This document shows, in pieces, positions 1 through 64,000 of a stretch of 64,000 bases of DNA; position 1 is the stretch's first letter, and each line of letters opens with the position of its first letter. The stretch lies in IMG/VR virus record IMGVR_UViG_3300025131_000005. One strand, given 5' to 3'. Under the pieces are notes generated by a model. It was not told where the DNA came from. It searched no databases and was given only the letters and a program-made list of their open reading frames with translations. Made by a program: the position numbers and the translations under genes. This stretch comes from a virus.

Positions 1-101
1 CATGTATAATGTTGAAAAAGGAATTCACATTAAGAATAGATTATCATGTAAATACTGTCCTTATACGAAAACCGAACATTGTACATAAAAGTGATTTAAA
101 A

Positions 102-1361
102 ATGAATAAAAAGATTAAAGTATTAGTTTTAAGTGATCATCCATTTTCACCTTCTGGTGTTGGGACTCAAACAAGATATGTGATAGAAGCCTGTTTAAAA
201 ACAGGTAGATATTCATTTGTTTGTCTCGCAGGTGCTATTAAGCACGAAAAGTACGAACCAATCAAAACGGAGGAATGGGGAGAAGATTTAATTATTTATC
301 CTGTCGATGGTTATGGTACTCATGATATAGTACGTTCCATGTTAAGAAATCATAAACCGGATATTGTTTGGTTTATGACGGACCCCCGTTTCTGGGGATG
401 GTTGTGGGAAATAGAAAACGAAATTAGACCAGTCGCCCCTATGGTTTATTACCACGTGTGGGATAATTATCCTTATCCTAAATTTAATGAGGTATATTAC
501 AGATCTTGCGATAAAATTCTCACTATATCGAAAGTAACTGACGACTTAGTACGTACTGTTGCTCCGGATGTAGAAGTAGAATATTTACCCCATGCCGTAA
601 ATCAAGATATTTTTAAACCTCTCCCTAAAGAAGCTTCTGATAAATTCATTTTACAATCTATTCCGCATATGGAAGGAAAAATAATGTTTTTTTGGAACAA
701 TAGAAATGCTAGGCGTAAACAAAGTGGTTCTATTATCTGGTGGTTTGCCGAATTCGCAGAGAAAGTGGGTAGGGAAAATGTGGGTCTTCTTATGCATACA
801 GATCCAAAAGACGAAAATGGCCAAGATTTACAAGCAATTATTCATGAACTAGGTTTAGATGATGGCACTGTTATATTTTCTACCACCCCTGTAATTCCAC
901 AGGTATTAGCTGAGTTATATAATTATGCATCCTGTACCATCAATATTTCTGATGCCGAAGGGTTTGGTTTGTCTACATTAGAATCTTTGGCTTGTGGAAC
1001 ACCTATCATTGTAAATATGACCGGGGGACTTCAAGAACAAGTAACAGATGGCAAAAATTGGTTTGGAATAGGGATAGAACCAAGTTCCAAAGCTATTATA
1101 GGATCCCAACTAGTACCCTATATCCAGGAAGACAGGCTTAATAAAAATGATTTTATTAATGCATTAACTAAAATATATGAAATGTCTCAAGAGGAACGCG
1201 ATGCTCTGGGAAATGGTGGGCTAGAACATGTAACCAAAAATTATAATTTTAAGAACTTTGAAAAACGATGGGTAGAAACGCTAGATGGGGTATATGAGAA
1301 ACATGGTTCTTGGGAGACACGAAAGAATTATAAATCTTGGTTTCTTCAAGAGGTGGTTTGA
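102..1361 (+). CDS. GT4-family (GT-B) glycosyltransferase
   Basis: N-terminal VLVLSDHPFSPSGVGTQ and C-terminal DAEGFGLSTLESLACGTPII (E-x7-E motif). Start moved from track position 9 to the in-frame ATG at 102 (MNKKIKV). Confidence 0.85.
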   Translation: MNKKIKVLVLSDHPFSPSGVGTQTRYVIEACLKTGRYSFVCLAGAIKHEKYEPIKTEEWGEDLIIYPVDGYGTHDIVRSMLRNHKPDIVWFMTDPRFWGWLWEIENEIRPVAPMVYYHVWDNYPYPKFNEVYYRSCDKILTISKVTDDLVRTVAPDVEVEYLPHAVNQDIFKPLPKEASDKFILQSIPHMEGKIMFFWNNRNARRKQSGSIIWWFAEFAEKVGRENVGLLMHTDPKDENGQDLQAIIHELGLDDGTVIFSTTPVIPQVLAELYNYASCTINISDAEGFGLSTLESLACGTPIIVNMTGGLQEQVTDGKNWFGIGIEPSSKAIIGSQLVPYIQEDRLNKNDFINALTKIYEMSQEERDALGNGGLEHVTKNYNFKNFEKRWVETLDGVYEKHGSWETRKNYKSWFLQEVV

Positions 1362-2644
1362 TGAAGAAAATTTTGATTAGAGGTCCGGTCTTAACACGGA
1401 GTGGATATGGCGAACATGTAAGATTTATTTTACGAGCTTTGAGACAATTAGAAGATAAATTAGATATCTATCTCATACCAGTTAATTGGGGAAATACTGG
1501 GTGGATTTATGATGATGATGAAGAAAGAATTTGGATCGACTCACTTATTAATAAAACGGCTGCTCTCAAGCACAACGCTGCTCTTTCGCAAGAGCCACCA
1601 AATTTTGATTTGAGTATCCAAGTTAGTATACCAAATGAGTGGGAGAAATTGGCACCAATTAATATTGGGGTTACGGCAGGTATTGAAACTACAAAAGTAG
1701 CTCCCCAGTGGGTGGAGAAAGGTAATATGGTGGATTTGATTATAGTTCCCTCTCATCACTCAAAACATGTTTACGAAAATACTAATTACAACATGACAGT
1801 ACAACAAACAGGACAAGTTGTGCCTAATTACAAATGTACTACTCCAATCGAGGTTCTTTCTTATCCGGTAAAAGATTTTTCAGTATGCGATCTGGGTATT
1901 GATTTTGAAACAGATTTTAATTTTCTCAATATTGCGCAATGGTCCTCTCGAAAAGATGTAGAGAATTGTATTAAATGGTTTGTTGAAGAATTTATCGATC
2001 AAGAAGTCGGATTAATTTTAAAGCTGAATATAGCTAAGAACTGTTTAATGGATAGAAGAATGAGTGAAAGTAAAATTAAATTTCTTTTATCTGATGAAAA
2101 ATACACTGATAGAAAATGTAAAATATATCTTCTTCATGGTGATATGACTGATCAAGAGATACATCAATTATATCGTCATTCTAAAATTAAAGCTTTTGTG
2201 ACAACAACCCATGGCGAAGGTTTTGGCTTGCCAATGTTCGAAGCTGCCTACGAAGGCATGCCACTGATTGCTCCGGATTGGAGTGGTTATATGGATTTTC
2301 TTTATATGCCCGTTGCGGATAAAAAGGGTAAAACCAAAAATAAAGCTAAGTTTGCGAAAGTGGGCTATACTTTGCAACCTATTGCTCCCGATGTAGTGTG
2401 GGATGGTGTACTTCAAAAAGATTCGATGTGGGCGTATGCTGATCAAGGGTCTTTTAAAATGCGTATGCGAGAGGTTTATAGAGATCATGGTAGATTCAAG
2501 AAGCAAGCCAAAGAACTTCAAGGATGGATTAGAGAAAATTTTTCACTTCATCAACAATATAAAAAATGTTTATATATGTTAGAGAATTTTTTATTAGATG
2601 AAGAGGAAATAGATGATTTTTCTTTTTTTGAGAGAGAAAATTAA
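1361..2644 (+). CDS. GT4-family glycosyltransferase
   Basis: THGEGFGLPMFEAAYEGMPLI E-x7-E motif; SGYGEH N-terminal loop. ATG at 1361 overlaps the upstream TGA (TGATG) after GAGGTGG. Confidence 0.85.
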   Translation: MKKILIRGPVLTRSGYGEHVRFILRALRQLEDKLDIYLIPVNWGNTGWIYDDDEERIWIDSLINKTAALKHNAALSQEPPNFDLSIQVSIPNEWEKLAPINIGVTAGIETTKVAPQWVEKGNMVDLIIVPSHHSKHVYENTNYNMTVQQTGQVVPNYKCTTPIEVLSYPVKDFSVCDLGIDFETDFNFLNIAQWSSRKDVENCIKWFVEEFIDQEVGLILKLNIAKNCLMDRRMSESKIKFLLSDEKYTDRKCKIYLLHGDMTDQEIHQLYRHSKIKAFVTTTHGEGFGLPMFEAAYEGMPLIAPDWSGYMDFLYMPVADKKGKTKNKAKFAKVGYTLQPIAPDVVWDGVLQKDSMWAYADQGSFKMRMREVYRDHGRFKKQAKELQGWIRENFSLHQQYKKCLYMLENFLLDEEEIDDFSFFEREN

Positions 2645-3489
2645 TGTCAAAAAAAGCGCTTTTAATCCAACCGGGAAAGCTTGGAGATCTTGTTATTACG
2701 ACTCCTATAGCAAAACATTATCATGATATGGGCTATGAAGTACACTGGCCAGTCTTTGATAATTTTGCTAATTATTTTAAAGCGTTTGATCATATAAATT
2801 CATTTTGTTTTGGTGCAAAAATGAACCCTTCGGCATATTATAGAAATGAACGTCTAGATCGACATACACCTGAAGTATTTTTAAAAGCAGGAGGACAATT
2901 CTTTACTCATTTGAATAAATTCATTAATGACAATAATGACTATGAAATAGTTGATTTCTGCTTTACTTTTCCGGGCCATTTTAATAATTACAATAATCGT
3001 TTAACAAAAACCTTCGAAGCGGAAAATAGAAACTGGATTGATTTAAAATATCATTTAGCTGAAGTTCCTTTGAAAAAAAGATGGGAATATGAGTGGAATA
3101 GAGATGAAGAAAAAGAAGATAAATTATTAGAATTTATAACTAATTTTACAAAGAAAAAATATGGGTCAGAAAAATATTCAATAGTACATGAATATCGAGG
3201 AGGTACCCCATTAAAAGAAATAAAAACAGAAAATCCAATTAATTTTTCATATATAAAAGGATATGAAATTTATGATTGGTATAAAGTATTGTTAAATGCA
3301 CAATCAATTGTGTGCGTCGATTCATGTTTAGCAAATTTTGTAGAAGTAATACCAGCTTTCAAGAATATAAAAAAACATTATTTGGGAAGTGAGGAGCCTC
3401 ATTTTCACCCATATATGAGAAATATACTTTTAAATAATTGGATTGATCATTCCGATAGCGATACTGCTTATAATGGCTTTCAATTATGA
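2644..3489 (+). CDS. Putative GT9-like (heptosyltransferase-fold) glycosyltransferase
   Basis: N-terminal PGKLGDLVITTP and late CVDSCLANF resemble the GT9 LGD and vDSg motifs; shorter than canonical GT9. Confidence 0.5.
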   Translation: MSKKALLIQPGKLGDLVITTPIAKHYHDMGYEVHWPVFDNFANYFKAFDHINSFCFGAKMNPSAYYRNERLDRHTPEVFLKAGGQFFTHLNKFINDNNDYEIVDFCFTFPGHFNNYNNRLTKTFEAENRNWIDLKYHLAEVPLKKRWEYEWNRDEEKEDKLLEFITNFTKKKYGSEKYSIVHEYRGGTPLKEIKTENPINFSYIKGYEIYDWYKVLLNAQSIVCVDSCLANFVEVIPAFKNIKKHYLGSEEPHFHPYMRNILLNNWIDHSDSDTAYNGFQL

Positions 3490-3887
3490 GAAAAATAGGA
3501 TTTGTAAATGGATGTTTTGATATTCTTCATATCGGACATTTGAAATTATTTGAATTTTGTAGAAGCCAATGTGATTATTTAGTTGTAGGAATTGATTCGG
3601 ATTCAATGGTAAAAAAAGCTAAGGGAGAATCAAGACCATATAACAATGAAGCGGATAGAAAATATTTTTTAGAAAATATAAAAGCCGTCGACAAAGTTTT
3701 TATTTTTAATTCTCATTCTTTTTTAGAAAATAAATTAAGCACACTAAGCCCGGATATCATGTTTGTGGGTTCTGATTATAGAGATAGGAAAGTCATTGGC
3801 AGCCAATTTGCCAAAGAATTAAAATTTTTTGAGAAAATAAATGGGCACTCAACAACAAAACTCATACAAGATATTACTTTTGGGTGA
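3486..3887 (+). CDS. rfaE2: RfaE domain II-like sugar-1-phosphate adenylyl/cytidylyltransferase
   Basis: GCFDILHIGH (HIGH motif), VGIDSD, KGESRP, GSDY and C-terminal GHSTT. Confidence 0.85.
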   Translation: MRKIGFVNGCFDILHIGHLKLFEFCRSQCDYLVVGIDSDSMVKKAKGESRPYNNEADRKYFLENIKAVDKVFIFNSHSFLENKLSTLSPDIMFVGSDYRDRKVIGSQFAKELKFFEKINGHSTTKLIQDITFG

Positions 3888-4638
3888 TGGATGCATTGAC
3901 AAATATCATTTTGGTCAATGCGAAAGACTATCACCAGAAGCACCGGTACCAGTTTTCAAATTGATGAGAACCAAACCAATGCCAGGAATGGCTTTGAATG
4001 TAGAGAAGAATTTGTCTGCTTTTGGTATTAATGTAGATACCATCAGTAATGAGGGTAAACTGATTACAAAAGAAAGATTCATCGATGAAAAATCCGGGCA
4101 ACAACTTTTGCGTTTAGATACCGGTGAAAATGAATTATTAGATCCTATAGATGTAGAGGATATTGACTTAAATCTATACGACTGTGTTGTGGTTTCGGAT
4201 TACAATAAGGGTATTTTAGATTATCACAATTGTTCTCTCTTGGCGAAGAAGTGTATACAAGAAAATAAATTTTTATTTGTGGATAGCAAGAAAAAGGATT
4301 TAAGTTGTTTCGAGGGAGCAATAATAAAAATTAATAAAAGAGAAAAGGAATTAGTTGAAAATTTTCCTATTAAATATGATATAATTATAACTCATGGAGA
4401 GCAGGGTGCTACATGGGATGGTTTACATTTCCCCTCGGATCCTACCGAAGTATTTGATGTATCTGGAGCGGGAGATACTTTCTTTGCCGCTCTTGTAAGC
4501 GAGTATTTGGTATCTAAAAATATAGCTACTTCTATAGTATTTGCTAATAAATGCGCGGCCCTTACCGTCAAAAAAATTGGAGTATATTCACCAACACAGA
4601 CAGAAATAAAGGATATTAAAAATGGTTTATGTGGTTGA
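3841..4638 (+). CDS. rfaE1: RfaE domain I-like heptose-7-phosphate kinase (PfkB family)
   Basis: LLGDGCIDKY, RLSPEAPVPV, SDYNKG and PfkB signature DVSGAGDTF. Confidence 0.85.
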   Translation: MGTQQQNSYKILLLGDGCIDKYHFGQCERLSPEAPVPVFKLMRTKPMPGMALNVEKNLSAFGINVDTISNEGKLITKERFIDEKSGQQLLRLDTGENELLDPIDVEDIDLNLYDCVVVSDYNKGILDYHNCSLLAKKCIQENKFLFVDSKKKDLSCFEGAIIKINKREKELVENFPIKYDIIITHGEQGATWDGLHFPSDPTEVFDVSGAGDTFFAALVSEYLVSKNIATSIVFANKCAALTVKKIGVYSPTQTEIKDIKNGLCG

Positions 4639-4963
4639 TATCGATGGTACTATATGTACTTTGAGTAAAGATTTAACTTATACAGATTCGAAACCTCTTA
4701 AAGAGAGAATTGAAAAACTTAATAAACTACACGACGAGGGTCATACTATAATTTACCACACAGCTCGTGGGATGGGTCGTAACAACAATATACGCTCCTT
4801 GGCTGAAGCTAAGTTTTATCTTTTTACCGTTAAACAACTTAAAGGATGGGGATGCAAGTATCACCGAATCTTTTTAGGCAAACCTGCTGGCGATATTTAT
4901 ATTGATGATAAAGCAATGAAAGATGGAGAGTTTTTTGAAGATCGCGATGACATTTGTCCCTAA
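4622..4963 (+). CDS. Small HAD-superfamily phosphatase
   Basis: DIDGT motif I, HTARG motif II, GKP..DIYIDDK motifs III/IV. Confidence 0.8.
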   Translation: MVYVVDIDGTICTLSKDLTYTDSKPLKERIEKLNKLHDEGHTIIYHTARGMGRNNNIRSLAEAKFYLFTVKQLKGWGCKYHRIFLGKPAGDIYIDDKAMKDGEFFEDRDDICP

Positions 4964-5288
4964 AGGATGGGGATTTGAAAAATGGATTGTTAACTGTGAC
5001 AAATATTGTGGAAAATTACTTTATTTCGTAAAAGGAAAAAAGTGTTCATGGCATTATCATAAAATAAAAGATGAAGTTTTTTATGTACAAAGCGGTAAAA
5101 TTATGGTAAAGTATTCGTATAATGATGATCTTTCCAAGGCACGCAAAATTATTCTTGAAGCGGGAGATAATTTTCATGTTGCCGTGGGCATGAGACACCA
5201 AATGATAGCACTACAAGATACTGAATTATTTGAGTTTTCTACTCAACATTTTGATGAAGATAGCTATCGGATTGTGAAAGGAGACTGA
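4947..5288 (+). CDS. Cupin-fold sugar isomerase/epimerase-like protein
   Basis: VPKGWGFEKW, SWHYHKIKDEVF and RHQM cupin His/Glu metal ligands. Start moved to the in-frame ATG at 4947. Confidence 0.75.
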   Translation: MTFVPKGWGFEKWIVNCDKYCGKLLYFVKGKKCSWHYHKIKDEVFYVQSGKIMVKYSYNDDLSKARKIILEAGDNFHVAVGMRHQMIALQDTELFEFSTQHFDEDSYRIVKGD

Positions 5289-6065
5289 ATGAGTGAGAGA
5301 GAGTTCGAATTTGTACACAAGAACCCAAAGTCTTTTATAACAACCGGGGATATGGGAGACGTTATATATCACCTTCTCTTCATAAAGAAACTAGGGGGCA
5401 CCAAATATCATATCGATCCATCTCCTACCAGCTATGAGAGAAATGGATACATTCGAGTTGGGGACGGTAACCCAGGAAAATTTAATTTAACTAAGGCGCT
5501 TTTTCTGTTGCCGTTAATTAAGAAACAATCTTATCTGGAAGATGTAGATCTCTATAATAGTGAGCCCTCACGAGCTTGGCAGTATTATGATGTCCATACA
5601 GGGGAATACCACAAGGATGATCTAGGCATGCAAAATTTAGTTCAGTTTCATGCTAAGAAGTATGGCTTGCCCCTCGACGAGCTAAATGAGCCATGGCTAG
5701 AGGTTAAGTCAGCGAGAAGAGTCGATCCCAACCGCGACACGGTAATTAGCCGAACGCTAAGATATCGAGGAAATGATAATTATTATTACTTTAATAGAGA
5801 GCGTCTTAACCAGAGGGGAGTTTTTGTTGGACTTGGCGAGGAATATACAGATTTTGTGCAGAGATTTGGTTGCGTTAATGTACCTCTCCGCCGCGTAGAT
5901 ACCGCCTTGGAGATGGCAGAAGTCATTAATGGACATCAACACTTTGTAGGTAACGGCTCTTTGGTAGCGTCAATTGCTTTAGGTTTGGGATTAGAGATAG
6001 AATATGAGTTTTGTCCAGCTGCTGCTCATTATTTATTCAAAAGAGATAATATTAATATATTTTAA
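5289..6065 (+). CDS. Putative GT-B/GT9-like glycosyltransferase
   Basis: GDMGDVIY N-terminal motif and FVGNGSLVASIALGLG C-terminal motif parallel the GT9 layout; context. Confidence 0.45.
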   Translation: MSEREFEFVHKNPKSFITTGDMGDVIYHLLFIKKLGGTKYHIDPSPTSYERNGYIRVGDGNPGKFNLTKALFLLPLIKKQSYLEDVDLYNSEPSRAWQYYDVHTGEYHKDDLGMQNLVQFHAKKYGLPLDELNEPWLEVKSARRVDPNRDTVISRTLRYRGNDNYYYFNRERLNQRGVFVGLGEEYTDFVQRFGCVNVPLRRVDTALEMAEVINGHQHFVGNGSLVASIALGLGLEIEYEFCPAAAHYLFKRDNINIF

Positions 6066-6082
6066 TAAAAAAGGAAACACAC

Positions 6083-6883
6083 ATGAAAATTGCATTTATA
6101 TCATATATTTTTGGCAACGACCACGCCGTTGTTAATTTTGGAACCTTCAAGATGATGAGTTCTTTCAAACGTTTTCATCCGGATATTCCTCTCTATATGC
6201 TTACAGAGAAAGAGATTAACAAAGAGGCACAAACAGTAGTTCCGATGAGTATGACTTATTTAAATCCTCTAATGACGCGTACAATCGCTGATGATTATGA
6301 CCTTGTGGTTCATATCGATACCGATGTTGTGGTAACGGATCGCTTAGATGAAATTCTAGAGGGCGATTATGATGTTGCGGTGGGACGCAATAATGCGGAT
6401 CAAAGAACTGCAGGATGTGGCACTCCTCACACTCTAAATGGAGAAGTAGACGTTTTTAAATATGCAAATGCGGGAATTGTAGCATCTACTAAAAAGGAAT
6501 TTTGGGATGATTGGGTTGAATTAAATCAAAAGAATTTTAATAAATATCCTATGCATGAACAAGACAATTTAAATATTTTGATTAATTCAGGTAAATATAA
6601 AGTTAAATGGTTAGATCCACCGGAAAAATCGCTATATTATAATATTGCTAGTGCCTATGGAGATCCCAAGTGGAATGGTCAGTGGGACAAACACTGGGAA
6701 AGTTGGGAAAGAATTGAACTTAAAGATGATAAATTGTGGCTCGATGGAAAACTGATAAAGATGTTACATTATGCCGGGGGGAATACGCCCGATAAATTTA
6801 ATCTTACGAGGCATTTTTCTGATGAAGTCACAGAGCATATTAAAAAGCTTTGTAATATACCAAAGAAATTTAAAGGAGAATAA
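6083..6883 (+). CDS. GT8-like (GT-A) glycosyltransferase
   Basis: HIDTD (DxD), NAGIV, EQDNLN and MLHYAG motifs. Confidence 0.75.
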   Translation: MKIAFISYIFGNDHAVVNFGTFKMMSSFKRFHPDIPLYMLTEKEINKEAQTVVPMSMTYLNPLMTRTIADDYDLVVHIDTDVVVTDRLDEILEGDYDVAVGRNNADQRTAGCGTPHTLNGEVDVFKYANAGIVASTKKEFWDDWVELNQKNFNKYPMHEQDNLNILINSGKYKVKWLDPPEKSLYYNIASAYGDPKWNGQWDKHWESWERIELKDDKLWLDGKLIKMLHYAGGNTPDKFNLTRHFSDEVTEHIKKLCNIPKKFKGE

Positions 6884-6885
6884 AA
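6682..6885 (+). repeat. 204-bp direct repeat, copy 1 (3' end of the GT8 gene plus RBS)
   Basis: GTGGGACAAACACTGGG...AAAGGAGAATAAAA is identical by eye to 7937-8140; offset 1255 bp; flanking bases differ on both sides. Confidence 0.97.
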
Positions 6886-6887
6886 AG

Positions 6888-7829
6888 ATGACTGTTTATG
6901 ATTTCTGTCCATTTTTAGACGAAAACGATCTATATGAACTTAGGTTAAACCAGCATTGGAATTTTGTTGATAAATTTATTGTAGTGGAAGCTTCAGAAAC
7001 ACACACTGGACACGCAAAACCTTTTAACTTTGATCAAAAAAGATTTGAAAAATATTCTGAAAAACTCATATATGTTCAAATTGATTTTCATGACGCGTTC
7101 ACGAGTAACGATTTTTTAGATAGTTTTACAAATTTTGATGAAAGACCACCTGAGTGGATTAGAGATAACTATCAAGGAAATTATTTTACTAAAATTTTAA
7201 AAGATTTAGGCGCGCAAGATGACGATATAATTTATGCTAGTTCTTTAGATGAGATAATTAGAGAAGAAGCTTTTTATGAATCTTTGCGTATTTTTAAAAA
7301 CACAAAAAATATCAAATTTGCATTGCAAACCCCTCCTAATCACCCGCCCCATCTTGTGCAATATTGGCATCATAATCAAAATGTTTTTTTTCCAAACAAG
7401 GTAAGTCGTCCTATAATGGGCTTTCATATGGAGTGGTTTGTATATAAGTTTAATTTAACATCTCACATACGTTGCCCCATGGGCAATATTACAGAATATT
7501 CAACTTATAAACAAATCTTACCAGCAACGATGAGACACATGGCTCTTTCGACACACCCGCCAATTGGCACAACTGAAAAGCCTGCAGGGTGGCATTTTAC
7601 TTTTTTAGATGACACAAATGGAGATAAAATTATAAAAAAACTAGATTCTTATGCGCATCATGTCGATTATATGCCCGAGTATTTAAACCTCGATAAACAC
7701 GATGTAACACTAAAGATGCTTAGAAAACACAGAGCAAAGAAAAAACCGCTGACATTTCCTGATTTTCCATCTTATTTAATTGACAACTTAGATAAATTTA
7801 AAAATTATATCTTCGAAGGCAGCACTTAA
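6888..7829 (+). CDS. GT17-family (beta-1,4-GlcNAc transferase-like) glycosyltransferase, copy A
   Basis: MTVYDFCPF..E.DLYELRL, FIVVEASETHTG, SSLDEI and GWHFTF motifs. True start is the ATG at 6888 after AAGGAG; the track extension from 6771 overlaps the GT8 gene. Confidence 0.8.
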   Translation: MTVYDFCPFLDENDLYELRLNQHWNFVDKFIVVEASETHTGHAKPFNFDQKRFEKYSEKLIYVQIDFHDAFTSNDFLDSFTNFDERPPEWIRDNYQGNYFTKILKDLGAQDDDIIYASSLDEIIREEAFYESLRIFKNTKNIKFALQTPPNHPPHLVQYWHHNQNVFFPNKVSRPIMGFHMEWFVYKFNLTSHIRCPMGNITEYSTYKQILPATMRHMALSTHPPIGTTEKPAGWHFTFLDDTNGDKIIKKLDSYAHHVDYMPEYLNLDKHDVTLKMLRKHRAKKKPLTFPDFPSYLIDNLDKFKNYIFEGST

Positions 7830-7830
7830 A

Positions 7831-8010
7831 ATGGCTGTTTACGATTGCTTTCCTTTTTTCAACGAAAATGATTTATTAGAACTAAGGTTAAATCAACATT
7901 GGAATTACGTAGACAAATTTATTATCACTGAAGCCGGTGGGACAAACACTGGGAAAGTTGGGAAAGAATTGAACTTAAAGATGATAAATTGTGGCTCGAT
8001 GGAAAACTGA
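7831..8010 (+). pseudogene. Truncated GT17 gene (first 36 codons) fused out of frame to the repeat
   Basis: Translates MAVYDCFPFFNENDLLELRLNQHWNYVDKFIITEAG (33/36 identical to the 8849 gene), then runs into repeat copy 2 and stops at 8008-8010. Confidence 0.9.
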
Positions 8011-8140
8011 TAAAGATGTTACATTATGCCGGGGGGAATACGCCCGATAAATTTAATCTTACGAGGCATTTTTCTGATGAAGTCACAGAGCATATTAAAA
8101 AGCTTTGTAATATACCAAAGAAATTTAAAGGAGAATAAAA
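7937..8140 (+). repeat. 204-bp direct repeat, copy 2
   Basis: Identical to 6682-6885; supplies the RBS and the A of the ATG of the FkbM gene. Confidence 0.97.
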
Positions 8141-8841
8141 TGAAGGTACAGAAACAAATGGAGAGTATTAATTATGAATTTGGAGGTGATTTATTTATTG
8201 ACGTCGGCGCTAACGTCGGCATGTGGGTTAAGGAGCTGGGGTATCTTTATGGCAGAATCATATGTATAGAGCCGAGTCAAGAGGCTTTTAAACTACTCAG
8301 ATCTGCAACGGAATACAAATATGGAGATAAGACAACTTATATAAATAAAGCTGGTTGGTCCGAGAGTAATTTAAGATTAGATTTAGCAGCTGGGGGACAC
8401 GATACTGGAAATTTTACAGTTTTTGGAGAAAAATTGATAAAACCAGAAAATATAATCAAACGTGATACATGCACTACCATGACTATAGATGAATTACTTG
8501 ACGAGGTGAAGGACGAAGAAAAAGATATTCTAATTAAAATAGATACAGAGGGAGCAGATTGGGAAATCCTTGACGGCGCGAGAGATTTTATCAAGGCACA
8601 CAGGCCAACGATTGCTTTGGAGAATCATTTTCATATGCATTATGATAAAGAAAAATATTATTCATTGATTTCTTTTTTTCATGAACAAAATTATAATATA
8701 ATTGAATTTAAGAATACCGACTATCTTGAGTCCTACAATCACCAACGAATTTTTGGCGGTGACCGGGATTATACGGGAGCAGAGATGTATGACAAACATT
8801 ACCAAATGATATTTGAACCAAAAAAGTTTTTAGGTGAGTAG
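8140..8841 (+). CDS. FkbM-family SAM-dependent methyltransferase
   Basis: FIDVGANVG, IEPS and KIDTEGADWEILDG motifs. Start is the ATG at 8140 after AAGGAG. Confidence 0.85.
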   Translation: MKVQKQMESINYEFGGDLFIDVGANVGMWVKELGYLYGRIICIEPSQEAFKLLRSATEYKYGDKTTYINKAGWSESNLRLDLAAGGHDTGNFTVFGEKLIKPENIIKRDTCTTMTIDELLDEVKDEEKDILIKIDTEGADWEILDGARDFIKAHRPTIALENHFHMHYDKEKYYSLISFFHEQNYNIIEFKNTDYLESYNHQRIFGGDRDYTGAEMYDKHYQMIFEPKKFLGE

Positions 8842-8848
8842 GTGAATA

Positions 8849-9778
8849 ATGGCAGTATATGATTGTTTCCCCTTCTTTAACGAAAATGATTTACTTGAGA
8901 TAAGATTAAATCAACATTGGGATTATGTAGATAAATTTATTGTTACAGAGGCAGGAGAGACCCATACCGGCTTGAAGAAACCATTTAATTTTGATCATGA
9001 ACGATTCAAAAAGTATGACTCAAAAATAATTTACCATCAAATTAAAGATTTTAGAAAAGAAATTCAAGAAGTTGGCGCGGAGGTATTAGATAATTATAGC
9101 CTTCGTGACCGCAGCCAAAATGGGCAGTTTACAGATGATTGGGTAAGAGATCATTTTCAAGGAAACTATCCAGTAAAAATCTTAAAAGAATTAGGAGCCA
9201 AAGATACGGATATAACTTATTTCAGTGCTGTAGATGAAATTTTGAGTGATCAAGGTTTTAAAGAAGGAATAGCTCGTTTTGTAAACAAAGATGAGATGTA
9301 CGAACTAAAAAGTGGTGGTGAAAAGGTACATAGTCAAAATAATCAACCTGTACTTATAAGACCAACTTTTGGATTTTTTTTGGATACGTATGTGTACAAA
9401 TTCAATTTATTTTGTAAGAAAATTTCTGTGGCACAAATGACTGAATTTTCTGTTCTTAAGCAAATGTTACCATCAACTATGAGAGGCATGTCTATGGGTA
9501 CACATCCTAGTGTTGATAATGCCGGGTGGCATTTTACTTTTATGGATAATACGGATGGTGATAGGGTCCTTCAAAAACAAAAAAGCTGGGCACACTCCAG
9601 AGATGTCATTCCCGGTCAAAAAGTTAAGTTTACACATACAACAAAAAAAGAGGCGTTGGAGAGACTATTTGAGGATCTTAAAGTCACCAAAGTCCCTATA
9701 ACTGAACAATCACATCCCAAATATTTGATTGATAATTTAGAGAAATACAAAGACTACATATGTGAAGAAAAAGGTTGA
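8849..9778 (+). CDS. GT17-family glycosyltransferase, copy C
   Basis: YDCFPFFNENDLLEIRL, EAGETHTG, SAVDEI, GWHFTF and QKSWAH motifs. Confidence 0.82.
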   Translation: MAVYDCFPFFNENDLLEIRLNQHWDYVDKFIVTEAGETHTGLKKPFNFDHERFKKYDSKIIYHQIKDFRKEIQEVGAEVLDNYSLRDRSQNGQFTDDWVRDHFQGNYPVKILKELGAKDTDITYFSAVDEILSDQGFKEGIARFVNKDEMYELKSGGEKVHSQNNQPVLIRPTFGFFLDTYVYKFNLFCKKISVAQMTEFSVLKQMLPSTMRGMSMGTHPSVDNAGWHFTFMDNTDGDRVLQKQKSWAHSRDVIPGQKVKFTHTTKKEALERLFEDLKVTKVPITEQSHPKYLIDNLEKYKDYICEEKG

Positions 9779-9803
9779 TTTTTAGTTTTATTTGTGGTAT
9801 CGT
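9775..9803 (+). promoter_or_regulatory. Sigma70-type promoter for the NeuB-onward genes
   Basis: TTGATT (9775-9780), 17-nt spacer ending in TGG, TATCGT (9798-9803), in an intergenic gap. Confidence 0.55.
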
Positions 9804-9837
9804 TGTGTTATGAATTTCTAACAATATGGAGAAACAA

Positions 9838-11346
9838 ATGACAAGAATGTTTGAGAAATTATTTATTTTTGAGTTTGCTAATAATCATATGGGTGATGTT
9901 GAACATGGACTCAAGATGATACGTGAATTCGCTAAGGTGAAAGAACCATACAAAGAATTTGATTTTGCAGTAAAATTTCAATTTCGTAATATAGACACGT
10001 TTATTCATCCGGATTATAAAGATCGTATGGATTTAAAATACGTAAAAAGATTTTCTGAAACTCGTCTTACATCTGAAGAATTTGCTTTATTGAAAACAGA
10101 AGCAGAAAAACATGGTTTTATTTCAATGTGCACAGGTTTCGATGAAGACTCTATTTCTTTAATTGAAGATATGGATTTTTCAATCATCAAGATTGCCAGC
10201 TGTTCTTTTACTGATTGGCCACTCCTTAACAGGATTGCTGAGACCGACATGCCAATTATTGCTTCAACTGCTGGCTCTTCTTTAGAAGATATTGATAACG
10301 TGGTCTCATTTTTTACGCATCGCAAGAAGGATTTGACCATTATGCATTGCGTTGGCGAATATCCAACAGCAACAACAAATTTACAACTTAATCAAATTTC
10401 TCTTTTGAAAAATAGATATCCTAATATTCGAATAGGTTATTCTACTCATGAGGATCCAGGTAATCCAAACATTATACCTCTAGCTATAGCACAGGGCGCT
10501 GAAGTTTTTGAAAAACATGTAGCGGTTGAAACAGAAGAGTATGCGAAAAATGCTTATTCTTCAACCCCTGGTCAAGTAAAATCCTGGCTGCACTCCGCTA
10601 GGACAGCTTACGAAATTTCGGGTGATATTGCTGGACGACCACCAGCATCCGAAAAAGAGCTTGCCGATTTGAGGAGATTCAAGCGTGGAGTTTTCGCGAA
10701 AAGAGACATTAAGAAGAATGAAGTAGTAGAAAGAAAGGATGTCTTTTATGCTTTTCCTTGTGAAGAAGGACAAGTTTTAGCAAATGACATGTCTAAATAC
10801 ACACAATTCACAGCAGAAAAGGATTTTAAGATTAATGAATCTATTTCTTTTAACAATGTACAACAAAATAATTTAAGAGAAGGGGTATATGATATTGTAC
10901 AAAATGTAAAATCATTTTTATCGGAATCAAATGTTGTATATCCTGGAGAAGCAGAGTTAGAAATTTCTCATCATTATGGAATCGATCACTTCTACGAGGT
11001 TGGGATCACAATGATCACCGTAGTAAACCGTGAATATTGTAAGAAATTAATTATCGCTTTACCGGGACAATCTCATCCGGAGCAATACCATGAAAAGAAG
11101 GGAGAAACGTTTGTTATTCTTTATGGTGATGTTGATCTTTCTTTGGACGGAGAATCGCAACGTCTTGTAAAGGGAGATGTTGTGACGATTGAACCAGGAG
11201 TTAGGCATAAATTTAAGACTTTGAATGGTTGTGTTATTGAAGAGGTTTCATCAACACACTATAAAGATGATTCTTTTTATACAGATAAAGAAATCACTAA
11301 CAATAAGAATCGAAAAACTTTTATTACACATTGGATAGGAGCATAG
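9838..11346 (+). CDS. neuB: NeuB-family (PEP-condensing nonulosonate synthase-like) protein with SAF and C-terminal cupin domains
   Basis: FEFANNHMG, AVKFQ, KIAS, MHCVGEYP, GYSTHE, EKH; SAF-like RGVFAKRDIKK; cupin HPEQYHEKKGETF...GVRHKF. Start likely the ATG at 9838 after GGAG (9826 also possible). Confidence 0.82.
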   Translation: MTRMFEKLFIFEFANNHMGDVEHGLKMIREFAKVKEPYKEFDFAVKFQFRNIDTFIHPDYKDRMDLKYVKRFSETRLTSEEFALLKTEAEKHGFISMCTGFDEDSISLIEDMDFSIIKIASCSFTDWPLLNRIAETDMPIIASTAGSSLEDIDNVVSFFTHRKKDLTIMHCVGEYPTATTNLQLNQISLLKNRYPNIRIGYSTHEDPGNPNIIPLAIAQGAEVFEKHVAVETEEYAKNAYSSTPGQVKSWLHSARTAYEISGDIAGRPPASEKELADLRRFKRGVFAKRDIKKNEVVERKDVFYAFPCEEGQVLANDMSKYTQFTAEKDFKINESISFNNVQQNNLREGVYDIVQNVKSFLSESNVVYPGEAELEISHHYGIDHFYEVGITMITVVNREYCKKLIIALPGQSHPEQYHEKKGETFVILYGDVDLSLDGESQRLVKGDVVTIEPGVRHKFKTLNGCVIEEVSSTHYKDDSFYTDKEITNNKNRKTFITHWIGA

Positions 11347-11348
11347 AA

Positions 11349-11867
11349 ATGAGTGAAGAAACGATTACAGAAAGTGGACTAAAGATAACTGTTTTACAAG
11401 AAGGCACAGGCGAGGCTCCCAAAAGCGGGCAAACTGTACTAATGCATTATGAGCTTTGGGCATCCCCCGGCGCGACATCTTCAGATTATGATTATGAAAA
11501 TAAAAAGTACATCGATAGTATTTCTTATAGCACTTATGATGAGAGAAATCCTTTTAGCGGTCCAATCCAAATTACTATCGGTAAGCAGACTCCAAAAGAT
11601 GAAATATATTCCAAAGGAGACTCGATTGGGGGTCTAGACGAAGCACTTCTTTCGATGAAGGTGGGTGCCAAGTGTTCTCTTTTAATTCCACCACATTTGG
11701 GATATGGTCCAGAAGGAGCAAGTAGCTTTCATTCATTTCATGGTTTTGTGACACCTCCAAGTCAACCTGTGCGTTGTAATATAGAATTGGTGAGTATAAT
11801 TGATGCTCAAGAGTCAAATAAAAGATCGATAGAGGATCAGCCTGAAAATGTAGCCTACGAGGGTTAA
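11349..11867 (+). CDS. FKBP-type peptidyl-prolyl isomerase with internal insertion
   Basis: EGTGEAPKSGQTVLMHY, GLDEALLSMKVG, LLIPPHLGYG, NIELV. Confidence 0.8.
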   Translation: MSEETITESGLKITVLQEGTGEAPKSGQTVLMHYELWASPGATSSDYDYENKKYIDSISYSTYDERNPFSGPIQITIGKQTPKDEIYSKGDSIGGLDEALLSMKVGAKCSLLIPPHLGYGPEGASSFHSFHGFVTPPSQPVRCNIELVSIIDAQESNKRSIEDQPENVAYEG

Positions 11868-13649
11868 ATGAAAGTAGTCGAATATGTTGCATCTTTCTTG
11901 GAAGATCGCGGCATTAAAAATATTTTTATGCTTTCGGGTGGATTCTGTTTGCCCCTGGTTGACGCTATAGCAGATAGTAATATTAATTATGTCTGTAATT
12001 TGCACGAACAAGCAGCTGCAATCTGTGCAGAAGCCCATGCACAATATACAAATTTACCTGGAGTCTGTATAGTTACTGCCGGTCCTGGAAGCACTAATAC
12101 ACTTACAGGCGTTGCTTCCGCATGGTTGGATTCAATTCCAATGATTATCTTATCCGGACAAGTTCAGCGTAAAGATATCAAAGGAACCAGAAAGGTAAGA
12201 CAAATAGGATTCCAAGAAATAGATATAGTTTCGGTAGTTAAAAACATAACAAAATGTGCATTAACTGTACTCGATCCACAAAATATCAAATGTATTATGG
12301 AATCTGCATGGCATGAAGCCACAACTGGTCGCCCTGGTCCTGTTTGGATTGATATACCGCTTGATATACAATCGGCTCAAATTAATGTAGAAAATTTGAG
12401 ATCTTTTAAGCCAGAATTAAAAACTGATAAAAGTGTAGAATTAAAGGAAAAAGTTGCACAATTTTATGAATTAATCAACGCTTCAAAAAGACCGATTTTG
12501 TTAGTAGGAAATGGTGTTAGATTAGCTAATTCTAAAGACAAGTTTTTAAAATTAATCGAGAAGCTAAATATACCTATTTTGACAACTTGGAAATCGATTG
12601 ATTTTTTGAGTGAGGATCATCCTCTTTACGCGGGCAGACCAGGATTGATTGGCCAACGAGGTGCAAATTTTTCACAGCAGAATTCGGATCTCTTTATCTC
12701 CATCGGCGCACGCCTCGATTTTGGTCAAACGGCTTTTAACCATAAAAACTTCGCCAGAAAAGCTAAAAAAATTATTATCGATATTGATGAAGCCGAAATC
12801 GATAAAATGGAATTCGATATTGACTGTCCAATTAATTTTGATGCGAAAGAATTTTTAGAAGAAGCCCTTAACCAGATTGATAAAAAAGAAAAGGACTTTC
12901 CGGAATGGTTATCAATCTGCAAAAATTGGCATGAGCGATATCCTGTTATCTTGAAAGAGTATTGGGAGCAAAAAGAATGTGTCAATAATTACGTTCTAAT
13001 CGACGCGCTATCACAAACCATGGTATCGGGAGACTTACTGATCCCTGGCTCTTCAGGAGCCTCTAGCGAGGTCACTATGCAGGCTTTTAAAGTAAAGGAC
13101 GGTACCCGAATCTTTAACAGTGAGGGGTTAGGATCGATGGGTTTTGGTGTACCTGCAGCCATTGGGGGATGTATTGCTAGTGATCGCCGCAGAACCGTCT
13201 GTGTTGACGGTGATGGAGGCTTTATAATGAATATACAGGAATTGGAGACCGTCAGGAGACTTAATTTGCCGATTAAATATTTTGTACTTAATAATGGGGG
13301 CTACGCTTCAATTCGAAATTCGCAAGGCAGGCATTTTGACAAAGAGGTCGCAAGTGGAGAAAATAGTGGTGTAACGCTGCCTGATATTGAAAAAATTAGT
13401 CATTCCTATGGAATAAAATATCATAAGTTATCAGATCACAAAAATATAGTCGCAAATGTTCAAACAATTTTAGATGAACCAGGACCGGCAATATGTGAGG
13501 TGGTGATGCTCCATACTCATGAGAGTATGCCAAGAAACTCTACCTACAAAAAAGAAGACGGTACTTTTGTCTCACTTCCTATGGAAGATCTGCTTCCTCT
13601 CTTGCCACGGGATGAGTTTGAGGCAAATATGAGCGTTAGTGATGACTAA
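11868..13649 (+). CDS. ThDP-dependent carboligase, acetolactate-synthase fold (YerE-like by context)
   Basis: HEQAA, TAGPGSTN, GRPGPVWIDIPLD, GLGSMGFG and ThDP motif GDG-x24-NN (DGDGGF...LNNGGY). Confidence 0.85.
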   Translation: MKVVEYVASFLEDRGIKNIFMLSGGFCLPLVDAIADSNINYVCNLHEQAAAICAEAHAQYTNLPGVCIVTAGPGSTNTLTGVASAWLDSIPMIILSGQVQRKDIKGTRKVRQIGFQEIDIVSVVKNITKCALTVLDPQNIKCIMESAWHEATTGRPGPVWIDIPLDIQSAQINVENLRSFKPELKTDKSVELKEKVAQFYELINASKRPILLVGNGVRLANSKDKFLKLIEKLNIPILTTWKSIDFLSEDHPLYAGRPGLIGQRGANFSQQNSDLFISIGARLDFGQTAFNHKNFARKAKKIIIDIDEAEIDKMEFDIDCPINFDAKEFLEEALNQIDKKEKDFPEWLSICKNWHERYPVILKEYWEQKECVNNYVLIDALSQTMVSGDLLIPGSSGASSEVTMQAFKVKDGTRIFNSEGLGSMGFGVPAAIGGCIASDRRRTVCVDGDGGFIMNIQELETVRRLNLPIKYFVLNNGGYASIRNSQGRHFDKEVASGENSGVTLPDIEKISHSYGIKYHKLSDHKNIVANVQTILDEPGPAICEVVMLHTHESMPRNSTYKKEDGTFVSLPMEDLLPLLPRDEFEANMSVSDD

Positions 13650-14544
13650 GAAAATCCTCATTACGGGAGGAAATGGTTTCATAGGCAGAAGCTTGTATGA
13701 ATTTCTAAGTGACCAATATTTCTTTCCTCTTGGCAAGAATATTTATTGTCTAGGACGACAAGAATTGGATTTGCTCGATAGTCAGAAAGTGTATGATTTT
13801 ATCCGAGAACATAAATTTGACGTAGTGATCCATGCTGCAACTTACGATGCGGTACCTGAATTTACCACCAAAGACACGACAAAAGTTTTGGAATACAATT
13901 TAAAGATGTTTTTCAATATTGCGCGCTGCAAAGAATATTTTGGTAAAATGATATATTTTGGCTCTGGTTCCGAAGCAGGGCGAGAGAATTTCATACCAAC
14001 TATGACGGAAGAATATATTGAGAGGAACGTTCCGGAAGACCAGTATGCTTTTTCTAAGCATGTTTCTAATGAATACGCTCAGCTTAGCGACAACATCTAT
14101 AATTTAAGAATTTTTGGATTATTTGGTAAATATGATGACTGGAGGTATCGCTTTATCTCCAATGCTTGCTGTAAAGCTGTACTAAACAAGCCTGTTATCA
14201 TAAATCAGGACGTCATGTTTGATTATGTCTATATAAATGATTTTGCAGAGATTGTTAGATGGTTTATAGAAAACAGTCCGGAACGCAAATCTTTTAATAT
14301 TTGTTCTGGACACCGCTGCAGTTATTATTCATTAGCCAAGAAGATTGTTTCGGCATCTTCAAAGGATCTTGAGATCATAACAAAGAAAGAGGGACTACGT
14401 AAAGAATATAGTGGCAACAATATGCTTTTGAAAAATACGATAAAAGATTTCAAGTTTACGTCCACAAAAGATGCGATAAAAGAGCTTTACAACTGGTATG
14501 ACGATCATAGAGATCTTATCGATGAAGATCTTTTGCTTTACTAA
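13642..14544 (+). CDS. NAD-dependent sugar epimerase/reductase (extended SDR)
   Basis: ITGGNGFIG, YAFSK (YxxxK), FDYVYINDF. ATG at 13642. Confidence 0.85.
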   Translation: MTKKILITGGNGFIGRSLYEFLSDQYFFPLGKNIYCLGRQELDLLDSQKVYDFIREHKFDVVIHAATYDAVPEFTTKDTTKVLEYNLKMFFNIARCKEYFGKMIYFGSGSEAGRENFIPTMTEEYIERNVPEDQYAFSKHVSNEYAQLSDNIYNLRIFGLFGKYDDWRYRFISNACCKAVLNKPVIINQDVMFDYVYINDFAEIVRWFIENSPERKSFNICSGHRCSYYSLAKKIVSASSKDLEIITKKEGLRKEYSGNNMLLKNTIKDFKFTSTKDAIKELYNWYDDHRDLIDEDLLLY

Positions 14545-14555
14545 CAGAGATTATT

Positions 14556-15062
14556 ATGAGAGAGGAATCATTAAAAGTTTTAGAGAAAGAAATTTCTCTC
14601 TACAGAGACAGGTTTCCGGATAATGGATTGCCGGAAGATATATTTTTTTTCACTAGCAGGATTACCCCTATTGTCAATGTAGACCTTCTGATACAGGACG
14701 AAGACAAAAGAACGCTTCTGGCCTGGAGGAATAGTTTTGAGTGGGAAGGAGAAGGGTGGCACATACCTGGCGGGATTGTGAGGTACAAGGAAGGGTTTGA
14801 AGATCGTTTACTTAAGGTATCTGAAATGGAAATTGGTACTCAAGTTGAGTTTGAAAAGGCACCCATTGCCCTTAATGAGGTGATATTACCACAAGAGACA
14901 CGAGGACATTTTGTATCAATCTTATACAAATGTTTTCTCAGCCGCGATTTCGTTCTCAGCAATAGCGGAGTTAATTGCCACCAAGAGGGATACTTGAAAT
15001 GGCACGAAGGGGCACCCACAAATCTGCTGAAGTGCCAAGATATATATAGGAAGCATTTTTAA
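14556..15062 (+). CDS. Nudix hydrolase, GDP-mannose mannosyl hydrolase-like
   Basis: TPIVNVDLLI...LLAWR...GWHIPGGIVRYKE and HFV pattern typical of the Gmm/WcaH subfamily. Confidence 0.65.
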   Translation: MREESLKVLEKEISLYRDRFPDNGLPEDIFFFTSRITPIVNVDLLIQDEDKRTLLAWRNSFEWEGEGWHIPGGIVRYKEGFEDRLLKVSEMEIGTQVEFEKAPIALNEVILPQETRGHFVSILYKCFLSRDFVLSNSGVNCHQEGYLKWHEGAPTNLLKCQDIYRKHF

Positions 15063-15072
15063 GGAAATAATT

Positions 15073-16206
15073 ATGTCCATTGATAGATGCCGAGTTTGTG
15101 GTAATAAATTGGAATTACTATTATCATACGAAAATATGCCCAAAGCCGCTCAACATATGCCTAATATGCTCGAAAGACTTGCAGAAAGGGGGGTGGATTT
15201 AGAAGTCCATCAATGTAAGGGTTGTGGACTAGCTCAATTAAATAATGAGCCGGTTCCGTATTATAAAGAAGTCATTAGGGCTGCAGCTTTTTCCGAGGAA
15301 ATGAGAAGCTTCAGAATTAAACAATTTGAAAATTTTGTTAACAAGTACTCTCTTCAAGATAAGAAAGTTATCGAGATAGGATGCGGCAAAGGAGAATTTC
15401 TTTCCTTGATGAAAGACGCCGGTACCAATGCGTATGGTATAGAGTATGCTGATGATTCGGTAAATCTCTGTAATGATAATGGATTGGAGGTGTCAAAGTT
15501 TTATATTGATAGCGAAGATGATATTTTACCAGCTGCTCCTTACGATTGTTTTTTTATAATGAATTTCTTTGAGCATTTACCGGATCCAAATACGACTCTT
15601 AGGGCTCTACATACTAATTTAGCGGACGACGGTATTGGTATTATTGAGGTGCCGAATTTTGATATGATAATAAAGAAAAAACTATTTTCTGAATTCATCG
15701 GTGATCATCTATTTTATTTCACTAAAGAGACCTTATGTAATACTTTAGCGAAGAATGGTTTTGAAGTATTAGAGTGTAGTGAAATATGGTATGATTATAT
15801 AATTTCCGTGGTTGTGAGAAAGAGAGAAAAATTAGATATAACGAATTTCTACGATCATCAAGTAAAGATAAAAAAGGAAATAGAGGATTTTATCAACCAC
15901 CACGCCGGGTTTGTGGCTATATATGGAGCTGGACACCAATCATTTGCTGTTATCTCGATGACCAAAATCGCAAATAAAATAAAATATGTTGTTGATGATG
16001 CTCCATTCAAGCAAGGAAAATACACTCCAGCAACTCATATACCAATAGTTTCCAATAAACATTTAAAAAACGATCCAGTGGATGCTATAATCGTTATGGC
16101 TGCTAGCTATTCAGACGAAGTGGCTAGAAAGATAAAACAGAATTTCAATGAAGACATATCTATAGCTATATTGAGAGATTTTGGATTAGAGGAAATTAAT
16201 GAGTAA
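15073..16206 (+). CDS. NDP-sugar C-methyltransferase-like class I SAM methyltransferase
   Basis: N-terminal Zn site CRVC...CKGC, IEIGCGKG, FFEHLPDP, EVPN, YGAGH and DDAPFKQGKYTPATHIPI C-terminal domain. Confidence 0.8.
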   Translation: MSIDRCRVCGNKLELLLSYENMPKAAQHMPNMLERLAERGVDLEVHQCKGCGLAQLNNEPVPYYKEVIRAAAFSEEMRSFRIKQFENFVNKYSLQDKKVIEIGCGKGEFLSLMKDAGTNAYGIEYADDSVNLCNDNGLEVSKFYIDSEDDILPAAPYDCFFIMNFFEHLPDPNTTLRALHTNLADDGIGIIEVPNFDMIIKKKLFSEFIGDHLFYFTKETLCNTLAKNGFEVLECSEIWYDYIISVVVRKREKLDITNFYDHQVKIKKEIEDFINHHAGFVAIYGAGHQSFAVISMTKIANKIKYVVDDAPFKQGKYTPATHIPIVSNKHLKNDPVDAIIVMAASYSDEVARKIKQNFNEDISIAILRDFGLEEINE

Positions 16207-16615
16207 AAAGAAGAAAGAATTTGTATCAAATGTTACTGGTGAAGAATGGTTCAAACACAATTCACAAAAATGGGATAGGGTTATTAAGCAGATTGGACTA
16301 ACTATAGAAGATGAAGTTCATCAGGGAAAAAAGGGCACAACGGTAACTTTGAAAAAAGGGAGTAAGGTAATTATTGATGATATTAGGGGAAGAATTAAAC
16401 CTCAATATAGAGTAAGAGATATTAACGGAAAGATATGGTTTGTGTCGGCTTTAAATGTACAGATTTTAGAAGATGAAGGTGGTAAACCAGATATAACTAA
16501 ACATAAATATCGAGGAGGTGTCCGCCATGACGGAAGTAAGGCGTCACCATATCGATATGAAGTTGAAAAAACAACTGAAGAAGAACTAGAAGATATAAGG
16601 AGTAACAATGGCTAA
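16199..16615 (+). CDS. Hypothetical protein, possible SH3/KOW-like beta barrel
   Basis: Coupled ORF overlapping both neighbours; beta-rich core TLKKGSKVIIDD...QYRVRDINGKIWFV. Confidence 0.55.
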   Translation: MSKKKKEFVSNVTGEEWFKHNSQKWDRVIKQIGLTIEDEVHQGKKGTTVTLKKGSKVIIDDIRGRIKPQYRVRDINGKIWFVSALNVQILEDEGGKPDITKHKYRGGVRHDGSKASPYRYEVEKTTEEELEDIRSNNG

Positions 16616-17939
16616 TTCACACGATACAATGTTTCAAACCCCTCTGGAAGGAAACAAACATGACCACACATTACCTTGGAACGAAGAGCAATTAAGGGCT
16701 CTCGCAGAAGGTAAGATAATGCAGAGTACCACAGTTAAAGATGAAAATCTACGCCAAAATTGGCTGAAATCACATAAGCCTCTGGTATATGATAAAATGA
16801 TGAGATACCCAGAAAAAATTGCAATGGGAGAAAGCATAGCAATTATACAATTTCAATATGATTATTTATGTAATTTTGATTGCGAACACTGCTGCATCGA
16901 CAAATTTTATGTTCCCAAAGCTTGGGAAAAGGCGTCCGGACGACGAAAATTTGAGTTAGAAGACGTAAGGCGTCTTTCTCAAGAAGCCGATGCAATGGGC
17001 TTGGCTAATTTTGTTATCACCGGAGGAGAGCCTCTTCTACTAAAAGAATATGATAAATTAGTAGAAGCCATTGACCCCAGTAAGTTTTATTTAGTTACGG
17101 ATTCAAATGGATGGTTTCTGGACAAGAAGAGGGCCAAGCATTTAAAGGCAATTGGTGTGGATAAGGTTCAATTGAGTCTAGATGGTGCCGATGCAGAAAG
17201 TCATGACACGTTCCGTCGAGCCCCCGGTTCATTTGATCGTGTAATGAAAGCGATTGATGCTTGTAAAGAAGCTGATCTCCATGTTATTTTGTCTACTGTC
17301 ATCTGGAAAGATAGAATTTATACTGAAGAGTGGAGAACTTTCTTAGATCATGCCAAAGAAAAACAAGTTGGAACATACATTGTATATGCTAAACCCGTGG
17401 GTGCCTATGAAGGTGTTACCGAACAGATGATGACAGAGAAAGAAGGAAAGATACTGCAGCAGTTTGAGGAAGAATATGATATTTTCACTCATATGACACC
17501 TTCATATGGTAGAGATATCGGGTGTATCGCAGTTAAGAGAATGGTACCTATTTCCCGCTATGGAGATGTTATGCCATGTCCTTACCAGCATGTTTCTCTT
17601 GGAAACTTTTTCGAAGAACCACTCGCAGATATTATTGGCAGAGGTCTTAATATTAAATGGTTTGATCCTAAAAAGAATATGCCCTGTATCTGTGGTGTCG
17701 ATAAAGGTTTTATTGAAGATGTCATTTCAGAATCTTATGGTGACTCAGAAGTACCGGTGAGATATGATAAGGTTTTTACTTCCGATGATTTTATCAAGAA
17801 AGATAACATGGGTGATGTGAGAGCCAATAGCGGCACCGGCAAGGAAGTGGAGACGTGGAAAAACTCTCCTTTGATCACTATCAAGGGTAAGGATCTTAAA
17901 GAATTTGATCCTATAGCAGATTCCATTAAAGGTGCTTAG
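16608..17939 (+). CDS. Radical SAM protein with SPASM/twitch domain
   Basis: CNFDCEHC (CxxxCxxC), ITGGEP, QLSLDG, and C-terminal GCIA...GDVMPC...CIC. Confidence 0.9.
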   Translation: MANSHDTMFQTPLEGNKHDHTLPWNEEQLRALAEGKIMQSTTVKDENLRQNWLKSHKPLVYDKMMRYPEKIAMGESIAIIQFQYDYLCNFDCEHCCIDKFYVPKAWEKASGRRKFELEDVRRLSQEADAMGLANFVITGGEPLLLKEYDKLVEAIDPSKFYLVTDSNGWFLDKKRAKHLKAIGVDKVQLSLDGADAESHDTFRRAPGSFDRVMKAIDACKEADLHVILSTVIWKDRIYTEEWRTFLDHAKEKQVGTYIVYAKPVGAYEGVTEQMMTEKEGKILQQFEEEYDIFTHMTPSYGRDIGCIAVKRMVPISRYGDVMPCPYQHVSLGNFFEEPLADIIGRGLNIKWFDPKKNMPCICGVDKGFIEDVISESYGDSEVPVRYDKVFTSDDFIKKDNMGDVRANSGTGKEVETWKNSPLITIKGKDLKEFDPIADSIKGA

Positions 17940-18323
17940 GTGATTACCATCACTAAAAGTGCTTTAAAGAGATTTAAAGAAGTTGCTGATTCTAATGATT
18001 TTATTAGAATAGGCGTCGTCGGCGGCGGCTGCGCCGGACTTACTTATAATATTGAAATAGAAGAGAGAGCTGACGAAGATGATATTTTGATCGAATTAGA
18101 AGGTGTCAATATATGTATTGATCGGAATAGCTCCTTTATGTTGAGTGAAACGACTGTAAACTATATAGAAACAATGCAACAATCTGGTTTTAGGTTTGAT
18201 AATCCTCAAGCCGCCAGTAGTTGTGGTTGTGGAACATCTTTTAGTCCGAAGGAAGATCCTTCTATCGATTCTTCTATCCCTCTCGCGGGAGGCTGTTCAA
18301 CTGGTGGTTGCCCCTCTAGTTGA
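17940..18323 (+). CDS. iscA: A-type Fe-S carrier (IscA/HesB family)
   Basis: GGGCAGLTY, FRFDNP and CGCGTSF; GTG start; extra Cys-containing C-terminal tail. Confidence 0.9.
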   Translation: MITITKSALKRFKEVADSNDFIRIGVVGGGCAGLTYNIEIEERADEDDILIELEGVNICIDRNSSFMLSETTVNYIETMQQSGFRFDNPQAASSCGCGTSFSPKEDPSIDSSIPLAGGCSTGGCPSS

Positions 18324-18395
18324 CACTACCGCAGATATTAAAAAATTTTCTTAAAAATACTCTAGAATGATGATATAGTAAGGTATATTATCATG

Positions 18396-18404
18396 TGGTA
18401 TATT
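18396..18404 (+). promoter_or_regulatory. Possible extended -10 promoter
   Basis: TGG-TATATT in the intergenic gap upstream of GAGG and the ATG at 18425; GGTATATT occurs twice (18382, 18397); no good -35. Confidence 0.35.
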
Positions 18405-18424
18405 TTAAGGATCAGAGGTACATA

Positions 18425-19576
18425 ATGGCTAGAAAGAAGGTTTGGTATGCCCCTAATGGTTTCGAGGCATATGGCGAAGAAGAAATCAAGGCTGTCGAAG
18501 AATGTCTAAGGGACGGCTGGCTCGCCGGCTTTGGTAAGAGGACCGTAGAATTTGAAGAAAAAGTTGCCAAGCTTTTTGGCAAGAAGCATGGAGTCTTTGT
18601 GAATTCTGGATCTTCTGCTAACTTAATAGCACTCGGCAGCTTGGCTCTTCCACGCGGCAGTGAGGTTGTAACTCCTGCGTGTACCTTCTCTACAACCGTT
18701 GCCCCTATACTACAATTGGGCTGTGTTCCTGTCTTTTGCGATGTTGAGCTTGATAAATATGTACCGAGTGTACGAAGTGTATTGGAAAAGATCACCTCCA
18801 AAACCAGAGTTATTATGCTTCCTAATTTGGTGGGTAATAAACCCGATTGGGCCCGACTTAAGCAGGAATTAGGTAACATTGGAAGAACCGATATTGTTTT
18901 AATTGAAGATTCTTGTGATACCATAACTTTCACTGGCGAAACCGACATATCGACGACTAGTTTTTATGCCAGCCATATAATCACTGCTGGAGGCTCTGGC
19001 GGAATGGCTATGTTCAACAGTGGGGAACAGCTTGATATTGCACTTCAGCTTAGAGATTGGGGACGTATTGGCAATAATTCTGAGTTTATTGATGAGCGCT
19101 TCAACCATCAAGTTGATGGGATATTATACGATTTCAAATTTCTATACGGGGTAGTGGGCTATAATTTTAAATCTTCGGAAATGAATTCAGCATTTGGTTT
19201 AGCTCAATTAAAAAAGTTTGATAAATTCCGTAAAATAAGAAGGGAAAACATAGAAAGATATTTGCATAACTTGGAAGATATTGAAGAAATTGTATTACCG
19301 GATGATAGTATTAAGCCGAATTGGTTGGCAATCCCCCTTCAGACGGAGAATAGATTAGATCTTTTGAGATTTTTAGAGAAAAACGATATTCAAACAAGAG
19401 TTACTTTTGCTGGAAATATCACCCGTCATCCTGCTTATAGAGAATATCTACAAGAGTTTTCTAATTCTGATATCATTATGAGAGATGGGTTTTTATTGGG
19501 AGCACACCATGGTATGACGCTGGAAGATGTAGATTACGTATGTAATAAAATAAAAGGATTTTTCGGAAGGTATTAA
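18425..19576 (+). CDS. DegT/DnrJ/EryC1/StrS-fold PMP-dependent NDP-4-keto-6-deoxyhexose 3-dehydrase (E1/ColD type)
   Basis: VNSGSSANL, IEDSCD, SFYASH (His at the usual catalytic Lys position), RDWGR, GYNFK. Start at the ATG at 18425 after GAGG. Confidence 0.8.
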   Translation: MARKKVWYAPNGFEAYGEEEIKAVEECLRDGWLAGFGKRTVEFEEKVAKLFGKKHGVFVNSGSSANLIALGSLALPRGSEVVTPACTFSTTVAPILQLGCVPVFCDVELDKYVPSVRSVLEKITSKTRVIMLPNLVGNKPDWARLKQELGNIGRTDIVLIEDSCDTITFTGETDISTTSFYASHIITAGGSGGMAMFNSGEQLDIALQLRDWGRIGNNSEFIDERFNHQVDGILYDFKFLYGVVGYNFKSSEMNSAFGLAQLKKFDKFRKIRRENIERYLHNLEDIEEIVLPDDSIKPNWLAIPLQTENRLDLLRFLEKNDIQTRVTFAGNITRHPAYREYLQEFSNSDIIMRDGFLLGAHHGMTLEDVDYVCNKIKGFFGRY

Positions 19577-20526
19577 TGAAAATTGTTATTATAACAGGTT
19601 GTTTGGGATTTATGGGTTCTTATTTGACGCGTAAAGCATTGAAACTAGGATGGCAAGTGCGAGGAATTGATAAATTAACGTATGCTGCGAATCCCGATCT
19701 TTTAACAGAATTTAATGAATATGAAAATTTTCATTTCGAACGCCGCGATATTAAAAATGTTAAACGTCTTTATGATTGTGACTATATTATAAATTTTGCC
19801 GCTGAATCACATGTAGGTAATAGTATTATCAACAGTGATGAGTTTATTAATAGTAATATATTGGGGGTTAAAAATCTTTTAGATTTGACGAGATTTAAAC
19901 CTGTTAATTGCAATGAGAAGCCAGTAATGTTTCATATCAGTACAGATGAAGTTTATGGTGATATTACAAAAGGTGCACATAAGGAATCAGATATTTTGAA
20001 ACCTAGTAATCCTTATTCGGCTGCAAAAGCGGGAGGTGATATGCTTATTCATGCATGGGCTAGAACTTATGGTATTAAATATATTATTTTGCGCCCAACG
20101 AATAATTATGGTATTGGACAATATCCAGAAAAACTCATTCCTCTGGCAGTGAAGAATTTGACTAGGGGTAGAGAGATCAAGCTTCACGATGGAGGTATTC
20201 CTACACGCAATTGGTTGCATGCAGCTGATACGGCTGAAGCAGTGATTTCTATTATTGATTCTGGCAATGTTAACCAAATTTATAATGTAGCCGGAGGATT
20301 TGAGCAATCGAACGCAGAAACTGTAAGAAAGATCATAGAGGCATACTATGGTACCGATGACAATTGGGAACAATATGTGGACTTTGACACTTTTCGCAAA
20401 GGACAAGATATTCGCTATGCCTTAAATGATAGAAAATTAAAGAATCTTGGTTGGAAACCAAAAAAGAATTTTGATAAAGAAATAAAGAATATTGTAGAAT
20501 ATTACAAGAATAATTTTATATGGTAA
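19576..20526 (+). CDS. rfbB: dTDP/NDP-glucose 4,6-dehydratase
   Basis: TGCLGFMGS, DKLTYA, FAAESHV, HISTDEVYG, PSNPYSAAK, EKLIP, RNWLH. Confidence 0.9.
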   Translation: MKIVIITGCLGFMGSYLTRKALKLGWQVRGIDKLTYAANPDLLTEFNEYENFHFERRDIKNVKRLYDCDYIINFAAESHVGNSIINSDEFINSNILGVKNLLDLTRFKPVNCNEKPVMFHISTDEVYGDITKGAHKESDILKPSNPYSAAKAGGDMLIHAWARTYGIKYIILRPTNNYGIGQYPEKLIPLAVKNLTRGREIKLHDGGIPTRNWLHAADTAEAVISIIDSGNVNQIYNVAGGFEQSNAETVRKIIEAYYGTDDNWEQYVDFDTFRKGQDIRYALNDRKLKNLGWKPKKNFDKEIKNIVEYYKNNFIW

Positions 20527-20540
20527 GAAAGGAGAATATA

Positions 20541-20750
20541 ATGAAATTATCAGATGAAGCACTTGGTGCGATAATGATGGCCTTACAGAAGTCCCTTATG
20601 GAACAAAGCGATATTGTTCCCGTCTTGAAGGGATTTAAGTTTGAAGCCAACGAAAAGGAAGAACTTATGGTCATGAATCCTCCTCTTGTTAAGATGAATA
20701 ATGATGATTATGATACACTGACTTCGATAGAAGATTCATCGGATGCCTAA
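20541..20750 (+). CDS. Hypothetical protein
   Basis: AGGAG RBS then ATG at 20541 (MKLSDEALGAIMMALQKSL); coupled to the next gene. Confidence 0.65.
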   Translation: MKLSDEALGAIMMALQKSLMEQSDIVPVLKGFKFEANEKEELMVMNPPLVKMNNDDYDTLTSIEDSSDA

Positions 20751-21033
20751 GTATTCTTATAAATGTGAAAATTGCAATCATCAATTTGTTATTTTCCATG
20801 GAATACAAGAAAATCCCTCTAATTGTCCCGAATGCGAAAGTAGCGACGATTTAACAAAGATGGTCAACATGGTGTATATTAAGAAGACTCCGACAGAGAA
20901 AACAAATTCATCTTTTAAGAAAGTTGGTGAATTAACTAAAGAAGCTATAGAAGATAATAAAGAAATTTTAAAGGATATAAAGGAGCAAACGAAAAATTTA
21001 AATTATGTTGATATTACAAATATTTCTGATTAG
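20743..21033 (+). CDS. FmdB-like zinc-ribbon protein
   Basis: MPKYSYKCENC...CPEC signature. Confidence 0.75.
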   Translation: MPKYSYKCENCNHQFVIFHGIQENPSNCPECESSDDLTKMVNMVYIKKTPTEKTNSSFKKVGELTKEAIEDNKEILKDIKEQTKNLNYVDITNISD

Positions 21034-21442
21034 TTCTTTAATACTCAATTCTTTTTTGTTGATTTATTTGTTTGGATTACTTCCTTTTTTATTATTTTTG
21101 TCTGTGTTATTCAATGTCGTTAGTGTAGTTTATATGTATTTTTTACTACATGAGAGAATAAATGTTCAAAATGATTTTTCTTCACTTTTGTTGAGGAGTG
21201 AAAATTTTCTCGACCACGTGAAGAGCATTTACGAATTAGAGATGTTTTACGGAGATGAGACATTGGAATCTCTTATTATTCATTCGAAAGAATTAGTTAA
21301 TGATTTTTATGAACATGAGGATAAACACTACACTCCGGAAACAGAAGACCCCCAGGAAGAATATGATAATGATAGAACAGAAAACCAAGAAGAGCCGCTC
21401 GACGACTCGCAAGAAAAACCAATATTTCACCAAAGTTCATGA
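21005..21442 (+). CDS. Hypothetical membrane protein
   Basis: About 48 hydrophobic N-terminal residues (1-2 TM helices), then a helical acidic tail. Confidence 0.6.
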   Translation: MLILQIFLISSLILNSFLLIYLFGLLPFLLFLSVLFNVVSVVYMYFLLHERINVQNDFSSLLLRSENFLDHVKSIYELEMFYGDETLESLIIHSKELVNDFYEHEDKHYTPETEDPQEEYDNDRTENQEEPLDDSQEKPIFHQSS

Positions 21443-22079
21443 AGAAGCAATAATAGAATATGCTTTAACAGATTCTCGAAAAATTCGCACAGATCTTTAT
21501 GTGAATTTTATTGGACCGGCTTTTGATGAAATGGTGGATAAAATTGTATACACTTATAAGTTTACTACTCTTCCAAATATTGATTATTTGAAAGATGATT
21601 GCAAGATTTGGCTTACAACGATATTGGATAAGTACGACCCCAATAGGAAATCTAAAGCTTTTTCATATTTTAGTGTTATAACAAAAAACTGGTTTATCCA
21701 CAAAGTAAAGAAAAATTCTAAAAAACTTCAAAGAGAATATTGCATAGATGATTTTAAAGCCGATAGTGCTAACGAGAACTTAGTTGTAGAGAATGATTAT
21801 CTTGAGAGAAGAGAACAAGCGGAATTTTTAGGTTTTTTATTTCAAGAGATAGAAAGATGGGAAGAATTTGATCTTAAAGAAAATGAAAGAAAAGTATTAG
21901 AATCAATTAAGATATTATTTGAGTCCGCAGATGACATTGATATTTTTAACAAAAAAGCTATTTACTTATACATTCGGGAAATTACAGGTTTAAACACTAA
22001 ACAAGTTGTTAACAACCTGAATAAGATTCGACTTAAATATAGGGCTTTTAAAAATCGATGGGAAAAGGACGAACTATAA
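21363..22079 (+). CDS. Phage RNA polymerase sigma-like factor
   Basis: Region-2-like LDKYDPNRKSKAFSYFSVITKNWF and C-terminal HTH-like IYLYIREITGLNTKQVVNNLNKIR. Start ATG 21363 or 21369. Confidence 0.65.
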   Translation: MIMIEQKTKKSRSTTRKKNQYFTKVHEEAIIEYALTDSRKIRTDLYVNFIGPAFDEMVDKIVYTYKFTTLPNIDYLKDDCKIWLTTILDKYDPNRKSKAFSYFSVITKNWFIHKVKKNSKKLQREYCIDDFKADSANENLVVENDYLERREQAEFLGFLFQEIERWEEFDLKENERKVLESIKILFESADDIDIFNKKAIYLYIREITGLNTKQVVNNLNKIRLKYRAFKNRWEKDEL

Positions 22080-22366
22080 AAAATGTTGATTCTCTTATAG
22101 AAGAATCATTAGAAAATATAAGAGAAGATCGGGCAATGGCTTCTACTCTTTTGATTGATTTGATGGCACACCTCAAGGGTGATAAACTTCAACATCAATT
22201 GACGGGACAGGTAGCGGCAAAATATTTAGAGACTCTGCAGCGTTCAAATGAACAGATGGTTAAAATAAGTGCTCTTCTACATAAAAAGAATTCTGTGTCT
22301 TCTGGTTTATCAGAGATGGATAAAAATGAGATTTATGATATTATAGGAAAAGAACAAGATGGCTGA
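22058..22366 (+). CDS. Hypothetical alpha-helical protein
   Basis: Coupled ORF, amphipathic helices, no recognised motif. Confidence 0.6.
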   Translation: MGKGRTIKNVDSLIEESLENIREDRAMASTLLIDLMAHLKGDKLQHQLTGQVAAKYLETLQRSNEQMVKISALLHKKNSVSSGLSEMDKNEIYDIIGKEQDG

Positions 22367-25223
22367 TAATATTCTCACTCAAAAAGGATTTGCATATGGG
22401 CAATTAAATGCCGTAGAGCGTAAAAAAGATAAGTTAATATATAATAATCTGATCGATCCTATCGATGTCCTTCGTGGAAATGTGCGCTCTGCTTTTTCAG
22501 CTGAGAGTGTGAAGGGTGTTACTCAATTTAAAGCAATCGTGCTGAGAATCGAGGAAGATGATTCTACTCCAAGTTTTTGGGATAATTTAACTAATTTTTT
22601 TGATTCCGAACCGTCCGAGTCAAAAATAGTAAAATTTAAAGGTATGATACCGGAGATTCATGGTTCGATATTACCTTCTCCTACCACTTTAGGTAACGAA
22701 AATAGTGTAGGTGCCGATGATTCCGCCATTGACAAATTTCCTACTTTCGCAGCTAAAACCACAAATATGCAAGTACCCAAAGTGGGAGACATTGTATGGG
22801 TTACTTTTGAGAATGTCGATAATCTAGAGGGTGGTATTTACGCTGGCCCCACGGACACAGTATTACCTCCCAACCCAGGTGCTGCATCCAGCAAAGGTGC
22901 TGCTGGTTTCCACCCGTGTGGAAAATTATTGGCTAGTGGGGGCAAAGGTGGTTCGTTATCTACTGATGTTGCTAGAATAGTTGCTAATTTTCCTGATTTT
23001 AAAAATCACAGAACGCCGGTTGATCCCATGAGAGATCGCGGTGAACTTCCTTTAGGTAAGGGACTTTTTACGAATATGTATGCAAATCTTAAAAATTTTC
23101 CAGTTGCTAAAGCGGTTGATATGGGATTAGACTGGATTGCTACTTTGGGAATGTGGCAAGGATCCGACAAGAAAGGTACCAAAACGGCACCTTTTGAAAA
23201 AGTTAAAGAAATGGTCGATGCTTACCATAATGCCGGTATAAGAGTATATTTGTGGGGTTTTCCCCGTCTCGATAAAATTGATGAATGGGTGAATTATATG
23301 TTTGGTACAGCAAATGATGCAGGTTGTATTGGTGTTATATCGGATCCAGAAGCTGGTATGATTAATTATGGATCGATTGGATCATGGTCCATCCAGAAAA
23401 AGAGACAAAAAACACGTGAATTTACTGATAAATGCAATGAATATGCGAATATGACGAAACTGTGCTATGGGGTGACTTCTTATGAGATTCCCGGATATCA
23501 GGCAGCCAAAAATTTTGCTTTTGCGGAATTGGCACCTGCCGATTTTGCTATTCCTCAATCATATCGTGCATATCCCCAATATGGTATAAAAAGAATGGTG
23601 GGGGGACTCAAATCTTATCATGACGTCGGTTTCAAAAATATTCTAGCTATGAGTGGATTATATGGAAAAGAGTGGAAACCAGCCTATCCCCAATACAATA
23701 GCAATAAAAAACCTCCAGAGGAAGTTATAAAGAGAACTGGGTGGCTGTTGGGAGACGCAGCTCAAAAATATATTTCTTATCCAGATGCATTTATATATTG
23801 GAAATGGGTGAATCTGACTGTTAAGCAGCCTGCAGCATGGCCGCAGAATTTGATGACTACATTTACAAATATAAGTGAATATTTAAAATCCACTCCGGAG
23901 GTAGCTACTTCTACAGGAGGAGCCCTGAAGAAAATATCGGATGCATCCACCCAAGAGAAGACTGTTAAAAATGATAAAGTAACCTCTGACTTAAAGAAAT
24001 CCGAAGGTGGGGGTACTGCTGACGGCACTCAAGACTCTAATTGGGTTCTTGCCGACGCGTCCAAAACCGTTAAAGAAAAATCAGTAGAAGCTGACGTCGC
24101 AAAAGATCCAAATGCAAAACCCAAGCTATCTAAAGCTCAACAAGCAACGTTAGATGCTGCAAATCAGGATGTGGCAATTCAGAAAGCAAAAGTTGAAGAA
24201 TTGGATGGGCAAATTGAAGGACTTGAGAGTACATCTTTAAAAGGGAGTCCGTCGCAAGCTGAAGCCAAGATTAAACGCGTCGAGCTTAAACAAGCACAGA
24301 AAAAGCTCATTGCAGCTGAAAAAACTTTAAGGGCTCTTCAAAAGGAATATGGTATTAGGATTAATACAGCAGGCGCTAAGCCTCCCGCTGCTTCTGCTGC
24401 GCCATCTCAATATGGCGGCAAATGCGCTAGAAATTCAGGCGGCGGAAGCTCCGGAGCAGCTCTTTCACAAACTTCTGGTATTGGCGACTTGCCCCCCTAT
24501 CAATATGATAATACAGAAGTTTCCATTATTCCAGCTACTCCATGGATTCACAACAATCGCGTAAGGTGGGGAAATTACCCTATTGGCTCTTTAGATCCGA
24601 GTCTTATAGTTGATTGTTATAATAGAAAGGTACACAAATTGGCGGCTAAAAGAATTATTATGTTGAATGAAGCGTGGGTCAAAGAAACAGGAAGAAAACC
24701 TTTTACAAGTTTGTCATGTGCACTTGGTAGCGCTCCTGAAAAGCGTTATAGAAAACTTCTGTACAGTTGGGGAGATAAATTTCCGAGGGTTAAAGAAGCT
24801 AAACAACGAGGCGAACGAAGACTTCGAACTTTGTGGGATCTTATGTTAATAGACGAGTATAAGAGCGTGAAAGAAGGGTTAAAATGGAGAGCTTGGACCG
24901 GTCCTCACGAAACCGGGCTAGCCTTTGATTTTTATTATTTTGATGCGGCAACAAAAGTTTGGGTTCGGGCAATATCAAAAACTAACAAGGAGCAGAAACA
25001 AACACAATTTTACAAATGGGTAAAAAAGAATGCTCATAGATTTGGAATAGCTCCTTATAGAAAAGAAGCATGGCATTGGGAAGTTCAATTGACAAGAAAA
25101 GCTTGGTATACCGGAGAAGATTTTGTAACAGATGGAAATTATGCTGTAACTGTTCGTGAAAAAAGTACTAAAACCGGTTTATTAACCAGCGATAAAGCTT
25201 GGCGTGGGACATTGTTTGAATAA
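22359..25223 (+). CDS. gp5-like baseplate hub protein with putative glycoside hydrolase and M15 peptidase domains
   Basis: OB-fold-like PKVGDIVWVTFEN; TIM-barrel-like GIRVYLWGFP...ISDPEAG...IPQSY; coiled coil; M15 Zn ligands HETGLAFD and EAWHW with KNAHRFG. Confidence 0.65.
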   Translation: MADNILTQKGFAYGQLNAVERKKDKLIYNNLIDPIDVLRGNVRSAFSAESVKGVTQFKAIVLRIEEDDSTPSFWDNLTNFFDSEPSESKIVKFKGMIPEIHGSILPSPTTLGNENSVGADDSAIDKFPTFAAKTTNMQVPKVGDIVWVTFENVDNLEGGIYAGPTDTVLPPNPGAASSKGAAGFHPCGKLLASGGKGGSLSTDVARIVANFPDFKNHRTPVDPMRDRGELPLGKGLFTNMYANLKNFPVAKAVDMGLDWIATLGMWQGSDKKGTKTAPFEKVKEMVDAYHNAGIRVYLWGFPRLDKIDEWVNYMFGTANDAGCIGVISDPEAGMINYGSIGSWSIQKKRQKTREFTDKCNEYANMTKLCYGVTSYEIPGYQAAKNFAFAELAPADFAIPQSYRAYPQYGIKRMVGGLKSYHDVGFKNILAMSGLYGKEWKPAYPQYNSNKKPPEEVIKRTGWLLGDAAQKYISYPDAFIYWKWVNLTVKQPAAWPQNLMTTFTNISEYLKSTPEVATSTGGALKKISDASTQEKTVKNDKVTSDLKKSEGGGTADGTQDSNWVLADASKTVKEKSVEADVAKDPNAKPKLSKAQQATLDAANQDVAIQKAKVEELDGQIEGLESTSLKGSPSQAEAKIKRVELKQAQKKLIAAEKTLRALQKEYGIRINTAGAKPPAASAAPSQYGGKCARNSGGGSSGAALSQTSGIGDLPPYQYDNTEVSIIPATPWIHNNRVRWGNYPIGSLDPSLIVDCYNRKVHKLAAKRIIMLNEAWVKETGRKPFTSLSCALGSAPEKRYRKLLYSWGDKFPRVKEAKQRGERRLRTLWDLMLIDEYKSVKEGLKWRAWTGPHETGLAFDFYYFDAATKVWVRAISKTNKEQKQTQFYKWVKKNAHRFGIAPYRKEAWHWEVQLTRKAWYTGEDFVTDGNYAVTVREKSTKTGLLTSDKAWRGTLFE

Positions 25224-26146
25224 TGGGAAAGTTAGCTGTACAGTTAAAAGGATTAAGCAAATCCAAAATAAAATTTTTATCTGCGACCGCCAATACAACG
25301 GAAGGACGTGGAATCGCATGCGCGAGCCTTGTTGAGCCGCTCCCTAATTTCATAGCCGCTGAATGTGAGACAGTATACGAAGGAAAAAATAATACTTTTA
25401 TAATTTTGGGTCGCGATAGACCTTCAACGAGGGATAGTGGTTACGGTGGTTTGGGAGATACTCAATCTGGAATGATTGATATAGTTGCCGGTCGAATAGG
25501 TTCAGAAGTTAGAGAAGTAAATGAAAATAATGAAAAAATATTTGTGGATCCTGACTTAAGGCGCGATGCTGCAAGGATTTTTATATCACAAAAGACAGAT
25601 ATCGATGAGTATTTTAAATTAGCTGATGGTTTAGTCGGAAACGCAGTTGCAAAATCTGCAATTGCTATAAAAGCAGATAATGTACGCCTTATTTCTCGCG
25701 AGGGTATGAAATTGGTCACAGGCACCGATCCTATGAATTCACAAGGTGGTTCGGTAATGTCAGTGGGAGGTATCGACCTTATTGCTGGAAATAACGATAA
25801 AGATATGCAACCATTTGTAAAAGGTGATAATTTAACCGATTGCTTGCAAGAGGTAATAACCAAAATATCCCAATTAGATGGAACGTTGATTAATTTTATT
25901 AATTATCAACTTAGATTTAACTTTTCTGTTATGAATCATTATCATTATAGTCCATTTTTTGGTATACCTACGAGCATGGATATAGATATTATGCCTCAAG
26001 AAGGATTGGGACAGATAATAAAAATGCTCACAAATTCAGTTCCAGCTCTGGTTAATCACAAAATGAATTTAAAGACTTTAGGACACAATTACTTGAAACT
26101 CACAGGTAAGAAATATATAAATTCTAGGTATAATAGCACAAATTAA
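25223..26146 (+). CDS. Probable baseplate spike/hub protein
   Basis: Beta-rich IILGRD, IDIVAGR, RIFISQKTDID, IKADNVRLISR repeats; sits after the gp5-like gene. Confidence 0.45.
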   Translation: MGKLAVQLKGLSKSKIKFLSATANTTEGRGIACASLVEPLPNFIAAECETVYEGKNNTFIILGRDRPSTRDSGYGGLGDTQSGMIDIVAGRIGSEVREVNENNEKIFVDPDLRRDAARIFISQKTDIDEYFKLADGLVGNAVAKSAIAIKADNVRLISREGMKLVTGTDPMNSQGGSVMSVGGIDLIAGNNDKDMQPFVKGDNLTDCLQEVITKISQLDGTLINFINYQLRFNFSVMNHYHYSPFFGIPTSMDIDIMPQEGLGQIIKMLTNSVPALVNHKMNLKTLGHNYLKLTGKKYINSRYNSTN

Positions 26147-26160
26147 CAAAAGAGATTTTT

Positions 26161-29100
26161 ATGGCAGATATTATAGGACTAACAGATGAGGGGCTTCTGA
26201 CTTCTGACGCTTTTGATTTTTGGGATCAGCCAAAAGCTGCAGCTCTTTTTCAGAAAATCAGCGGGCCGCCACCAGATGGCGCTGGCGCACATGCTTATAA
26301 TCCAGAAACCAGCCAACTTCTAATTAGTGATTCCGCAGATTTTAATGAGATTTCTACTCTAACAATCCCATTAGATGAAGAAGGAAAAGTTAATGTATAT
26401 TTGGGTATCGTGGAGGGCAACCATACCGTTGAAGAGTCTTTATATGATAATGATGCTTTTAAAAATCCCGCTACTCACTCTCCTGCTTTCAAAAATAATG
26501 GATTTCTAACACTTTATTATTTGGTACGTACCACAGTCGATATGGGTGTACCCTTTAATACGGAAAATGTCTTAAAAAGCGTATTGGGGGATAAATATGA
26601 ACAATTTACAACAACATCTATAACTGATGCATCTTCTGCAACTCTAAGTTTTGAAATAGATATTTCAACAATTTCAGTGAATTTCGAGCCTATCGATGAA
26701 CCGGACATCCCCGCACCTCGTACAATCTCTCATTTGGATTTTGTAGCTTTCATCTCGAAATATCCACACGTATATACTTTGGGGCAAGATAGGATAAACG
26801 CCCTTCAATTGCTCACGGAGAATGATGGTCCACCTAACAGCACTACCTTAATAACAGTAGAGTCCGACGAATTCAAACCATCAGAAGTCTCGCGCTGGCA
26901 ACCTATTCAGAAATCCCAAGCTACCCATTATGTATATTTTGGCACACCCGGTACTCCAGATGTAGATGATAAATATGCGACAATGCGAACTGGCTATATT
27001 AAAACAACCAACAATAATAGCTCTATAACGAAAAAACAGGATATTTTCGAAGCTAGTACTGGAAATTATGCGATTTTTAAGGGCGCACCCATAATAGGTC
27101 GTCTTCCAAATGGGGCACAGGTTCAAGTAGTAAGGGAGGGTTTTGGTAAAGGAGCTTTATTTTCTCAATTTAAACTCAAGTATTATCCAAAGAATCATGA
27201 ACATACTTTTATAAAGTCAGGATATCCTAAATTTATTGACTCTCGTACTTTAATGCCATTTGGAAATGTTTCGGAGAAGACTAATGAAGAATTTGACTTT
27301 TTAACTATACCAAAAATTGAAGTACCAGAACCTGATCCTAATTTTATAGAACCTGATTGGACTCAGAAAGATGATTGTGAACCATGGCTGAATGAAAAGA
27401 CAAATGAATATTGTATTATGTACGAACATCGAGGCAAAAATCTTCCTGGTACGTCTGACAAGGAGATGATTAGAAGGAAAGGAGTTATCAGGCTCTTGTC
27501 ATACTACGACAAAAAAAGATCTCCTGGATTTGTTGACAAACTTCTTGAACTTAACAATGGTCTATTCGCCAGAATAGTTGAGGAATCTTCTAGTTCTAGA
27601 AAAGACAAAACTTATAAATTTCTAATAGGAATTCCTCGAACTTATTTTGAGCATCCATTTTTGGATGTTAATCCTTATCGTATTGATAATCCAAGCCTAG
27701 AGAAACTATCCACTGAACACAAGAAAATAGATTATTGGTGGGTGATTAAAACAAACAAGATAGAAAAATGGATCGATGATACAATAAGAGTTGTTTCTAG
27801 AGATTTCAAAAAACGACTTTCTAAAGCTAATTCGCAATTAGATCCAAAATTTATTGTCAATATGGAAGTGGAGAACTTAAAAAAATTCCTTCCTGCCTTA
27901 AAAGAATTTATGTTTCTTAATGATGCAACATTGCAAACCGATAGAGCGGATGGTTTGATATTTGGTTTTGATTTCAGACATAGGCTTAAAATGGTGTTAT
28001 ATCAGCAGACAAATTATGAGCCACCAAATAAGAAACTTGTTGTAATGTCGAAAAAGAAGAGTAAAAGTGGACGACAAAAAACACAAGAAGGTCCATCGCG
28101 CTATTTGGGCATAAGTCTTCCTTGTTTTCGTAATCCTAATAAAAATCCTGGTTGCTCCCCACGTACTCTTGCTTATTTGCGTTTTGGACAAGATATGCAA
28201 TCAGCAGTAGAGTCTGACAAATATCCTGGCTTAGAGCTTGTATTGAAGTATACAATAGGTCCAGAAATCAGCTTATTCCCTTCAGCACCGAAAAAACAAG
28301 AAGAAGGACTATCCTCCGAAGAAATAAGTGATAAAGTACAAACCATATTTGATAACAAGCCAAAAAGTGGCGATAAAACAATTAAAACAGAAAAAGAGCT
28401 AAAAGAAGAAACTAAAAAATTAATCAATCCCGCAAAAAGAGCGAAGACCTATAATAGCAGGAAAGATGTTAGAATAAATAATTTTGATACTGCATTATCT
28501 GAGATGGAAAAGATATTCGATGGCGCTGTTGATTCGAAAGGTTATTATAAGCGCATCCTTAATATAATTGATATTAAAAATCTTATTTCTGTTGCTTATA
28601 CATGCTTAGGTAAAGTATTGCCTGTTAACGATCTTAAGGCACTTATTCGTAAAAATGTTTTAAAAACAATTGGTTATGAAAATCTTAAAGCTTTTGTAGA
28701 AATTCTTGCAGAGAAAAAGTATTTGGAAGAAGTGTGCCCGAACTTGATTCCCTTTGGTGTTGATCCTAACACCACCACCGCAGCTTCCGCTAATTTTGGA
28801 GAAGAAGGGACTCCTCCACCGGGGTTAACCGATACTAAAGTTAGTGAGGATGATGAAGAAGCTGCAGCGCCCAAAGGATTGATGGAGGTAGTAAACGATG
28901 CTATAAAAAGTATAGAGGATGATTATCTTTGCTATTCTAATGGAGAAATAAAGTCTGCTTTGGGTCCGGATTTTTCTAAGTCAATTGAATCATTAGATAA
29001 TATTCCCGCCGACTTAAAAAATGCAAATATTTATGCAGCTGCAAAGCAAGATGCTGATTTCAGAACAAAACAACAAGAAAAACTTTTGCAAGAATTAAAT

Positions 29101-32100
29101 GTAAGATTAGTTGATAAATTAGATCACGAAGGCGTCTTAAATTGTATACTGAAGATTTTGGATAAGTATCGTGATGAACTCGAAGAAACATTAATAGCAA
29201 TTTTGTCACCGCCTGTTCCCGCTATTCTTATTAGAAAGTTACTTCATCCTGAAGATTTTTTAAATGATATTCTGGGACAAATTCGTCTTTTCGATCCGGA
29301 AGGAACAATTCATCGTATTGAAAATTATACTCCCACTTTCGAAATCCCAGAAGCTCCACGTGGGCATGATGATCCGCTGGCTCAACTTGATCGGGCTCTT
29401 GACCAAGCATTCTTATTAATTGCTAGTACCATAGGTGGTTTAGTAAAAACAGTAATAGATGAATTTTTAAAATTATGTGAGGGAGCGAATATTGTTGCAG
29501 CGATAGAATCACTTACAGAGAAAGATAATATAGAAAATTCTATAAAACCTGGCTTAGGCACACTACCAGAATCGACATTAGATATGTCACCATGGCAACT
29601 TAAAAAATTGAAGATTTTTGACCGAATTGGTTCTGCCCCATCTAGTCTTTCTGGTTTGCAATCTAATCACCCTGGTGAATTAAATATATATGACTTGCTA
29701 AGTGATCCGTCTATCGACGGAGAGATATTCTTCAATATTCTTGAAAAAATGGGCAAATTACCTACTAGTGAATTGATGGGTGAATCACTAAATTTGTTGG
29801 ACGAATTGTCAAGAATTCTGAAACCATCTGAAATTTGTTCTATAATGCTGGGTGAAGCAAATGAAGTAATTTACAAATTAATATTTAAAGTTATACAGGC
29901 TACTGATTTGGATGGAGTATCTCCATCCGGATATGTTTATCCAAATTTGAGAACAGTATTCGATTATACAACTGAAGTTAAGACATTTTTTCTTTTATTA
30001 GGAAGTTATATTGATTTGACATTTTGTTCGAGTGTTGTCTCCAATATCGGAGTTATTATAGGTTCTTGTGAAAGAAATCTGGAAGATGATTGGTATTGTG
30101 AACAATTAAAACAAAAAGGCTATAGCGAAGAGGATTGCAAATCGATTTTAGCTAGTAAACTCAATAGAGATAGAAAACGCTTAGAACATTTGGGAGATTT
30201 GTTAATGGCTTCCGATATGACGGATTTGCTTGGCATACCTCCACTCGTTTCGTCATTTGGGCGGAAAGGTATCATTTCTGAAACCCCTCCTTATGTACAA
30301 GAAATTACTGATAAAGCAACTGATTCTCTATTAGACATGGCTCGCGCCCGATTTGATTTAGAATCTCGGGGATTAAAAGGTATCTTTGTCGACGAAGTTT
30401 TTATTGAAGGAGGCGATACAGATCCAGAACATAAGAGAATGCCAGAAGAGGGACGGGACTATATAGGCGAAAGTTGGGCCGCCATCTACGGTCAAGTTAT
30501 GTGTGGGGACAACTACTGCAACTCAAATGTACCTACATCCCACCCGGATGCTATGAAATATTATAATAATACTTGGGTCAGTAAAGGCTATAAAATCACG
30601 GATTCGTCCACATGGCCCCAGAGAGATATAACTGTAAGAAAAGTTGCTGAATCTTTAAAACTTAATTTATTATTAGATAATTCAAATATTCAAAGATATG
30701 GACCGGTGAATATATATCCGAACCATTTTAATGGTATTGAGGAGAATGAGCATAATACAACTTTGGAAGCTTCAAATGTACCAGCAAAAGAACATTACAC
30801 CATTATCAATTATCATAAAATGTTGGAAAGTCCGTTTGTCCGGTATAAAACAGTTCCCGCTATTGGCTATCATTCTATTTCTTGGGAGGAGCATGAGGCG
30901 TGGTATACATCACAAGATATCACGTGGTATACAGATAACACCCCGGCTGGATTCAATGTTATCTCATCCACCGACCCATACGCATTTATGTCGATGGAGG
31001 CGTTCATGACAGAGACAACAGCAATAATGGATTTTATTGGTTATGATTATGATAATTCTACTACTTTTAATGAGTCTTTTTTGAGATATGGTTATGAAGT
31101 GGTGGTACCGGTAATTTCTTCTGCGTCATTAGCTCCTCTTCAACAATTTAAGTCTAAATTTCCGAAGTCTACTGCTAAATTAATTGAGTTTGCATATCCG
31201 AAGTATATTCAAATCAAGGCACAGGATTTTATTACTAAAATTCCAGATCTTCCTATTCCTTTTGAAATTGCTACTAGCATAAGCAACTACCCAATTGATA
31301 TTATGGAATTGCGTATATATGATCGTTCGTCTGAATTTACTAATTTGAACACACAATTAGCGCAAAGCAGCGATGATACGGGAGATTATCCTACTTTTTC
31401 GATACCATTAGAAAATATCACAGGCGATCAAAATACAGTTAATCTCACTGAAGCCGCCGACCAACTTAGAGATGAAATATTGGGTAGCGATGAAGGGGTA
31501 CTGGATATAACAGATATCGACACAGCAAAAATTCTCAGTTATCAGCAATGGTTGTTTTCTGCTTTGTTTACCGATTCTTTCGGATCCCTTATTCATGAAT
31601 TTGATGATATTGGCGATTCGACCATAAATCGCAGAAGAAAATTTATGAAATCATGTATGAAAATATACGATTTAGCATTTACAAACGGAGTTACCAATAT
31701 TTTAACTCAAGTGTCCACTTCGCCTATGTTCAATATTGATGTATTCGATAGATTGATTTTGTCTGGTAAAGCATCTTTGAGAGAGCTGGAGGATATTATA
31801 TGCAATGAATTTAGTACTAGCGCATCGACTCCTCCTACTTTAAGTGATTTACTAAACACTGATTCTCTTAAAGATTTAGCGCGCCTCATGACACGGGATC
31901 AAGAGTGTGTCGAAGGCGCATTTGAAAAGGCTTTAGAGAGAATTGCAGTACTGGCATATATCCGTGTGGTTTTATTAGAAAACATTCTCAGAGGACTATT
32001 AATTTTTACTGCGGTACGACCTGTAGATTTATTAAAAGATAATTTAATATTTTTAAAATATATGGTTTATTCCATTAAAAGCAGTACGATGAGACACTCA

Positions 32101-35100
32101 GATATCTATTTTGAGAAGATTCTTAATATATGTTTAGACATGGTGCTCTTCGATATAGGGTGTTCGTTTGGGAGTACACCGATTACCGTATTAGATAAAA
32201 CTATAGTATTTGAAGATATTAACGATATCTATGATTATGAAACAGATATTAAAGTTAACAAGAAATATAATTTACAGTGGGTGTTGGAAGACCCTGTTGG
32301 TAAAAATTACCTTCCAGAATTAAAGGAAACTTGTCTTATATACATTATACAACAACAAATTGAAGAAATCGATGGTCCTGTATCAGAGATTTTAAAAATT
32401 TCAGGAATTGATTATGAAAAGCTCGAACTTAAAAATGCAATATTGAGCATGCAGCGAGAAACTAATGGAAAATTATTAGAAGATTATTGGTATTCTGACT
32501 TACCTTTGAATCTGATTGATTATGATTTTTATAAACCGAATAATCTTGTTTATGAAGAAGTCAAGTATAATGTCGATGTCCCCACCTATATAGAGGAGCT
32601 TTTTGGCGTTCCTTGGGAAGAAGACGGTGAATCTGGGTTTTCAGGTCCATATGTTATGAACCCAGCTACGGAAGAAAATACATATTTTCCCGCTAAACTC
32701 TATCATACTTTTCCTCTTCTCCATGAAGTTAATGAAGAAATAGACGAACAAGATCAACTAGGCTCTACTGTTGATATTAATATAGATGCTTTAGATTCCT
32801 TATTTGATCGTTATGAAGAATTAAATATTAATTGGGAAGAGGATTTAATAATTGGTGATAATAAAATTAATGCTGGCGCATTTCGAAGTTCTATACGAAA
32901 ACAAAATCGATCAAATTTTTATAAAGAACCCCCCGCTACTAGTGTTCAAGGGAACCAAGACACACAGACAGAAACGGGCGTCCAGTACAGTTATATAACG
33001 TGGGCACAGTTAGCTACTTTTCTTGACCCCATTATCCAGACTGCAGCTGCAGAGGGTATAATAGAACCGCTGGAAGAGAATGATTGGGGTCCAGGAGGAG
33101 TTGGAGGTATGATATCGCTAACCAAATGGAGGGATCATCATTTCGGTGATTGGGGGACATTTGTGGCAGCATTCGGTTTAGCTTCTCTTGGTGCGGCTCC
33201 CTATGATTTTCCTCCACCCGACGAAACCCTCCCTGGAATAAAAATACCCACAGCGATTTGGGAGCAGAACAGTGGGGTATTATTTGCTAAAAATATAGGG
33301 GATCCGGATCCATCATTCGCTGACGGTGATGATTTTATTGAACAATTATTGGGATATAATAAAGCATTCTCTAATAAATTAACTCCTTTGGGAGCCGCCA
33401 CAAAAAATGGTGGATTTGTTATTCAGCGATATTTGAAGCTTAAATTAAATAAAAACAAAGAAACATTTCTATTTCATTTTACTGATGAAACTGGAGATGA
33501 ATCATGGCTTAATTGGAAATTGGCTTTTAATTTCGGCTTCGATGGCGGCACCCAGTATAATATTAATCCCGCTAAATCAGTGCTATCATTAGAAGGGCTC
33601 GCGGATCCAAATGCTGAAGGAGGTGCACTTTTTTTATCACCCCAATCTCAAGAAATTTTCAATAGCGGAGCTACACAAATAGTATCAGATTATTATGAAG
33701 TATGGTACAGCCAAGGCCATTCATATTTTAGTACCAAAGCACTTGATTATGCTATGCTTAATAGTGTTTTGTTTTCAATGATCCACCTTTCAGGGGAGAA
33801 TATCACCGATTCTACTTTAGGAACAGCATACGGTGATTTTATTACGGCTCCATGTATTACTGGAATCATCAATCCTCCGGATGAAGCGAACAGCGGCGGC
33901 GGCCCAGGTGGCGATGAAAGTGAGACAGAGTGGTGCGCGGAGTGGAGCGCCGACCCTACTTATGGTTTTTTTGATCATGTTAAAGCTGGTACATACGCTA
34001 ATCGTCCTTTGTCAGATTGGTTTGAGGATATTACTATTGGGCAAAGATTGGTATATGTTTTTCCCCATGATTTAGATGTTACGAAATCTCCTCTTGATCA
34101 ACTTCCTCCTGAAATTGCGGTGTTGGTCGAATCTGAAGGACTTTTTAATATTTTAGAGACAGAAGATACTTTGGTTCATGAACAAGAAGCAGTCCTTGAA
34201 AGTTGGCAAATTGTATCTGATGCGCAAGGCAATGGGGCAGATATTTTAAACACGACCTACGAGATGGGTCCGAATCATCCCGGCTCATTTGCTAAAATTT
34301 TAAGAAAGAATTTAACAGCTGAAGCTGAAGGTATCTATAGTGGCGACTCGGAAAATCCTTACAAATTTGGTACCGCAGGGGAATCTCTAAAAGAAGAAAT
34401 GTTTTCCTCGCGCTATTTGCGTCAGCAAGAGATGGTTATAGAGCCCAATACAAGTAATATTGGACTAAAAAGGATTTATTCTTTACCAATAAAAGGATGC
34501 TTTGCAGAATATAGTGCCAAAGAGCTTCTCGACACAACTTATGGTCAGTTTGTTAAATATTACGCGGAAAAACAAGGAGAAATTGAAAAAATCCAAATCG
34601 AGGCAGGTGCTACCCCCGAAAAGCCCTACTCCTTTTGGACAGGTTTGCAAGATAAAGTTGCTTTAGAAAAGCTCTGTAAAGATTATGTTACACAAGATGT
34701 GTTAGAAGTACTTCTTGAAGAACCGCCTCCGGGGACATACGGAACCCAGGAACAGCAGGACCTTTATAAAGATTGTTTAGGTAAAATAGCAATGATCAAA
34801 ATGAAACAAATCCCAGGATTTGTTGATAATTTTTGCAAAATAACAGAAATGATTATGCCAAGTTCGTTAGGAGCCGACACTAAACTAGGAACTCTTGATG
34901 AGTATTTGACAGAACAACTTTTTAATACCGAAAAAGGAAAGCTATTAAGTAAATATATTCTTTCTGAAGATGTAATTAAAAATCTGGCCTTATTACACAC
35001 CATTTTCTTTCCCGTTGAACCTGCTGTTGGGATGAATAATTTATTTGTTTCCACTAAAGAGCTTTTATATAATTTAGGAGATTCAGCTGGTCAATATATA

Positions 35101-35556
35101 GATGACTATTCTTATAACGGAACATCAGATTTTCAACAAAAGGGAGGCAATATTGGTATCAATAAATCAGCTTTGGATAGAATATCAACTTCGAAAGCAG
35201 ATAATGCAATTGTGTCCTTTTTTCAAAATTTGACACCAAAATTAATTTTAAAAGGATTCGTGCAGACGACAGATCCGGCATGGAAACGAGCCTTTCAGAT
35301 TCAGGGTCTAACGGGAGTAAGTGATAAATATTTACCGGGAATTATGGCGGCTATTCGCCCCATTCCTCTTATACCACCTCCATTTGGCGATCCGTCTGCC
35401 CCTATTACACCTTTTGGGATGGTTTATTTAGGACTGAGTGCACTGGAGCCTCTTAGCGAAAATCACAATGCCAACAACCCCATCATTCCAGATACTGGTA
35501 TCGATGTGACTGTGTGCGAATCCGACGATCCACAAGATTCGGCAGACGAAAGTTAA
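26161..35556 (+). CDS. Giant (3131 aa) putative virion structural protein
   Basis: Uninterrupted 9.4-kb ORF between hub genes and gp25; acidic; SH3b-like segment IIGRLPNGAQVQVVREG. Confidence 0.6.
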   Translation: MADIIGLTDEGLLTSDAFDFWDQPKAAALFQKISGPPPDGAGAHAYNPETSQLLISDSADFNEISTLTIPLDEEGKVNVYLGIVEGNHTVEESLYDNDAFKNPATHSPAFKNNGFLTLYYLVRTTVDMGVPFNTENVLKSVLGDKYEQFTTTSITDASSATLSFEIDISTISVNFEPIDEPDIPAPRTISHLDFVAFISKYPHVYTLGQDRINALQLLTENDGPPNSTTLITVESDEFKPSEVSRWQPIQKSQATHYVYFGTPGTPDVDDKYATMRTGYIKTTNNNSSITKKQDIFEASTGNYAIFKGAPIIGRLPNGAQVQVVREGFGKGALFSQFKLKYYPKNHEHTFIKSGYPKFIDSRTLMPFGNVSEKTNEEFDFLTIPKIEVPEPDPNFIEPDWTQKDDCEPWLNEKTNEYCIMYEHRGKNLPGTSDKEMIRRKGVIRLLSYYDKKRSPGFVDKLLELNNGLFARIVEESSSSRKDKTYKFLIGIPRTYFEHPFLDVNPYRIDNPSLEKLSTEHKKIDYWWVIKTNKIEKWIDDTIRVVSRDFKKRLSKANSQLDPKFIVNMEVENLKKFLPALKEFMFLNDATLQTDRADGLIFGFDFRHRLKMVLYQQTNYEPPNKKLVVMSKKKSKSGRQKTQEGPSRYLGISLPCFRNPNKNPGCSPRTLAYLRFGQDMQSAVESDKYPGLELVLKYTIGPEISLFPSAPKKQEEGLSSEEISDKVQTIFDNKPKSGDKTIKTEKELKEETKKLINPAKRAKTYNSRKDVRINNFDTALSEMEKIFDGAVDSKGYYKRILNIIDIKNLISVAYTCLGKVLPVNDLKALIRKNVLKTIGYENLKAFVEILAEKKYLEEVCPNLIPFGVDPNTTTAASANFGEEGTPPPGLTDTKVSEDDEEAAAPKGLMEVVNDAIKSIEDDYLCYSNGEIKSALGPDFSKSIESLDNIPADLKNANIYAAAKQDADFRTKQQEKLLQELNVRLVDKLDHEGVLNCILKILDKYRDELEETLIAILSPPVPAILIRKLLHPEDFLNDILGQIRLFDPEGTIHRIENYTPTFEIPEAPRGHDDPLAQLDRALDQAFLLIASTIGGLVKTVIDEFLKLCEGANIVAAIESLTEKDNIENSIKPGLGTLPESTLDMSPWQLKKLKIFDRIGSAPSSLSGLQSNHPGELNIYDLLSDPSIDGEIFFNILEKMGKLPTSELMGESLNLLDELSRILKPSEICSIMLGEANEVIYKLIFKVIQATDLDGVSPSGYVYPNLRTVFDYTTEVKTFFLLLGSYIDLTFCSSVVSNIGVIIGSCERNLEDDWYCEQLKQKGYSEEDCKSILASKLNRDRKRLEHLGDLLMASDMTDLLGIPPLVSSFGRKGIISETPPYVQEITDKATDSLLDMARARFDLESRGLKGIFVDEVFIEGGDTDPEHKRMPEEGRDYIGESWAAIYGQVMCGDNYCNSNVPTSHPDAMKYYNNTWVSKGYKITDSSTWPQRDITVRKVAESLKLNLLLDNSNIQRYGPVNIYPNHFNGIEENEHNTTLEASNVPAKEHYTIINYHKMLESPFVRYKTVPAIGYHSISWEEHEAWYTSQDITWYTDNTPAGFNVISSTDPYAFMSMEAFMTETTAIMDFIGYDYDNSTTFNESFLRYGYEVVVPVISSASLAPLQQFKSKFPKSTAKLIEFAYPKYIQIKAQDFITKIPDLPIPFEIATSISNYPIDIMELRIYDRSSEFTNLNTQLAQSSDDTGDYPTFSIPLENITGDQNTVNLTEAADQLRDEILGSDEGVLDITDIDTAKILSYQQWLFSALFTDSFGSLIHEFDDIGDSTINRRRKFMKSCMKIYDLAFTNGVTNILTQVSTSPMFNIDVFDRLILSGKASLRELEDIICNEFSTSASTPPTLSDLLNTDSLKDLARLMTRDQECVEGAFEKALERIAVLAYIRVVLLENILRGLLIFTAVRPVDLLKDNLIFLKYMVYSIKSSTMRHSDIYFEKILNICLDMVLFDIGCSFGSTPITVLDKTIVFEDINDIYDYETDIKVNKKYNLQWVLEDPVGKNYLPELKETCLIYIIQQQIEEIDGPVSEILKISGIDYEKLELKNAILSMQRETNGKLLEDYWYSDLPLNLIDYDFYKPNNLVYEEVKYNVDVPTYIEELFGVPWEEDGESGFSGPYVMNPATEENTYFPAKLYHTFPLLHEVNEEIDEQDQLGSTVDINIDALDSLFDRYEELNINWEEDLIIGDNKINAGAFRSSIRKQNRSNFYKEPPATSVQGNQDTQTETGVQYSYITWAQLATFLDPIIQTAAAEGIIEPLEENDWGPGGVGGMISLTKWRDHHFGDWGTFVAAFGLASLGAAPYDFPPPDETLPGIKIPTAIWEQNSGVLFAKNIGDPDPSFADGDDFIEQLLGYNKAFSNKLTPLGAATKNGGFVIQRYLKLKLNKNKETFLFHFTDETGDESWLNWKLAFNFGFDGGTQYNINPAKSVLSLEGLADPNAEGGALFLSPQSQEIFNSGATQIVSDYYEVWYSQGHSYFSTKALDYAMLNSVLFSMIHLSGENITDSTLGTAYGDFITAPCITGIINPPDEANSGGGPGGDESETEWCAEWSADPTYGFFDHVKAGTYANRPLSDWFEDITIGQRLVYVFPHDLDVTKSPLDQLPPEIAVLVESEGLFNILETEDTLVHEQEAVLESWQIVSDAQGNGADILNTTYEMGPNHPGSFAKILRKNLTAEAEGIYSGDSENPYKFGTAGESLKEEMFSSRYLRQQEMVIEPNTSNIGLKRIYSLPIKGCFAEYSAKELLDTTYGQFVKYYAEKQGEIEKIQIEAGATPEKPYSFWTGLQDKVALEKLCKDYVTQDVLEVLLEEPPPGTYGTQEQQDLYKDCLGKIAMIKMKQIPGFVDNFCKITEMIMPSSLGADTKLGTLDEYLTEQLFNTEKGKLLSKYILSEDVIKNLALLHTIFFPVEPAVGMNNLFVSTKELLYNLGDSAGQYIDDYSYNGTSDFQQKGGNIGINKSALDRISTSKADNAIVSFFQNLTPKLILKGFVQTTDPAWKRAFQIQGLTGVSDKYLPGIMAAIRPIPLIPPPFGDPSAPITPFGMVYLGLSALEPLSENHNANNPIIPDTGIDVTVCESDDPQDSADES

Positions 35557-35612
35557 TTATAAAAGCGTAATGGTTAAATTTAAAGGTTAAAATTTATTTA
35601 GAATAAGTAATT

Positions 35613-35620
35613 ACTATTTA
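35613..35620 (+). promoter_or_regulatory. Candidate late-promoter motif ACTATTTA
   Basis: Intergenic, upstream of the gp25-like gene; ACTAWTTA recurs at 36008, 57293, 57311, 62070 and 63003. Confidence 0.45.
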
Positions 35621-35631
35621 GGAGATTAGAA

Positions 35632-36012
35632 ATGTATGGGATTGGTGCTAAATTACCACTATCAGTTGATAATGTTGATGGACATTTCGTTTTAATAAAA
35701 ACATTAGTCGACGAAATAAAACAAAATCTATTTCATCTTATAATGACAAGTCCTGGCGAAAGAATAATGGATATTGATTTTGGTGTTGGTATAAGAAATT
35801 TTCTGTTTGAGCAGATGGTATCCCAAACAGAAGGAAGAATTGAATCCCGAATTTTAAGCCAAGTGGGGAAGTATATACCATTTATTGTGATAAATGATAT
35901 ACGTTTTGATTCAAATGACTATGAAAACTTATTAGGTATTGCAATTGTTTATCGAATTCCCAATCTTGGAAAGAGTGATACATTGAGATTGGATTTCGCT
36001 GAAAATAACTAA
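35632..36012 (+). CDS. gp25/GPW-like baseplate wedge subunit
   Basis: IKQNLFHLIMTSPGERIMDIDFGVGIRNFLFE signature; GGAG RBS. Confidence 0.9.
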   Translation: MYGIGAKLPLSVDNVDGHFVLIKTLVDEIKQNLFHLIMTSPGERIMDIDFGVGIRNFLFEQMVSQTEGRIESRILSQVGKYIPFIVINDIRFDSNDYENLLGIAIVYRIPNLGKSDTLRLDFAENN

Positions 36013-36015
36013 TTA
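36008..36015 (+). promoter_or_regulatory. Candidate late-promoter motif ACTAATTA
   Basis: Overlaps the gp25 stop codon, 27 nt upstream of the gp6-like start. Confidence 0.35.
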
Positions 36016-36034
36016 ATATTGTTGAGGTATTAAC

Positions 36035-37840
36035 ATGGCAGTCAAAAAAACCGAAGAACTAGCAATCGACTATACTGCAAGAGACTTTACGTCGATTAGA
36101 AACGAATTAACAAGCTATGTCAAAAGATATTACGCAGATTCGTATAAAGATTTTAATGAAGCTTCCTTTGGTTCAATGATGCTCGATCTTGTTTCTTATG
36201 TGGGAGATATGTTATCTTTTTATCTTGATTACCAAGCAAATGAATCTTTTCTTCGAACGGCTTTAGAATTTGATAATATCGTCAAGATTGCCAAGCAGAT
36301 GGGATATAATTACAATGGTGTTCCTACATCTCATGGAGAAGTATCCTTTTTTATATTGGTACCAGCTAATTCTGTGGGCAGCGGTCCCGATACTAGATAT
36401 TGCCCAGTTTTAAAAAGAGGATCGATAGTAGGTGCACCGGGGGGCTCAGTTTTTACCTTGGCACAAGATGTCAATTTTGCATCTAGTACAAATATTGTTG
36501 TCGGTACAGTTGATAATAGTACAGGAATTCCATTAACTTATGCTATCAAACAAACTGGTAGAGTTATTTCTGGTGAATTAGATGCGTATGAAACAACAAT
36601 TGGAATTTACGAGAAGTTTTTGAGGGTGGAAGTACCGGGTGGGCGTATAATATCAGAAATTATTTCTGTCCATGATTCGAATGGTAACCAATATTTTGAA
36701 GTAGATTATTTGTCACAAGATGTTATCTATAAAGAGATAAGAAATCCAAATACGACATCTTCGGATTTAGCACCCTCAATATTTAAACCCGCTGCGGTAC
36801 CTCGTCGATTTGTGGTCGATAGAACCCCTAATCAACTATTTTTACAATTTGGTCATGGCAGCGAATCAGAAATAAAAACAGATCCAATAGCTGAACCAAG
36901 TAAAACTATTTTAAATTTACATGGTAGAGATTTTACCACTGATTTAACTTTTGATCCCTCTAATCTTATTAGTAGTGATAAATTGGGAGTTTCTCCTGCT
37001 AACACAACCCTGACAGTTATTTATCGAAAGAGCACGGCCCAGACGTTGAATGCACCTGTTGGGACTATAACCCAAATTATCGATCCAAGAATAGAGTTTC
37101 AAAATCGTTTTAATCTAAATACATCGCTAATTTCTAGTACTGAAAGTAGTTTGGAATGTTTGAATGAAGATTCTTTGGTAGGAGATAATGTTAATATAAC
37201 TTCGGAAGAAGTTAAACAACGAGCTTACGGTGCATTTCATAATCAAAATAGAGCTGTTACTAAGCAAGATTACAAGACGTTGATTTATTCAATGCCGGAA
37301 AGATTTGGCAGTATATCACGATGCTCAATAGTGAGAGATAATGATTCTTTTAAGAGAAATTTAAATTTATTTATTTTATCTAAAGATAAGAATGGTGATT
37401 TCACTACATCTAATCAGACTATTAAACAAAATTTAAAATTCTGGTTAAATAAATATAGAATGATAAATGATTCTATTGATATATTAAATGGACGAATTAT
37501 TAATTTTGGGGTAGAGTTTGAAGTTTTAAGTGAAAATAACGTTAATAATTATACTGTCTTACAGCGATGTTATTCTGCATTACAAGATTTATTCTCCACC
37601 AAAGCAAGTATGGGTGAACACTTAGTCATAACCACAATATATAAAAAGCTTAATGCAGTGGTTGGTGTAGCAGATACTACCGATGTTAAGATAGTGCGTA
37701 AATTGGGAACAAATTATTCTAGTTCTGCATATGATATCGCGAGCAATATTTCGGCAGATAAAAGGTATCTAAAATTACCCATTGACGCAGTGTATGAATT
37801 TAAATTTCCAAATTCAGATTTCAAGGGCGTTGTTTTATAA
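36035..37840 (+). CDS. gp6/baseplate J-like wedge protein
   Basis: IDYTARDFTSIR, DFNEASFG.M.LDL..YVGD.LSFY.D, AKQMGY, QNRAVTKQDY. Confidence 0.88.
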   Translation: MAVKKTEELAIDYTARDFTSIRNELTSYVKRYYADSYKDFNEASFGSMMLDLVSYVGDMLSFYLDYQANESFLRTALEFDNIVKIAKQMGYNYNGVPTSHGEVSFFILVPANSVGSGPDTRYCPVLKRGSIVGAPGGSVFTLAQDVNFASSTNIVVGTVDNSTGIPLTYAIKQTGRVISGELDAYETTIGIYEKFLRVEVPGGRIISEIISVHDSNGNQYFEVDYLSQDVIYKEIRNPNTTSSDLAPSIFKPAAVPRRFVVDRTPNQLFLQFGHGSESEIKTDPIAEPSKTILNLHGRDFTTDLTFDPSNLISSDKLGVSPANTTLTVIYRKSTAQTLNAPVGTITQIIDPRIEFQNRFNLNTSLISSTESSLECLNEDSLVGDNVNITSEEVKQRAYGAFHNQNRAVTKQDYKTLIYSMPERFGSISRCSIVRDNDSFKRNLNLFILSKDKNGDFTTSNQTIKQNLKFWLNKYRMINDSIDILNGRIINFGVEFEVLSENNVNNYTVLQRCYSALQDLFSTKASMGEHLVITTIYKKLNAVVGVADTTDVKIVRKLGTNYSSSAYDIASNISADKRYLKLPIDAVYEFKFPNSDFKGVVL

Positions 37841-39498
37841 TGGCAATAAAAAAATATATAGCAACTAAAGATACCACCATAACAAATGCTTTTGATCCAA
37901 ATCTCCGGACTAGGGCGACTGGAGCCAACATGGGAGCTTCTGATGTGATGGAGGTTTTTTCCATATATGGGCAGATGATTTCTTCTGGTTCCACTATCGG
38001 TTTTTCTAAGACACAAGAATTATCTAGGATTTTGGTTCAATTTGATAGTGCCCAAATGAGAACTGATAGAACCACCGTGCTTCCGGAATCCGGCAGTGTA
38101 AAATTTTATTTACGTCTTTTTAATGCCAAACATGGTCAAACAACTCCTGAAGATCCCAAATATGTTGTTACTCCGCTAAGCCGCACTTGGGAAGAAGGCT
38201 ATGGGATGGATATAGATGATTACACGGATTTAACTAAGGATGGCGTGGGCGCAAATTGGATAAAAAGTGCGGGGACTACTAGTTGGACAAATATTGGCGG
38301 TGATTATTTAAATGCATATGAAAAGACTCAGACCTTAACGAAAGCTAATCAAGATATTGAATTAGATATCACCGATATTGTTGAAAAATGGATTACTGGC
38401 TCAAGCGGCGGCGGCTTTTCAAATTATGGACTTGGGATCCATTTAACATCAAGTCAAGAAGCGTTTTTTTCCAGTTCTCTTGGTGTTGATTTAAGTTCTT
38501 CGATTCAAAATCCAGATGGAGCTAAAAGATCTTACTATACTAAGAAATTCTTTGCACGTAAAACACAATTTTTCTTTAAACGTCCTGTAGTCGAAGCAAG
38601 GTGGGATTCTTCTCTTAAAGATGACCGGGCAAAGACTTTTTATAGTAGTAGCCTTCTTCCAGCGACGGATAATCTTAATAAATTCTTCGTGTATAATTAT
38701 GTCAATGGGCAACTTAAAACTTTTGGTGATCCATGGGGATATAAACAAGGTGCTATGGTACCGCCTGTTTTTGTTCAATTATTTTCCGGCTCTACTGATA
38801 ATACGAAACCGTCTGGTTCTGCATTAAACGTTGTTACGAGTGTTTCAAATGTTTCTGAGGATACCCCAACTGTAATTAGTGGTGGTTTTGTATTAGCTAA
38901 TAAACAATCATTGCCTGATACTATGGGTATATATTCGGCGTCATTCGCCATTACGGCGTCTTCTCCGGCACTTACACGAATATTTGATGTCTGGTACCTA
39001 AATGAGTCCGGAGTACCAGGAACAGTCATTTACACGGGTTCTTTCGCTCCATCAACTTATGGGTTATCTAGTGTTTCCACACAGCCTGAATATGTCTTTA
39101 ATATAACTAATCTTAAAGATTCATATTTGAACAATGAAAAAGCACGCTTTGAACTTTTTGCAAGACGAAAGGATTGGAATCCATCAATCTACACTGTAGC
39201 TAATGCAGATCCACAGAATTTTATTTTGGAAGATATTTATTATAGAGTTACGAGAATAATTGATGGTACACTGGCAATATCCTTTGGTACTGGAAGCTCC
39301 ACTCCGCAGAGTAATGGTTCTGCTGGTTCATATACAAGATTATCTTATGACGCCTCTGGCTCTTATTTCGATTTAGATATGTCACTTCTTGAGCCTGGAT
39401 ATGGCTATAAGCTAGAATTTGTTTATTTTAATAACAATAACTATGCAAATGTAAGAGACGAGTTTAAATTTAGAGTCGAGGAAGATTTAGATGGCTAA
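37840..39498 (+). CDS. Baseplate-associated structural protein (beta-sandwich, DNRLRE/CBM-like N-terminus)
   Basis: KDTTI...SRILVQFD...LDITDIVEKW...NYGLGI...P.VEARWD pattern; position in the wedge operon. Confidence 0.5.
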   Translation: MAIKKYIATKDTTITNAFDPNLRTRATGANMGASDVMEVFSIYGQMISSGSTIGFSKTQELSRILVQFDSAQMRTDRTTVLPESGSVKFYLRLFNAKHGQTTPEDPKYVVTPLSRTWEEGYGMDIDDYTDLTKDGVGANWIKSAGTTSWTNIGGDYLNAYEKTQTLTKANQDIELDITDIVEKWITGSSGGGFSNYGLGIHLTSSQEAFFSSSLGVDLSSSIQNPDGAKRSYYTKKFFARKTQFFFKRPVVEARWDSSLKDDRAKTFYSSSLLPATDNLNKFFVYNYVNGQLKTFGDPWGYKQGAMVPPVFVQLFSGSTDNTKPSGSALNVVTSVSNVSEDTPTVISGGFVLANKQSLPDTMGIYSASFAITASSPALTRIFDVWYLNESGVPGTVIYTGSFAPSTYGLSSVSTQPEYVFNITNLKDSYLNNEKARFELFARRKDWNPSIYTVANADPQNFILEDIYYRVTRIIDGTLAISFGTGSSTPQSNGSAGSYTRLSYDASGSYFDLDMSLLEPGYGYKLEFVYFNNNNYANVRDEFKFRVEEDLDG

Positions 39499-42400
39499 AT
39501 TTAGTAAAACGATAGGTGGATACAAGCCAAACCCCGGAGCAGCCGGGAGTGGAGACACCACTGCGTATGATTCGACACTCACTAGTGCTGAATTCCCCGG
39601 CCAAAAATCTATCTTTAGTGGTAGTACTCCAAATTCAATTACAGCAGATGCAGAATCTGTAGAATACCTCGAAGTACTTAATACTAAAGAAGATAGGTTT
39701 ATTCCTCATATAAATTTTGCTACGGCTTCGAATTTTGCAAAGTTTGGATCTGCAAAAAAGTATTATGGAGACGCTTTTGTACGCATTCATAATTTTTATC
39801 CCTATGATGGTTCTAAGAAAGAGGCAGTTCAATGGGAATTATCATCTTCTTATTTAGATAGATATATTTTTAAAAATGAATACCCCCGAACGACTGGTTA
39901 TATTACGGTGGGAAGTTCTCGCAGAGCCGCTGGGATAATTGCTGCACCCCCGTTTAATTTTTTTAGCTCCAGCAATCCTGAATATGTATATTTTAAAGGA
40001 GGTCCCAATCCGGATCCATTTGGTAATTTTAAAATAGAAAAAGAGCCAGGAAAATCTACAACTGCAATATCTAAAGCAAATTATTATGATGTTTCTGAAA
40101 AACGGGTATCCAATCTTAAATTTGATCCCAATTCCGGTATTACAGTTGAATTTTGGCTTAAGAAAAGTGGGTTCCTCGGTAGCGCAGCCGCTAATGTAAC
40201 GGAGACGATTTTTCATCTTTTGAATACCGGCTCGAATATTGGAACGCACCGTGGTGATTTTAGAATTTATGTAGATAGTTTAACAGCCAATAGACCTTAT
40301 GTTTTTCTTGGAATTGCATCAGGTAGTACAGCTCTAACCCATAGTGTTTCGACGGGATTATCTACTATAGCTGATAATAAGTGGCACCACTATGCTATTT
40401 CTAATGGGAATTCGGGTAGTTTTAATTATATGAAACTTTACGTGGATGGAAAATGTGTAGGAGATGTCACAGGTTCCGGTGCCATAGGAGAAGTGACCGG
40501 TTCTTTAGTTGCAGCTTTGGGTGCAAATGCTGGCCCCGTCGCGGATAACGTAACCATGACCGGTTCTGCTGGCTGGGCCAATTCGTTTGGCACTTCTTTT
40601 GACGAGTTTCGATACTGGAAAACAGAGAGAAATGCTAAACAAATCGGTAGATTTTATATCGATCAAGTAGCTGGTGGTACAAATACGGATACCGCAAATA
40701 CTGATTTGGGGGTTTATTATAAGTTTAATGAGGGAATTACAGGAACTGCTTCAGTCGATTCTACTATTTTAGATTATTCCGGAAGAATTAGTAATGGCAA
40801 TTTTATAGGTTATGCATCTGGATTTCGTAATGTTGGATCTGCAATTGTTTCGGCATCAGCCGCACCCTTTGAATTCAAAGATCCCATTATATACAATTTC
40901 CACCCAGATGTTGTAGCGAAATTAGCAGCATTGCAGGAAAAAGCGGAGTTTTATGATAGTGTCAATGCGAATGCGTTGATTAATAACGTTCCTGCTTGGA
41001 TTATAGAAAACGATGTCAATGAGGGATCAGAAAATCTAGCCAATATGATACAAATTATTGCCAGCTATTTGGATACCTTATATCTTCAAACAGAAGCTCT
41101 TCCGACATTAAAAGATGTACGCTACGCTAAAGATAATGAAAAGCCATTTTTCTTTAATCAAAAATTATTGAGTGATTTTGGTTTTGAAACAGAAGAAATT
41201 TTAACTGATAATTCTTTATTTGCATATGCTAACAACAGAGATGAAAAAATCCTGTTTGCTAAAAAACTTTATGATGTCAAGAACCAAATATATAAAAATA
41301 TCTATAATAATTTAACTTATCTCAATAAAACAAAAGGAAGCGCCAAATCTTTTCGCAATCTTTTGAGATGTCTGGGCATTGATGAAGAGATACTTCGTTT
41401 AAGTATTTATTCTGATGGTTATCAACAAGATATTCGAACGAATTATCGTGTAATTTCTTCAAAACAAAAATATGTTGATTTTTTCAACAATAATAACGCT
41501 AGCGTCTATATTAATTATGACTCTTCTAATCCGTATTCAGTTGGCTTTGTATCGGGTGGCTTCAATAGTTGGGATCCCCCGAACCTAAGTGAAGGATTTA
41601 ATTGGCTAGAATCAGCAGCTGCTACTATAGAAACCGAAGTTGTTTTTCCGAAATATGCTCCAAAAATTGGTATTGATAATAATTTCACTAAAGAATTTCC
41701 AAATTATACATCTTCAATATTTGGTGCGTATGTACCTGAAGATTTAGATCAACAATCCACTGATGCTACGATTAGGACAGAAGGTAGTGGTAGTTTTCAG
41801 GTATATGTAATTCGAAATAATATTACAGAAACAAATCCCGATGCTTACTTTCTTTTAACCGGTTCTTTCGGTAGTTTGACAAGTAGCTATTTTGAAGATG
41901 TTTATCAAAATTCAAAATGGAGTTTTGCTGTCAAAGTAAAACCAGAAAAAAGTCCTTTCTTTCCTTTTATGTCTGGTACAACTGACATTCCTTTATCTTT
42001 AAATGTCGAATTTCAAGGAATCAACACAATAGAGAATCAGGTTATTAATGAATTTACGGTTACATCTTCTTGGACCGACCCGGTTAATTCAAATAATCTT
42101 GCTTTCCTTGCTGATCCCAAAAGATTATATATTGGTGCCAATCGACAGAATTTTACCGATGCTACTGTAAACTATCCTTCCGATGTTTATATTTCTTCTT
42201 TGAGGTATTGGTTAAAAGATTTGACAAGACAAGAGCTTCTAGCTCATGCTATTGACGATCAAAATTACGGTACAATCCATCCATATCAAAATTCATTTTT
42301 GTTCGAAAAAGGAGGAGATGGAGGTGGAGAACCAGTTTATGCCAAAACAGCAGAATCAGTCCAAGTTCCACAAATGGCTACGTTAGCTCTTAATTGGAAT

Positions 42401-45400
42401 TTTGATACAATAACTGGAAGCAATGCTAGTGGAGAATTTACTGTTCCAGATTTTTCTTATGGTACTGGTGGAAGCTCATATTCACAATTATCGGGTGTTC
42501 TCTCTCAGCAATATGTTGGTAAAGCTATTAATTTTGCAGCCTCCAGCACGGATGTAGTTGAACGTAAAAATATTTATGCTTATAGACAAGAATTACCAGA
42601 TATAATTTATTCTGATGATCAAGTAGATATTGTCGATTTTGAAGGAGAGATTTTCACTAGAGAATCACGGCCTATAGAATATTTTTATGCTTTTGAGAAA
42701 AGTATGTATCGATCGATATCGGAGGATATGCTTAATCTTTTTGCAACGCTACAAGATTTTCATCGTCTTATTGGCGAACCGGTTAATAGATATCGTACCA
42801 GATATAAAAATATGGAAAAAATAAGACAACTTTTTTTCCAAAGGGTTTCTAATACTCCCGATTTAGATAAATTTTTAGAATTTTATAAATGGATTGATAA
42901 TAGCATTTCTAATATGTTGAACAATCTAGTACCAGCATCAGCCCCTTTTGCTGAAAAAACTCGCGATGTAATAGAGAGCCATGTTCTAGAAAGAAATAAA
43001 TATCAGAGTAAATTTCCAACCATTGAAAACAAATTGATAATAAATGCTAGCGTTCCTGCCACTTGGACCAAGAAGGTAGCAGTACATCGGGCTAAGACCG
43101 CCCAGAGCACGGCAATGAGAAATTTTGATCAGGGTACCGCAGTTGCACAACAACCAGCAAAAATAGTAGATTTGGCTAATTTTTTGAGCAATGACGGGAT
43201 TTTTATTAGCAGCCCAACTTCTATATTGGGTTCTGCAAACCAAATTGCAAATCCACAAGAAGGTCAAAAATATAATCCTCTGTATTGGCAGTTCCAAGCT
43301 GAAGCCACCAATCCTGTAATTTCTGTTGATAATGGTGGCGTGATTGACAATCACAGGGAAGCACTCCGTGCAGCATTTAGAAACCAACATTCTGCTTCAA
43401 TTTGGGATAAATTTGTTGAAGGGGGAGATGTTTTGCAAACTCCTACTATGGGAAGAGCATATTCTGCTTTTTCCGCTGGTAGAATAGAAACAATTGGACG
43501 TCTCTCCAATTATGATATTGGCTTTGTTGGCTCTGCTCTTAAGCGCGGAGCCCCTGGCAGTAACGGCACCCAAGCTTTAACTGTGGTAGTTGATTCCGGA
43601 AGCGCTAGAGTTGATTATTTTGCCATCGATCCTAGAAGTAATAAAGATCCAAATCTCTTTGACGGACCAACACGACGTTTTGGAATAGGAGTTACATATG
43701 ATTCAAATACGAGTCCGTATCGTGTTGGAGAAGGTTTACTACCTTTTGGAATATATTCCTCTTCTGCACAAAGTGGATACAAAACTGCTTTAAATTCTTA
43801 TTTTCCAGGAGCAGAATTAAACAGGAAATTTCTTGATCTCTACAGAAGAGAAACTCAGCAGCCATTGCAGGGCCCTTTTGCTTCTACCCATGTCGGAGGA
43901 AATCCGTATAGACACAACACACCTCTTTATAATAATAATATTCTCGGAGATGTATCACAAAGAAGTGAATTATACAATATGTCCGTTGGTACTGGTACCT
44001 TGACGCTTTCTAGAAGAGATCTTACCCAGGTTGGATCTAACTATTATAGAGATGAAATTTCCAAACGTCCTTTTGTATTCAAAAATATCAAATCTCAGAC
44101 ATCTTCTTTTGTTGGAGGAGTCCAGCAAACTTTTGGTGTTCTTGGAAATTACAATAAAGATTATGAAATAGTTCAAGCGACAACTGCAATTGCACAAAAA
44201 GGGTGGCTTCGGGATAATTATGAAGGCGGCGTCAACTTTACACAAACGACAGCGGAAGTATTATTTTTAACAGGAAATCTTGATTATAATATACAAGTAA
44301 GAACTGGTTCTGCGTTGGCACAATCTACTTTTGTCGGTAGATTTTCTGCACCCGGCTCTGCCCAAGTATTGTCGGATGGTTATTTAGATCCTTTCTCGTT
44401 ATCGCTTTCGGTATACAATAATCTTAATTATCGGAATGCTTTAGTTCGCTTAATAACAAATGGTACCCAATTTACATCGACACAAAGTTATGTTCATAAC
44501 GAATTTCGCACTTTACAAACTACTCAACCTTTAAATGCATTAATGAGGGACCATACTTCGTGGGGTGGTTATGACGCACTTACTGGCGCACCTTCTTTTC
44601 ATAAAATACAAAGAAATACTCGCCGTCGAATGGTTTATAGTGGCTCCACAATAGTAACCCAATCTTTCTATGACAATGGGTTTGTTCAACATCAGATTCC
44701 GCAAAGTGATAGGCAATATGCATGGATTACAGCTTCTTTAGAAGAGAATAGCCCATTACTTGGCTTTATTTTGAATACATCAAGTGCTACGTTTATAACT
44801 AAATCACAAGCCAGTGTCGATGGAATGTATCAAGATTTTGTTGGCATGAATAATACATATTATATTCCAATTGATTTTAGTACCAATACCGTTAAAATAG
44901 CTCAATCAGCGCCATCTGGTTTAATTAGTTCCCAAGTTGCCGCTGGTATTAATCTAAGATTTCTAAAAGCTGGTTTTGTATATGGTTATCCAACTTGGAG
45001 ACAATTAGCTTGTCATGCTGGATGGTCGACACAAGCTGTTTTAGGATGGCAAAAAAGACATAGTGTACTATCAGTTATAACGCGAGAATCTTATAAGAAT
45101 TTAGAAGCATTGGCAATTGGTCCTGCCTCCAATCTTCGTAAAGGGGAATTGCAAATTGCGAATATTGTCGACCCGGTTGCTATTGATGCCAACAAGAGTT
45201 TACTATTTACTTTGACTGACTTATCTCCCAATGGTGCACAGAAAATTACCTTGAGCGTACCTTATTGCAACAATGTACAAACATTTGCTAATAACGATGT
45301 CAATTATATAGCCAATTTTAATGATGATAATCTGTCTAACCTAACTTCTTATGATTTAGCAACAGCAGATTATAGAACCGTTATTGATCTTTACCTTACT

Positions 45401-48400
45401 GCACCTGGAGTTTCTTTTAATAGTGTCAAATATAGTCGCAAAATATATCCTCGTACACAAAATACATTTCTGTCCGGAACAAAAGGAAGAATCAATTATG
45501 CAGAATTGAAATCATCCGATGTAGATAATATGAGTACCAATGGGTTAGGGCGCAGCGATATACGAACGTTTTGGAAGGATAGCCTGACTGATCGCCTGCG
45601 AACGTATCTTACTTACGCTACTAATGATGCCAGTCAGGTCCCGGTAACAGATATTTTTAATAACATCTGCCTTAATAATGCGATCCACTCTCTTTATGTT
45701 TGGAAAAATGATGGGATCAGCGTATGGCCATTGGATGGACCCCAGATTGCGAAAACCGATGGTTCGAGCAGAGTATGGAATACGGGCTCTCGGGGTGTTC
45801 TCCACAAGGGTCCCATACATTCCAAGTGCTTCATCTACTCTACGGGTGTCGTCAGCACCGGAGTGTTTAATTGCTACAAGGCTTTTCCTCGTTTTCACGG
45901 TACGGATGATTTCGTAGCAATTGCTTCTACATATGGGAGTAATGAAGTTAACTGGACAGCTGCAGCAGATCGAGGCATCAACCCATGGTATAATTCTTAT
46001 GAATCTTATTCCGAAGATCTTAGATATGTGGCTAAAAATTCTACTATTATACCAGAATTTAATATTTCTAATTTATTATCCTATTATCTTATTGATAAGA
46101 AAGAAGATTTTAACGCGCCACTTCCAAAAAATTTCTTGAACTTAGATGGGGCTAGTATTACATCAAGCCAAATTCAAGATGTTTTTAATACGAAATTTTT
46201 TAAAGAATATAGTACTAGTGATTTTCTTAAGGATTTTGATGTTATTTTAAATGATCATAAATCTTTTACAGATATATCTTCAATTACTTTAAAATGTGAA
46301 GGTTATAAAAAGTTGCTTCCTTATAACGGATTTTATCCTGTAACAAGGACTGTCCAGATAGCTTCTCTGCTTTCTCAATCTTATGGAACCCATTTAACCG
46401 GCGTATCTACCGCTCCTACTAATTATCCGATAAAAGGCGGCAATAGCGATTTTGTGACTCATTCGGCGGAAGCCGCACTACAAAGTTTTTTACAGCCTTT
46501 GTTCGCGCCTGGTATATTATATAATACGATTAAATCGGGTATTGCTGTTGATTGGCCGATGTTTACTGGCTCTACTCCCCAAAGCTCGTTCGGATCCGGA
46601 ATTCCTGGCGCATATCCACGGATTTCGCTTTCTAATAATTATCGTCTGCAATTTGATGCAATACATGATTTTACTAAAATGCCTGTTAATGAAAGGATGT
46701 ATGGTGTCTCTAATTCTATAATTAATGATTATTGTGTGTATGATGGCGGCACTGAAAACAACCTATATCGACTAGCAATAAATAATTTCTTGGCAGAATC
46801 AGTTAATCTCTTTCTTAAAGATGGGAAATTAACAAGTTTTATTTCTAAACCAATGAAAGAGGTGAGCTTTGAGACAGGCAAGACATACCGCATGAAAGTA
46901 GAATTGGAACAGTTATCCGGATCCGTAATGTCACAGGGATCAAAAACGAACTTCATGTCTTCCCTCGCTCCAATTTCATCTTCCCACGGACGCGTCTTTG
47001 GACCACCTTTTCAGTTCTCTGCCGCTGGTGTAGAGTTAACGGGGAGCGGCACCCTGGGTACCGGTGGATTTGGAGGCTTCGATCAATGCGATCCGGCATA
47101 TGCCCCTTACACTCCCCCTTATTATTATGGAAAAGCCACCGCTATTTTGGAATATACAAATACAGTCGACGACACTACAGCACCCACCTTAGATATGGTT
47201 ATTAATGCGATTACGGCTTCATATAGCTCATCTTTGGACACAAATATTCCCAATTTTACTAGTGGTAGCATTTCCTTTCGTTCGTATATTGACAATACTT
47301 CACCAGCAATTGCAAACAAGATGCAAATAAGCGCATCGGTTAGCTTATTTGGGAAGAGGATTTTAGAGAAATCCCAATATGATAAAGATGGTAATTTGGT
47401 TGGTATGGAAGACGCCGAAGATATTTCACAATTTGAACAAATGGTTATTTCAACAAAATATGAGTGTCCTGTTTTAGAATTTAAGACTTACGACAACGAA
47501 TACAAACCGCGAGGCATGTGGAATAACTATGGAGTCATTCCCAAGCCCTCAGAGGGTTTGGTAATGAAATTAAGTGGACCCAGTGATAAAGAAATGGCTA
47601 CTGACGGAGTTGAAGATTTAAAAAATCTAATGTTTGGCTCCAGCGGCGTAGAGGACAGCTCAGGGGGCAAGAAAATTGGTAAGCTTCCCATGGATTACGA
47701 GAAAACGATTTCAGAAGCAATCGTTGCCATTCCTTTTATGGATATAAAACCCTCAAAGAAAATTATGGATTATGTAATAGGATCTCCTCTAGGATCAGAC
47801 TCTAAAAGGTACTTTTTCAAAATATTCGAAACTGGAGAAGAGAGTGGTAAGAGTGTAAAGGACCTTAAAGATAAGATGCATAAATATGTTTTTCCACCTA
47901 AGATGGATTTTGTCAATAATGCTACAGCACAACCTTACGTAATGTTTGTTTTTGAATTTGAGCAAAAGTTAACGCGAGAGAATTTGCAAGATATTTGGCA
48001 AGGACTGATGCCGTCGTGTGCAAGAGAAGTTACTAAACAAAACTCTTCATTAAATATTCCCACCAAAACAAACGAATTATTATCTGAATTCTTAAAGCAC
48101 TGTGCGGGCAATATTTCAAGTAATAACATAATTACTAATACATTCAATAACTTAAAATGGATGGTGTTTAAAGTGAAAAAACGCGCTAGAAATAATTACA
48201 CTGCAATTACTGAAGATTTAAGTGATGATCAAAGATTACTCTCCAAACAGGGAGAACTGGGAAAAGATCTACCTTATTCTTATAATTGGCCTTATGATTA
48301 TTGTTCTTTGGTGGAATTAGCCAACTTGACAGTTGGTAACGATCTGTCCAAGATAGGTGCACCTCCTTCGACATTACCAATTCCACCAACATCTAAACCT

Positions 48401-48415
48401 GGCGGTAATTATTAA
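39491..48415 (+). CDS. Giant (2974 aa) baseplate/tail protein with LamG-like domains and a gp7/gpI-like wedge motif
   Basis: LamG-like ITVEFWLKK...KWHHYAIS...KLYVDGK...FDEFRYWK.ER and a second copy (KWSFAVKV...ISSLRYW); KTKGSAKSFRNLLRCLG wedge-like motif. Confidence 0.65.
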   Translation: MAKFSKTIGGYKPNPGAAGSGDTTAYDSTLTSAEFPGQKSIFSGSTPNSITADAESVEYLEVLNTKEDRFIPHINFATASNFAKFGSAKKYYGDAFVRIHNFYPYDGSKKEAVQWELSSSYLDRYIFKNEYPRTTGYITVGSSRRAAGIIAAPPFNFFSSSNPEYVYFKGGPNPDPFGNFKIEKEPGKSTTAISKANYYDVSEKRVSNLKFDPNSGITVEFWLKKSGFLGSAAANVTETIFHLLNTGSNIGTHRGDFRIYVDSLTANRPYVFLGIASGSTALTHSVSTGLSTIADNKWHHYAISNGNSGSFNYMKLYVDGKCVGDVTGSGAIGEVTGSLVAALGANAGPVADNVTMTGSAGWANSFGTSFDEFRYWKTERNAKQIGRFYIDQVAGGTNTDTANTDLGVYYKFNEGITGTASVDSTILDYSGRISNGNFIGYASGFRNVGSAIVSASAAPFEFKDPIIYNFHPDVVAKLAALQEKAEFYDSVNANALINNVPAWIIENDVNEGSENLANMIQIIASYLDTLYLQTEALPTLKDVRYAKDNEKPFFFNQKLLSDFGFETEEILTDNSLFAYANNRDEKILFAKKLYDVKNQIYKNIYNNLTYLNKTKGSAKSFRNLLRCLGIDEEILRLSIYSDGYQQDIRTNYRVISSKQKYVDFFNNNNASVYINYDSSNPYSVGFVSGGFNSWDPPNLSEGFNWLESAAATIETEVVFPKYAPKIGIDNNFTKEFPNYTSSIFGAYVPEDLDQQSTDATIRTEGSGSFQVYVIRNNITETNPDAYFLLTGSFGSLTSSYFEDVYQNSKWSFAVKVKPEKSPFFPFMSGTTDIPLSLNVEFQGINTIENQVINEFTVTSSWTDPVNSNNLAFLADPKRLYIGANRQNFTDATVNYPSDVYISSLRYWLKDLTRQELLAHAIDDQNYGTIHPYQNSFLFEKGGDGGGEPVYAKTAESVQVPQMATLALNWNFDTITGSNASGEFTVPDFSYGTGGSSYSQLSGVLSQQYVGKAINFAASSTDVVERKNIYAYRQELPDIIYSDDQVDIVDFEGEIFTRESRPIEYFYAFEKSMYRSISEDMLNLFATLQDFHRLIGEPVNRYRTRYKNMEKIRQLFFQRVSNTPDLDKFLEFYKWIDNSISNMLNNLVPASAPFAEKTRDVIESHVLERNKYQSKFPTIENKLIINASVPATWTKKVAVHRAKTAQSTAMRNFDQGTAVAQQPAKIVDLANFLSNDGIFISSPTSILGSANQIANPQEGQKYNPLYWQFQAEATNPVISVDNGGVIDNHREALRAAFRNQHSASIWDKFVEGGDVLQTPTMGRAYSAFSAGRIETIGRLSNYDIGFVGSALKRGAPGSNGTQALTVVVDSGSARVDYFAIDPRSNKDPNLFDGPTRRFGIGVTYDSNTSPYRVGEGLLPFGIYSSSAQSGYKTALNSYFPGAELNRKFLDLYRRETQQPLQGPFASTHVGGNPYRHNTPLYNNNILGDVSQRSELYNMSVGTGTLTLSRRDLTQVGSNYYRDEISKRPFVFKNIKSQTSSFVGGVQQTFGVLGNYNKDYEIVQATTAIAQKGWLRDNYEGGVNFTQTTAEVLFLTGNLDYNIQVRTGSALAQSTFVGRFSAPGSAQVLSDGYLDPFSLSLSVYNNLNYRNALVRLITNGTQFTSTQSYVHNEFRTLQTTQPLNALMRDHTSWGGYDALTGAPSFHKIQRNTRRRMVYSGSTIVTQSFYDNGFVQHQIPQSDRQYAWITASLEENSPLLGFILNTSSATFITKSQASVDGMYQDFVGMNNTYYIPIDFSTNTVKIAQSAPSGLISSQVAAGINLRFLKAGFVYGYPTWRQLACHAGWSTQAVLGWQKRHSVLSVITRESYKNLEALAIGPASNLRKGELQIANIVDPVAIDANKSLLFTLTDLSPNGAQKITLSVPYCNNVQTFANNDVNYIANFNDDNLSNLTSYDLATADYRTVIDLYLTAPGVSFNSVKYSRKIYPRTQNTFLSGTKGRINYAELKSSDVDNMSTNGLGRSDIRTFWKDSLTDRLRTYLTYATNDASQVPVTDIFNNICLNNAIHSLYVWKNDGISVWPLDGPQIAKTDGSSRVWNTGSRGVLHKGPIHSKCFIYSTGVVSTGVFNCYKAFPRFHGTDDFVAIASTYGSNEVNWTAAADRGINPWYNSYESYSEDLRYVAKNSTIIPEFNISNLLSYYLIDKKEDFNAPLPKNFLNLDGASITSSQIQDVFNTKFFKEYSTSDFLKDFDVILNDHKSFTDISSITLKCEGYKKLLPYNGFYPVTRTVQIASLLSQSYGTHLTGVSTAPTNYPIKGGNSDFVTHSAEAALQSFLQPLFAPGILYNTIKSGIAVDWPMFTGSTPQSSFGSGIPGAYPRISLSNNYRLQFDAIHDFTKMPVNERMYGVSNSIINDYCVYDGGTENNLYRLAINNFLAESVNLFLKDGKLTSFISKPMKEVSFETGKTYRMKVELEQLSGSVMSQGSKTNFMSSLAPISSSHGRVFGPPFQFSAAGVELTGSGTLGTGGFGGFDQCDPAYAPYTPPYYYGKATAILEYTNTVDDTTAPTLDMVINAITASYSSSLDTNIPNFTSGSISFRSYIDNTSPAIANKMQISASVSLFGKRILEKSQYDKDGNLVGMEDAEDISQFEQMVISTKYECPVLEFKTYDNEYKPRGMWNNYGVIPKPSEGLVMKLSGPSDKEMATDGVEDLKNLMFGSSGVEDSSGGKKIGKLPMDYEKTISEAIVAIPFMDIKPSKKIMDYVIGSPLGSDSKRYFFKIFETGEESGKSVKDLKDKMHKYVFPPKMDFVNNATAQPYVMFVFEFEQKLTRENLQDIWQGLMPSCAREVTKQNSSLNIPTKTNELLSEFLKHCAGNISSNNIITNTFNNLKWMVFKVKKRARNNYTAITEDLSDDQRLLSKQGELGKDLPYSYNWPYDYCSLVELANLTVGNDLSKIGAPPSTLPIPPTSKPGGNY

Positions 48416-48417
48416 AA

Positions 48418-49674
48418 ATGAGATTTTTAGATCAAAAAGAAGAAGTTATTGATATTCAGTTAACACCAACTGGTACCAGATTACTGCAACTTGGTGCGTT
48501 TAAACCATCACGATATTGTTTCTTTGATGATGATGTTCTTTATGATGGTAGGTGGGCTGGTATTAATGGAGAAACACAAAACGAAATTGAAGCTCGAATT
48601 CAAGATGTCCCACGCCTACAAGCAAGAAGAGTAAAATATTCTGTCGAGGACATGATTCACAGGGATGCATATGGAACTGCTGATCCTATGGCTCATTATG
48701 ATATATTCCAAGCTTGGAGCTATCTTTCCTTTCTGGGGGCGTCACAATTATTTGCAGATTCAGATTTTTTTGATGATATGCTTGGTCTATCACCGACATC
48801 AGCTCCTATTTTAAGCCAAGTTCCAATAAATAGAACGTACACACTCTATGGTCCACTTGGAAATATGGGTTTTAATACTGGGGATGCGCTTCCTAGATGG
48901 GATATAAAATTTTTAAAGGCTCCCCTCACAGGCTCCACCGCAGTAACTGGATCGATGGGGGAAGATATATATCAACTGGATGTAGATTTAGAATACAAAA
49001 TTAATATTGAAAAAACAACTACACTTGATGCGGTAGAAGCTGATTATGATCTCAACGATCCTTTGGGCTCTATATCCATTGAAGAAGTGGGTACTTCTAT
49101 GGAGGACCTAAATACATCGACTGTAAGCTTAGATGGGACATATATACAAGTTATTGATGATTATCTTTTTTTGAGAATAGAAGAAGAAAATACTCGATTT
49201 TTTAAAGAAAATTTTGAAATAGAAGTTTACCGTATTGATGACATGTTAGCTGTGCCCAATTCGACCCCATGGGTGGATCCTTCTTTTAACCCTCAAGAAA
49301 AGAGATTATTTTTTGATAATACAAAAATTCCAATGGATGCGGTGCTGAGTGGCGATAATCCACAAGATTTTCCCTTTGGAGAAGAAAAGAGCGAGGATTG
49401 GCTTGGAGCTGATTATGCCTCGAAAATGGGTGATGAAGACGCCGAGGGAATCGCTGATTATGGCGAAGTTTACGGTAAAAGATTTGTAGAATACTTTTTT
49501 GATGTATTGGTAGATGAAAGTATACCGGATGAAATTTTTTGCAAAGCAATGAGTAAAGATGAGACAACATTTAGTTATTTAGACAAACAAATGTTTGATT
49601 GTAAAAATATAGAACTTTCTCCTGACAGGGATCCATATGATATGCCGGATGAACCCACGGAGGCGTGCGATTGA
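48418..49674 (+). CDS. Structural protein, N-terminus paralogous to the 57350 gene
   Basis: MRFLDQKEEVIDIQLTPTGTRLLQLGAFKPSRYCFFDDDVLY aligns with MGFLDNSGDIILDAVLTDLGRERMARG...FTVGDDEIDY. Confidence 0.55.
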   Translation: MRFLDQKEEVIDIQLTPTGTRLLQLGAFKPSRYCFFDDDVLYDGRWAGINGETQNEIEARIQDVPRLQARRVKYSVEDMIHRDAYGTADPMAHYDIFQAWSYLSFLGASQLFADSDFFDDMLGLSPTSAPILSQVPINRTYTLYGPLGNMGFNTGDALPRWDIKFLKAPLTGSTAVTGSMGEDIYQLDVDLEYKINIEKTTTLDAVEADYDLNDPLGSISIEEVGTSMEDLNTSTVSLDGTYIQVIDDYLFLRIEEENTRFFKENFEIEVYRIDDMLAVPNSTPWVDPSFNPQEKRLFFDNTKIPMDAVLSGDNPQDFPFGEEKSEDWLGADYASKMGDEDAEGIADYGEVYGKRFVEYFFDVLVDESIPDEIFCKAMSKDETTFSYLDKQMFDCKNIELSPDRDPYDMPDEPTEACD

Positions 49675-52600
49675 AAACTTTAAATACCGGCGCAGCTCTG
49701 AATTCATTTCTACTTCCAAACCCAATAATAACCAAAGTTACTATCGATAGTGACAATAGCAATTTTAAATATAGTGTCGATGTAGAAATTCAAGGAACCC
49801 TGACCGGTTCAACGAAGATAAAACAATCAAATTTTAATATTGCTATTATGATGTTCGACATCAGAAAGAATGAAAAAGAATTGCTTAATATGCTTAATGC
49901 TTTTCAAGCAGTTAATTTTCGTCCTATAGCTAGTGATTTAATTTTGCAAACTGACCCAAGTGGTCCGGATTCAGTAATACAAATTTTTTCCTTCAATGAA
50001 CTATTGGGTAAGACCGAAGTGAGAGTCGTGACTCCCCAAAATGGTCCAAAAATATGGACACTCAAGGTACCTTCTATTGAATTTATTAGCACCAAGGAGA
50101 AGCCCCATTCTGTTTCTTTTTTAGCCATGGCCTACAAAAATATTACAGAAAATACACAATTGGAACGTAGACAGTATACCAACTCAACGATAAAATTAAT
50201 AAACGCTGGTAGCTCGAAGAGAAAATTAAATATTGCAAATTATGTGGATCCAAAGAACCCAGAAAAATGCTTATTATATGATTATTATTCTTATGATTTT
50301 GCAATTGCATATAGTAGAGGAAAAGCCATTTTAAATGGAAGTTTGTGGGCGCTCCCAGATGGGAGTATTTGGACTGGCGCTACACACTGGATGCCGGGTG
50401 ATATATATATGCCAGGACGCTACCACGGAGATTCTAGAATCCTACCCGAAAACCGGGATGTATCATTGAGAGAAATTTCGATACCCTACGGTAAAATACA
50501 AGATAATACGAAAACCTATGCAGATAATTGGAAATATTTTGGTGACGTATACGCCTTTCAAGAAGAAATAGGCTTGTTGCAAGAAGCGATTAATAATAAA
50601 AGAAGTAGCTCTGTATTAAAAATATCGGCGTCCCCCACTGCTCCTATCTGTTCAGACTTCACGACAATGGATGACCAATTTAATTTTAATACTTTATTGA
50701 TATTAGATATAATGAATCTTCTGAAAACCTATTCTTCGCTTTCCGACGCGGTAAGAAATCTTAGTGAAGGTCCCACATCAGCAATTGCCGAGATCTTTGC
50801 CCTTACCAAATTTGAATCTATAGAAGTTACTCGTCATAAAATTTTGAATAATAATTGGTTGTCCAACCCTCTCACACCCGAACTCACTACTGAACCTGGC
50901 GAAATACCTTATATTTTAACCAATGATGCCGCCAATGCGGTTGGCGAGGTACCACTAGAAAGTATTTTTACTCTTTATCCTGAGAATTTAAAAGAAATTA
51001 AAAATTTTTCATTCCAGAAAAATACCGAAAGTACTCTGTTGAAGATCATTTCTTTCAAAGAAGAAATTTCAGCAGACAAGACATATAATTCAAAATATCG
51101 TTATAGTGTAAAAGTAAGAGTGAGAGATGGTGCTGTGTTATATGGAAGAAAACTTGTTTTTAATTTTATGGAGAAATATTCTATTTTCACCAATTGGACT
51201 CATTCTGCGAAGGGAAGATCTACTTTTTCCTCGAAGAAGAATTTTGATAATTCAATTTTGGAACCCCTCTTGGAAGCCATGATTAAAGCTTTGGTATTTT
51301 TCTCTTCGAAACCTTTGAATTATAGTGCTATAAAGGCTTCTCTTTTTATGAGAACTAGTTCTACTACCGGAAATCTGCAAGGAATTGAATTTCTAAAAAA
51401 GACCGCCGACGATCTCTTATCATCTTTGAGACGTATGACGGATTTGAATTTAACTACCAAACAAGTAATGCAATATAAGGTAAATGAAGATGGCGCTATA
51501 GTCCTTAAAAAAGTTACCCCTGCTGATGGAAGAGATTTTGTGGAGAAGCAAACTATTTTTCATGATGCTTCTGGTCCAATGCAAACTACTATTATTCAGT
51601 TTTCACAAAATTTAGAATCAGAGATTACAAATCCTCATGGCGGTGGTTATGGATATATTGATGCTAGCAGACCTTCACCGGGTAGTTTTAAAATGATAAG
51701 CGAACCAGATTTTTCTTTGCGCTGCAGCAGGGAAGTTGGAAAGTTTTTTGATTTGAATTCATTGAAAGACATCCCCGATACTTCGATTGCCATAAAGAAA
51801 AATCAAACTAGATATTGGACCCCCATGTCGGTCAATCTAGGTGGCAAAAGGGGTGTGTTACCATTTTCCATCGATGATGATACAAAAGAATACCAATATC
51901 GGACTTTGCTCGATGTATTGTATTTCCAGCAGGTACGTGAAACCACTGATAATATAAACATCCAGAATATGAGAATGGTAGACAACCTAACTTCTATCAC
52001 TGTGGAAGATAATACTATTTTAACACAGACAACTAAGGAACCATTGGTTGATGTGGGTTCTCTTGAGGAGCGATCTTGCCCACCGCAAGAAAAGCCATGG
52101 AACACCTTGGAGATCGAACAGGGCGCTCAAATGGATAGAATAACTTCTCTGGATGATTATAAAGCATCACTAGCTCAAAATAATAATATGTCTAATAGTT
52201 CTATAATTAGAGGTATTTTGAATAGTAAAGTACTTGGGAAAAAAACACCTTTACCCGCTATATTTTCTTCAGCAAGAAACGCTTCTCAACGACAGAGATT
52301 AACATATGGTAGAAACACACCGCTTCAAATAATAAATGCATTGTTGGCTTTTGATACAAATTTAGCTTCTAGTTCGACTAAGAAAGGTACAAACAATACG
52401 GCACTTATTAAAGCAATGAGAAAAAATGATTTTAATTTGAGGAATTGGAATGTTCAACAATTGAGTGATTATGGTATCTATTATTTTAATTATGATAATA
52501 TGGTAGAAGTACAGTTTTTAGCTAAATATAGTTCCTTAAATGGAGATGAGTGGTTACCATTACGAAATGAAGCATATGAGAATCTTATGGCAGCCGGCAG

Positions 52601-53027
52601 CGCTTTATTTTGTCGTCTTGTACGCAGATACGATTCGAAGATTAACCAAATACGCAATGAATATATTGATTTACCTATTATTGATAAATATTTCATAATT
52701 CAGCCTTCCAATTCAGTTAATAGAATTTTACCACCTGGGTTTATGAATACAAAATCTCCGTCCCAGAAAAAACTTTATAAAATAACGGATATAACTCAAA
52801 AATATTCGCAAGATTTTTATAAATTCATCAAGCCTAGTGTCGAAAAAATTATGGGCCCGCCCCCCAAAACTAATTTTACTATGAAAAAAACAAAATATGC
52901 ATTAAATGTCTTTATAGAAAAAAATCCAAATAGGTTAATAATAGCAAATAAAAAAACCTCTTTAAAAACTAAAGCTTCTGCACAAAAAACTTCCTCTCCA
53001 ACGACCAAGATGCCAGGAGGATATTAG
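49671..53027 (+). CDS. Large hypothetical (probable virion) protein
   Basis: Long ORF; GGAGG at 49659-49663 favours the TTG at 49671, overlapping the upstream TGA. Confidence 0.6.
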   Translation: MKTLNTGAALNSFLLPNPIITKVTIDSDNSNFKYSVDVEIQGTLTGSTKIKQSNFNIAIMMFDIRKNEKELLNMLNAFQAVNFRPIASDLILQTDPSGPDSVIQIFSFNELLGKTEVRVVTPQNGPKIWTLKVPSIEFISTKEKPHSVSFLAMAYKNITENTQLERRQYTNSTIKLINAGSSKRKLNIANYVDPKNPEKCLLYDYYSYDFAIAYSRGKAILNGSLWALPDGSIWTGATHWMPGDIYMPGRYHGDSRILPENRDVSLREISIPYGKIQDNTKTYADNWKYFGDVYAFQEEIGLLQEAINNKRSSSVLKISASPTAPICSDFTTMDDQFNFNTLLILDIMNLLKTYSSLSDAVRNLSEGPTSAIAEIFALTKFESIEVTRHKILNNNWLSNPLTPELTTEPGEIPYILTNDAANAVGEVPLESIFTLYPENLKEIKNFSFQKNTESTLLKIISFKEEISADKTYNSKYRYSVKVRVRDGAVLYGRKLVFNFMEKYSIFTNWTHSAKGRSTFSSKKNFDNSILEPLLEAMIKALVFFSSKPLNYSAIKASLFMRTSSTTGNLQGIEFLKKTADDLLSSLRRMTDLNLTTKQVMQYKVNEDGAIVLKKVTPADGRDFVEKQTIFHDASGPMQTTIIQFSQNLESEITNPHGGGYGYIDASRPSPGSFKMISEPDFSLRCSREVGKFFDLNSLKDIPDTSIAIKKNQTRYWTPMSVNLGGKRGVLPFSIDDDTKEYQYRTLLDVLYFQQVRETTDNINIQNMRMVDNLTSITVEDNTILTQTTKEPLVDVGSLEERSCPPQEKPWNTLEIEQGAQMDRITSLDDYKASLAQNNNMSNSSIIRGILNSKVLGKKTPLPAIFSSARNASQRQRLTYGRNTPLQIINALLAFDTNLASSSTKKGTNNTALIKAMRKNDFNLRNWNVQQLSDYGIYYFNYDNMVEVQFLAKYSSLNGDEWLPLRNEAYENLMAAGSALFCRLVRRYDSKINQIRNEYIDLPIIDKYFIIQPSNSVNRILPPGFMNTKSPSQKKLYKITDITQKYSQDFYKFIKPSVEKIMGPPPKTNFTMKKTKYALNVFIEKNPNRLIIANKKTSLKTKASAQKTSSPTTKMPGGY

Positions 53028-53032
53028 AAATT

Positions 53033-56000
53033 ATGCCATTAGATTTTATAGACACAGGCACTCAAAAAGGCGATGCAACATCTTCAAAAGGTGCCGGTAC
53101 CGCGTCGTCCGAAGAAGATATTTATGGACTCGACGAGATTTCCTTGGGATCAACGTTTGAGCAAACATCTACATCATCTACAAAATATGTGGATTTGTAT
53201 ACGACTCAGTATATTCCCTATCTTCTGAGTACTATAGCGGTCGATCTGCTCCAACCAAATTCCCCACACAATGATTATTGGGATAAATTATATAATAATG
53301 TTTCGATAGGTCAGGCATATGCCAGCTGGTATGATGCAAGTGGTACATTCGGCGGCTCGACGGACTCCGCAGGATATATATTTTCTATTCCTAATTTCCA
53401 AACCGGTGTCAATAACAAAGAGTTTATGAAAAGTCTTTTTTATGGAGGTTTTGATTTATTTAGATATCATCTTGGATTCTATCTTTTTGATCCCTACACT
53501 ATAAATTTCAAAAGTCTGATACCCTCAACTGCGACCACACAACCGGAATATGTAGATGTTATAAATATTTGGAACAACCCAGTCTTTGGCGACGGCGTTG
53601 GCGAAAATATTTGGCTTAATGATAAGTATAGTTTTGCTTCAAGTATGGACCCGGTACCCCTGGCAGATAATATATGGGTGCAACCTCCCTTTAAAATGGT
53701 GCCCAAGATGGGTACTCTTCAGCCGGAAGGTAATGATGGCTGGGTTCAAACTTTTCGCTTATTTTTTAGTGAAGATTTGTTAAGTGAACTTTTTCAGTGG
53801 AATTACCCAACGGTGAAAGACCTCAATGACAACGTTTCATCCACAGGCGATGTGCCAAGCCCAGCTGGCTTTGGATCTTCAGATGTATTTCCTTATTATG
53901 ATTCTTTGCTTATAAGTCACTGCAAGGGTTATTTTACTGAAAATCAATTAAATGGGTGGTCTTACAAAGGTGACCAACCCCACGAGGAAGCAGAAGAACT
54001 TGGTATTCCATATATGGTCGGTGATCCAGATGCATTTCGAAATTGGGTTTTAAATTATTTATTCAATAATGAGGTTGTAGGTAGTTATCACCCTGGACTT
54101 AAAGAAGAAATAGGATACGCGGGTATTGCCGCGTATCAGATAGAGGGTCCAGATTTCTTTACGGGGAAGTGTGGAGCCCCAACCGGGTTCGCACCGGAAG
54201 AGTTCGAGAATTACTCTGTTGGAAGTGGCGTCAATTGGCCAATAGATTATGACATAGCAATCGTCCCCAACCTAGCTCCGAATACCGATGCTTTTACTCA
54301 ATTTACGCCACAAAAGTTGGGTTTTAATTTAGATACAGTAAATAATCCCACAAATGATCCTTATAAAGTTTCTTATGTAGATCATTATTTCAGTCCCTTA
54401 GATGTTATATTAGATACTACTTCTGAAGATGCTATCGAGACGCAAGCAATTTATAATATTTCTACGACTACGAATAAGAATATTGGGGGCATGCCTGTTT
54501 TAAACGATTGGACTGCTATGATTCTTGGCATATATGGTAAATATACAACTAGCCCAAATACTGATATTCCATTTGAACTATATATGCCTAATTTTCACTT
54601 TATAGTAGAGGAGTCATCGACACCCTACTTGCCAGACTCAGTTATTCAATATAGGAAAATTGAATTTATACACTCAACATTGGATAACAATATAGACAAT
54701 TTATTAAGATCCACCATGGGGTCGACACTTCCATCTCCTATTGCTGACGATAATGCTCCCAGCGGGCTTAACACATATTTCGAACAATGGGCGAATACTT
54801 TTAATGGTGATTTTGATAATGTTATTGGTGATGCTGAATTGGCCATGGCAGCCAAGAAGAATAAAGTAATTACTTTATCTCCAGAGGCTTTAAGAAATAA
54901 ATCTGATATTAATGAACTTAAGGAATATTTTCCGAATTATGTACAAATCAATATCACCACCCCAGTAGGAAATTATAAGAGTGAGTTTTCAAATTTACTT
55001 CAAGATACCCATTATACAGAAGCATTTGTGATTAATTCTCATAAGAAAATCAACGCGAACTCTACGTGGGGCGGACAGAGCGTCACCGCTAATAAATCTG
55101 CGTTTGAGAATTATAGTGATGGCGATTCCTTCAATACTACGCCAAATAACTGGGACTCCACCACTCCTGTAATTTCCCTACCTTTTACTCAATATATAAA
55201 CGAAAAAATTCAAGTCCAGGCTTATCAAGATTTTTGGATGGTCATGTATAATGTTGATTATTTTAATGCAGATCTTCCCGATGCTCATCCTAGCTTAGAT
55301 CTATCTACTTACATATATTCAGTTAGTGGTGGCGAAGCAATGCTATATCTATACTCAACGGGCGATTCTGAAGCCTATCAATCAGGATTGTCTGGATTAA
55401 ATGCATTGAAGATGAGGAATTTTACTGACATAGTGCATGGAAATATGTGTTACTCTGAGATAGTTTATTATGAAATTAAGAAATTTAAGACAGTCAGTGG
55501 TCAGAAAATTCATCTACAAAATTTTCTTCTTCCAATAACAACAGATCCCGATGCTTCTTCGCCTTCTACACAGAATGAAATTAATTTTATCGATACACAA
55601 GTATTACCAGGACATACATATGTTTATGAAATTTTTGCATATCAATTTGTGCTAGGTAATAGATATTATTATGAAATCTCAGATATAAATTTTGATTGGA
55701 GCGACAAGCATCAACTCTATGATAAAAATGCCGACAAGACGATTGGTGGAGTGGAAGGTGATACTGAAGGCGGGGGAGTTTGTACTGATGAGATGGATGA
55801 AGGGTGTGAAGCCCGCCCCGGCGCTACTGGAACTCAAAGAGGAATCACGTCTCCAACGGGTGAGGCGAAGGAAGACTGGGTTTATTATACCAAAGGCAAT
55901 GCAGAGATTCGACTGGATGTACATTTAATTCCTTCCCAGAAATTAGCAAGAATTCCGGTTAGACTTGGGTCCGCTGTGGGAGGCGCTGCCCCCACAGGCG

Positions 56001-57241
56001 ACGACACCCCGCCGCCACCCTCCCCCGATCCCGAAATCGCTGAAGAGCTTCCGCAAGAGCCTCCACCACCGCCAGCTGCAGAACACGCCGTAACCATTAT
56101 TGATGCTCCTCCAGTTACTCCTGGTGTAAATATTGTTCCTTATCGGGCTGTACCAAATAAATTATATATTGCTTTGCAAGCAGCTGCAGACGAATATTAC
56201 GATTGGCCACAAGGTGTGACTCGCAACGAACAAAATACTGTATATCAGGATGCTCAATATTCCCACGATGTAGATTCAACTGCATGGCTTATCGACCCCA
56301 ATAAGACTTCTTTGGCCCCCGCTAAAATTCTGTTTAAGAGTGAATATAACGATGTTACCCATTTTGAGATTTATAGGATTTCAGAAGAAGATATGCCATT
56401 TGGTCCACGTAATTATTTTGATTTTGGTAATCCTGCTTTAGCCAGAAAAGTTACTTTAGATCGTAGTTGTGAGACTATTCTTGTCGATGATGTTAAGCCA
56501 AATATTAACTATTATTATATCTTCAGAGCACTGGACGCACCTGTCTATTCACCAAGCAACGACGCGTCGTTGTTCCCAGCCGGTTCTTTCGCCGGGTACC
56601 ACCGTGGCTGGTCCAATCCCACTGATGTATACCGTGTTAAATTGATTAAAAGTAGAGATAATGTTTATCTAGACATGGAAGTCCAGCCAAAAGAATATTT
56701 CAAAACTCAACAACGGATAAAAGATCACATTCCCACAAAATCATTTAAAAAATACCTAATGATAAGACCAACGTTGGAACAAACCGTTGTGGATATCAAC
56801 ACTGCAACAAATGGGGGACTTGATTATTGGGATGATTCAACTGGCAATGCTGCTTATCATTCTATTAAAGATTTTTTACTGGGTACCCAAGGTGAAACTC
56901 CCCTCGATTATCCCGGCATTACTTATTTAAATACCATGTTGGGGATTAAAAAATCCTCCATGTGGACAACGCCCTATACTACTGAGGGAGCAGTATCTTA
57001 CGGAAGCCACGGTCGTTTTAGAATAAGAATCAAGTCCAAACATACCGGCAAAAAAGTAGATATTATATTGGGAGTCCAGAAGCCAGCATATGTTGATAAT
57101 ACTAAAACGCTTGATCCAGCCGAATGCAAAAAAATCACCGGAGTTATGACCGACTATACTCCCGAAGCCTCTGCCACCGCGAAATTATTACAAGCCACGC
57201 CGAAGATATTTGTTCCGGTACCGGGGGACTCAAACGATTGA
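53033..57241 (+). CDS. Large acidic virion protein with FN3/Ig-like segments and a Pro-rich linker
   Basis: FIDTQVLPGHTYVYEIFAY and VDDVKPNINYYYIFRALD...WSNP resemble FN3 strands; TPPPPSPDP...EPPPPPAAE linker. Confidence 0.5.
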   Translation: MPLDFIDTGTQKGDATSSKGAGTASSEEDIYGLDEISLGSTFEQTSTSSTKYVDLYTTQYIPYLLSTIAVDLLQPNSPHNDYWDKLYNNVSIGQAYASWYDASGTFGGSTDSAGYIFSIPNFQTGVNNKEFMKSLFYGGFDLFRYHLGFYLFDPYTINFKSLIPSTATTQPEYVDVINIWNNPVFGDGVGENIWLNDKYSFASSMDPVPLADNIWVQPPFKMVPKMGTLQPEGNDGWVQTFRLFFSEDLLSELFQWNYPTVKDLNDNVSSTGDVPSPAGFGSSDVFPYYDSLLISHCKGYFTENQLNGWSYKGDQPHEEAEELGIPYMVGDPDAFRNWVLNYLFNNEVVGSYHPGLKEEIGYAGIAAYQIEGPDFFTGKCGAPTGFAPEEFENYSVGSGVNWPIDYDIAIVPNLAPNTDAFTQFTPQKLGFNLDTVNNPTNDPYKVSYVDHYFSPLDVILDTTSEDAIETQAIYNISTTTNKNIGGMPVLNDWTAMILGIYGKYTTSPNTDIPFELYMPNFHFIVEESSTPYLPDSVIQYRKIEFIHSTLDNNIDNLLRSTMGSTLPSPIADDNAPSGLNTYFEQWANTFNGDFDNVIGDAELAMAAKKNKVITLSPEALRNKSDINELKEYFPNYVQINITTPVGNYKSEFSNLLQDTHYTEAFVINSHKKINANSTWGGQSVTANKSAFENYSDGDSFNTTPNNWDSTTPVISLPFTQYINEKIQVQAYQDFWMVMYNVDYFNADLPDAHPSLDLSTYIYSVSGGEAMLYLYSTGDSEAYQSGLSGLNALKMRNFTDIVHGNMCYSEIVYYEIKKFKTVSGQKIHLQNFLLPITTDPDASSPSTQNEINFIDTQVLPGHTYVYEIFAYQFVLGNRYYYEISDINFDWSDKHQLYDKNADKTIGGVEGDTEGGGVCTDEMDEGCEARPGATGTQRGITSPTGEAKEDWVYYTKGNAEIRLDVHLIPSQKLARIPVRLGSAVGGAAPTGDDTPPPPSPDPEIAEELPQEPPPPPAAEHAVTIIDAPPVTPGVNIVPYRAVPNKLYIALQAAADEYYDWPQGVTRNEQNTVYQDAQYSHDVDSTAWLIDPNKTSLAPAKILFKSEYNDVTHFEIYRISEEDMPFGPRNYFDFGNPALARKVTLDRSCETILVDDVKPNINYYYIFRALDAPVYSPSNDASLFPAGSFAGYHRGWSNPTDVYRVKLIKSRDNVYLDMEVQPKEYFKTQQRIKDHIPTKSFKKYLMIRPTLEQTVVDINTATNGGLDYWDDSTGNAAYHSIKDFLLGTQGETPLDYPGITYLNTMLGIKKSSMWTTPYTTEGAVSYGSHGRFRIRIKSKHTGKKVDIILGVQKPAYVDNTKTLDPAECKKITGVMTDYTPEASATAKLLQATPKIFVPVPGDSND

Positions 57242-57292
57242 CCGACAAATTTTTTACATCCAACATACCAAACAAAACAAATGTAACTTGTA

Positions 57293-57318
57293 ACTATTTA
57301 AATAGTAAACACTATTTA
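57293..57318 (+). promoter_or_regulatory. Tandem ACTATTTA motifs; the first is part of a perfect 14-bp palindrome
   Basis: ACTATTTAAATAGT (57293-57306) is self-complementary; second ACTATTTA at 57311-57318; intergenic. Confidence 0.5.
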
Positions 57319-57349
57319 TATTAAAATCTGTACATAATGGAGTACTCAA

Positions 57350-58342
57350 ATGGGTTTTTTAGATAATTCCGGCGATATAATTTTAGACGCCGTTCTGACT
57401 GATTTAGGACGCGAAAGGATGGCAAGAGGTGACGGTTCTTTTAGGATTGCAAAGTTCACTGTAGGCGACGATGAAATTGATTATGGCAAATATGATCTTA
57501 GTAAAGTAACCTCTCTAAGAGATATAGATATTCTCAAGACACCTGTTCTGGAAGCTTTTACTGATAACGGTGCACAAATTAGATCCAAATTAGTTACGAT
57601 TGCTAGAAATGATCTTCTATTTTTACCAATTTTAAAATTAGTTAATGGTACTGTTAATAGCAAATTGGTTACTTCGACAAGTGCCGTTTTGAGTACCGAT
57701 AATGTAATATATGTAACTGCTGATTTAGATACCTCAAAAACATTAGCAGCAGCTTCTGCAACAAATACTAGTGTTCGTCAGCTTTACATCCGTCCCGGCG
57801 TTATACGCGGTGATGGTACTACTGATGCTCCTAAAAATACCTCGATGATTGTCATTGATCAAGGGTTGGATACGATTAAAATTCCACAAAGTACTCCATT
57901 GGATGCTGATTTAACAGAAACTCAATACCTTATCCAATTAGATGATAGGTTAGGACAACTTCAGACAGCTCCGTCTAAGACTACCCAAACACTAGCACCG
58001 GTAAATTTTGTTGATGATGATAGAATTGCAAATTATTATGTTCATGGTTCGCAATATGTGACGAAGATTGCTCCTGCTTCTACTCAAAATCCAACAGCAA
58101 CAAAGTCTGCTATTTTGGGTCCTCTTGGCACACGCCTAATGTTTGCAATTCGAGCATCAACTAATATAGCAACCTCCACTACACTTTTTGATAAATTAGG
58201 TAGTACAAAAACTGATTTATCATTAAGCGGCGAGGACTATAGCGCGTTTACATTCAAGATTATTGATTCAATTGCTAGGGTAACAGGCGTTACAACTGGG
58301 TATCGCTTGGATATACCCATTAGATATATCAAGAAAGTTTAA
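57350..58342 (+). CDS. Structural protein with tail-collar/fibre-attachment-like N-terminus
   Basis: LTDLGRERMA...FTVGDD resembles the LT..G...a...it.favGD start of DUF3751-type tail-collar domains; GGAG RBS. Confidence 0.5.
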   Translation: MGFLDNSGDIILDAVLTDLGRERMARGDGSFRIAKFTVGDDEIDYGKYDLSKVTSLRDIDILKTPVLEAFTDNGAQIRSKLVTIARNDLLFLPILKLVNGTVNSKLVTSTSAVLSTDNVIYVTADLDTSKTLAAASATNTSVRQLYIRPGVIRGDGTTDAPKNTSMIVIDQGLDTIKIPQSTPLDADLTETQYLIQLDDRLGQLQTAPSKTTQTLAPVNFVDDDRIANYYVHGSQYVTKIAPASTQNPTATKSAILGPLGTRLMFAIRASTNIATSTTLFDKLGSTKTDLSLSGEDYSAFTFKIIDSIARVTGVTTGYRLDIPIRYIKKV

Positions 58343-58356
58343 AATAGGATTATAAA

Positions 58357-59427
58357 ATGGCAAAAGATTTTTTTAAAGCACTTCTTCCCGGAGATAAAAC
58401 AACCGTCAGATCGCTTCTATATGAATCGATTCCAATTACCGGTTCATTAGTTTCAGGAACTTATTCTTCTGGTGATAATATTAAGAATTATTCTCATGGA
58501 ATGTTTCAATCTGTGTACGATTATCCTTATTTGAGTTCATCAGCCAATCATATATTTGATTTAACTGCTGGTTATCATTCAACTTCTAGCTTATCGGGCT
58601 CAACCCCACAAAACAATACAGATAGAAAAAACAAAATTAACATGTATAATCAAATGGCACAGGTCTTGATGGGCTATGATGTAAACAGCAATATTGAAAG
58701 ATTTGATAGCGATGGAATTTTGGTAGATTCTGCTAACAAAATGAATGAGGTTATTTTTGTTAATTTTGCTAGATTATTGACCAAGGATGAAATTAAAAAA
58801 GGATCTGTTAATATTGAATTAGGTGTTACTGGGGCATACGCTACTCCATTTCTTGATCGAATTAAGTTAACCGATAAATTGGGTTCCAATGGATATTTTG
58901 TTAATGGTGCGATTGGTCAATATGGTACCCTTTATTGTACAAATACCGCTGGGGAACCTTTGAGCGGATCTGATGGTGATGCAAAAGGTGGAGTGGTATT
59001 TTATCAAGCAGGTATTGCAGCAATTACGGCTTCTGTATTTGGTTCACTTCTCTCCTCTAGCGCAGAGATGAACTTTACTGGTTCAACTATCGATGCTATA
59101 TTGACCGGTTCGAGTACTCTCGCAATTTGTAATGAAATACGACACCGAATTTATAATATTCAATATACTAATACCACTGAACTAAACTCAACTGTTTATT
59201 TTTGTCGTCTTAACAATAATGAATTTAACTATAGTTCCAATCCTACTTATACATCTGCCAGCCAGATTGTCGTTAAAGATGTTGCAAATGATCTACCGGT
59301 TAGTTATATGACTACAGTTGGTTTGTATTCGGCAAAGAATGAACTTTTAGCCGTTGCTAAAGTTTCCGAACCTTTGAAGAAGAGCCCTGATACAGAGTTA
59401 ACTTTAAGAGTACGATTGGACTACTAG
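58357..59427 (+). CDS. Structural protein with tail-collar-like C-terminus
   Basis: C-terminal YMTTVGLYSAKNELLAVAKVSEPLKK...VRLDY. Confidence 0.55.
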   Translation: MAKDFFKALLPGDKTTVRSLLYESIPITGSLVSGTYSSGDNIKNYSHGMFQSVYDYPYLSSSANHIFDLTAGYHSTSSLSGSTPQNNTDRKNKINMYNQMAQVLMGYDVNSNIERFDSDGILVDSANKMNEVIFVNFARLLTKDEIKKGSVNIELGVTGAYATPFLDRIKLTDKLGSNGYFVNGAIGQYGTLYCTNTAGEPLSGSDGDAKGGVVFYQAGIAAITASVFGSLLSSSAEMNFTGSTIDAILTGSSTLAICNEIRHRIYNIQYTNTTELNSTVYFCRLNNNEFNYSSNPTYTSASQIVVKDVANDLPVSYMTTVGLYSAKNELLAVAKVSEPLKKSPDTELTLRVRLDY

Positions 59428-59437
59428 GTGTTATGGA

Positions 59438-60649
59438 ATGCCGTATTATAAATTTGGTAAAAATGATTTATTTCGAAACACCATAACCACTTATCCGGAA
59501 GTAAGTTTTTATATATATGGTACCAAAGTATATTATCAAAATCAAGATCAAACCTTAGTCAATTCCAATAATCCCACGGGATATGCTAATCTATATGAAT
59601 TGAATGTCAATCGGGCACCGGATAATTTAATTTATCCTTTTATGCTGAAAGATTCGACGTTGACTTCTTTTAAATATGATTATACTAGTGATACTCCCGT
59701 AGAGCAGCAATTTACGGATTATATGAAAGACGATTATGGTACGGAAATTAATGGTTCGTATCCCATGACAGCTAGCATTACTACCTCTTTTCCTGGATGG
59801 GGGTTGACAGATCAAGCTAATCTTACCGGCACTTTACAGCTCCAAGCACTTAAAAATATACTTAATGATAAAGTATATTTGACACCTCATTATGCTTATT
59901 CTGCATCTTATGGTGATTTTCATTGGGACAAAAACAACCAAAGCATGACGTTGCTGAATATTCCTTCGATATTTTATGGGTCTAAAATTAAAAAGGGGAC
60001 TGTTAAATTAGAATTTTTTGTATCAGGTTCATCGATAGGACAGTTAGTTGATAAAGATAGAGATGGTGCCCTATACCAAGTATCGGGTGCTCTTTCTACC
60101 AATGACGGTAAGGTCGGTGGTGTTGTGTTATATCCAGAAGGAATAATGTTGTTGACAGGCTCGTGGCCCCTCTCAGCACACGAAGAAGATTATATTGAAG
60201 ATGGTTCTCCAATTCCGACACAATGGGATGCTTTTGGCCGTTCAACAGATTCAACACCATCATCTTCTTATTCAATCAATTTTAGTGGTTCTCAAAATAC
60301 ATCTGTCATGACAATGATGTGCCACGCTCCAGCTGGTGAACTTAACTATAGTCACAATCCTACTTATATTGAGTTCAATACTAGTTCGTCCGCTGGTGTT
60401 GTGGATGCCAAACATCACCAATATGTAACGTCTTCCACACAATTTTATGAGGTTGAAAATAATAAAGTTAAAAATACCGTTTCTTCATCATTTCAGTGTT
60501 ATGGTGAACCTTTTAAGAAACAAACTTTTATAACAAAAATAGGCATCTATGATGATAATGATAATTTAATTGGAATTGCTAATCTTGCACGTCCCGTAAA
60601 GAAAACAGAGAATCGAGATTTAACTTTTAAACTTAAGCTTGATATATGA
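59438..60649 (+). CDS. Structural protein, paralogue of the 58357 gene
   Basis: Shared IKKG.V.. and C-terminal FITKIGIYDDNDNLIGIANLARPVKK...LKLDI. Confidence 0.55.
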   Translation: MPYYKFGKNDLFRNTITTYPEVSFYIYGTKVYYQNQDQTLVNSNNPTGYANLYELNVNRAPDNLIYPFMLKDSTLTSFKYDYTSDTPVEQQFTDYMKDDYGTEINGSYPMTASITTSFPGWGLTDQANLTGTLQLQALKNILNDKVYLTPHYAYSASYGDFHWDKNNQSMTLLNIPSIFYGSKIKKGTVKLEFFVSGSSIGQLVDKDRDGALYQVSGALSTNDGKVGGVVLYPEGIMLLTGSWPLSAHEEDYIEDGSPIPTQWDAFGRSTDSTPSSSYSINFSGSQNTSVMTMMCHAPAGELNYSHNPTYIEFNTSSSAGVVDAKHHQYVTSSTQFYEVENNKVKNTVSSSFQCYGEPFKKQTFITKIGIYDDNDNLIGIANLARPVKKTENRDLTFKLKLDI

Positions 60650-60662
60650 TAGAATATTTGTT

Positions 60663-61184
60663 ATGATTCTAGGCTTAGATATAAGCACCAGCATAACAGG
60701 TGCGACCATTATTGATAATGATGGTAATATAATTTATAATGAGGCTTGGGATACTAGAAAATATAAGAACTTTTTCAAAAAAGCCTGCGTCATACATGGA
60801 AAGCTTGAGGATATGGTATATAAATACAAGTTAACGCATATCTATATCGAACAATCACTCCAATCATTTCGCTCCGGTTTTTCCTCTGCCAAGACTCTTT
60901 CAACACTCTCTAAATTTAATGGCGTTGTTTCTTGGATGTGTTATAGTTTTTTTAATATTGAGCCTGAATATATTGCTGCAACATCTGCTCGCAAGAAATG
61001 TGGGATTAAAATTCCGAAAGGTACCAAAGCAAAGCAAGAAGTTATAAAATTTGTGCTTGACAATGTGCCAGATGTTGATATAGTATATACCAAGCACGGT
61101 AATCCGCGCCCTGAATGCTTCGACAAAGCAGATAGCTGGGTTATCGCAAATGCAGGGTATTTATGTCAAGTGGAAAAAAGCTAA
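60663..61184 (+). CDS. RuvC-like Holliday junction resolvase
   Basis: ILGLDISTSITG, IYIEQ and DKADS acidic catalytic set. Start moved to the ATG at 60663. Confidence 0.8.
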   Translation: MILGLDISTSITGATIIDNDGNIIYNEAWDTRKYKNFFKKACVIHGKLEDMVYKYKLTHIYIEQSLQSFRSGFSSAKTLSTLSKFNGVVSWMCYSFFNIEPEYIAATSARKKCGIKIPKGTKAKQEVIKFVLDNVPDVDIVYTKHGNPRPECFDKADSWVIANAGYLCQVEKS

Positions 61185-62107
61185 AGATTTTAAGTAGTGC
61201 TTTAGGTTATTCTCATCGTTCTGGTAATGAGCTTCTATTTGAATGCCCCAAGTGTCAACATCATAAAAACAAGCTTTCAATTAATATTGATAAAGATGTA
61301 TTTAAATGTTGGGTTTGTGAATATGCTGGTCGTTCCATTTATCGACTTATTCGTCGTTATGGAACATTTGAGCAACGAAGAGAGTGGGCGTCACTTACAC
61401 AGGAGATTGAAACAAAGTCGTTATCTGAAGCTTTGTTTGGGAAAGAAGAAATAGAACCAGAACAAGTACTTGAGTTACCAAAAGAGTTCATATCTCTTGC
61501 CAACAGAAAGCTTCCTAAGACCTCTCTCTACCCTCTAAATTATTTGGAAAGTCGAGGCTATACAAAGCGAGACATTATTAAATGGAAAATGGGTTATTGT
61601 TTGGATGGAGAATATGAAGGACGTATCATTATTCCCTCATTCGGAATGACGGGAAAAGCAAATTATTTCATAGCAAGAAGTTATTCAGGAGATTGGAAGA
61701 AATATCAAAATCCGAAAGTATCAAAAGACATTATTTTCAATGAGTTATATCTAGATTTTGATGAGGATATGATTTTGGTCGAGGGTGTGTTCGATGCCAT
61801 TAAGGCAGGAGAAAACGCCGTTCCATTATTGGGATCTACTTTGAGGGAAGATTCAAAATTATTTCAAGAGATTGCTAAAAATGACACACCAATTTATATT
61901 GCTTTGGATTTAGATGCGCAGACAAAAGCTTTAAAAATAATTAAGTCTCTATTAGAATATGATATAGAAATACATCAGATTGATATTTCTCCTTATGAAG
62001 ATGTAGGAGGCATGTCTAATGCAGCCTTTCTAAAGCGCAAGAAAGAAGCAAAATTTATAAAATCTTATGACTATTTAATAGATGAAATAATTAACTTACG
62101 GGGGTGA
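61163..62107 (+). CDS. DNA primase (Zn-finger plus TOPRIM; short phage DnaG type)
   Basis: CPKCQHHK...FKCWVC, YLESRG, RIIIP, KYQNP, LVEGVFDA, IALDLDA. Confidence 0.88.
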   Translation: MSSGKKLKILSSALGYSHRSGNELLFECPKCQHHKNKLSINIDKDVFKCWVCEYAGRSIYRLIRRYGTFEQRREWASLTQEIETKSLSEALFGKEEIEPEQVLELPKEFISLANRKLPKTSLYPLNYLESRGYTKRDIIKWKMGYCLDGEYEGRIIIPSFGMTGKANYFIARSYSGDWKKYQNPKVSKDIIFNELYLDFDEDMILVEGVFDAIKAGENAVPLLGSTLREDSKLFQEIAKNDTPIYIALDLDAQTKALKIIKSLLEYDIEIHQIDISPYEDVGGMSNAAFLKRKKEAKFIKSYDYLIDEIINLRG

Positions 62108-62446
62108 ACTGGTATCGACTGAGTATTAAAAATATAACGTGCAAGGGTGTGTGAGTGGCACAGTAAAAACATTCAAAACTTTAATTGCTAACGATAACGT
62201 TACTTTTGATTACGCCCTAGCGGCATAATCACGGGGAATAATGAGAGCCTTGTTATCCAAAGACTGTTCCGTTGATGGTCCTCTTCGGAGGGTAGACGGT
62301 CAAGTGGTTTTTTCAAGTAGGACCCATAGGACAAACTTGATAGTGCGCGGTGTGAGTTTGTCAGAGTTCGCAAACTGACTAACCTTGTGAATGACGTTAT
62401 ATTGGAAATATTTAGGACTCGGGTTCGACTCCCGACACCTCCACCA
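62100..62446 (+). ncRNA. ssrA: tmRNA (one-piece), tag ANDNVTFDYALAA at 62187-62228
   Basis: Acceptor stem GGGGGTG/CACCTCC with G3.U, discriminator A and encoded CCA; T-arm TCGGG-TTCGACT-CCCGA; helix 2 pairings ATATAACGT/ACGTTATAT and GCAAGG/CCTTGT; pk1 GTGT/GCAC plus GAGTG/CATTC; tag ORF ending ALAA-stop. Confidence 0.97.
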
Positions 62447-62453
62447 AAATAAC

Positions 62454-62482
62454 TTGACAAATGTAAAAGAAGCCGATATACT
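62454..62482 (+). promoter_or_regulatory. Near-consensus sigma70 promoter
   Basis: TTGACA (62454-62459), 17 nt, TATACT (62477-62482); the ATG at 62489 lies 7 nt downstream. Confidence 0.8.
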
Positions 62483-62488
62483 ATATAA

Positions 62489-62995
62489 ATGAATGTAGCA
62501 GAACTTATTTGCGCAGCCTACGTTTCATTAATGCTTCCAAATGCTGATATAGCTTGTGAGCATATGGAAATAGTCATTGAGGCTAGCGATCAAAATTATA
62601 TAGATCCCACAGTTCTAGTTTCTCTAATATATGTGGAAAGCCGATGGACTCCGGCCGCCACAAGTAAATCGAACGCTTGCGGACTAACCCAGGTGCTTCC
62701 TCGCTATTCTGCTGGACGCAACAATCGTTTCGGGAAAAAGCTCACATGTCGCGACCTCAAAGATTCTAATGTAAGTATCCATCGAGGCGCACGTGTTCTT
62801 AATTTCTGGTATCACAAATACGCTCGACGAAACCTCAAGTACGCCCTCTGCGGTTATAGCAAAGGTTTTCGCTGTAAGCAAGAAGGAAAACCACGCAAAG
62901 TCGGCATGCGCTATGCGCAGAAAGTGATGAAATTAGCACGCAAAATACAACGTAAGATTAAGATAATACAGAAAAGTAAAATGGACAACCAATAG
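62489..62995 (+). CDS. SLT-family lytic transglycosylase
   Basis: LIYVESRW (catalytic Glu), ACGLTQV, SIHRGARVL, ALCGYSKG. Confidence 0.8.
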   Translation: MNVAELICAAYVSLMLPNADIACEHMEIVIEASDQNYIDPTVLVSLIYVESRWTPAATSKSNACGLTQVLPRYSAGRNNRFGKKLTCRDLKDSNVSIHRGARVLNFWYHKYARRNLKYALCGYSKGFRCKQEGKPRKVGMRYAQKVMKLARKIQRKIKIIQKSKMDNQ

Positions 62996-63002
62996 TTATA
63001 AA

Positions 63003-63010
63003 ACTATTTA
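63003..63010 (+). promoter_or_regulatory. Candidate late-promoter motif ACTATTTA within a short inverted repeat
   Basis: AATAGTT-ATA-AACTATT hairpin at 62992-63008; intergenic. Confidence 0.4.
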
Positions 63011-63029
63011 ATATTTAGAGGGATATACT

Positions 63030-63275
63030 GTGAAAATCACAAAAGACAAACTTAACCAAATCATCAGTGAGGAAATCAAGAGGCACGAAGTCCTCAAAGA
63101 AGTGAAGAAGGTGTCCTTAGTTGAAGGAAGTAACCCCCAACTTTTGAAACTCATGAAAGAAAGATTTGAGAAACTGGGCGCAAATTACTTCGAAGCGCTT
63201 CAAGAAAACGATAAAGAACTGGCTCAAACCTTAAAAGAAGAGCTGAATAAGATTTTTAACGATTTAAAAGTATAA
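63030..63275 (+). CDS. Small helical hypothetical protein
   Basis: GAGGGG RBS and GTG start; MKITKDKLNQIISEEI N-terminus. Confidence 0.65.
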   Translation: MKITKDKLNQIISEEIKRHEVLKEVKKVSLVEGSNPQLLKLMKERFEKLGANYFEALQENDKELAQTLKEELNKIFNDLKV

Positions 63276-63281
63276 AAAGTC

Positions 63282-63310
63282 TTGACTTTCTTTCTTGTTT
63301 CTGCTATATT
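63282..63310 (+). promoter_or_regulatory. Sigma70 promoter with extended -10
   Basis: TTGACT (63282-63287), 17 nt, TG-C-TATATT (63305-63310); GGAG at 63323; the inverted repeat AAAGTC-TT-GACTTT overlaps the -35. Confidence 0.75.
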
Positions 63311-63331
63311 GTAGCCTATACTGGAGTTTGT

Positions 63332-64000
63332 ATGCGATTTGCGCATATTGCGGATACCCATATCCGTAATTTAAAATACCACAAAGAATATAGAGCAGTT
63401 TTTAGCCAACTATACGAAAACCTTCGAGAGCAAAAACCCGACTATATTATTCACTGTGGCGACATAGCACACACGAAGACACAGATCAGTCCTGAATACG
63501 TGGAAATGTGTTCTGATTTTCTTAAGAGTTTGGCAGATATTGCGCCAACTTATGTGATTCTTGGTAATCACGATGGAAACTTGCGTAATTCTAGCCGTCA
63601 AGACGCCTTAACACCCATTGTAAAGGCTTTGGAGCACCCAACCCTACACTTGATGCGGAATGCGGGAGAAACGCGCTTAGAGGGCGGTTATACGCTTAAT
63701 GTCTTATCTGTGTTTGATGAGGACAATTGGGTTCAACCAACTGACAAAAATCGCATAAACATTGCTTTATATCATGGGTCAATATCACGTTGTCAAACTG
63801 ATCTTGGCTGGACAATGGAAAGAGGTGAAAATGATATTAGTGTCTTTGATAATTTTGACTATGGTTTTCTTGGAGATATTCACAAAACCAATCAAACCTT
63901 AGATGAGAAAGGAAAGATTCGCTATCCTGGTTCGACTGTGCAACAGAACCATGGAGAAACGAACGACAAAGGATATTTGCTTTGGGATATAGAAGATAAA
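63332..64000 (+). CDS. SbcD/Mre11 (gp47-like) metallophosphoesterase nuclease, 3' truncated by the window edge
   Basis: Own translation: MRFAHIADTH...HCGDIAH...ILGNHD...LYHG...LGDIH...YPGS. Absent from the track because no stop lies in the window. Confidence 0.92.
   Translation, partial: MRFAHIADTHIRNLKYHKEYRAVFSQLYENLREQKPDYIIHCGDIAHTKTQISPEYVEMCSDFLKSLADIAPTYVILGNHDGNLRNSSRQDALTPIVKALEHPTLHLMRNAGETRLEGGYTLNVLSVFDEDNWVQPTDKNRINIALYHGSISRCQTDLGWTMERGENDISVFDNFDYGFLGDIHKTNQTLDEKGKIRYPGSTVQQNHGETNDKGYLLWDIEDK

Follow-up and report, generated by a model that had tools for sequence, protein, structure and literature searches.

A phage primase reading frame that ends inside the acceptor stem of a tmRNA gene, probably as a result of tight packing

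What becomes of a protein-coding message when its stop codon belongs to a second, processed RNA? In the window, the 64,000-nt stretch of viral DNA analyzed here, the stop codon of a primase gene lies within a tmRNA gene on the same strand. The original prediction had proposed that this arrangement is a built-in feedback, in which maturation of the tmRNA would remove the stop codon from primase messages and the primase made from them would be tagged and degraded. We considered the anatomy of the junction, its probable transcription and processing, and its distribution among relatives. The features at its core are as follows:

61163..62107, + strand: open reading frame of 314 aa for a gp61/DnaG-type DNA primase, by phrog_47, DnaG structure profiles, and alignment A2.
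62100..62446, + strand: complete one-piece tmRNA of 347 nt, by ARAGORN and Rfam RF00023, with a tRNA-like domain, the G3-U pair, and an encoded CCA.
62187..62228, + strand: tag reading frame of the tmRNA, from the GCT resume codon to TAA (62226-62228), encoding ANDNVTFDYALAA (ARAGORN coding part 88-129).
62100..62107, + strand: 8-nt overlap, in which tmRNA nt 1-8 form the end of primase codon 313 (cGG), codon 314 (GGG), and the stop (TGA).

Based on profile matches and conserved residues, the upstream gene encodes a primase of the DnaG / T4 gp61 type, with primer synthesis as its predicted activity. The phrog_47 “DNA primase” profile matched it at 2.7e-38, and profiles of the DnaG primase structures 2au3 (1.8e-6) and 4e2k (1.5e-5) matched over residues about 150-290; a Pfam search with the single primase sequence gave no match at 1e-3. 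Both the zinc-binding motif (C28, C31, H33/H34, C49, and C52) and the TOPRIM core (E207, D211, D249, and D251, a Glu plus an Asp-x-Asp) are invariant in alignment A2. The window primase has the length of its relatives plus the two residues RG at its C-terminus.

The downstream gene is a genuine phage-borne tmRNA gene pressed against the primase 3′ end, and alanylation, SmpB binding, and tagging are predicted for it. Rfam model RF00023 matched it end to end (model 1-374, 120.6 bits, E 1.3e-47, not truncated), and the full-model score passes the required gathering score of 47. The acceptor stem pairs GGGGGUG with CACCUCC and is followed by an encoded ACCA; all the tRNA-Ala-like features are present, namely the G3-U70 pair, the 3′ CCA, and the T-arm GGGUUCGACUCCC. 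The tag is read from an internal frame and ends in the hydrophobic degron YALAA, and across the tmRNA family it is conserved, varying only conservatively. The 5′ 20-mer of the tmRNA also occurs in tmRNAs from beta- and gamma-proteobacterial MAGs and from one Acidimicrobiia-labelled contig, whose tags all differ (ANDETYALAA, ANDNSYALAA, and AEDNFALAA). By sequence, this is a proteobacterial-type tmRNA 5′ end, which indicates no particular host.

Since tmRNA genes are common integration sites and leave fragments in prophages (PMC9004378), the tmRNA-like sequence could in principle be a dead relic, such as an attachment-site fragment or a pseudogene, or else an assembly artefact, and no processing would take place at all. 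We regard this as very improbable. The gene is full length, with its tag frame and CCA intact; 20 of the 66 consensus pairs show compensatory changes in the family alignment of 13 sequences; and the tmRNA is 99.1% identical to that of the relative L001 (versus 80.5% for the adjacent primase), with a compensatory switch from C-G to U-A among the differences. The same junction is also found in independent contigs, and the tmRNA sits within a phage replication module, not beside an integrase. A prophage integrated in a host ssrA gene was ruled out, as the tmRNA is flanked by phage replication genes whose order is shared with relatives.

At its 3′ end, the primase frame reads AAC TTA CGG GGG TGA, with the stop at 62105-62107. 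The ARAGORN and Rfam coordinates agree in placing tmRNA G1 at 62100, which confirms the predicted position of the primase stop inside the acceptor stem: the UGA is nt 6-8 of the mature tmRNA, and the last two codons (Arg-Gly) are also supplied by the tmRNA gene. The further structural premise that no terminator fits between the primase stop and the tmRNA holds as well. As an overlap between neighbors, the junction is statistically unremarkable. A UGA at nt 6-8 is present in the 5′ end of all sampled tmRNAs of the GGGGNUGA type, so that one reading frame in three stops there. All window genes are on the + strand, about a third of the neighboring gene pairs overlap, by 1-25 nt, and a second 8-nt gene overlap occurs at 39491-39498. 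MFE folding of the read-through RNA (62000-62460) paired the 5′ end in a shifted register, with a z-score of −1.98, a fold that says nothing about RNase P access.

The gene pair belongs to a one-directional, very tightly packed replication module (RuvC-like, primase, tmRNA, SLT, orf81, and SbcD-like), and with the stop inside the tmRNA every full-length primase mRNA must run into that gene. The following features bear on how the two would be transcribed:

61057..61084, + strand: sigma-70-like promoter candidate (TTGACA, 16 nt, TATAGT, with TG), 11/12 in a consensus scan and a pattern match only.
62083..62091, + strand: weak extended -10-like element (TG-a-AATAAT), read from the sequence, 8 nt 5′ of G1.
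62454..62482, + strand: sigma-70-like promoter candidate (TTGACA, 17 nt, TATACT) from the consensus scan, directly after the tmRNA and before the SLT gene.
62489..62995, + strand: SLT-type lytic transglycosylase gene (Pfam PF01464 at 8.4e-16).

The first candidate sits within the RuvC-like ORF, about 80 nt 5′ of the primase start, and is the likely promoter of a primase-tmRNA transcript. The candidate after the tmRNA is kept in L001 as TTTACA-17-TATACT. Pattern scans found no convincing promoter directly upstream of G1, and no terminator-like site near the primase/tmRNA junction or between the tmRNA and the 62454..62482 candidate. Nor did a conserved -35/-10 emerge in the 70 nt before G1 across the 19 tmRNA family members scored, in which isolated good matches occurred only in L015, L017, L094, and L058; the idea that the tmRNA is always made from its own promoter was rejected on this basis.

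The weak element just before G1 could still act as a minor promoter of the tmRNA, so the window may hold a weak promoter of this kind and part of the tmRNA may have its own start. Taken further, the overlap would be nearly without consequence: the tmRNA would be made mainly from this promoter within the last part of the primase gene or from starts elsewhere, read-through RNA would be poorly cleaved, with terminating ribosomes holding the acceptor stem open, or translated first, and nearly all primase would end normally at the UGA. The element would start transcription at about A-2. By the coordinates, RNA polymerase must travel about 340 nt past the stop to make the 3′ strand of the acceptor stem, by which time the first coupled ribosomes would have finished. 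However, the element has no usable -35 (2/6) and is not kept in L001 or L148, the strong consensus promoters lie before the primase and after the tmRNA with none between, and the placement of related tmRNAs right after tRNA genes or ORF stops points to the processing of long transcripts. We consider an overlap of so little consequence unlikely.

With no terminator possible and no convincing promoter between the two genes, co-transcription followed by an RNase P cut would leave a primase mRNA without a stop. The enzymology invoked in the original prediction, RNase P processing of the tmRNA 5′ end and trans-translation of stop-less mRNAs, is established (PMC3985003). The cut would fall here:

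62099..62100, + strand: predicted RNase P cleavage site (C-1 / G+1), from the acceptor-stem register and known tmRNA processing (PMC3985003).

Cleavage at this site should free the tmRNA 5′ end. The upstream product would end in ...AAC UUA C, with neither a stop codon nor a protective 3′ structure. Ribosomes arriving at the cut end would be rescued by trans-translation, and their product would be either tagged or released untagged as ...IINL, the ending that sister-phage primases naturally have in alignment A2. Co-transcription, cleavage, tagging, and an effect on primase level are all steps that we infer. In mitochondrial tRNA punctuation and at MALAT1/mascRNA, RNase P cuts out a tRNA-like element and thereby fixes where the upstream RNA ends, which can cost that RNA its stop codon in whole or in part. 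Mitochondria complete the stop codon by polyadenylation, whereas A residues added to ...UUA C would create no stop.

These steps could serve a selected feedback device, in which RNase P maturation renders the primase mRNA non-stop and the primase, tagged with a phage or host degron, is destroyed, tying primase shut-off or dosing to tmRNA biogenesis; in a softer version, one promoter would yield much stable tmRNA and little primase. The non-stop outcome follows directly from the anatomy by known enzymology (PMC3985003), the YALAA tag end suits such a role, and a stop inside a tmRNA recurs, twice among the primases and in more than 50 contigs of an ORF family described below. Regulation through stop-less mRNAs also has precedents. 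As cited in PMC4131195, RNase III cleavage of arfA yields a non-stop message whose product is controlled by tmRNA activity (Garza-Sanchez et al. 2011), and as cited in PMC3985003, trans-translation tunes the LacI level through stop-less transcripts and SsrA tagging (Abo et al. 2000). As in that account of arfA, endonuclease processing would remove the primase stop and the fate of the protein would hang on trans-translation. The lacI truncation, as described there, results from a transcriptional roadblock at the operator, whereas the primase case would involve the excision of a downstream stable RNA.

The relatives of the locus speak against selection for such a device. A blastn search of 60600-63000 against 50,697 phage records (cultivated relatives) gave no match, and the best protein matches among cultivated phages were only 36% identical (Flavobacterium phage immuto). 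In the primase tree, the tmRNA-linked primases form a 100/100 clade of eight genomes. Three of these carry the 8-nt overlap (the window, L001/L023, and L148/L021). The other five place a separate primase stop upstream of the tmRNA, contrary to the conservation in related phage contigs that the original prediction had named as a check: L147/L015 (gap of 123 nt), L146/L012 (701), L145/L310 (1644), L311 (2041), and L312/L024. Their primases end in ...NL and their own TAA or TGA, after which come an RBS and small ORFs, and variable small genes fill 123 to about 2000 nt before the tmRNA. No tmRNA lies near the more distant primases (48-65% identity), whose immediate downstream neighbor is the SbcD-like gene or another ORF; all those examined carry their own stop.

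The overlap also has more than one origin. L148 falls within a group of gap-type contigs (it pairs with L146 at 94/90 support, short of the starred threshold), its junction reads ATGC/G versus TTAC/G in the window, its primase is one residue shorter, and its tmRNA is a different allele of 310 nt, the 347-nt form having an extra hairpin block. Because of this nesting, the different junction, and the different allele, the overlap must have formed at least twice. Its partner L146, which has a separate stop, is sister to an overlap genome at a very short distance (branch lengths 0.014 and 0.065). In the window and L001 (an 85% relative), the tmRNA+SLT block is 97-100% identical in nucleotides, versus 71-89% for the primase body beside it. 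Their junction therefore represents one event, and on this sequence pattern their agreement is that of a single inherited or recombined block.

The structural premises of the feedback proposal stood, and its central claim of a built-in device found no support, with the overlap confined to three of the eight clade genomes and its junctions variable. The feedback reading is unsupported because most of the clade has an upstream primase stop, even in a close sister of an overlap genome, and because the overlap arose more than once. The shared junction of the window and L001 adds no independent case, the stop position wanders in the second ORF family, and the untagged rescue product would simply be the normal C-terminus of sister primases. 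We judge a selected feedback device to be improbable. Two observations would also fit mild selection for the arrangement: neither independent overlap lineage has gained a new upstream stop, for which one base change (TTA to TAA or TGA) would suffice, and the independent fusions are all in the same minimal-overlap frame.

As judged from the compared genomes, the overlap is not a conserved device and formed more than once, at a gene island of variable content. The stretch that separates primase and tmRNA is a hotspot of variable small genes; in the window lineage it is empty, and the primase's own stop is gone. Deletion or cassette exchange is the most likely route of this loss; at the base of the clade, either deletion or insertion could have acted. 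With nothing in between and its own stop lost, the ORF therefore runs on into the tmRNA for the two codons Arg-Gly, up to the UGA. The overlap is thus probably a matter of tight packing, with a tolerated side effect that lowers the primase yield per transcript, and not a conserved regulatory circuit. The comparative data on this locus taken alone favor tolerated packing over a control circuit.

Other viral tmRNAs provide a wider context. We scored the ends of the upstream same-strand ORFs for about 35 viral one-piece tmRNAs of the GGGGNUGA type, and found them to range from about 350 nt before G1 to +8, with roughly a dozen ending ≤10 nt from G1 or inside the tmRNA. Some of these tmRNAs directly follow tRNA genes, and few have a promoter-like site just upstream. 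Given the scarcity of upstream promoters and the abutting ORFs and tRNA genes, co-transcription with release by RNase P looks usual, which suggests that phage tmRNAs are generally made by processing long mRNAs.

A second frequent case is new here: in more than 50 related viral contigs, a conserved ORF of roughly 66 aa extends 8-40 nt into another, different tmRNA. Its stop lies 8, 10, 13, 27, or 40 nt inside the tmRNA, or 0, 4, 10, or 60 nt outside, and such wandering is the pattern expected of unconstrained read-in. It is quite unlikely that the fusion of an ORF to a tmRNA 5′ end, as in the primase and this family, is a selected and recurrent design in large phages known from metagenomic viral contigs. 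By that design, RNase P would strip the stop and the output of the ORF would track and respond to trans-translation capacity during infection, an ArfA-like logic built from the tmRNA gene itself. If it were true, primase output would couple replication to the state of the host translation machinery.

The feedback idea has been published before, for the smpB-ssrA overlap of Candidatus Carsonella ruddii (Mao et al. 2009; Hudson, Lau & Williams 2014, PMC4131195). There too, the stop of an upstream CDS on the same strand falls within the tmRNA gene, only half the strains have the overlap, and the C-terminal tail differs according to how far the CDS intrudes (PMC4131195); the primase clade and the roughly 66-aa ORF family behave likewise. 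However, the Carsonella CDS is smpB, the tmRNA's partner, in a reduced endosymbiont genome, whereas here a phage encodes both the tmRNA and the overlapping CDS, a primase unconnected with ribosome rescue. A product that acts on its own message, as in the Carsonella idea, therefore has no counterpart here. The comparison with arfA has similar limits: in the cited account its stop-less design is conserved and its truncated product is the active rescue factor, whereas here most primase relatives, within the clade and beyond it, keep their own stop, RNase P would do the cutting, and primase takes no part in rescue.

Outside Carsonella, an overlap of a CDS into a tmRNA was not found in 2031 bacterial genome projects (Hudson et al. 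2014, PMC4131195), whereas fusions with the stop inside the tmRNA recur and are common in metagenomic viral contigs. The bacterial survey counted 250 same-orientation CDS-upstream overlaps among 115,660 t(m)RNA genes (Hudson et al. 2014 Table 4, PMC4131195), including FtsW-family genes with tRNA-Ile in Helicobacter (PMC4131195). CDS/t(m)RNA overlaps are rare in bacteria (about 1 mRNA in 15,000) and much more frequent in the viral contigs sampled here. The bacterial cases were proposed as high-frequency sources of non-stop mRNA, and according to PMC4131195 none had been characterized experimentally. If processing at the present locus runs as proposed, a phage replication enzyme would mostly be translated from mRNAs whose stop codon has been removed. 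What happens to an mRNA and its protein when RNase P cuts out a stable RNA downstream could then be studied at a natural locus that is easy to engineer, with the sister phages that have a separate primase stop providing the control allele.

The roughly 66-aa ORF has no homologue in the window and no PHROG match, and Pfam gave only scattered matches (E ≥ 0.005, in 1-2 of 29 members). Structure searches with its protein returned nothing below E 0.1 from Foldseek against the PDB and nothing above Z 4.4 from a wide VIA-align search. The AlphaFold model of the protein is confident (pLDDT 91.7), and this conserved, tmRNA-linked protein is worth characterizing.

The primase gene of the window runs into the tmRNA gene that follows it:

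61163-62107, + strand: primase ORF, 3' end reading ...AAC TTA CGG GGG TGA
62100-62446: tmRNA, tag ANDNVTFDYALAA, called by ARAGORN

The tmRNA span was also matched by the Rfam tmRNA model (positions 1-374, 120.6 bits against a gathering score of 47), and its acceptor stem, GGGGGUG/CACCUCC, contains a G3-U pair and is followed by an encoded ACCA. Based on the ORF coordinates, the span from both programs and the acceptor stem, the final eight bases of the primase ORF are tmRNA nt 1-8, and its stop codon is nt 6-8. The junction had thus been described correctly in every detail by the original prediction. The ORF matched phrog_47 (2.7e-38), making it a gp61/DnaG-type primase; the TOPRIM Glu, Asp-x-Asp and zinc-site Cys/His residues are invariant in the family alignment, and the family profile matched the DnaG primase structures 2au3 and 4e2k. 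By alignment, the protein equals a sister primase plus Arg-Gly, both residues coming from tmRNA nt 1-5.

The tmRNA itself looks functional at the sequence level. Compensatory double changes maintain 20 of 66 consensus pairs across 13 tmRNA family members from viral contigs. Compared with L001, the closest relative, its DNA is 99.1% identical, against 80.5% for the primase, and the three tmRNA differences include a compensatory C-G to U-A change. The phage replication genes around it (RuvC-like and primase before it, orf81 and SbcD-like after it) are syntenic in relatives, which rules out a host ssrA bordering a prophage. tmRNAs encoded by phages are already known from ~2.3% of phage genomes (PMC9004378; PMC7162821).

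We then considered the overlap among primase relatives. Primases 48-65% identical to that of the window have no tmRNA nearby; they end at the same alignment position, with an SbcD-like gene or another ORF a few bases on. The window's primase falls in a tmRNA-linked clade (support 100/100), which comprises eight genomes, including those from a further pattern scan. The 8-nt overlap occurs in three of these (the window, L001/L023 and L148/L021). In the other five, the primase ends ...NL with its own TAA or TGA, and the stop is followed by an RBS and a Cys-rich mini-ORF, and then by up to several small 'MKITKEQL...' ORFs. These gap-type genomes and their distances from primase stop to tmRNA are:

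L147/L015: 123 nt
L146/L012: 701 nt
L145/L310: 1644 nt
L311: 2041 nt
L312/L024: own primase stop

Most relatives therefore place the stop upstream of the tmRNA, an arrangement that the original prediction itself had named as counting against it, so the overlap is not a conserved device, and the proposed regulatory feedback finds no support among them.

The last ~40 nt of the primase, the tmRNA and the lytic transglycosylase (SLT) gene form a block 97-100% identical between the window and L001, beside a primase body whose identity is just 71-89%. The junction shared by these two is thus a single inherited or recombined segment, and does not count as independent evidence. Such mosaicism suggests recent exchange of the tmRNA-SLT cassette or of primase alleles. 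Between the same genomes (60800-63000 compared), nucleotide identity was 96-100% in the RuvC-like gene and fell to 75-81% in orf81 (63030-63275). L148, on the other hand, is nested among the gap-type contigs, pairing with L146 at 94/90 (branch lengths 0.065 and 0.014). Its junction reads …CTT ATG C|GG, compared with …AAC TTA C|GG in the window, and is one residue shorter; its tmRNA is a different allele of 310 nt that lacks the extra hairpin block and carries tag ANDNVDFEYALAA. Because of this nesting, junction and allele, the overlap must have arisen at least twice, at a hotspot of small-gene turnover and always in the UGA 6-8 frame. Paralogous small ORFs with the common N-terminus MKITKEQLKQIIKEEL (L145:5663-6580 and 8208-8615; L146:4952-5606 and 5980-6584) occupy the variable primase-tmRNA interval and also stand 3' of the tmRNA. 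They behave like a movable accessory-gene family at this hotspot; the two tested had no PHROG match.

Gene packing in the window is tight. All large ORFs are on the + strand, about one in three adjacent gene pairs shares 1-25 nt (22 nt for the RuvC-like gene and the primase start), and a second 8-nt overlap lies at 39491-39498. Pattern matching gave the following candidate promoter elements:

60712-60740: sigma-70-like, near-consensus
61057-61084: sigma-70-like, consensus, before the primase
62083-62091: weak extended -10-like TG-a-AATAAT, the sole promoter-like element directly before G1, the first tmRNA nucleotide
62454-62482: sigma-70-like, consensus, directly 3' of the tmRNA
63282-63310: sigma-70-like, consensus, before the SbcD-like gene

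The element before G1 has no usable -35 and is absent from both relatives with the overlap. As originally noted, no terminator fits between the two genes, and the pattern scan found no terminator-like site near the junction. With a promoter before the primase, no terminator and only a weak -10 before G1, co-transcription of primase and tmRNA from that upstream promoter is the simplest reading of these pattern matches. Individual replication-module genes have a near-consensus sigma-70 site in front of them (10-11 of 12 matches), and 58000-64000 contains 37 promoter-like sites (22 ± 5 expected); these sites point to TTGACA/TATAAT-type promoters being used by the host RNA polymerase.

The biochemistry that the original prediction invoked is established: RNase P makes the tmRNA 5' end, and trans-translation acts on stop-less mRNAs (PMC3985003). 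A stop-less primase mRNA would be a plausible, logical consequence of the overlap. Cleavage at 62099/62100 would leave a message ending ...AAC UUA C-3', on which a ribosome holding Leu312 in its P site and a single base in its A site would stall. Rescue would append A-ANDNVTFDYALAA or the host tag, with a YALAA degron at the end; alternative rescue factors would instead release an untagged product ending ...IINL, which is the usual primase C-terminus of sister phages. The acceptor-stem 3' strand is transcribed ~340 nt after the primase stop, so the first coupled ribosomes can terminate normally; terminating ribosomes would also keep the acceptor stem open. Kinetic competition would set the stop-less share of primase translation. 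The overlap might have practically no consequence, but we consider this unlikely. In our preferred reading, packing and cassette loss probably produced the overlap as a tolerated by-product, which would lower the primase yield of each transcript.

The other alternative is a selected device for feedback or dosage. In Carsonella, the same kind of CDS-into-tmRNA overlap, there of smpB with ssrA, was termed a feedback situation by Hudson, Lau & Williams 2014, following Mao et al. (PMC4131195). The concept is therefore already published. That overlap was found in half of the Carsonella strains and nowhere else in 2031 bacterial genome projects; same-orientation overlaps with the CDS upstream numbered 250 among 115,660 t(m)RNA genes (PMC4131195). 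In the window, however, the tmRNA is phage-encoded and the CDS is an unrelated primase, so the self-referential element of Carsonella is missing. Functional analogues that regulate through stop-less mRNAs are arfA (RNase III) and lacI (truncated transcripts), but conservation of the design is the defining trait of arfA, and the window's overlap lacks it. We regard selection for such a device as improbable. What the analysis adds is a picture of how the junction evolved, together with the finding that such fusions are frequent among phage tmRNAs of metagenomic viral contigs, including those with a conserved small ORF.

To place the overlap in context, we sampled ~35 viral one-piece tmRNAs with 5' end GGGGNUGA and their upstream same-strand ORFs of ≥50 aa. 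The nearest ORF ended anywhere between ~350 nt before G1 and +8, and about a dozen ORFs had their end inside the tmRNA or no more than 10 nt from G1; this spread makes the +8 arrangement the end point of a tight-packing continuum. Several sampled tmRNAs lay directly 3' of tRNA genes, and few had a promoter-like site just upstream.

A second case is a conserved ORF (core ~66 aa, MWKVYKY...GVIIKK) directly upstream of a different tmRNA, with tags of ANNNNHFEQRLAA type. It was seen in 80 or more viral contigs, and several of them also have a primase 50-55% identical to the window's. In L230, for example, the ORF occupies 1501-1707 (+ strand) and the tmRNA starts at 1700. The window contains no homologue.

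Stop position of the ~66-aa ORF relative to the tmRNA in 80 loci (L230-L309)
40 nt inside: 2 loci
27 nt inside: 6 loci
13 nt inside: 2 loci
10 nt inside: 10 loci
8 nt inside: 33 loci, plus 6 truncated loci with the same junction
abutting G1: 4 loci, plus 1 truncated locus
4 nt upstream: 2 loci
10 nt upstream: 9 loci
~60 nt upstream, Cys-rich micro-ORF in between: 2 loci
no tmRNA downstream: 2 loci
ORF running off the locus: 1 locus

The stop thus lies 8-40 nt inside the tmRNA in more than 50 contigs, and the tail beyond the conserved core varies with intrusion depth, as in Carsonella SmpB (Hudson et al.). Such wandering is what unconstrained read-in would predict, and means that these phages commonly carry, and tolerate, stop-in-tmRNA fusions. 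The AlphaFold model of the product is confident (pLDDT 91.7; strand-strand-helix-strand-strand-strand), with no match in Pfam, PHROG or PDB; it may be a tmRNA-associated phage protein. In L259, L261, L265-L270 and L306, the tail reads ...NTRGSS and the stop lies 10 nt before G1. Its 'RG' is encoded by AGA GGA T, resembling a decayed tmRNA 5' end, and the present tmRNA (GGGGGUGCC, no UGA at nt 6-8) starts 10 nt downstream; the junction looks like a scar left when one tmRNA cassette replaced another.

Cys-rich mini-ORFs with good RBSs, such as MKKILHKLANLFNDNHCCCCCGCCSCVNCSGKC and the 17-aa MKCKCCECCACECEKCC, recur before phage tmRNAs. They occur in L015/L147 (34 aa, between primase and tmRNA), L018, L145:4955-5056, L311 and L312, with shorter ones in L235 and L285. 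They stop a few bases to ~20 nt before G1 in L015/L147, L018, L235 and L285, and directly follow the primase stop in L145, L311 and L312. They may encode metal-binding peptides or peptides resembling leaders. Some viral tmRNAs also begin a few bases 3' of a tRNA gene or tRNA-like element (L088 and L090, at ~60 nt ahead of the tmRNA; L013 and L022). In L013 and L022, GGGGGTGA is immediately preceded by ...GGGGTTCGACTCCCCACACCTCCATTCAC; ARAGORN reads this as a permuted tmRNA, but it could instead be tandem tRNA-like domains.
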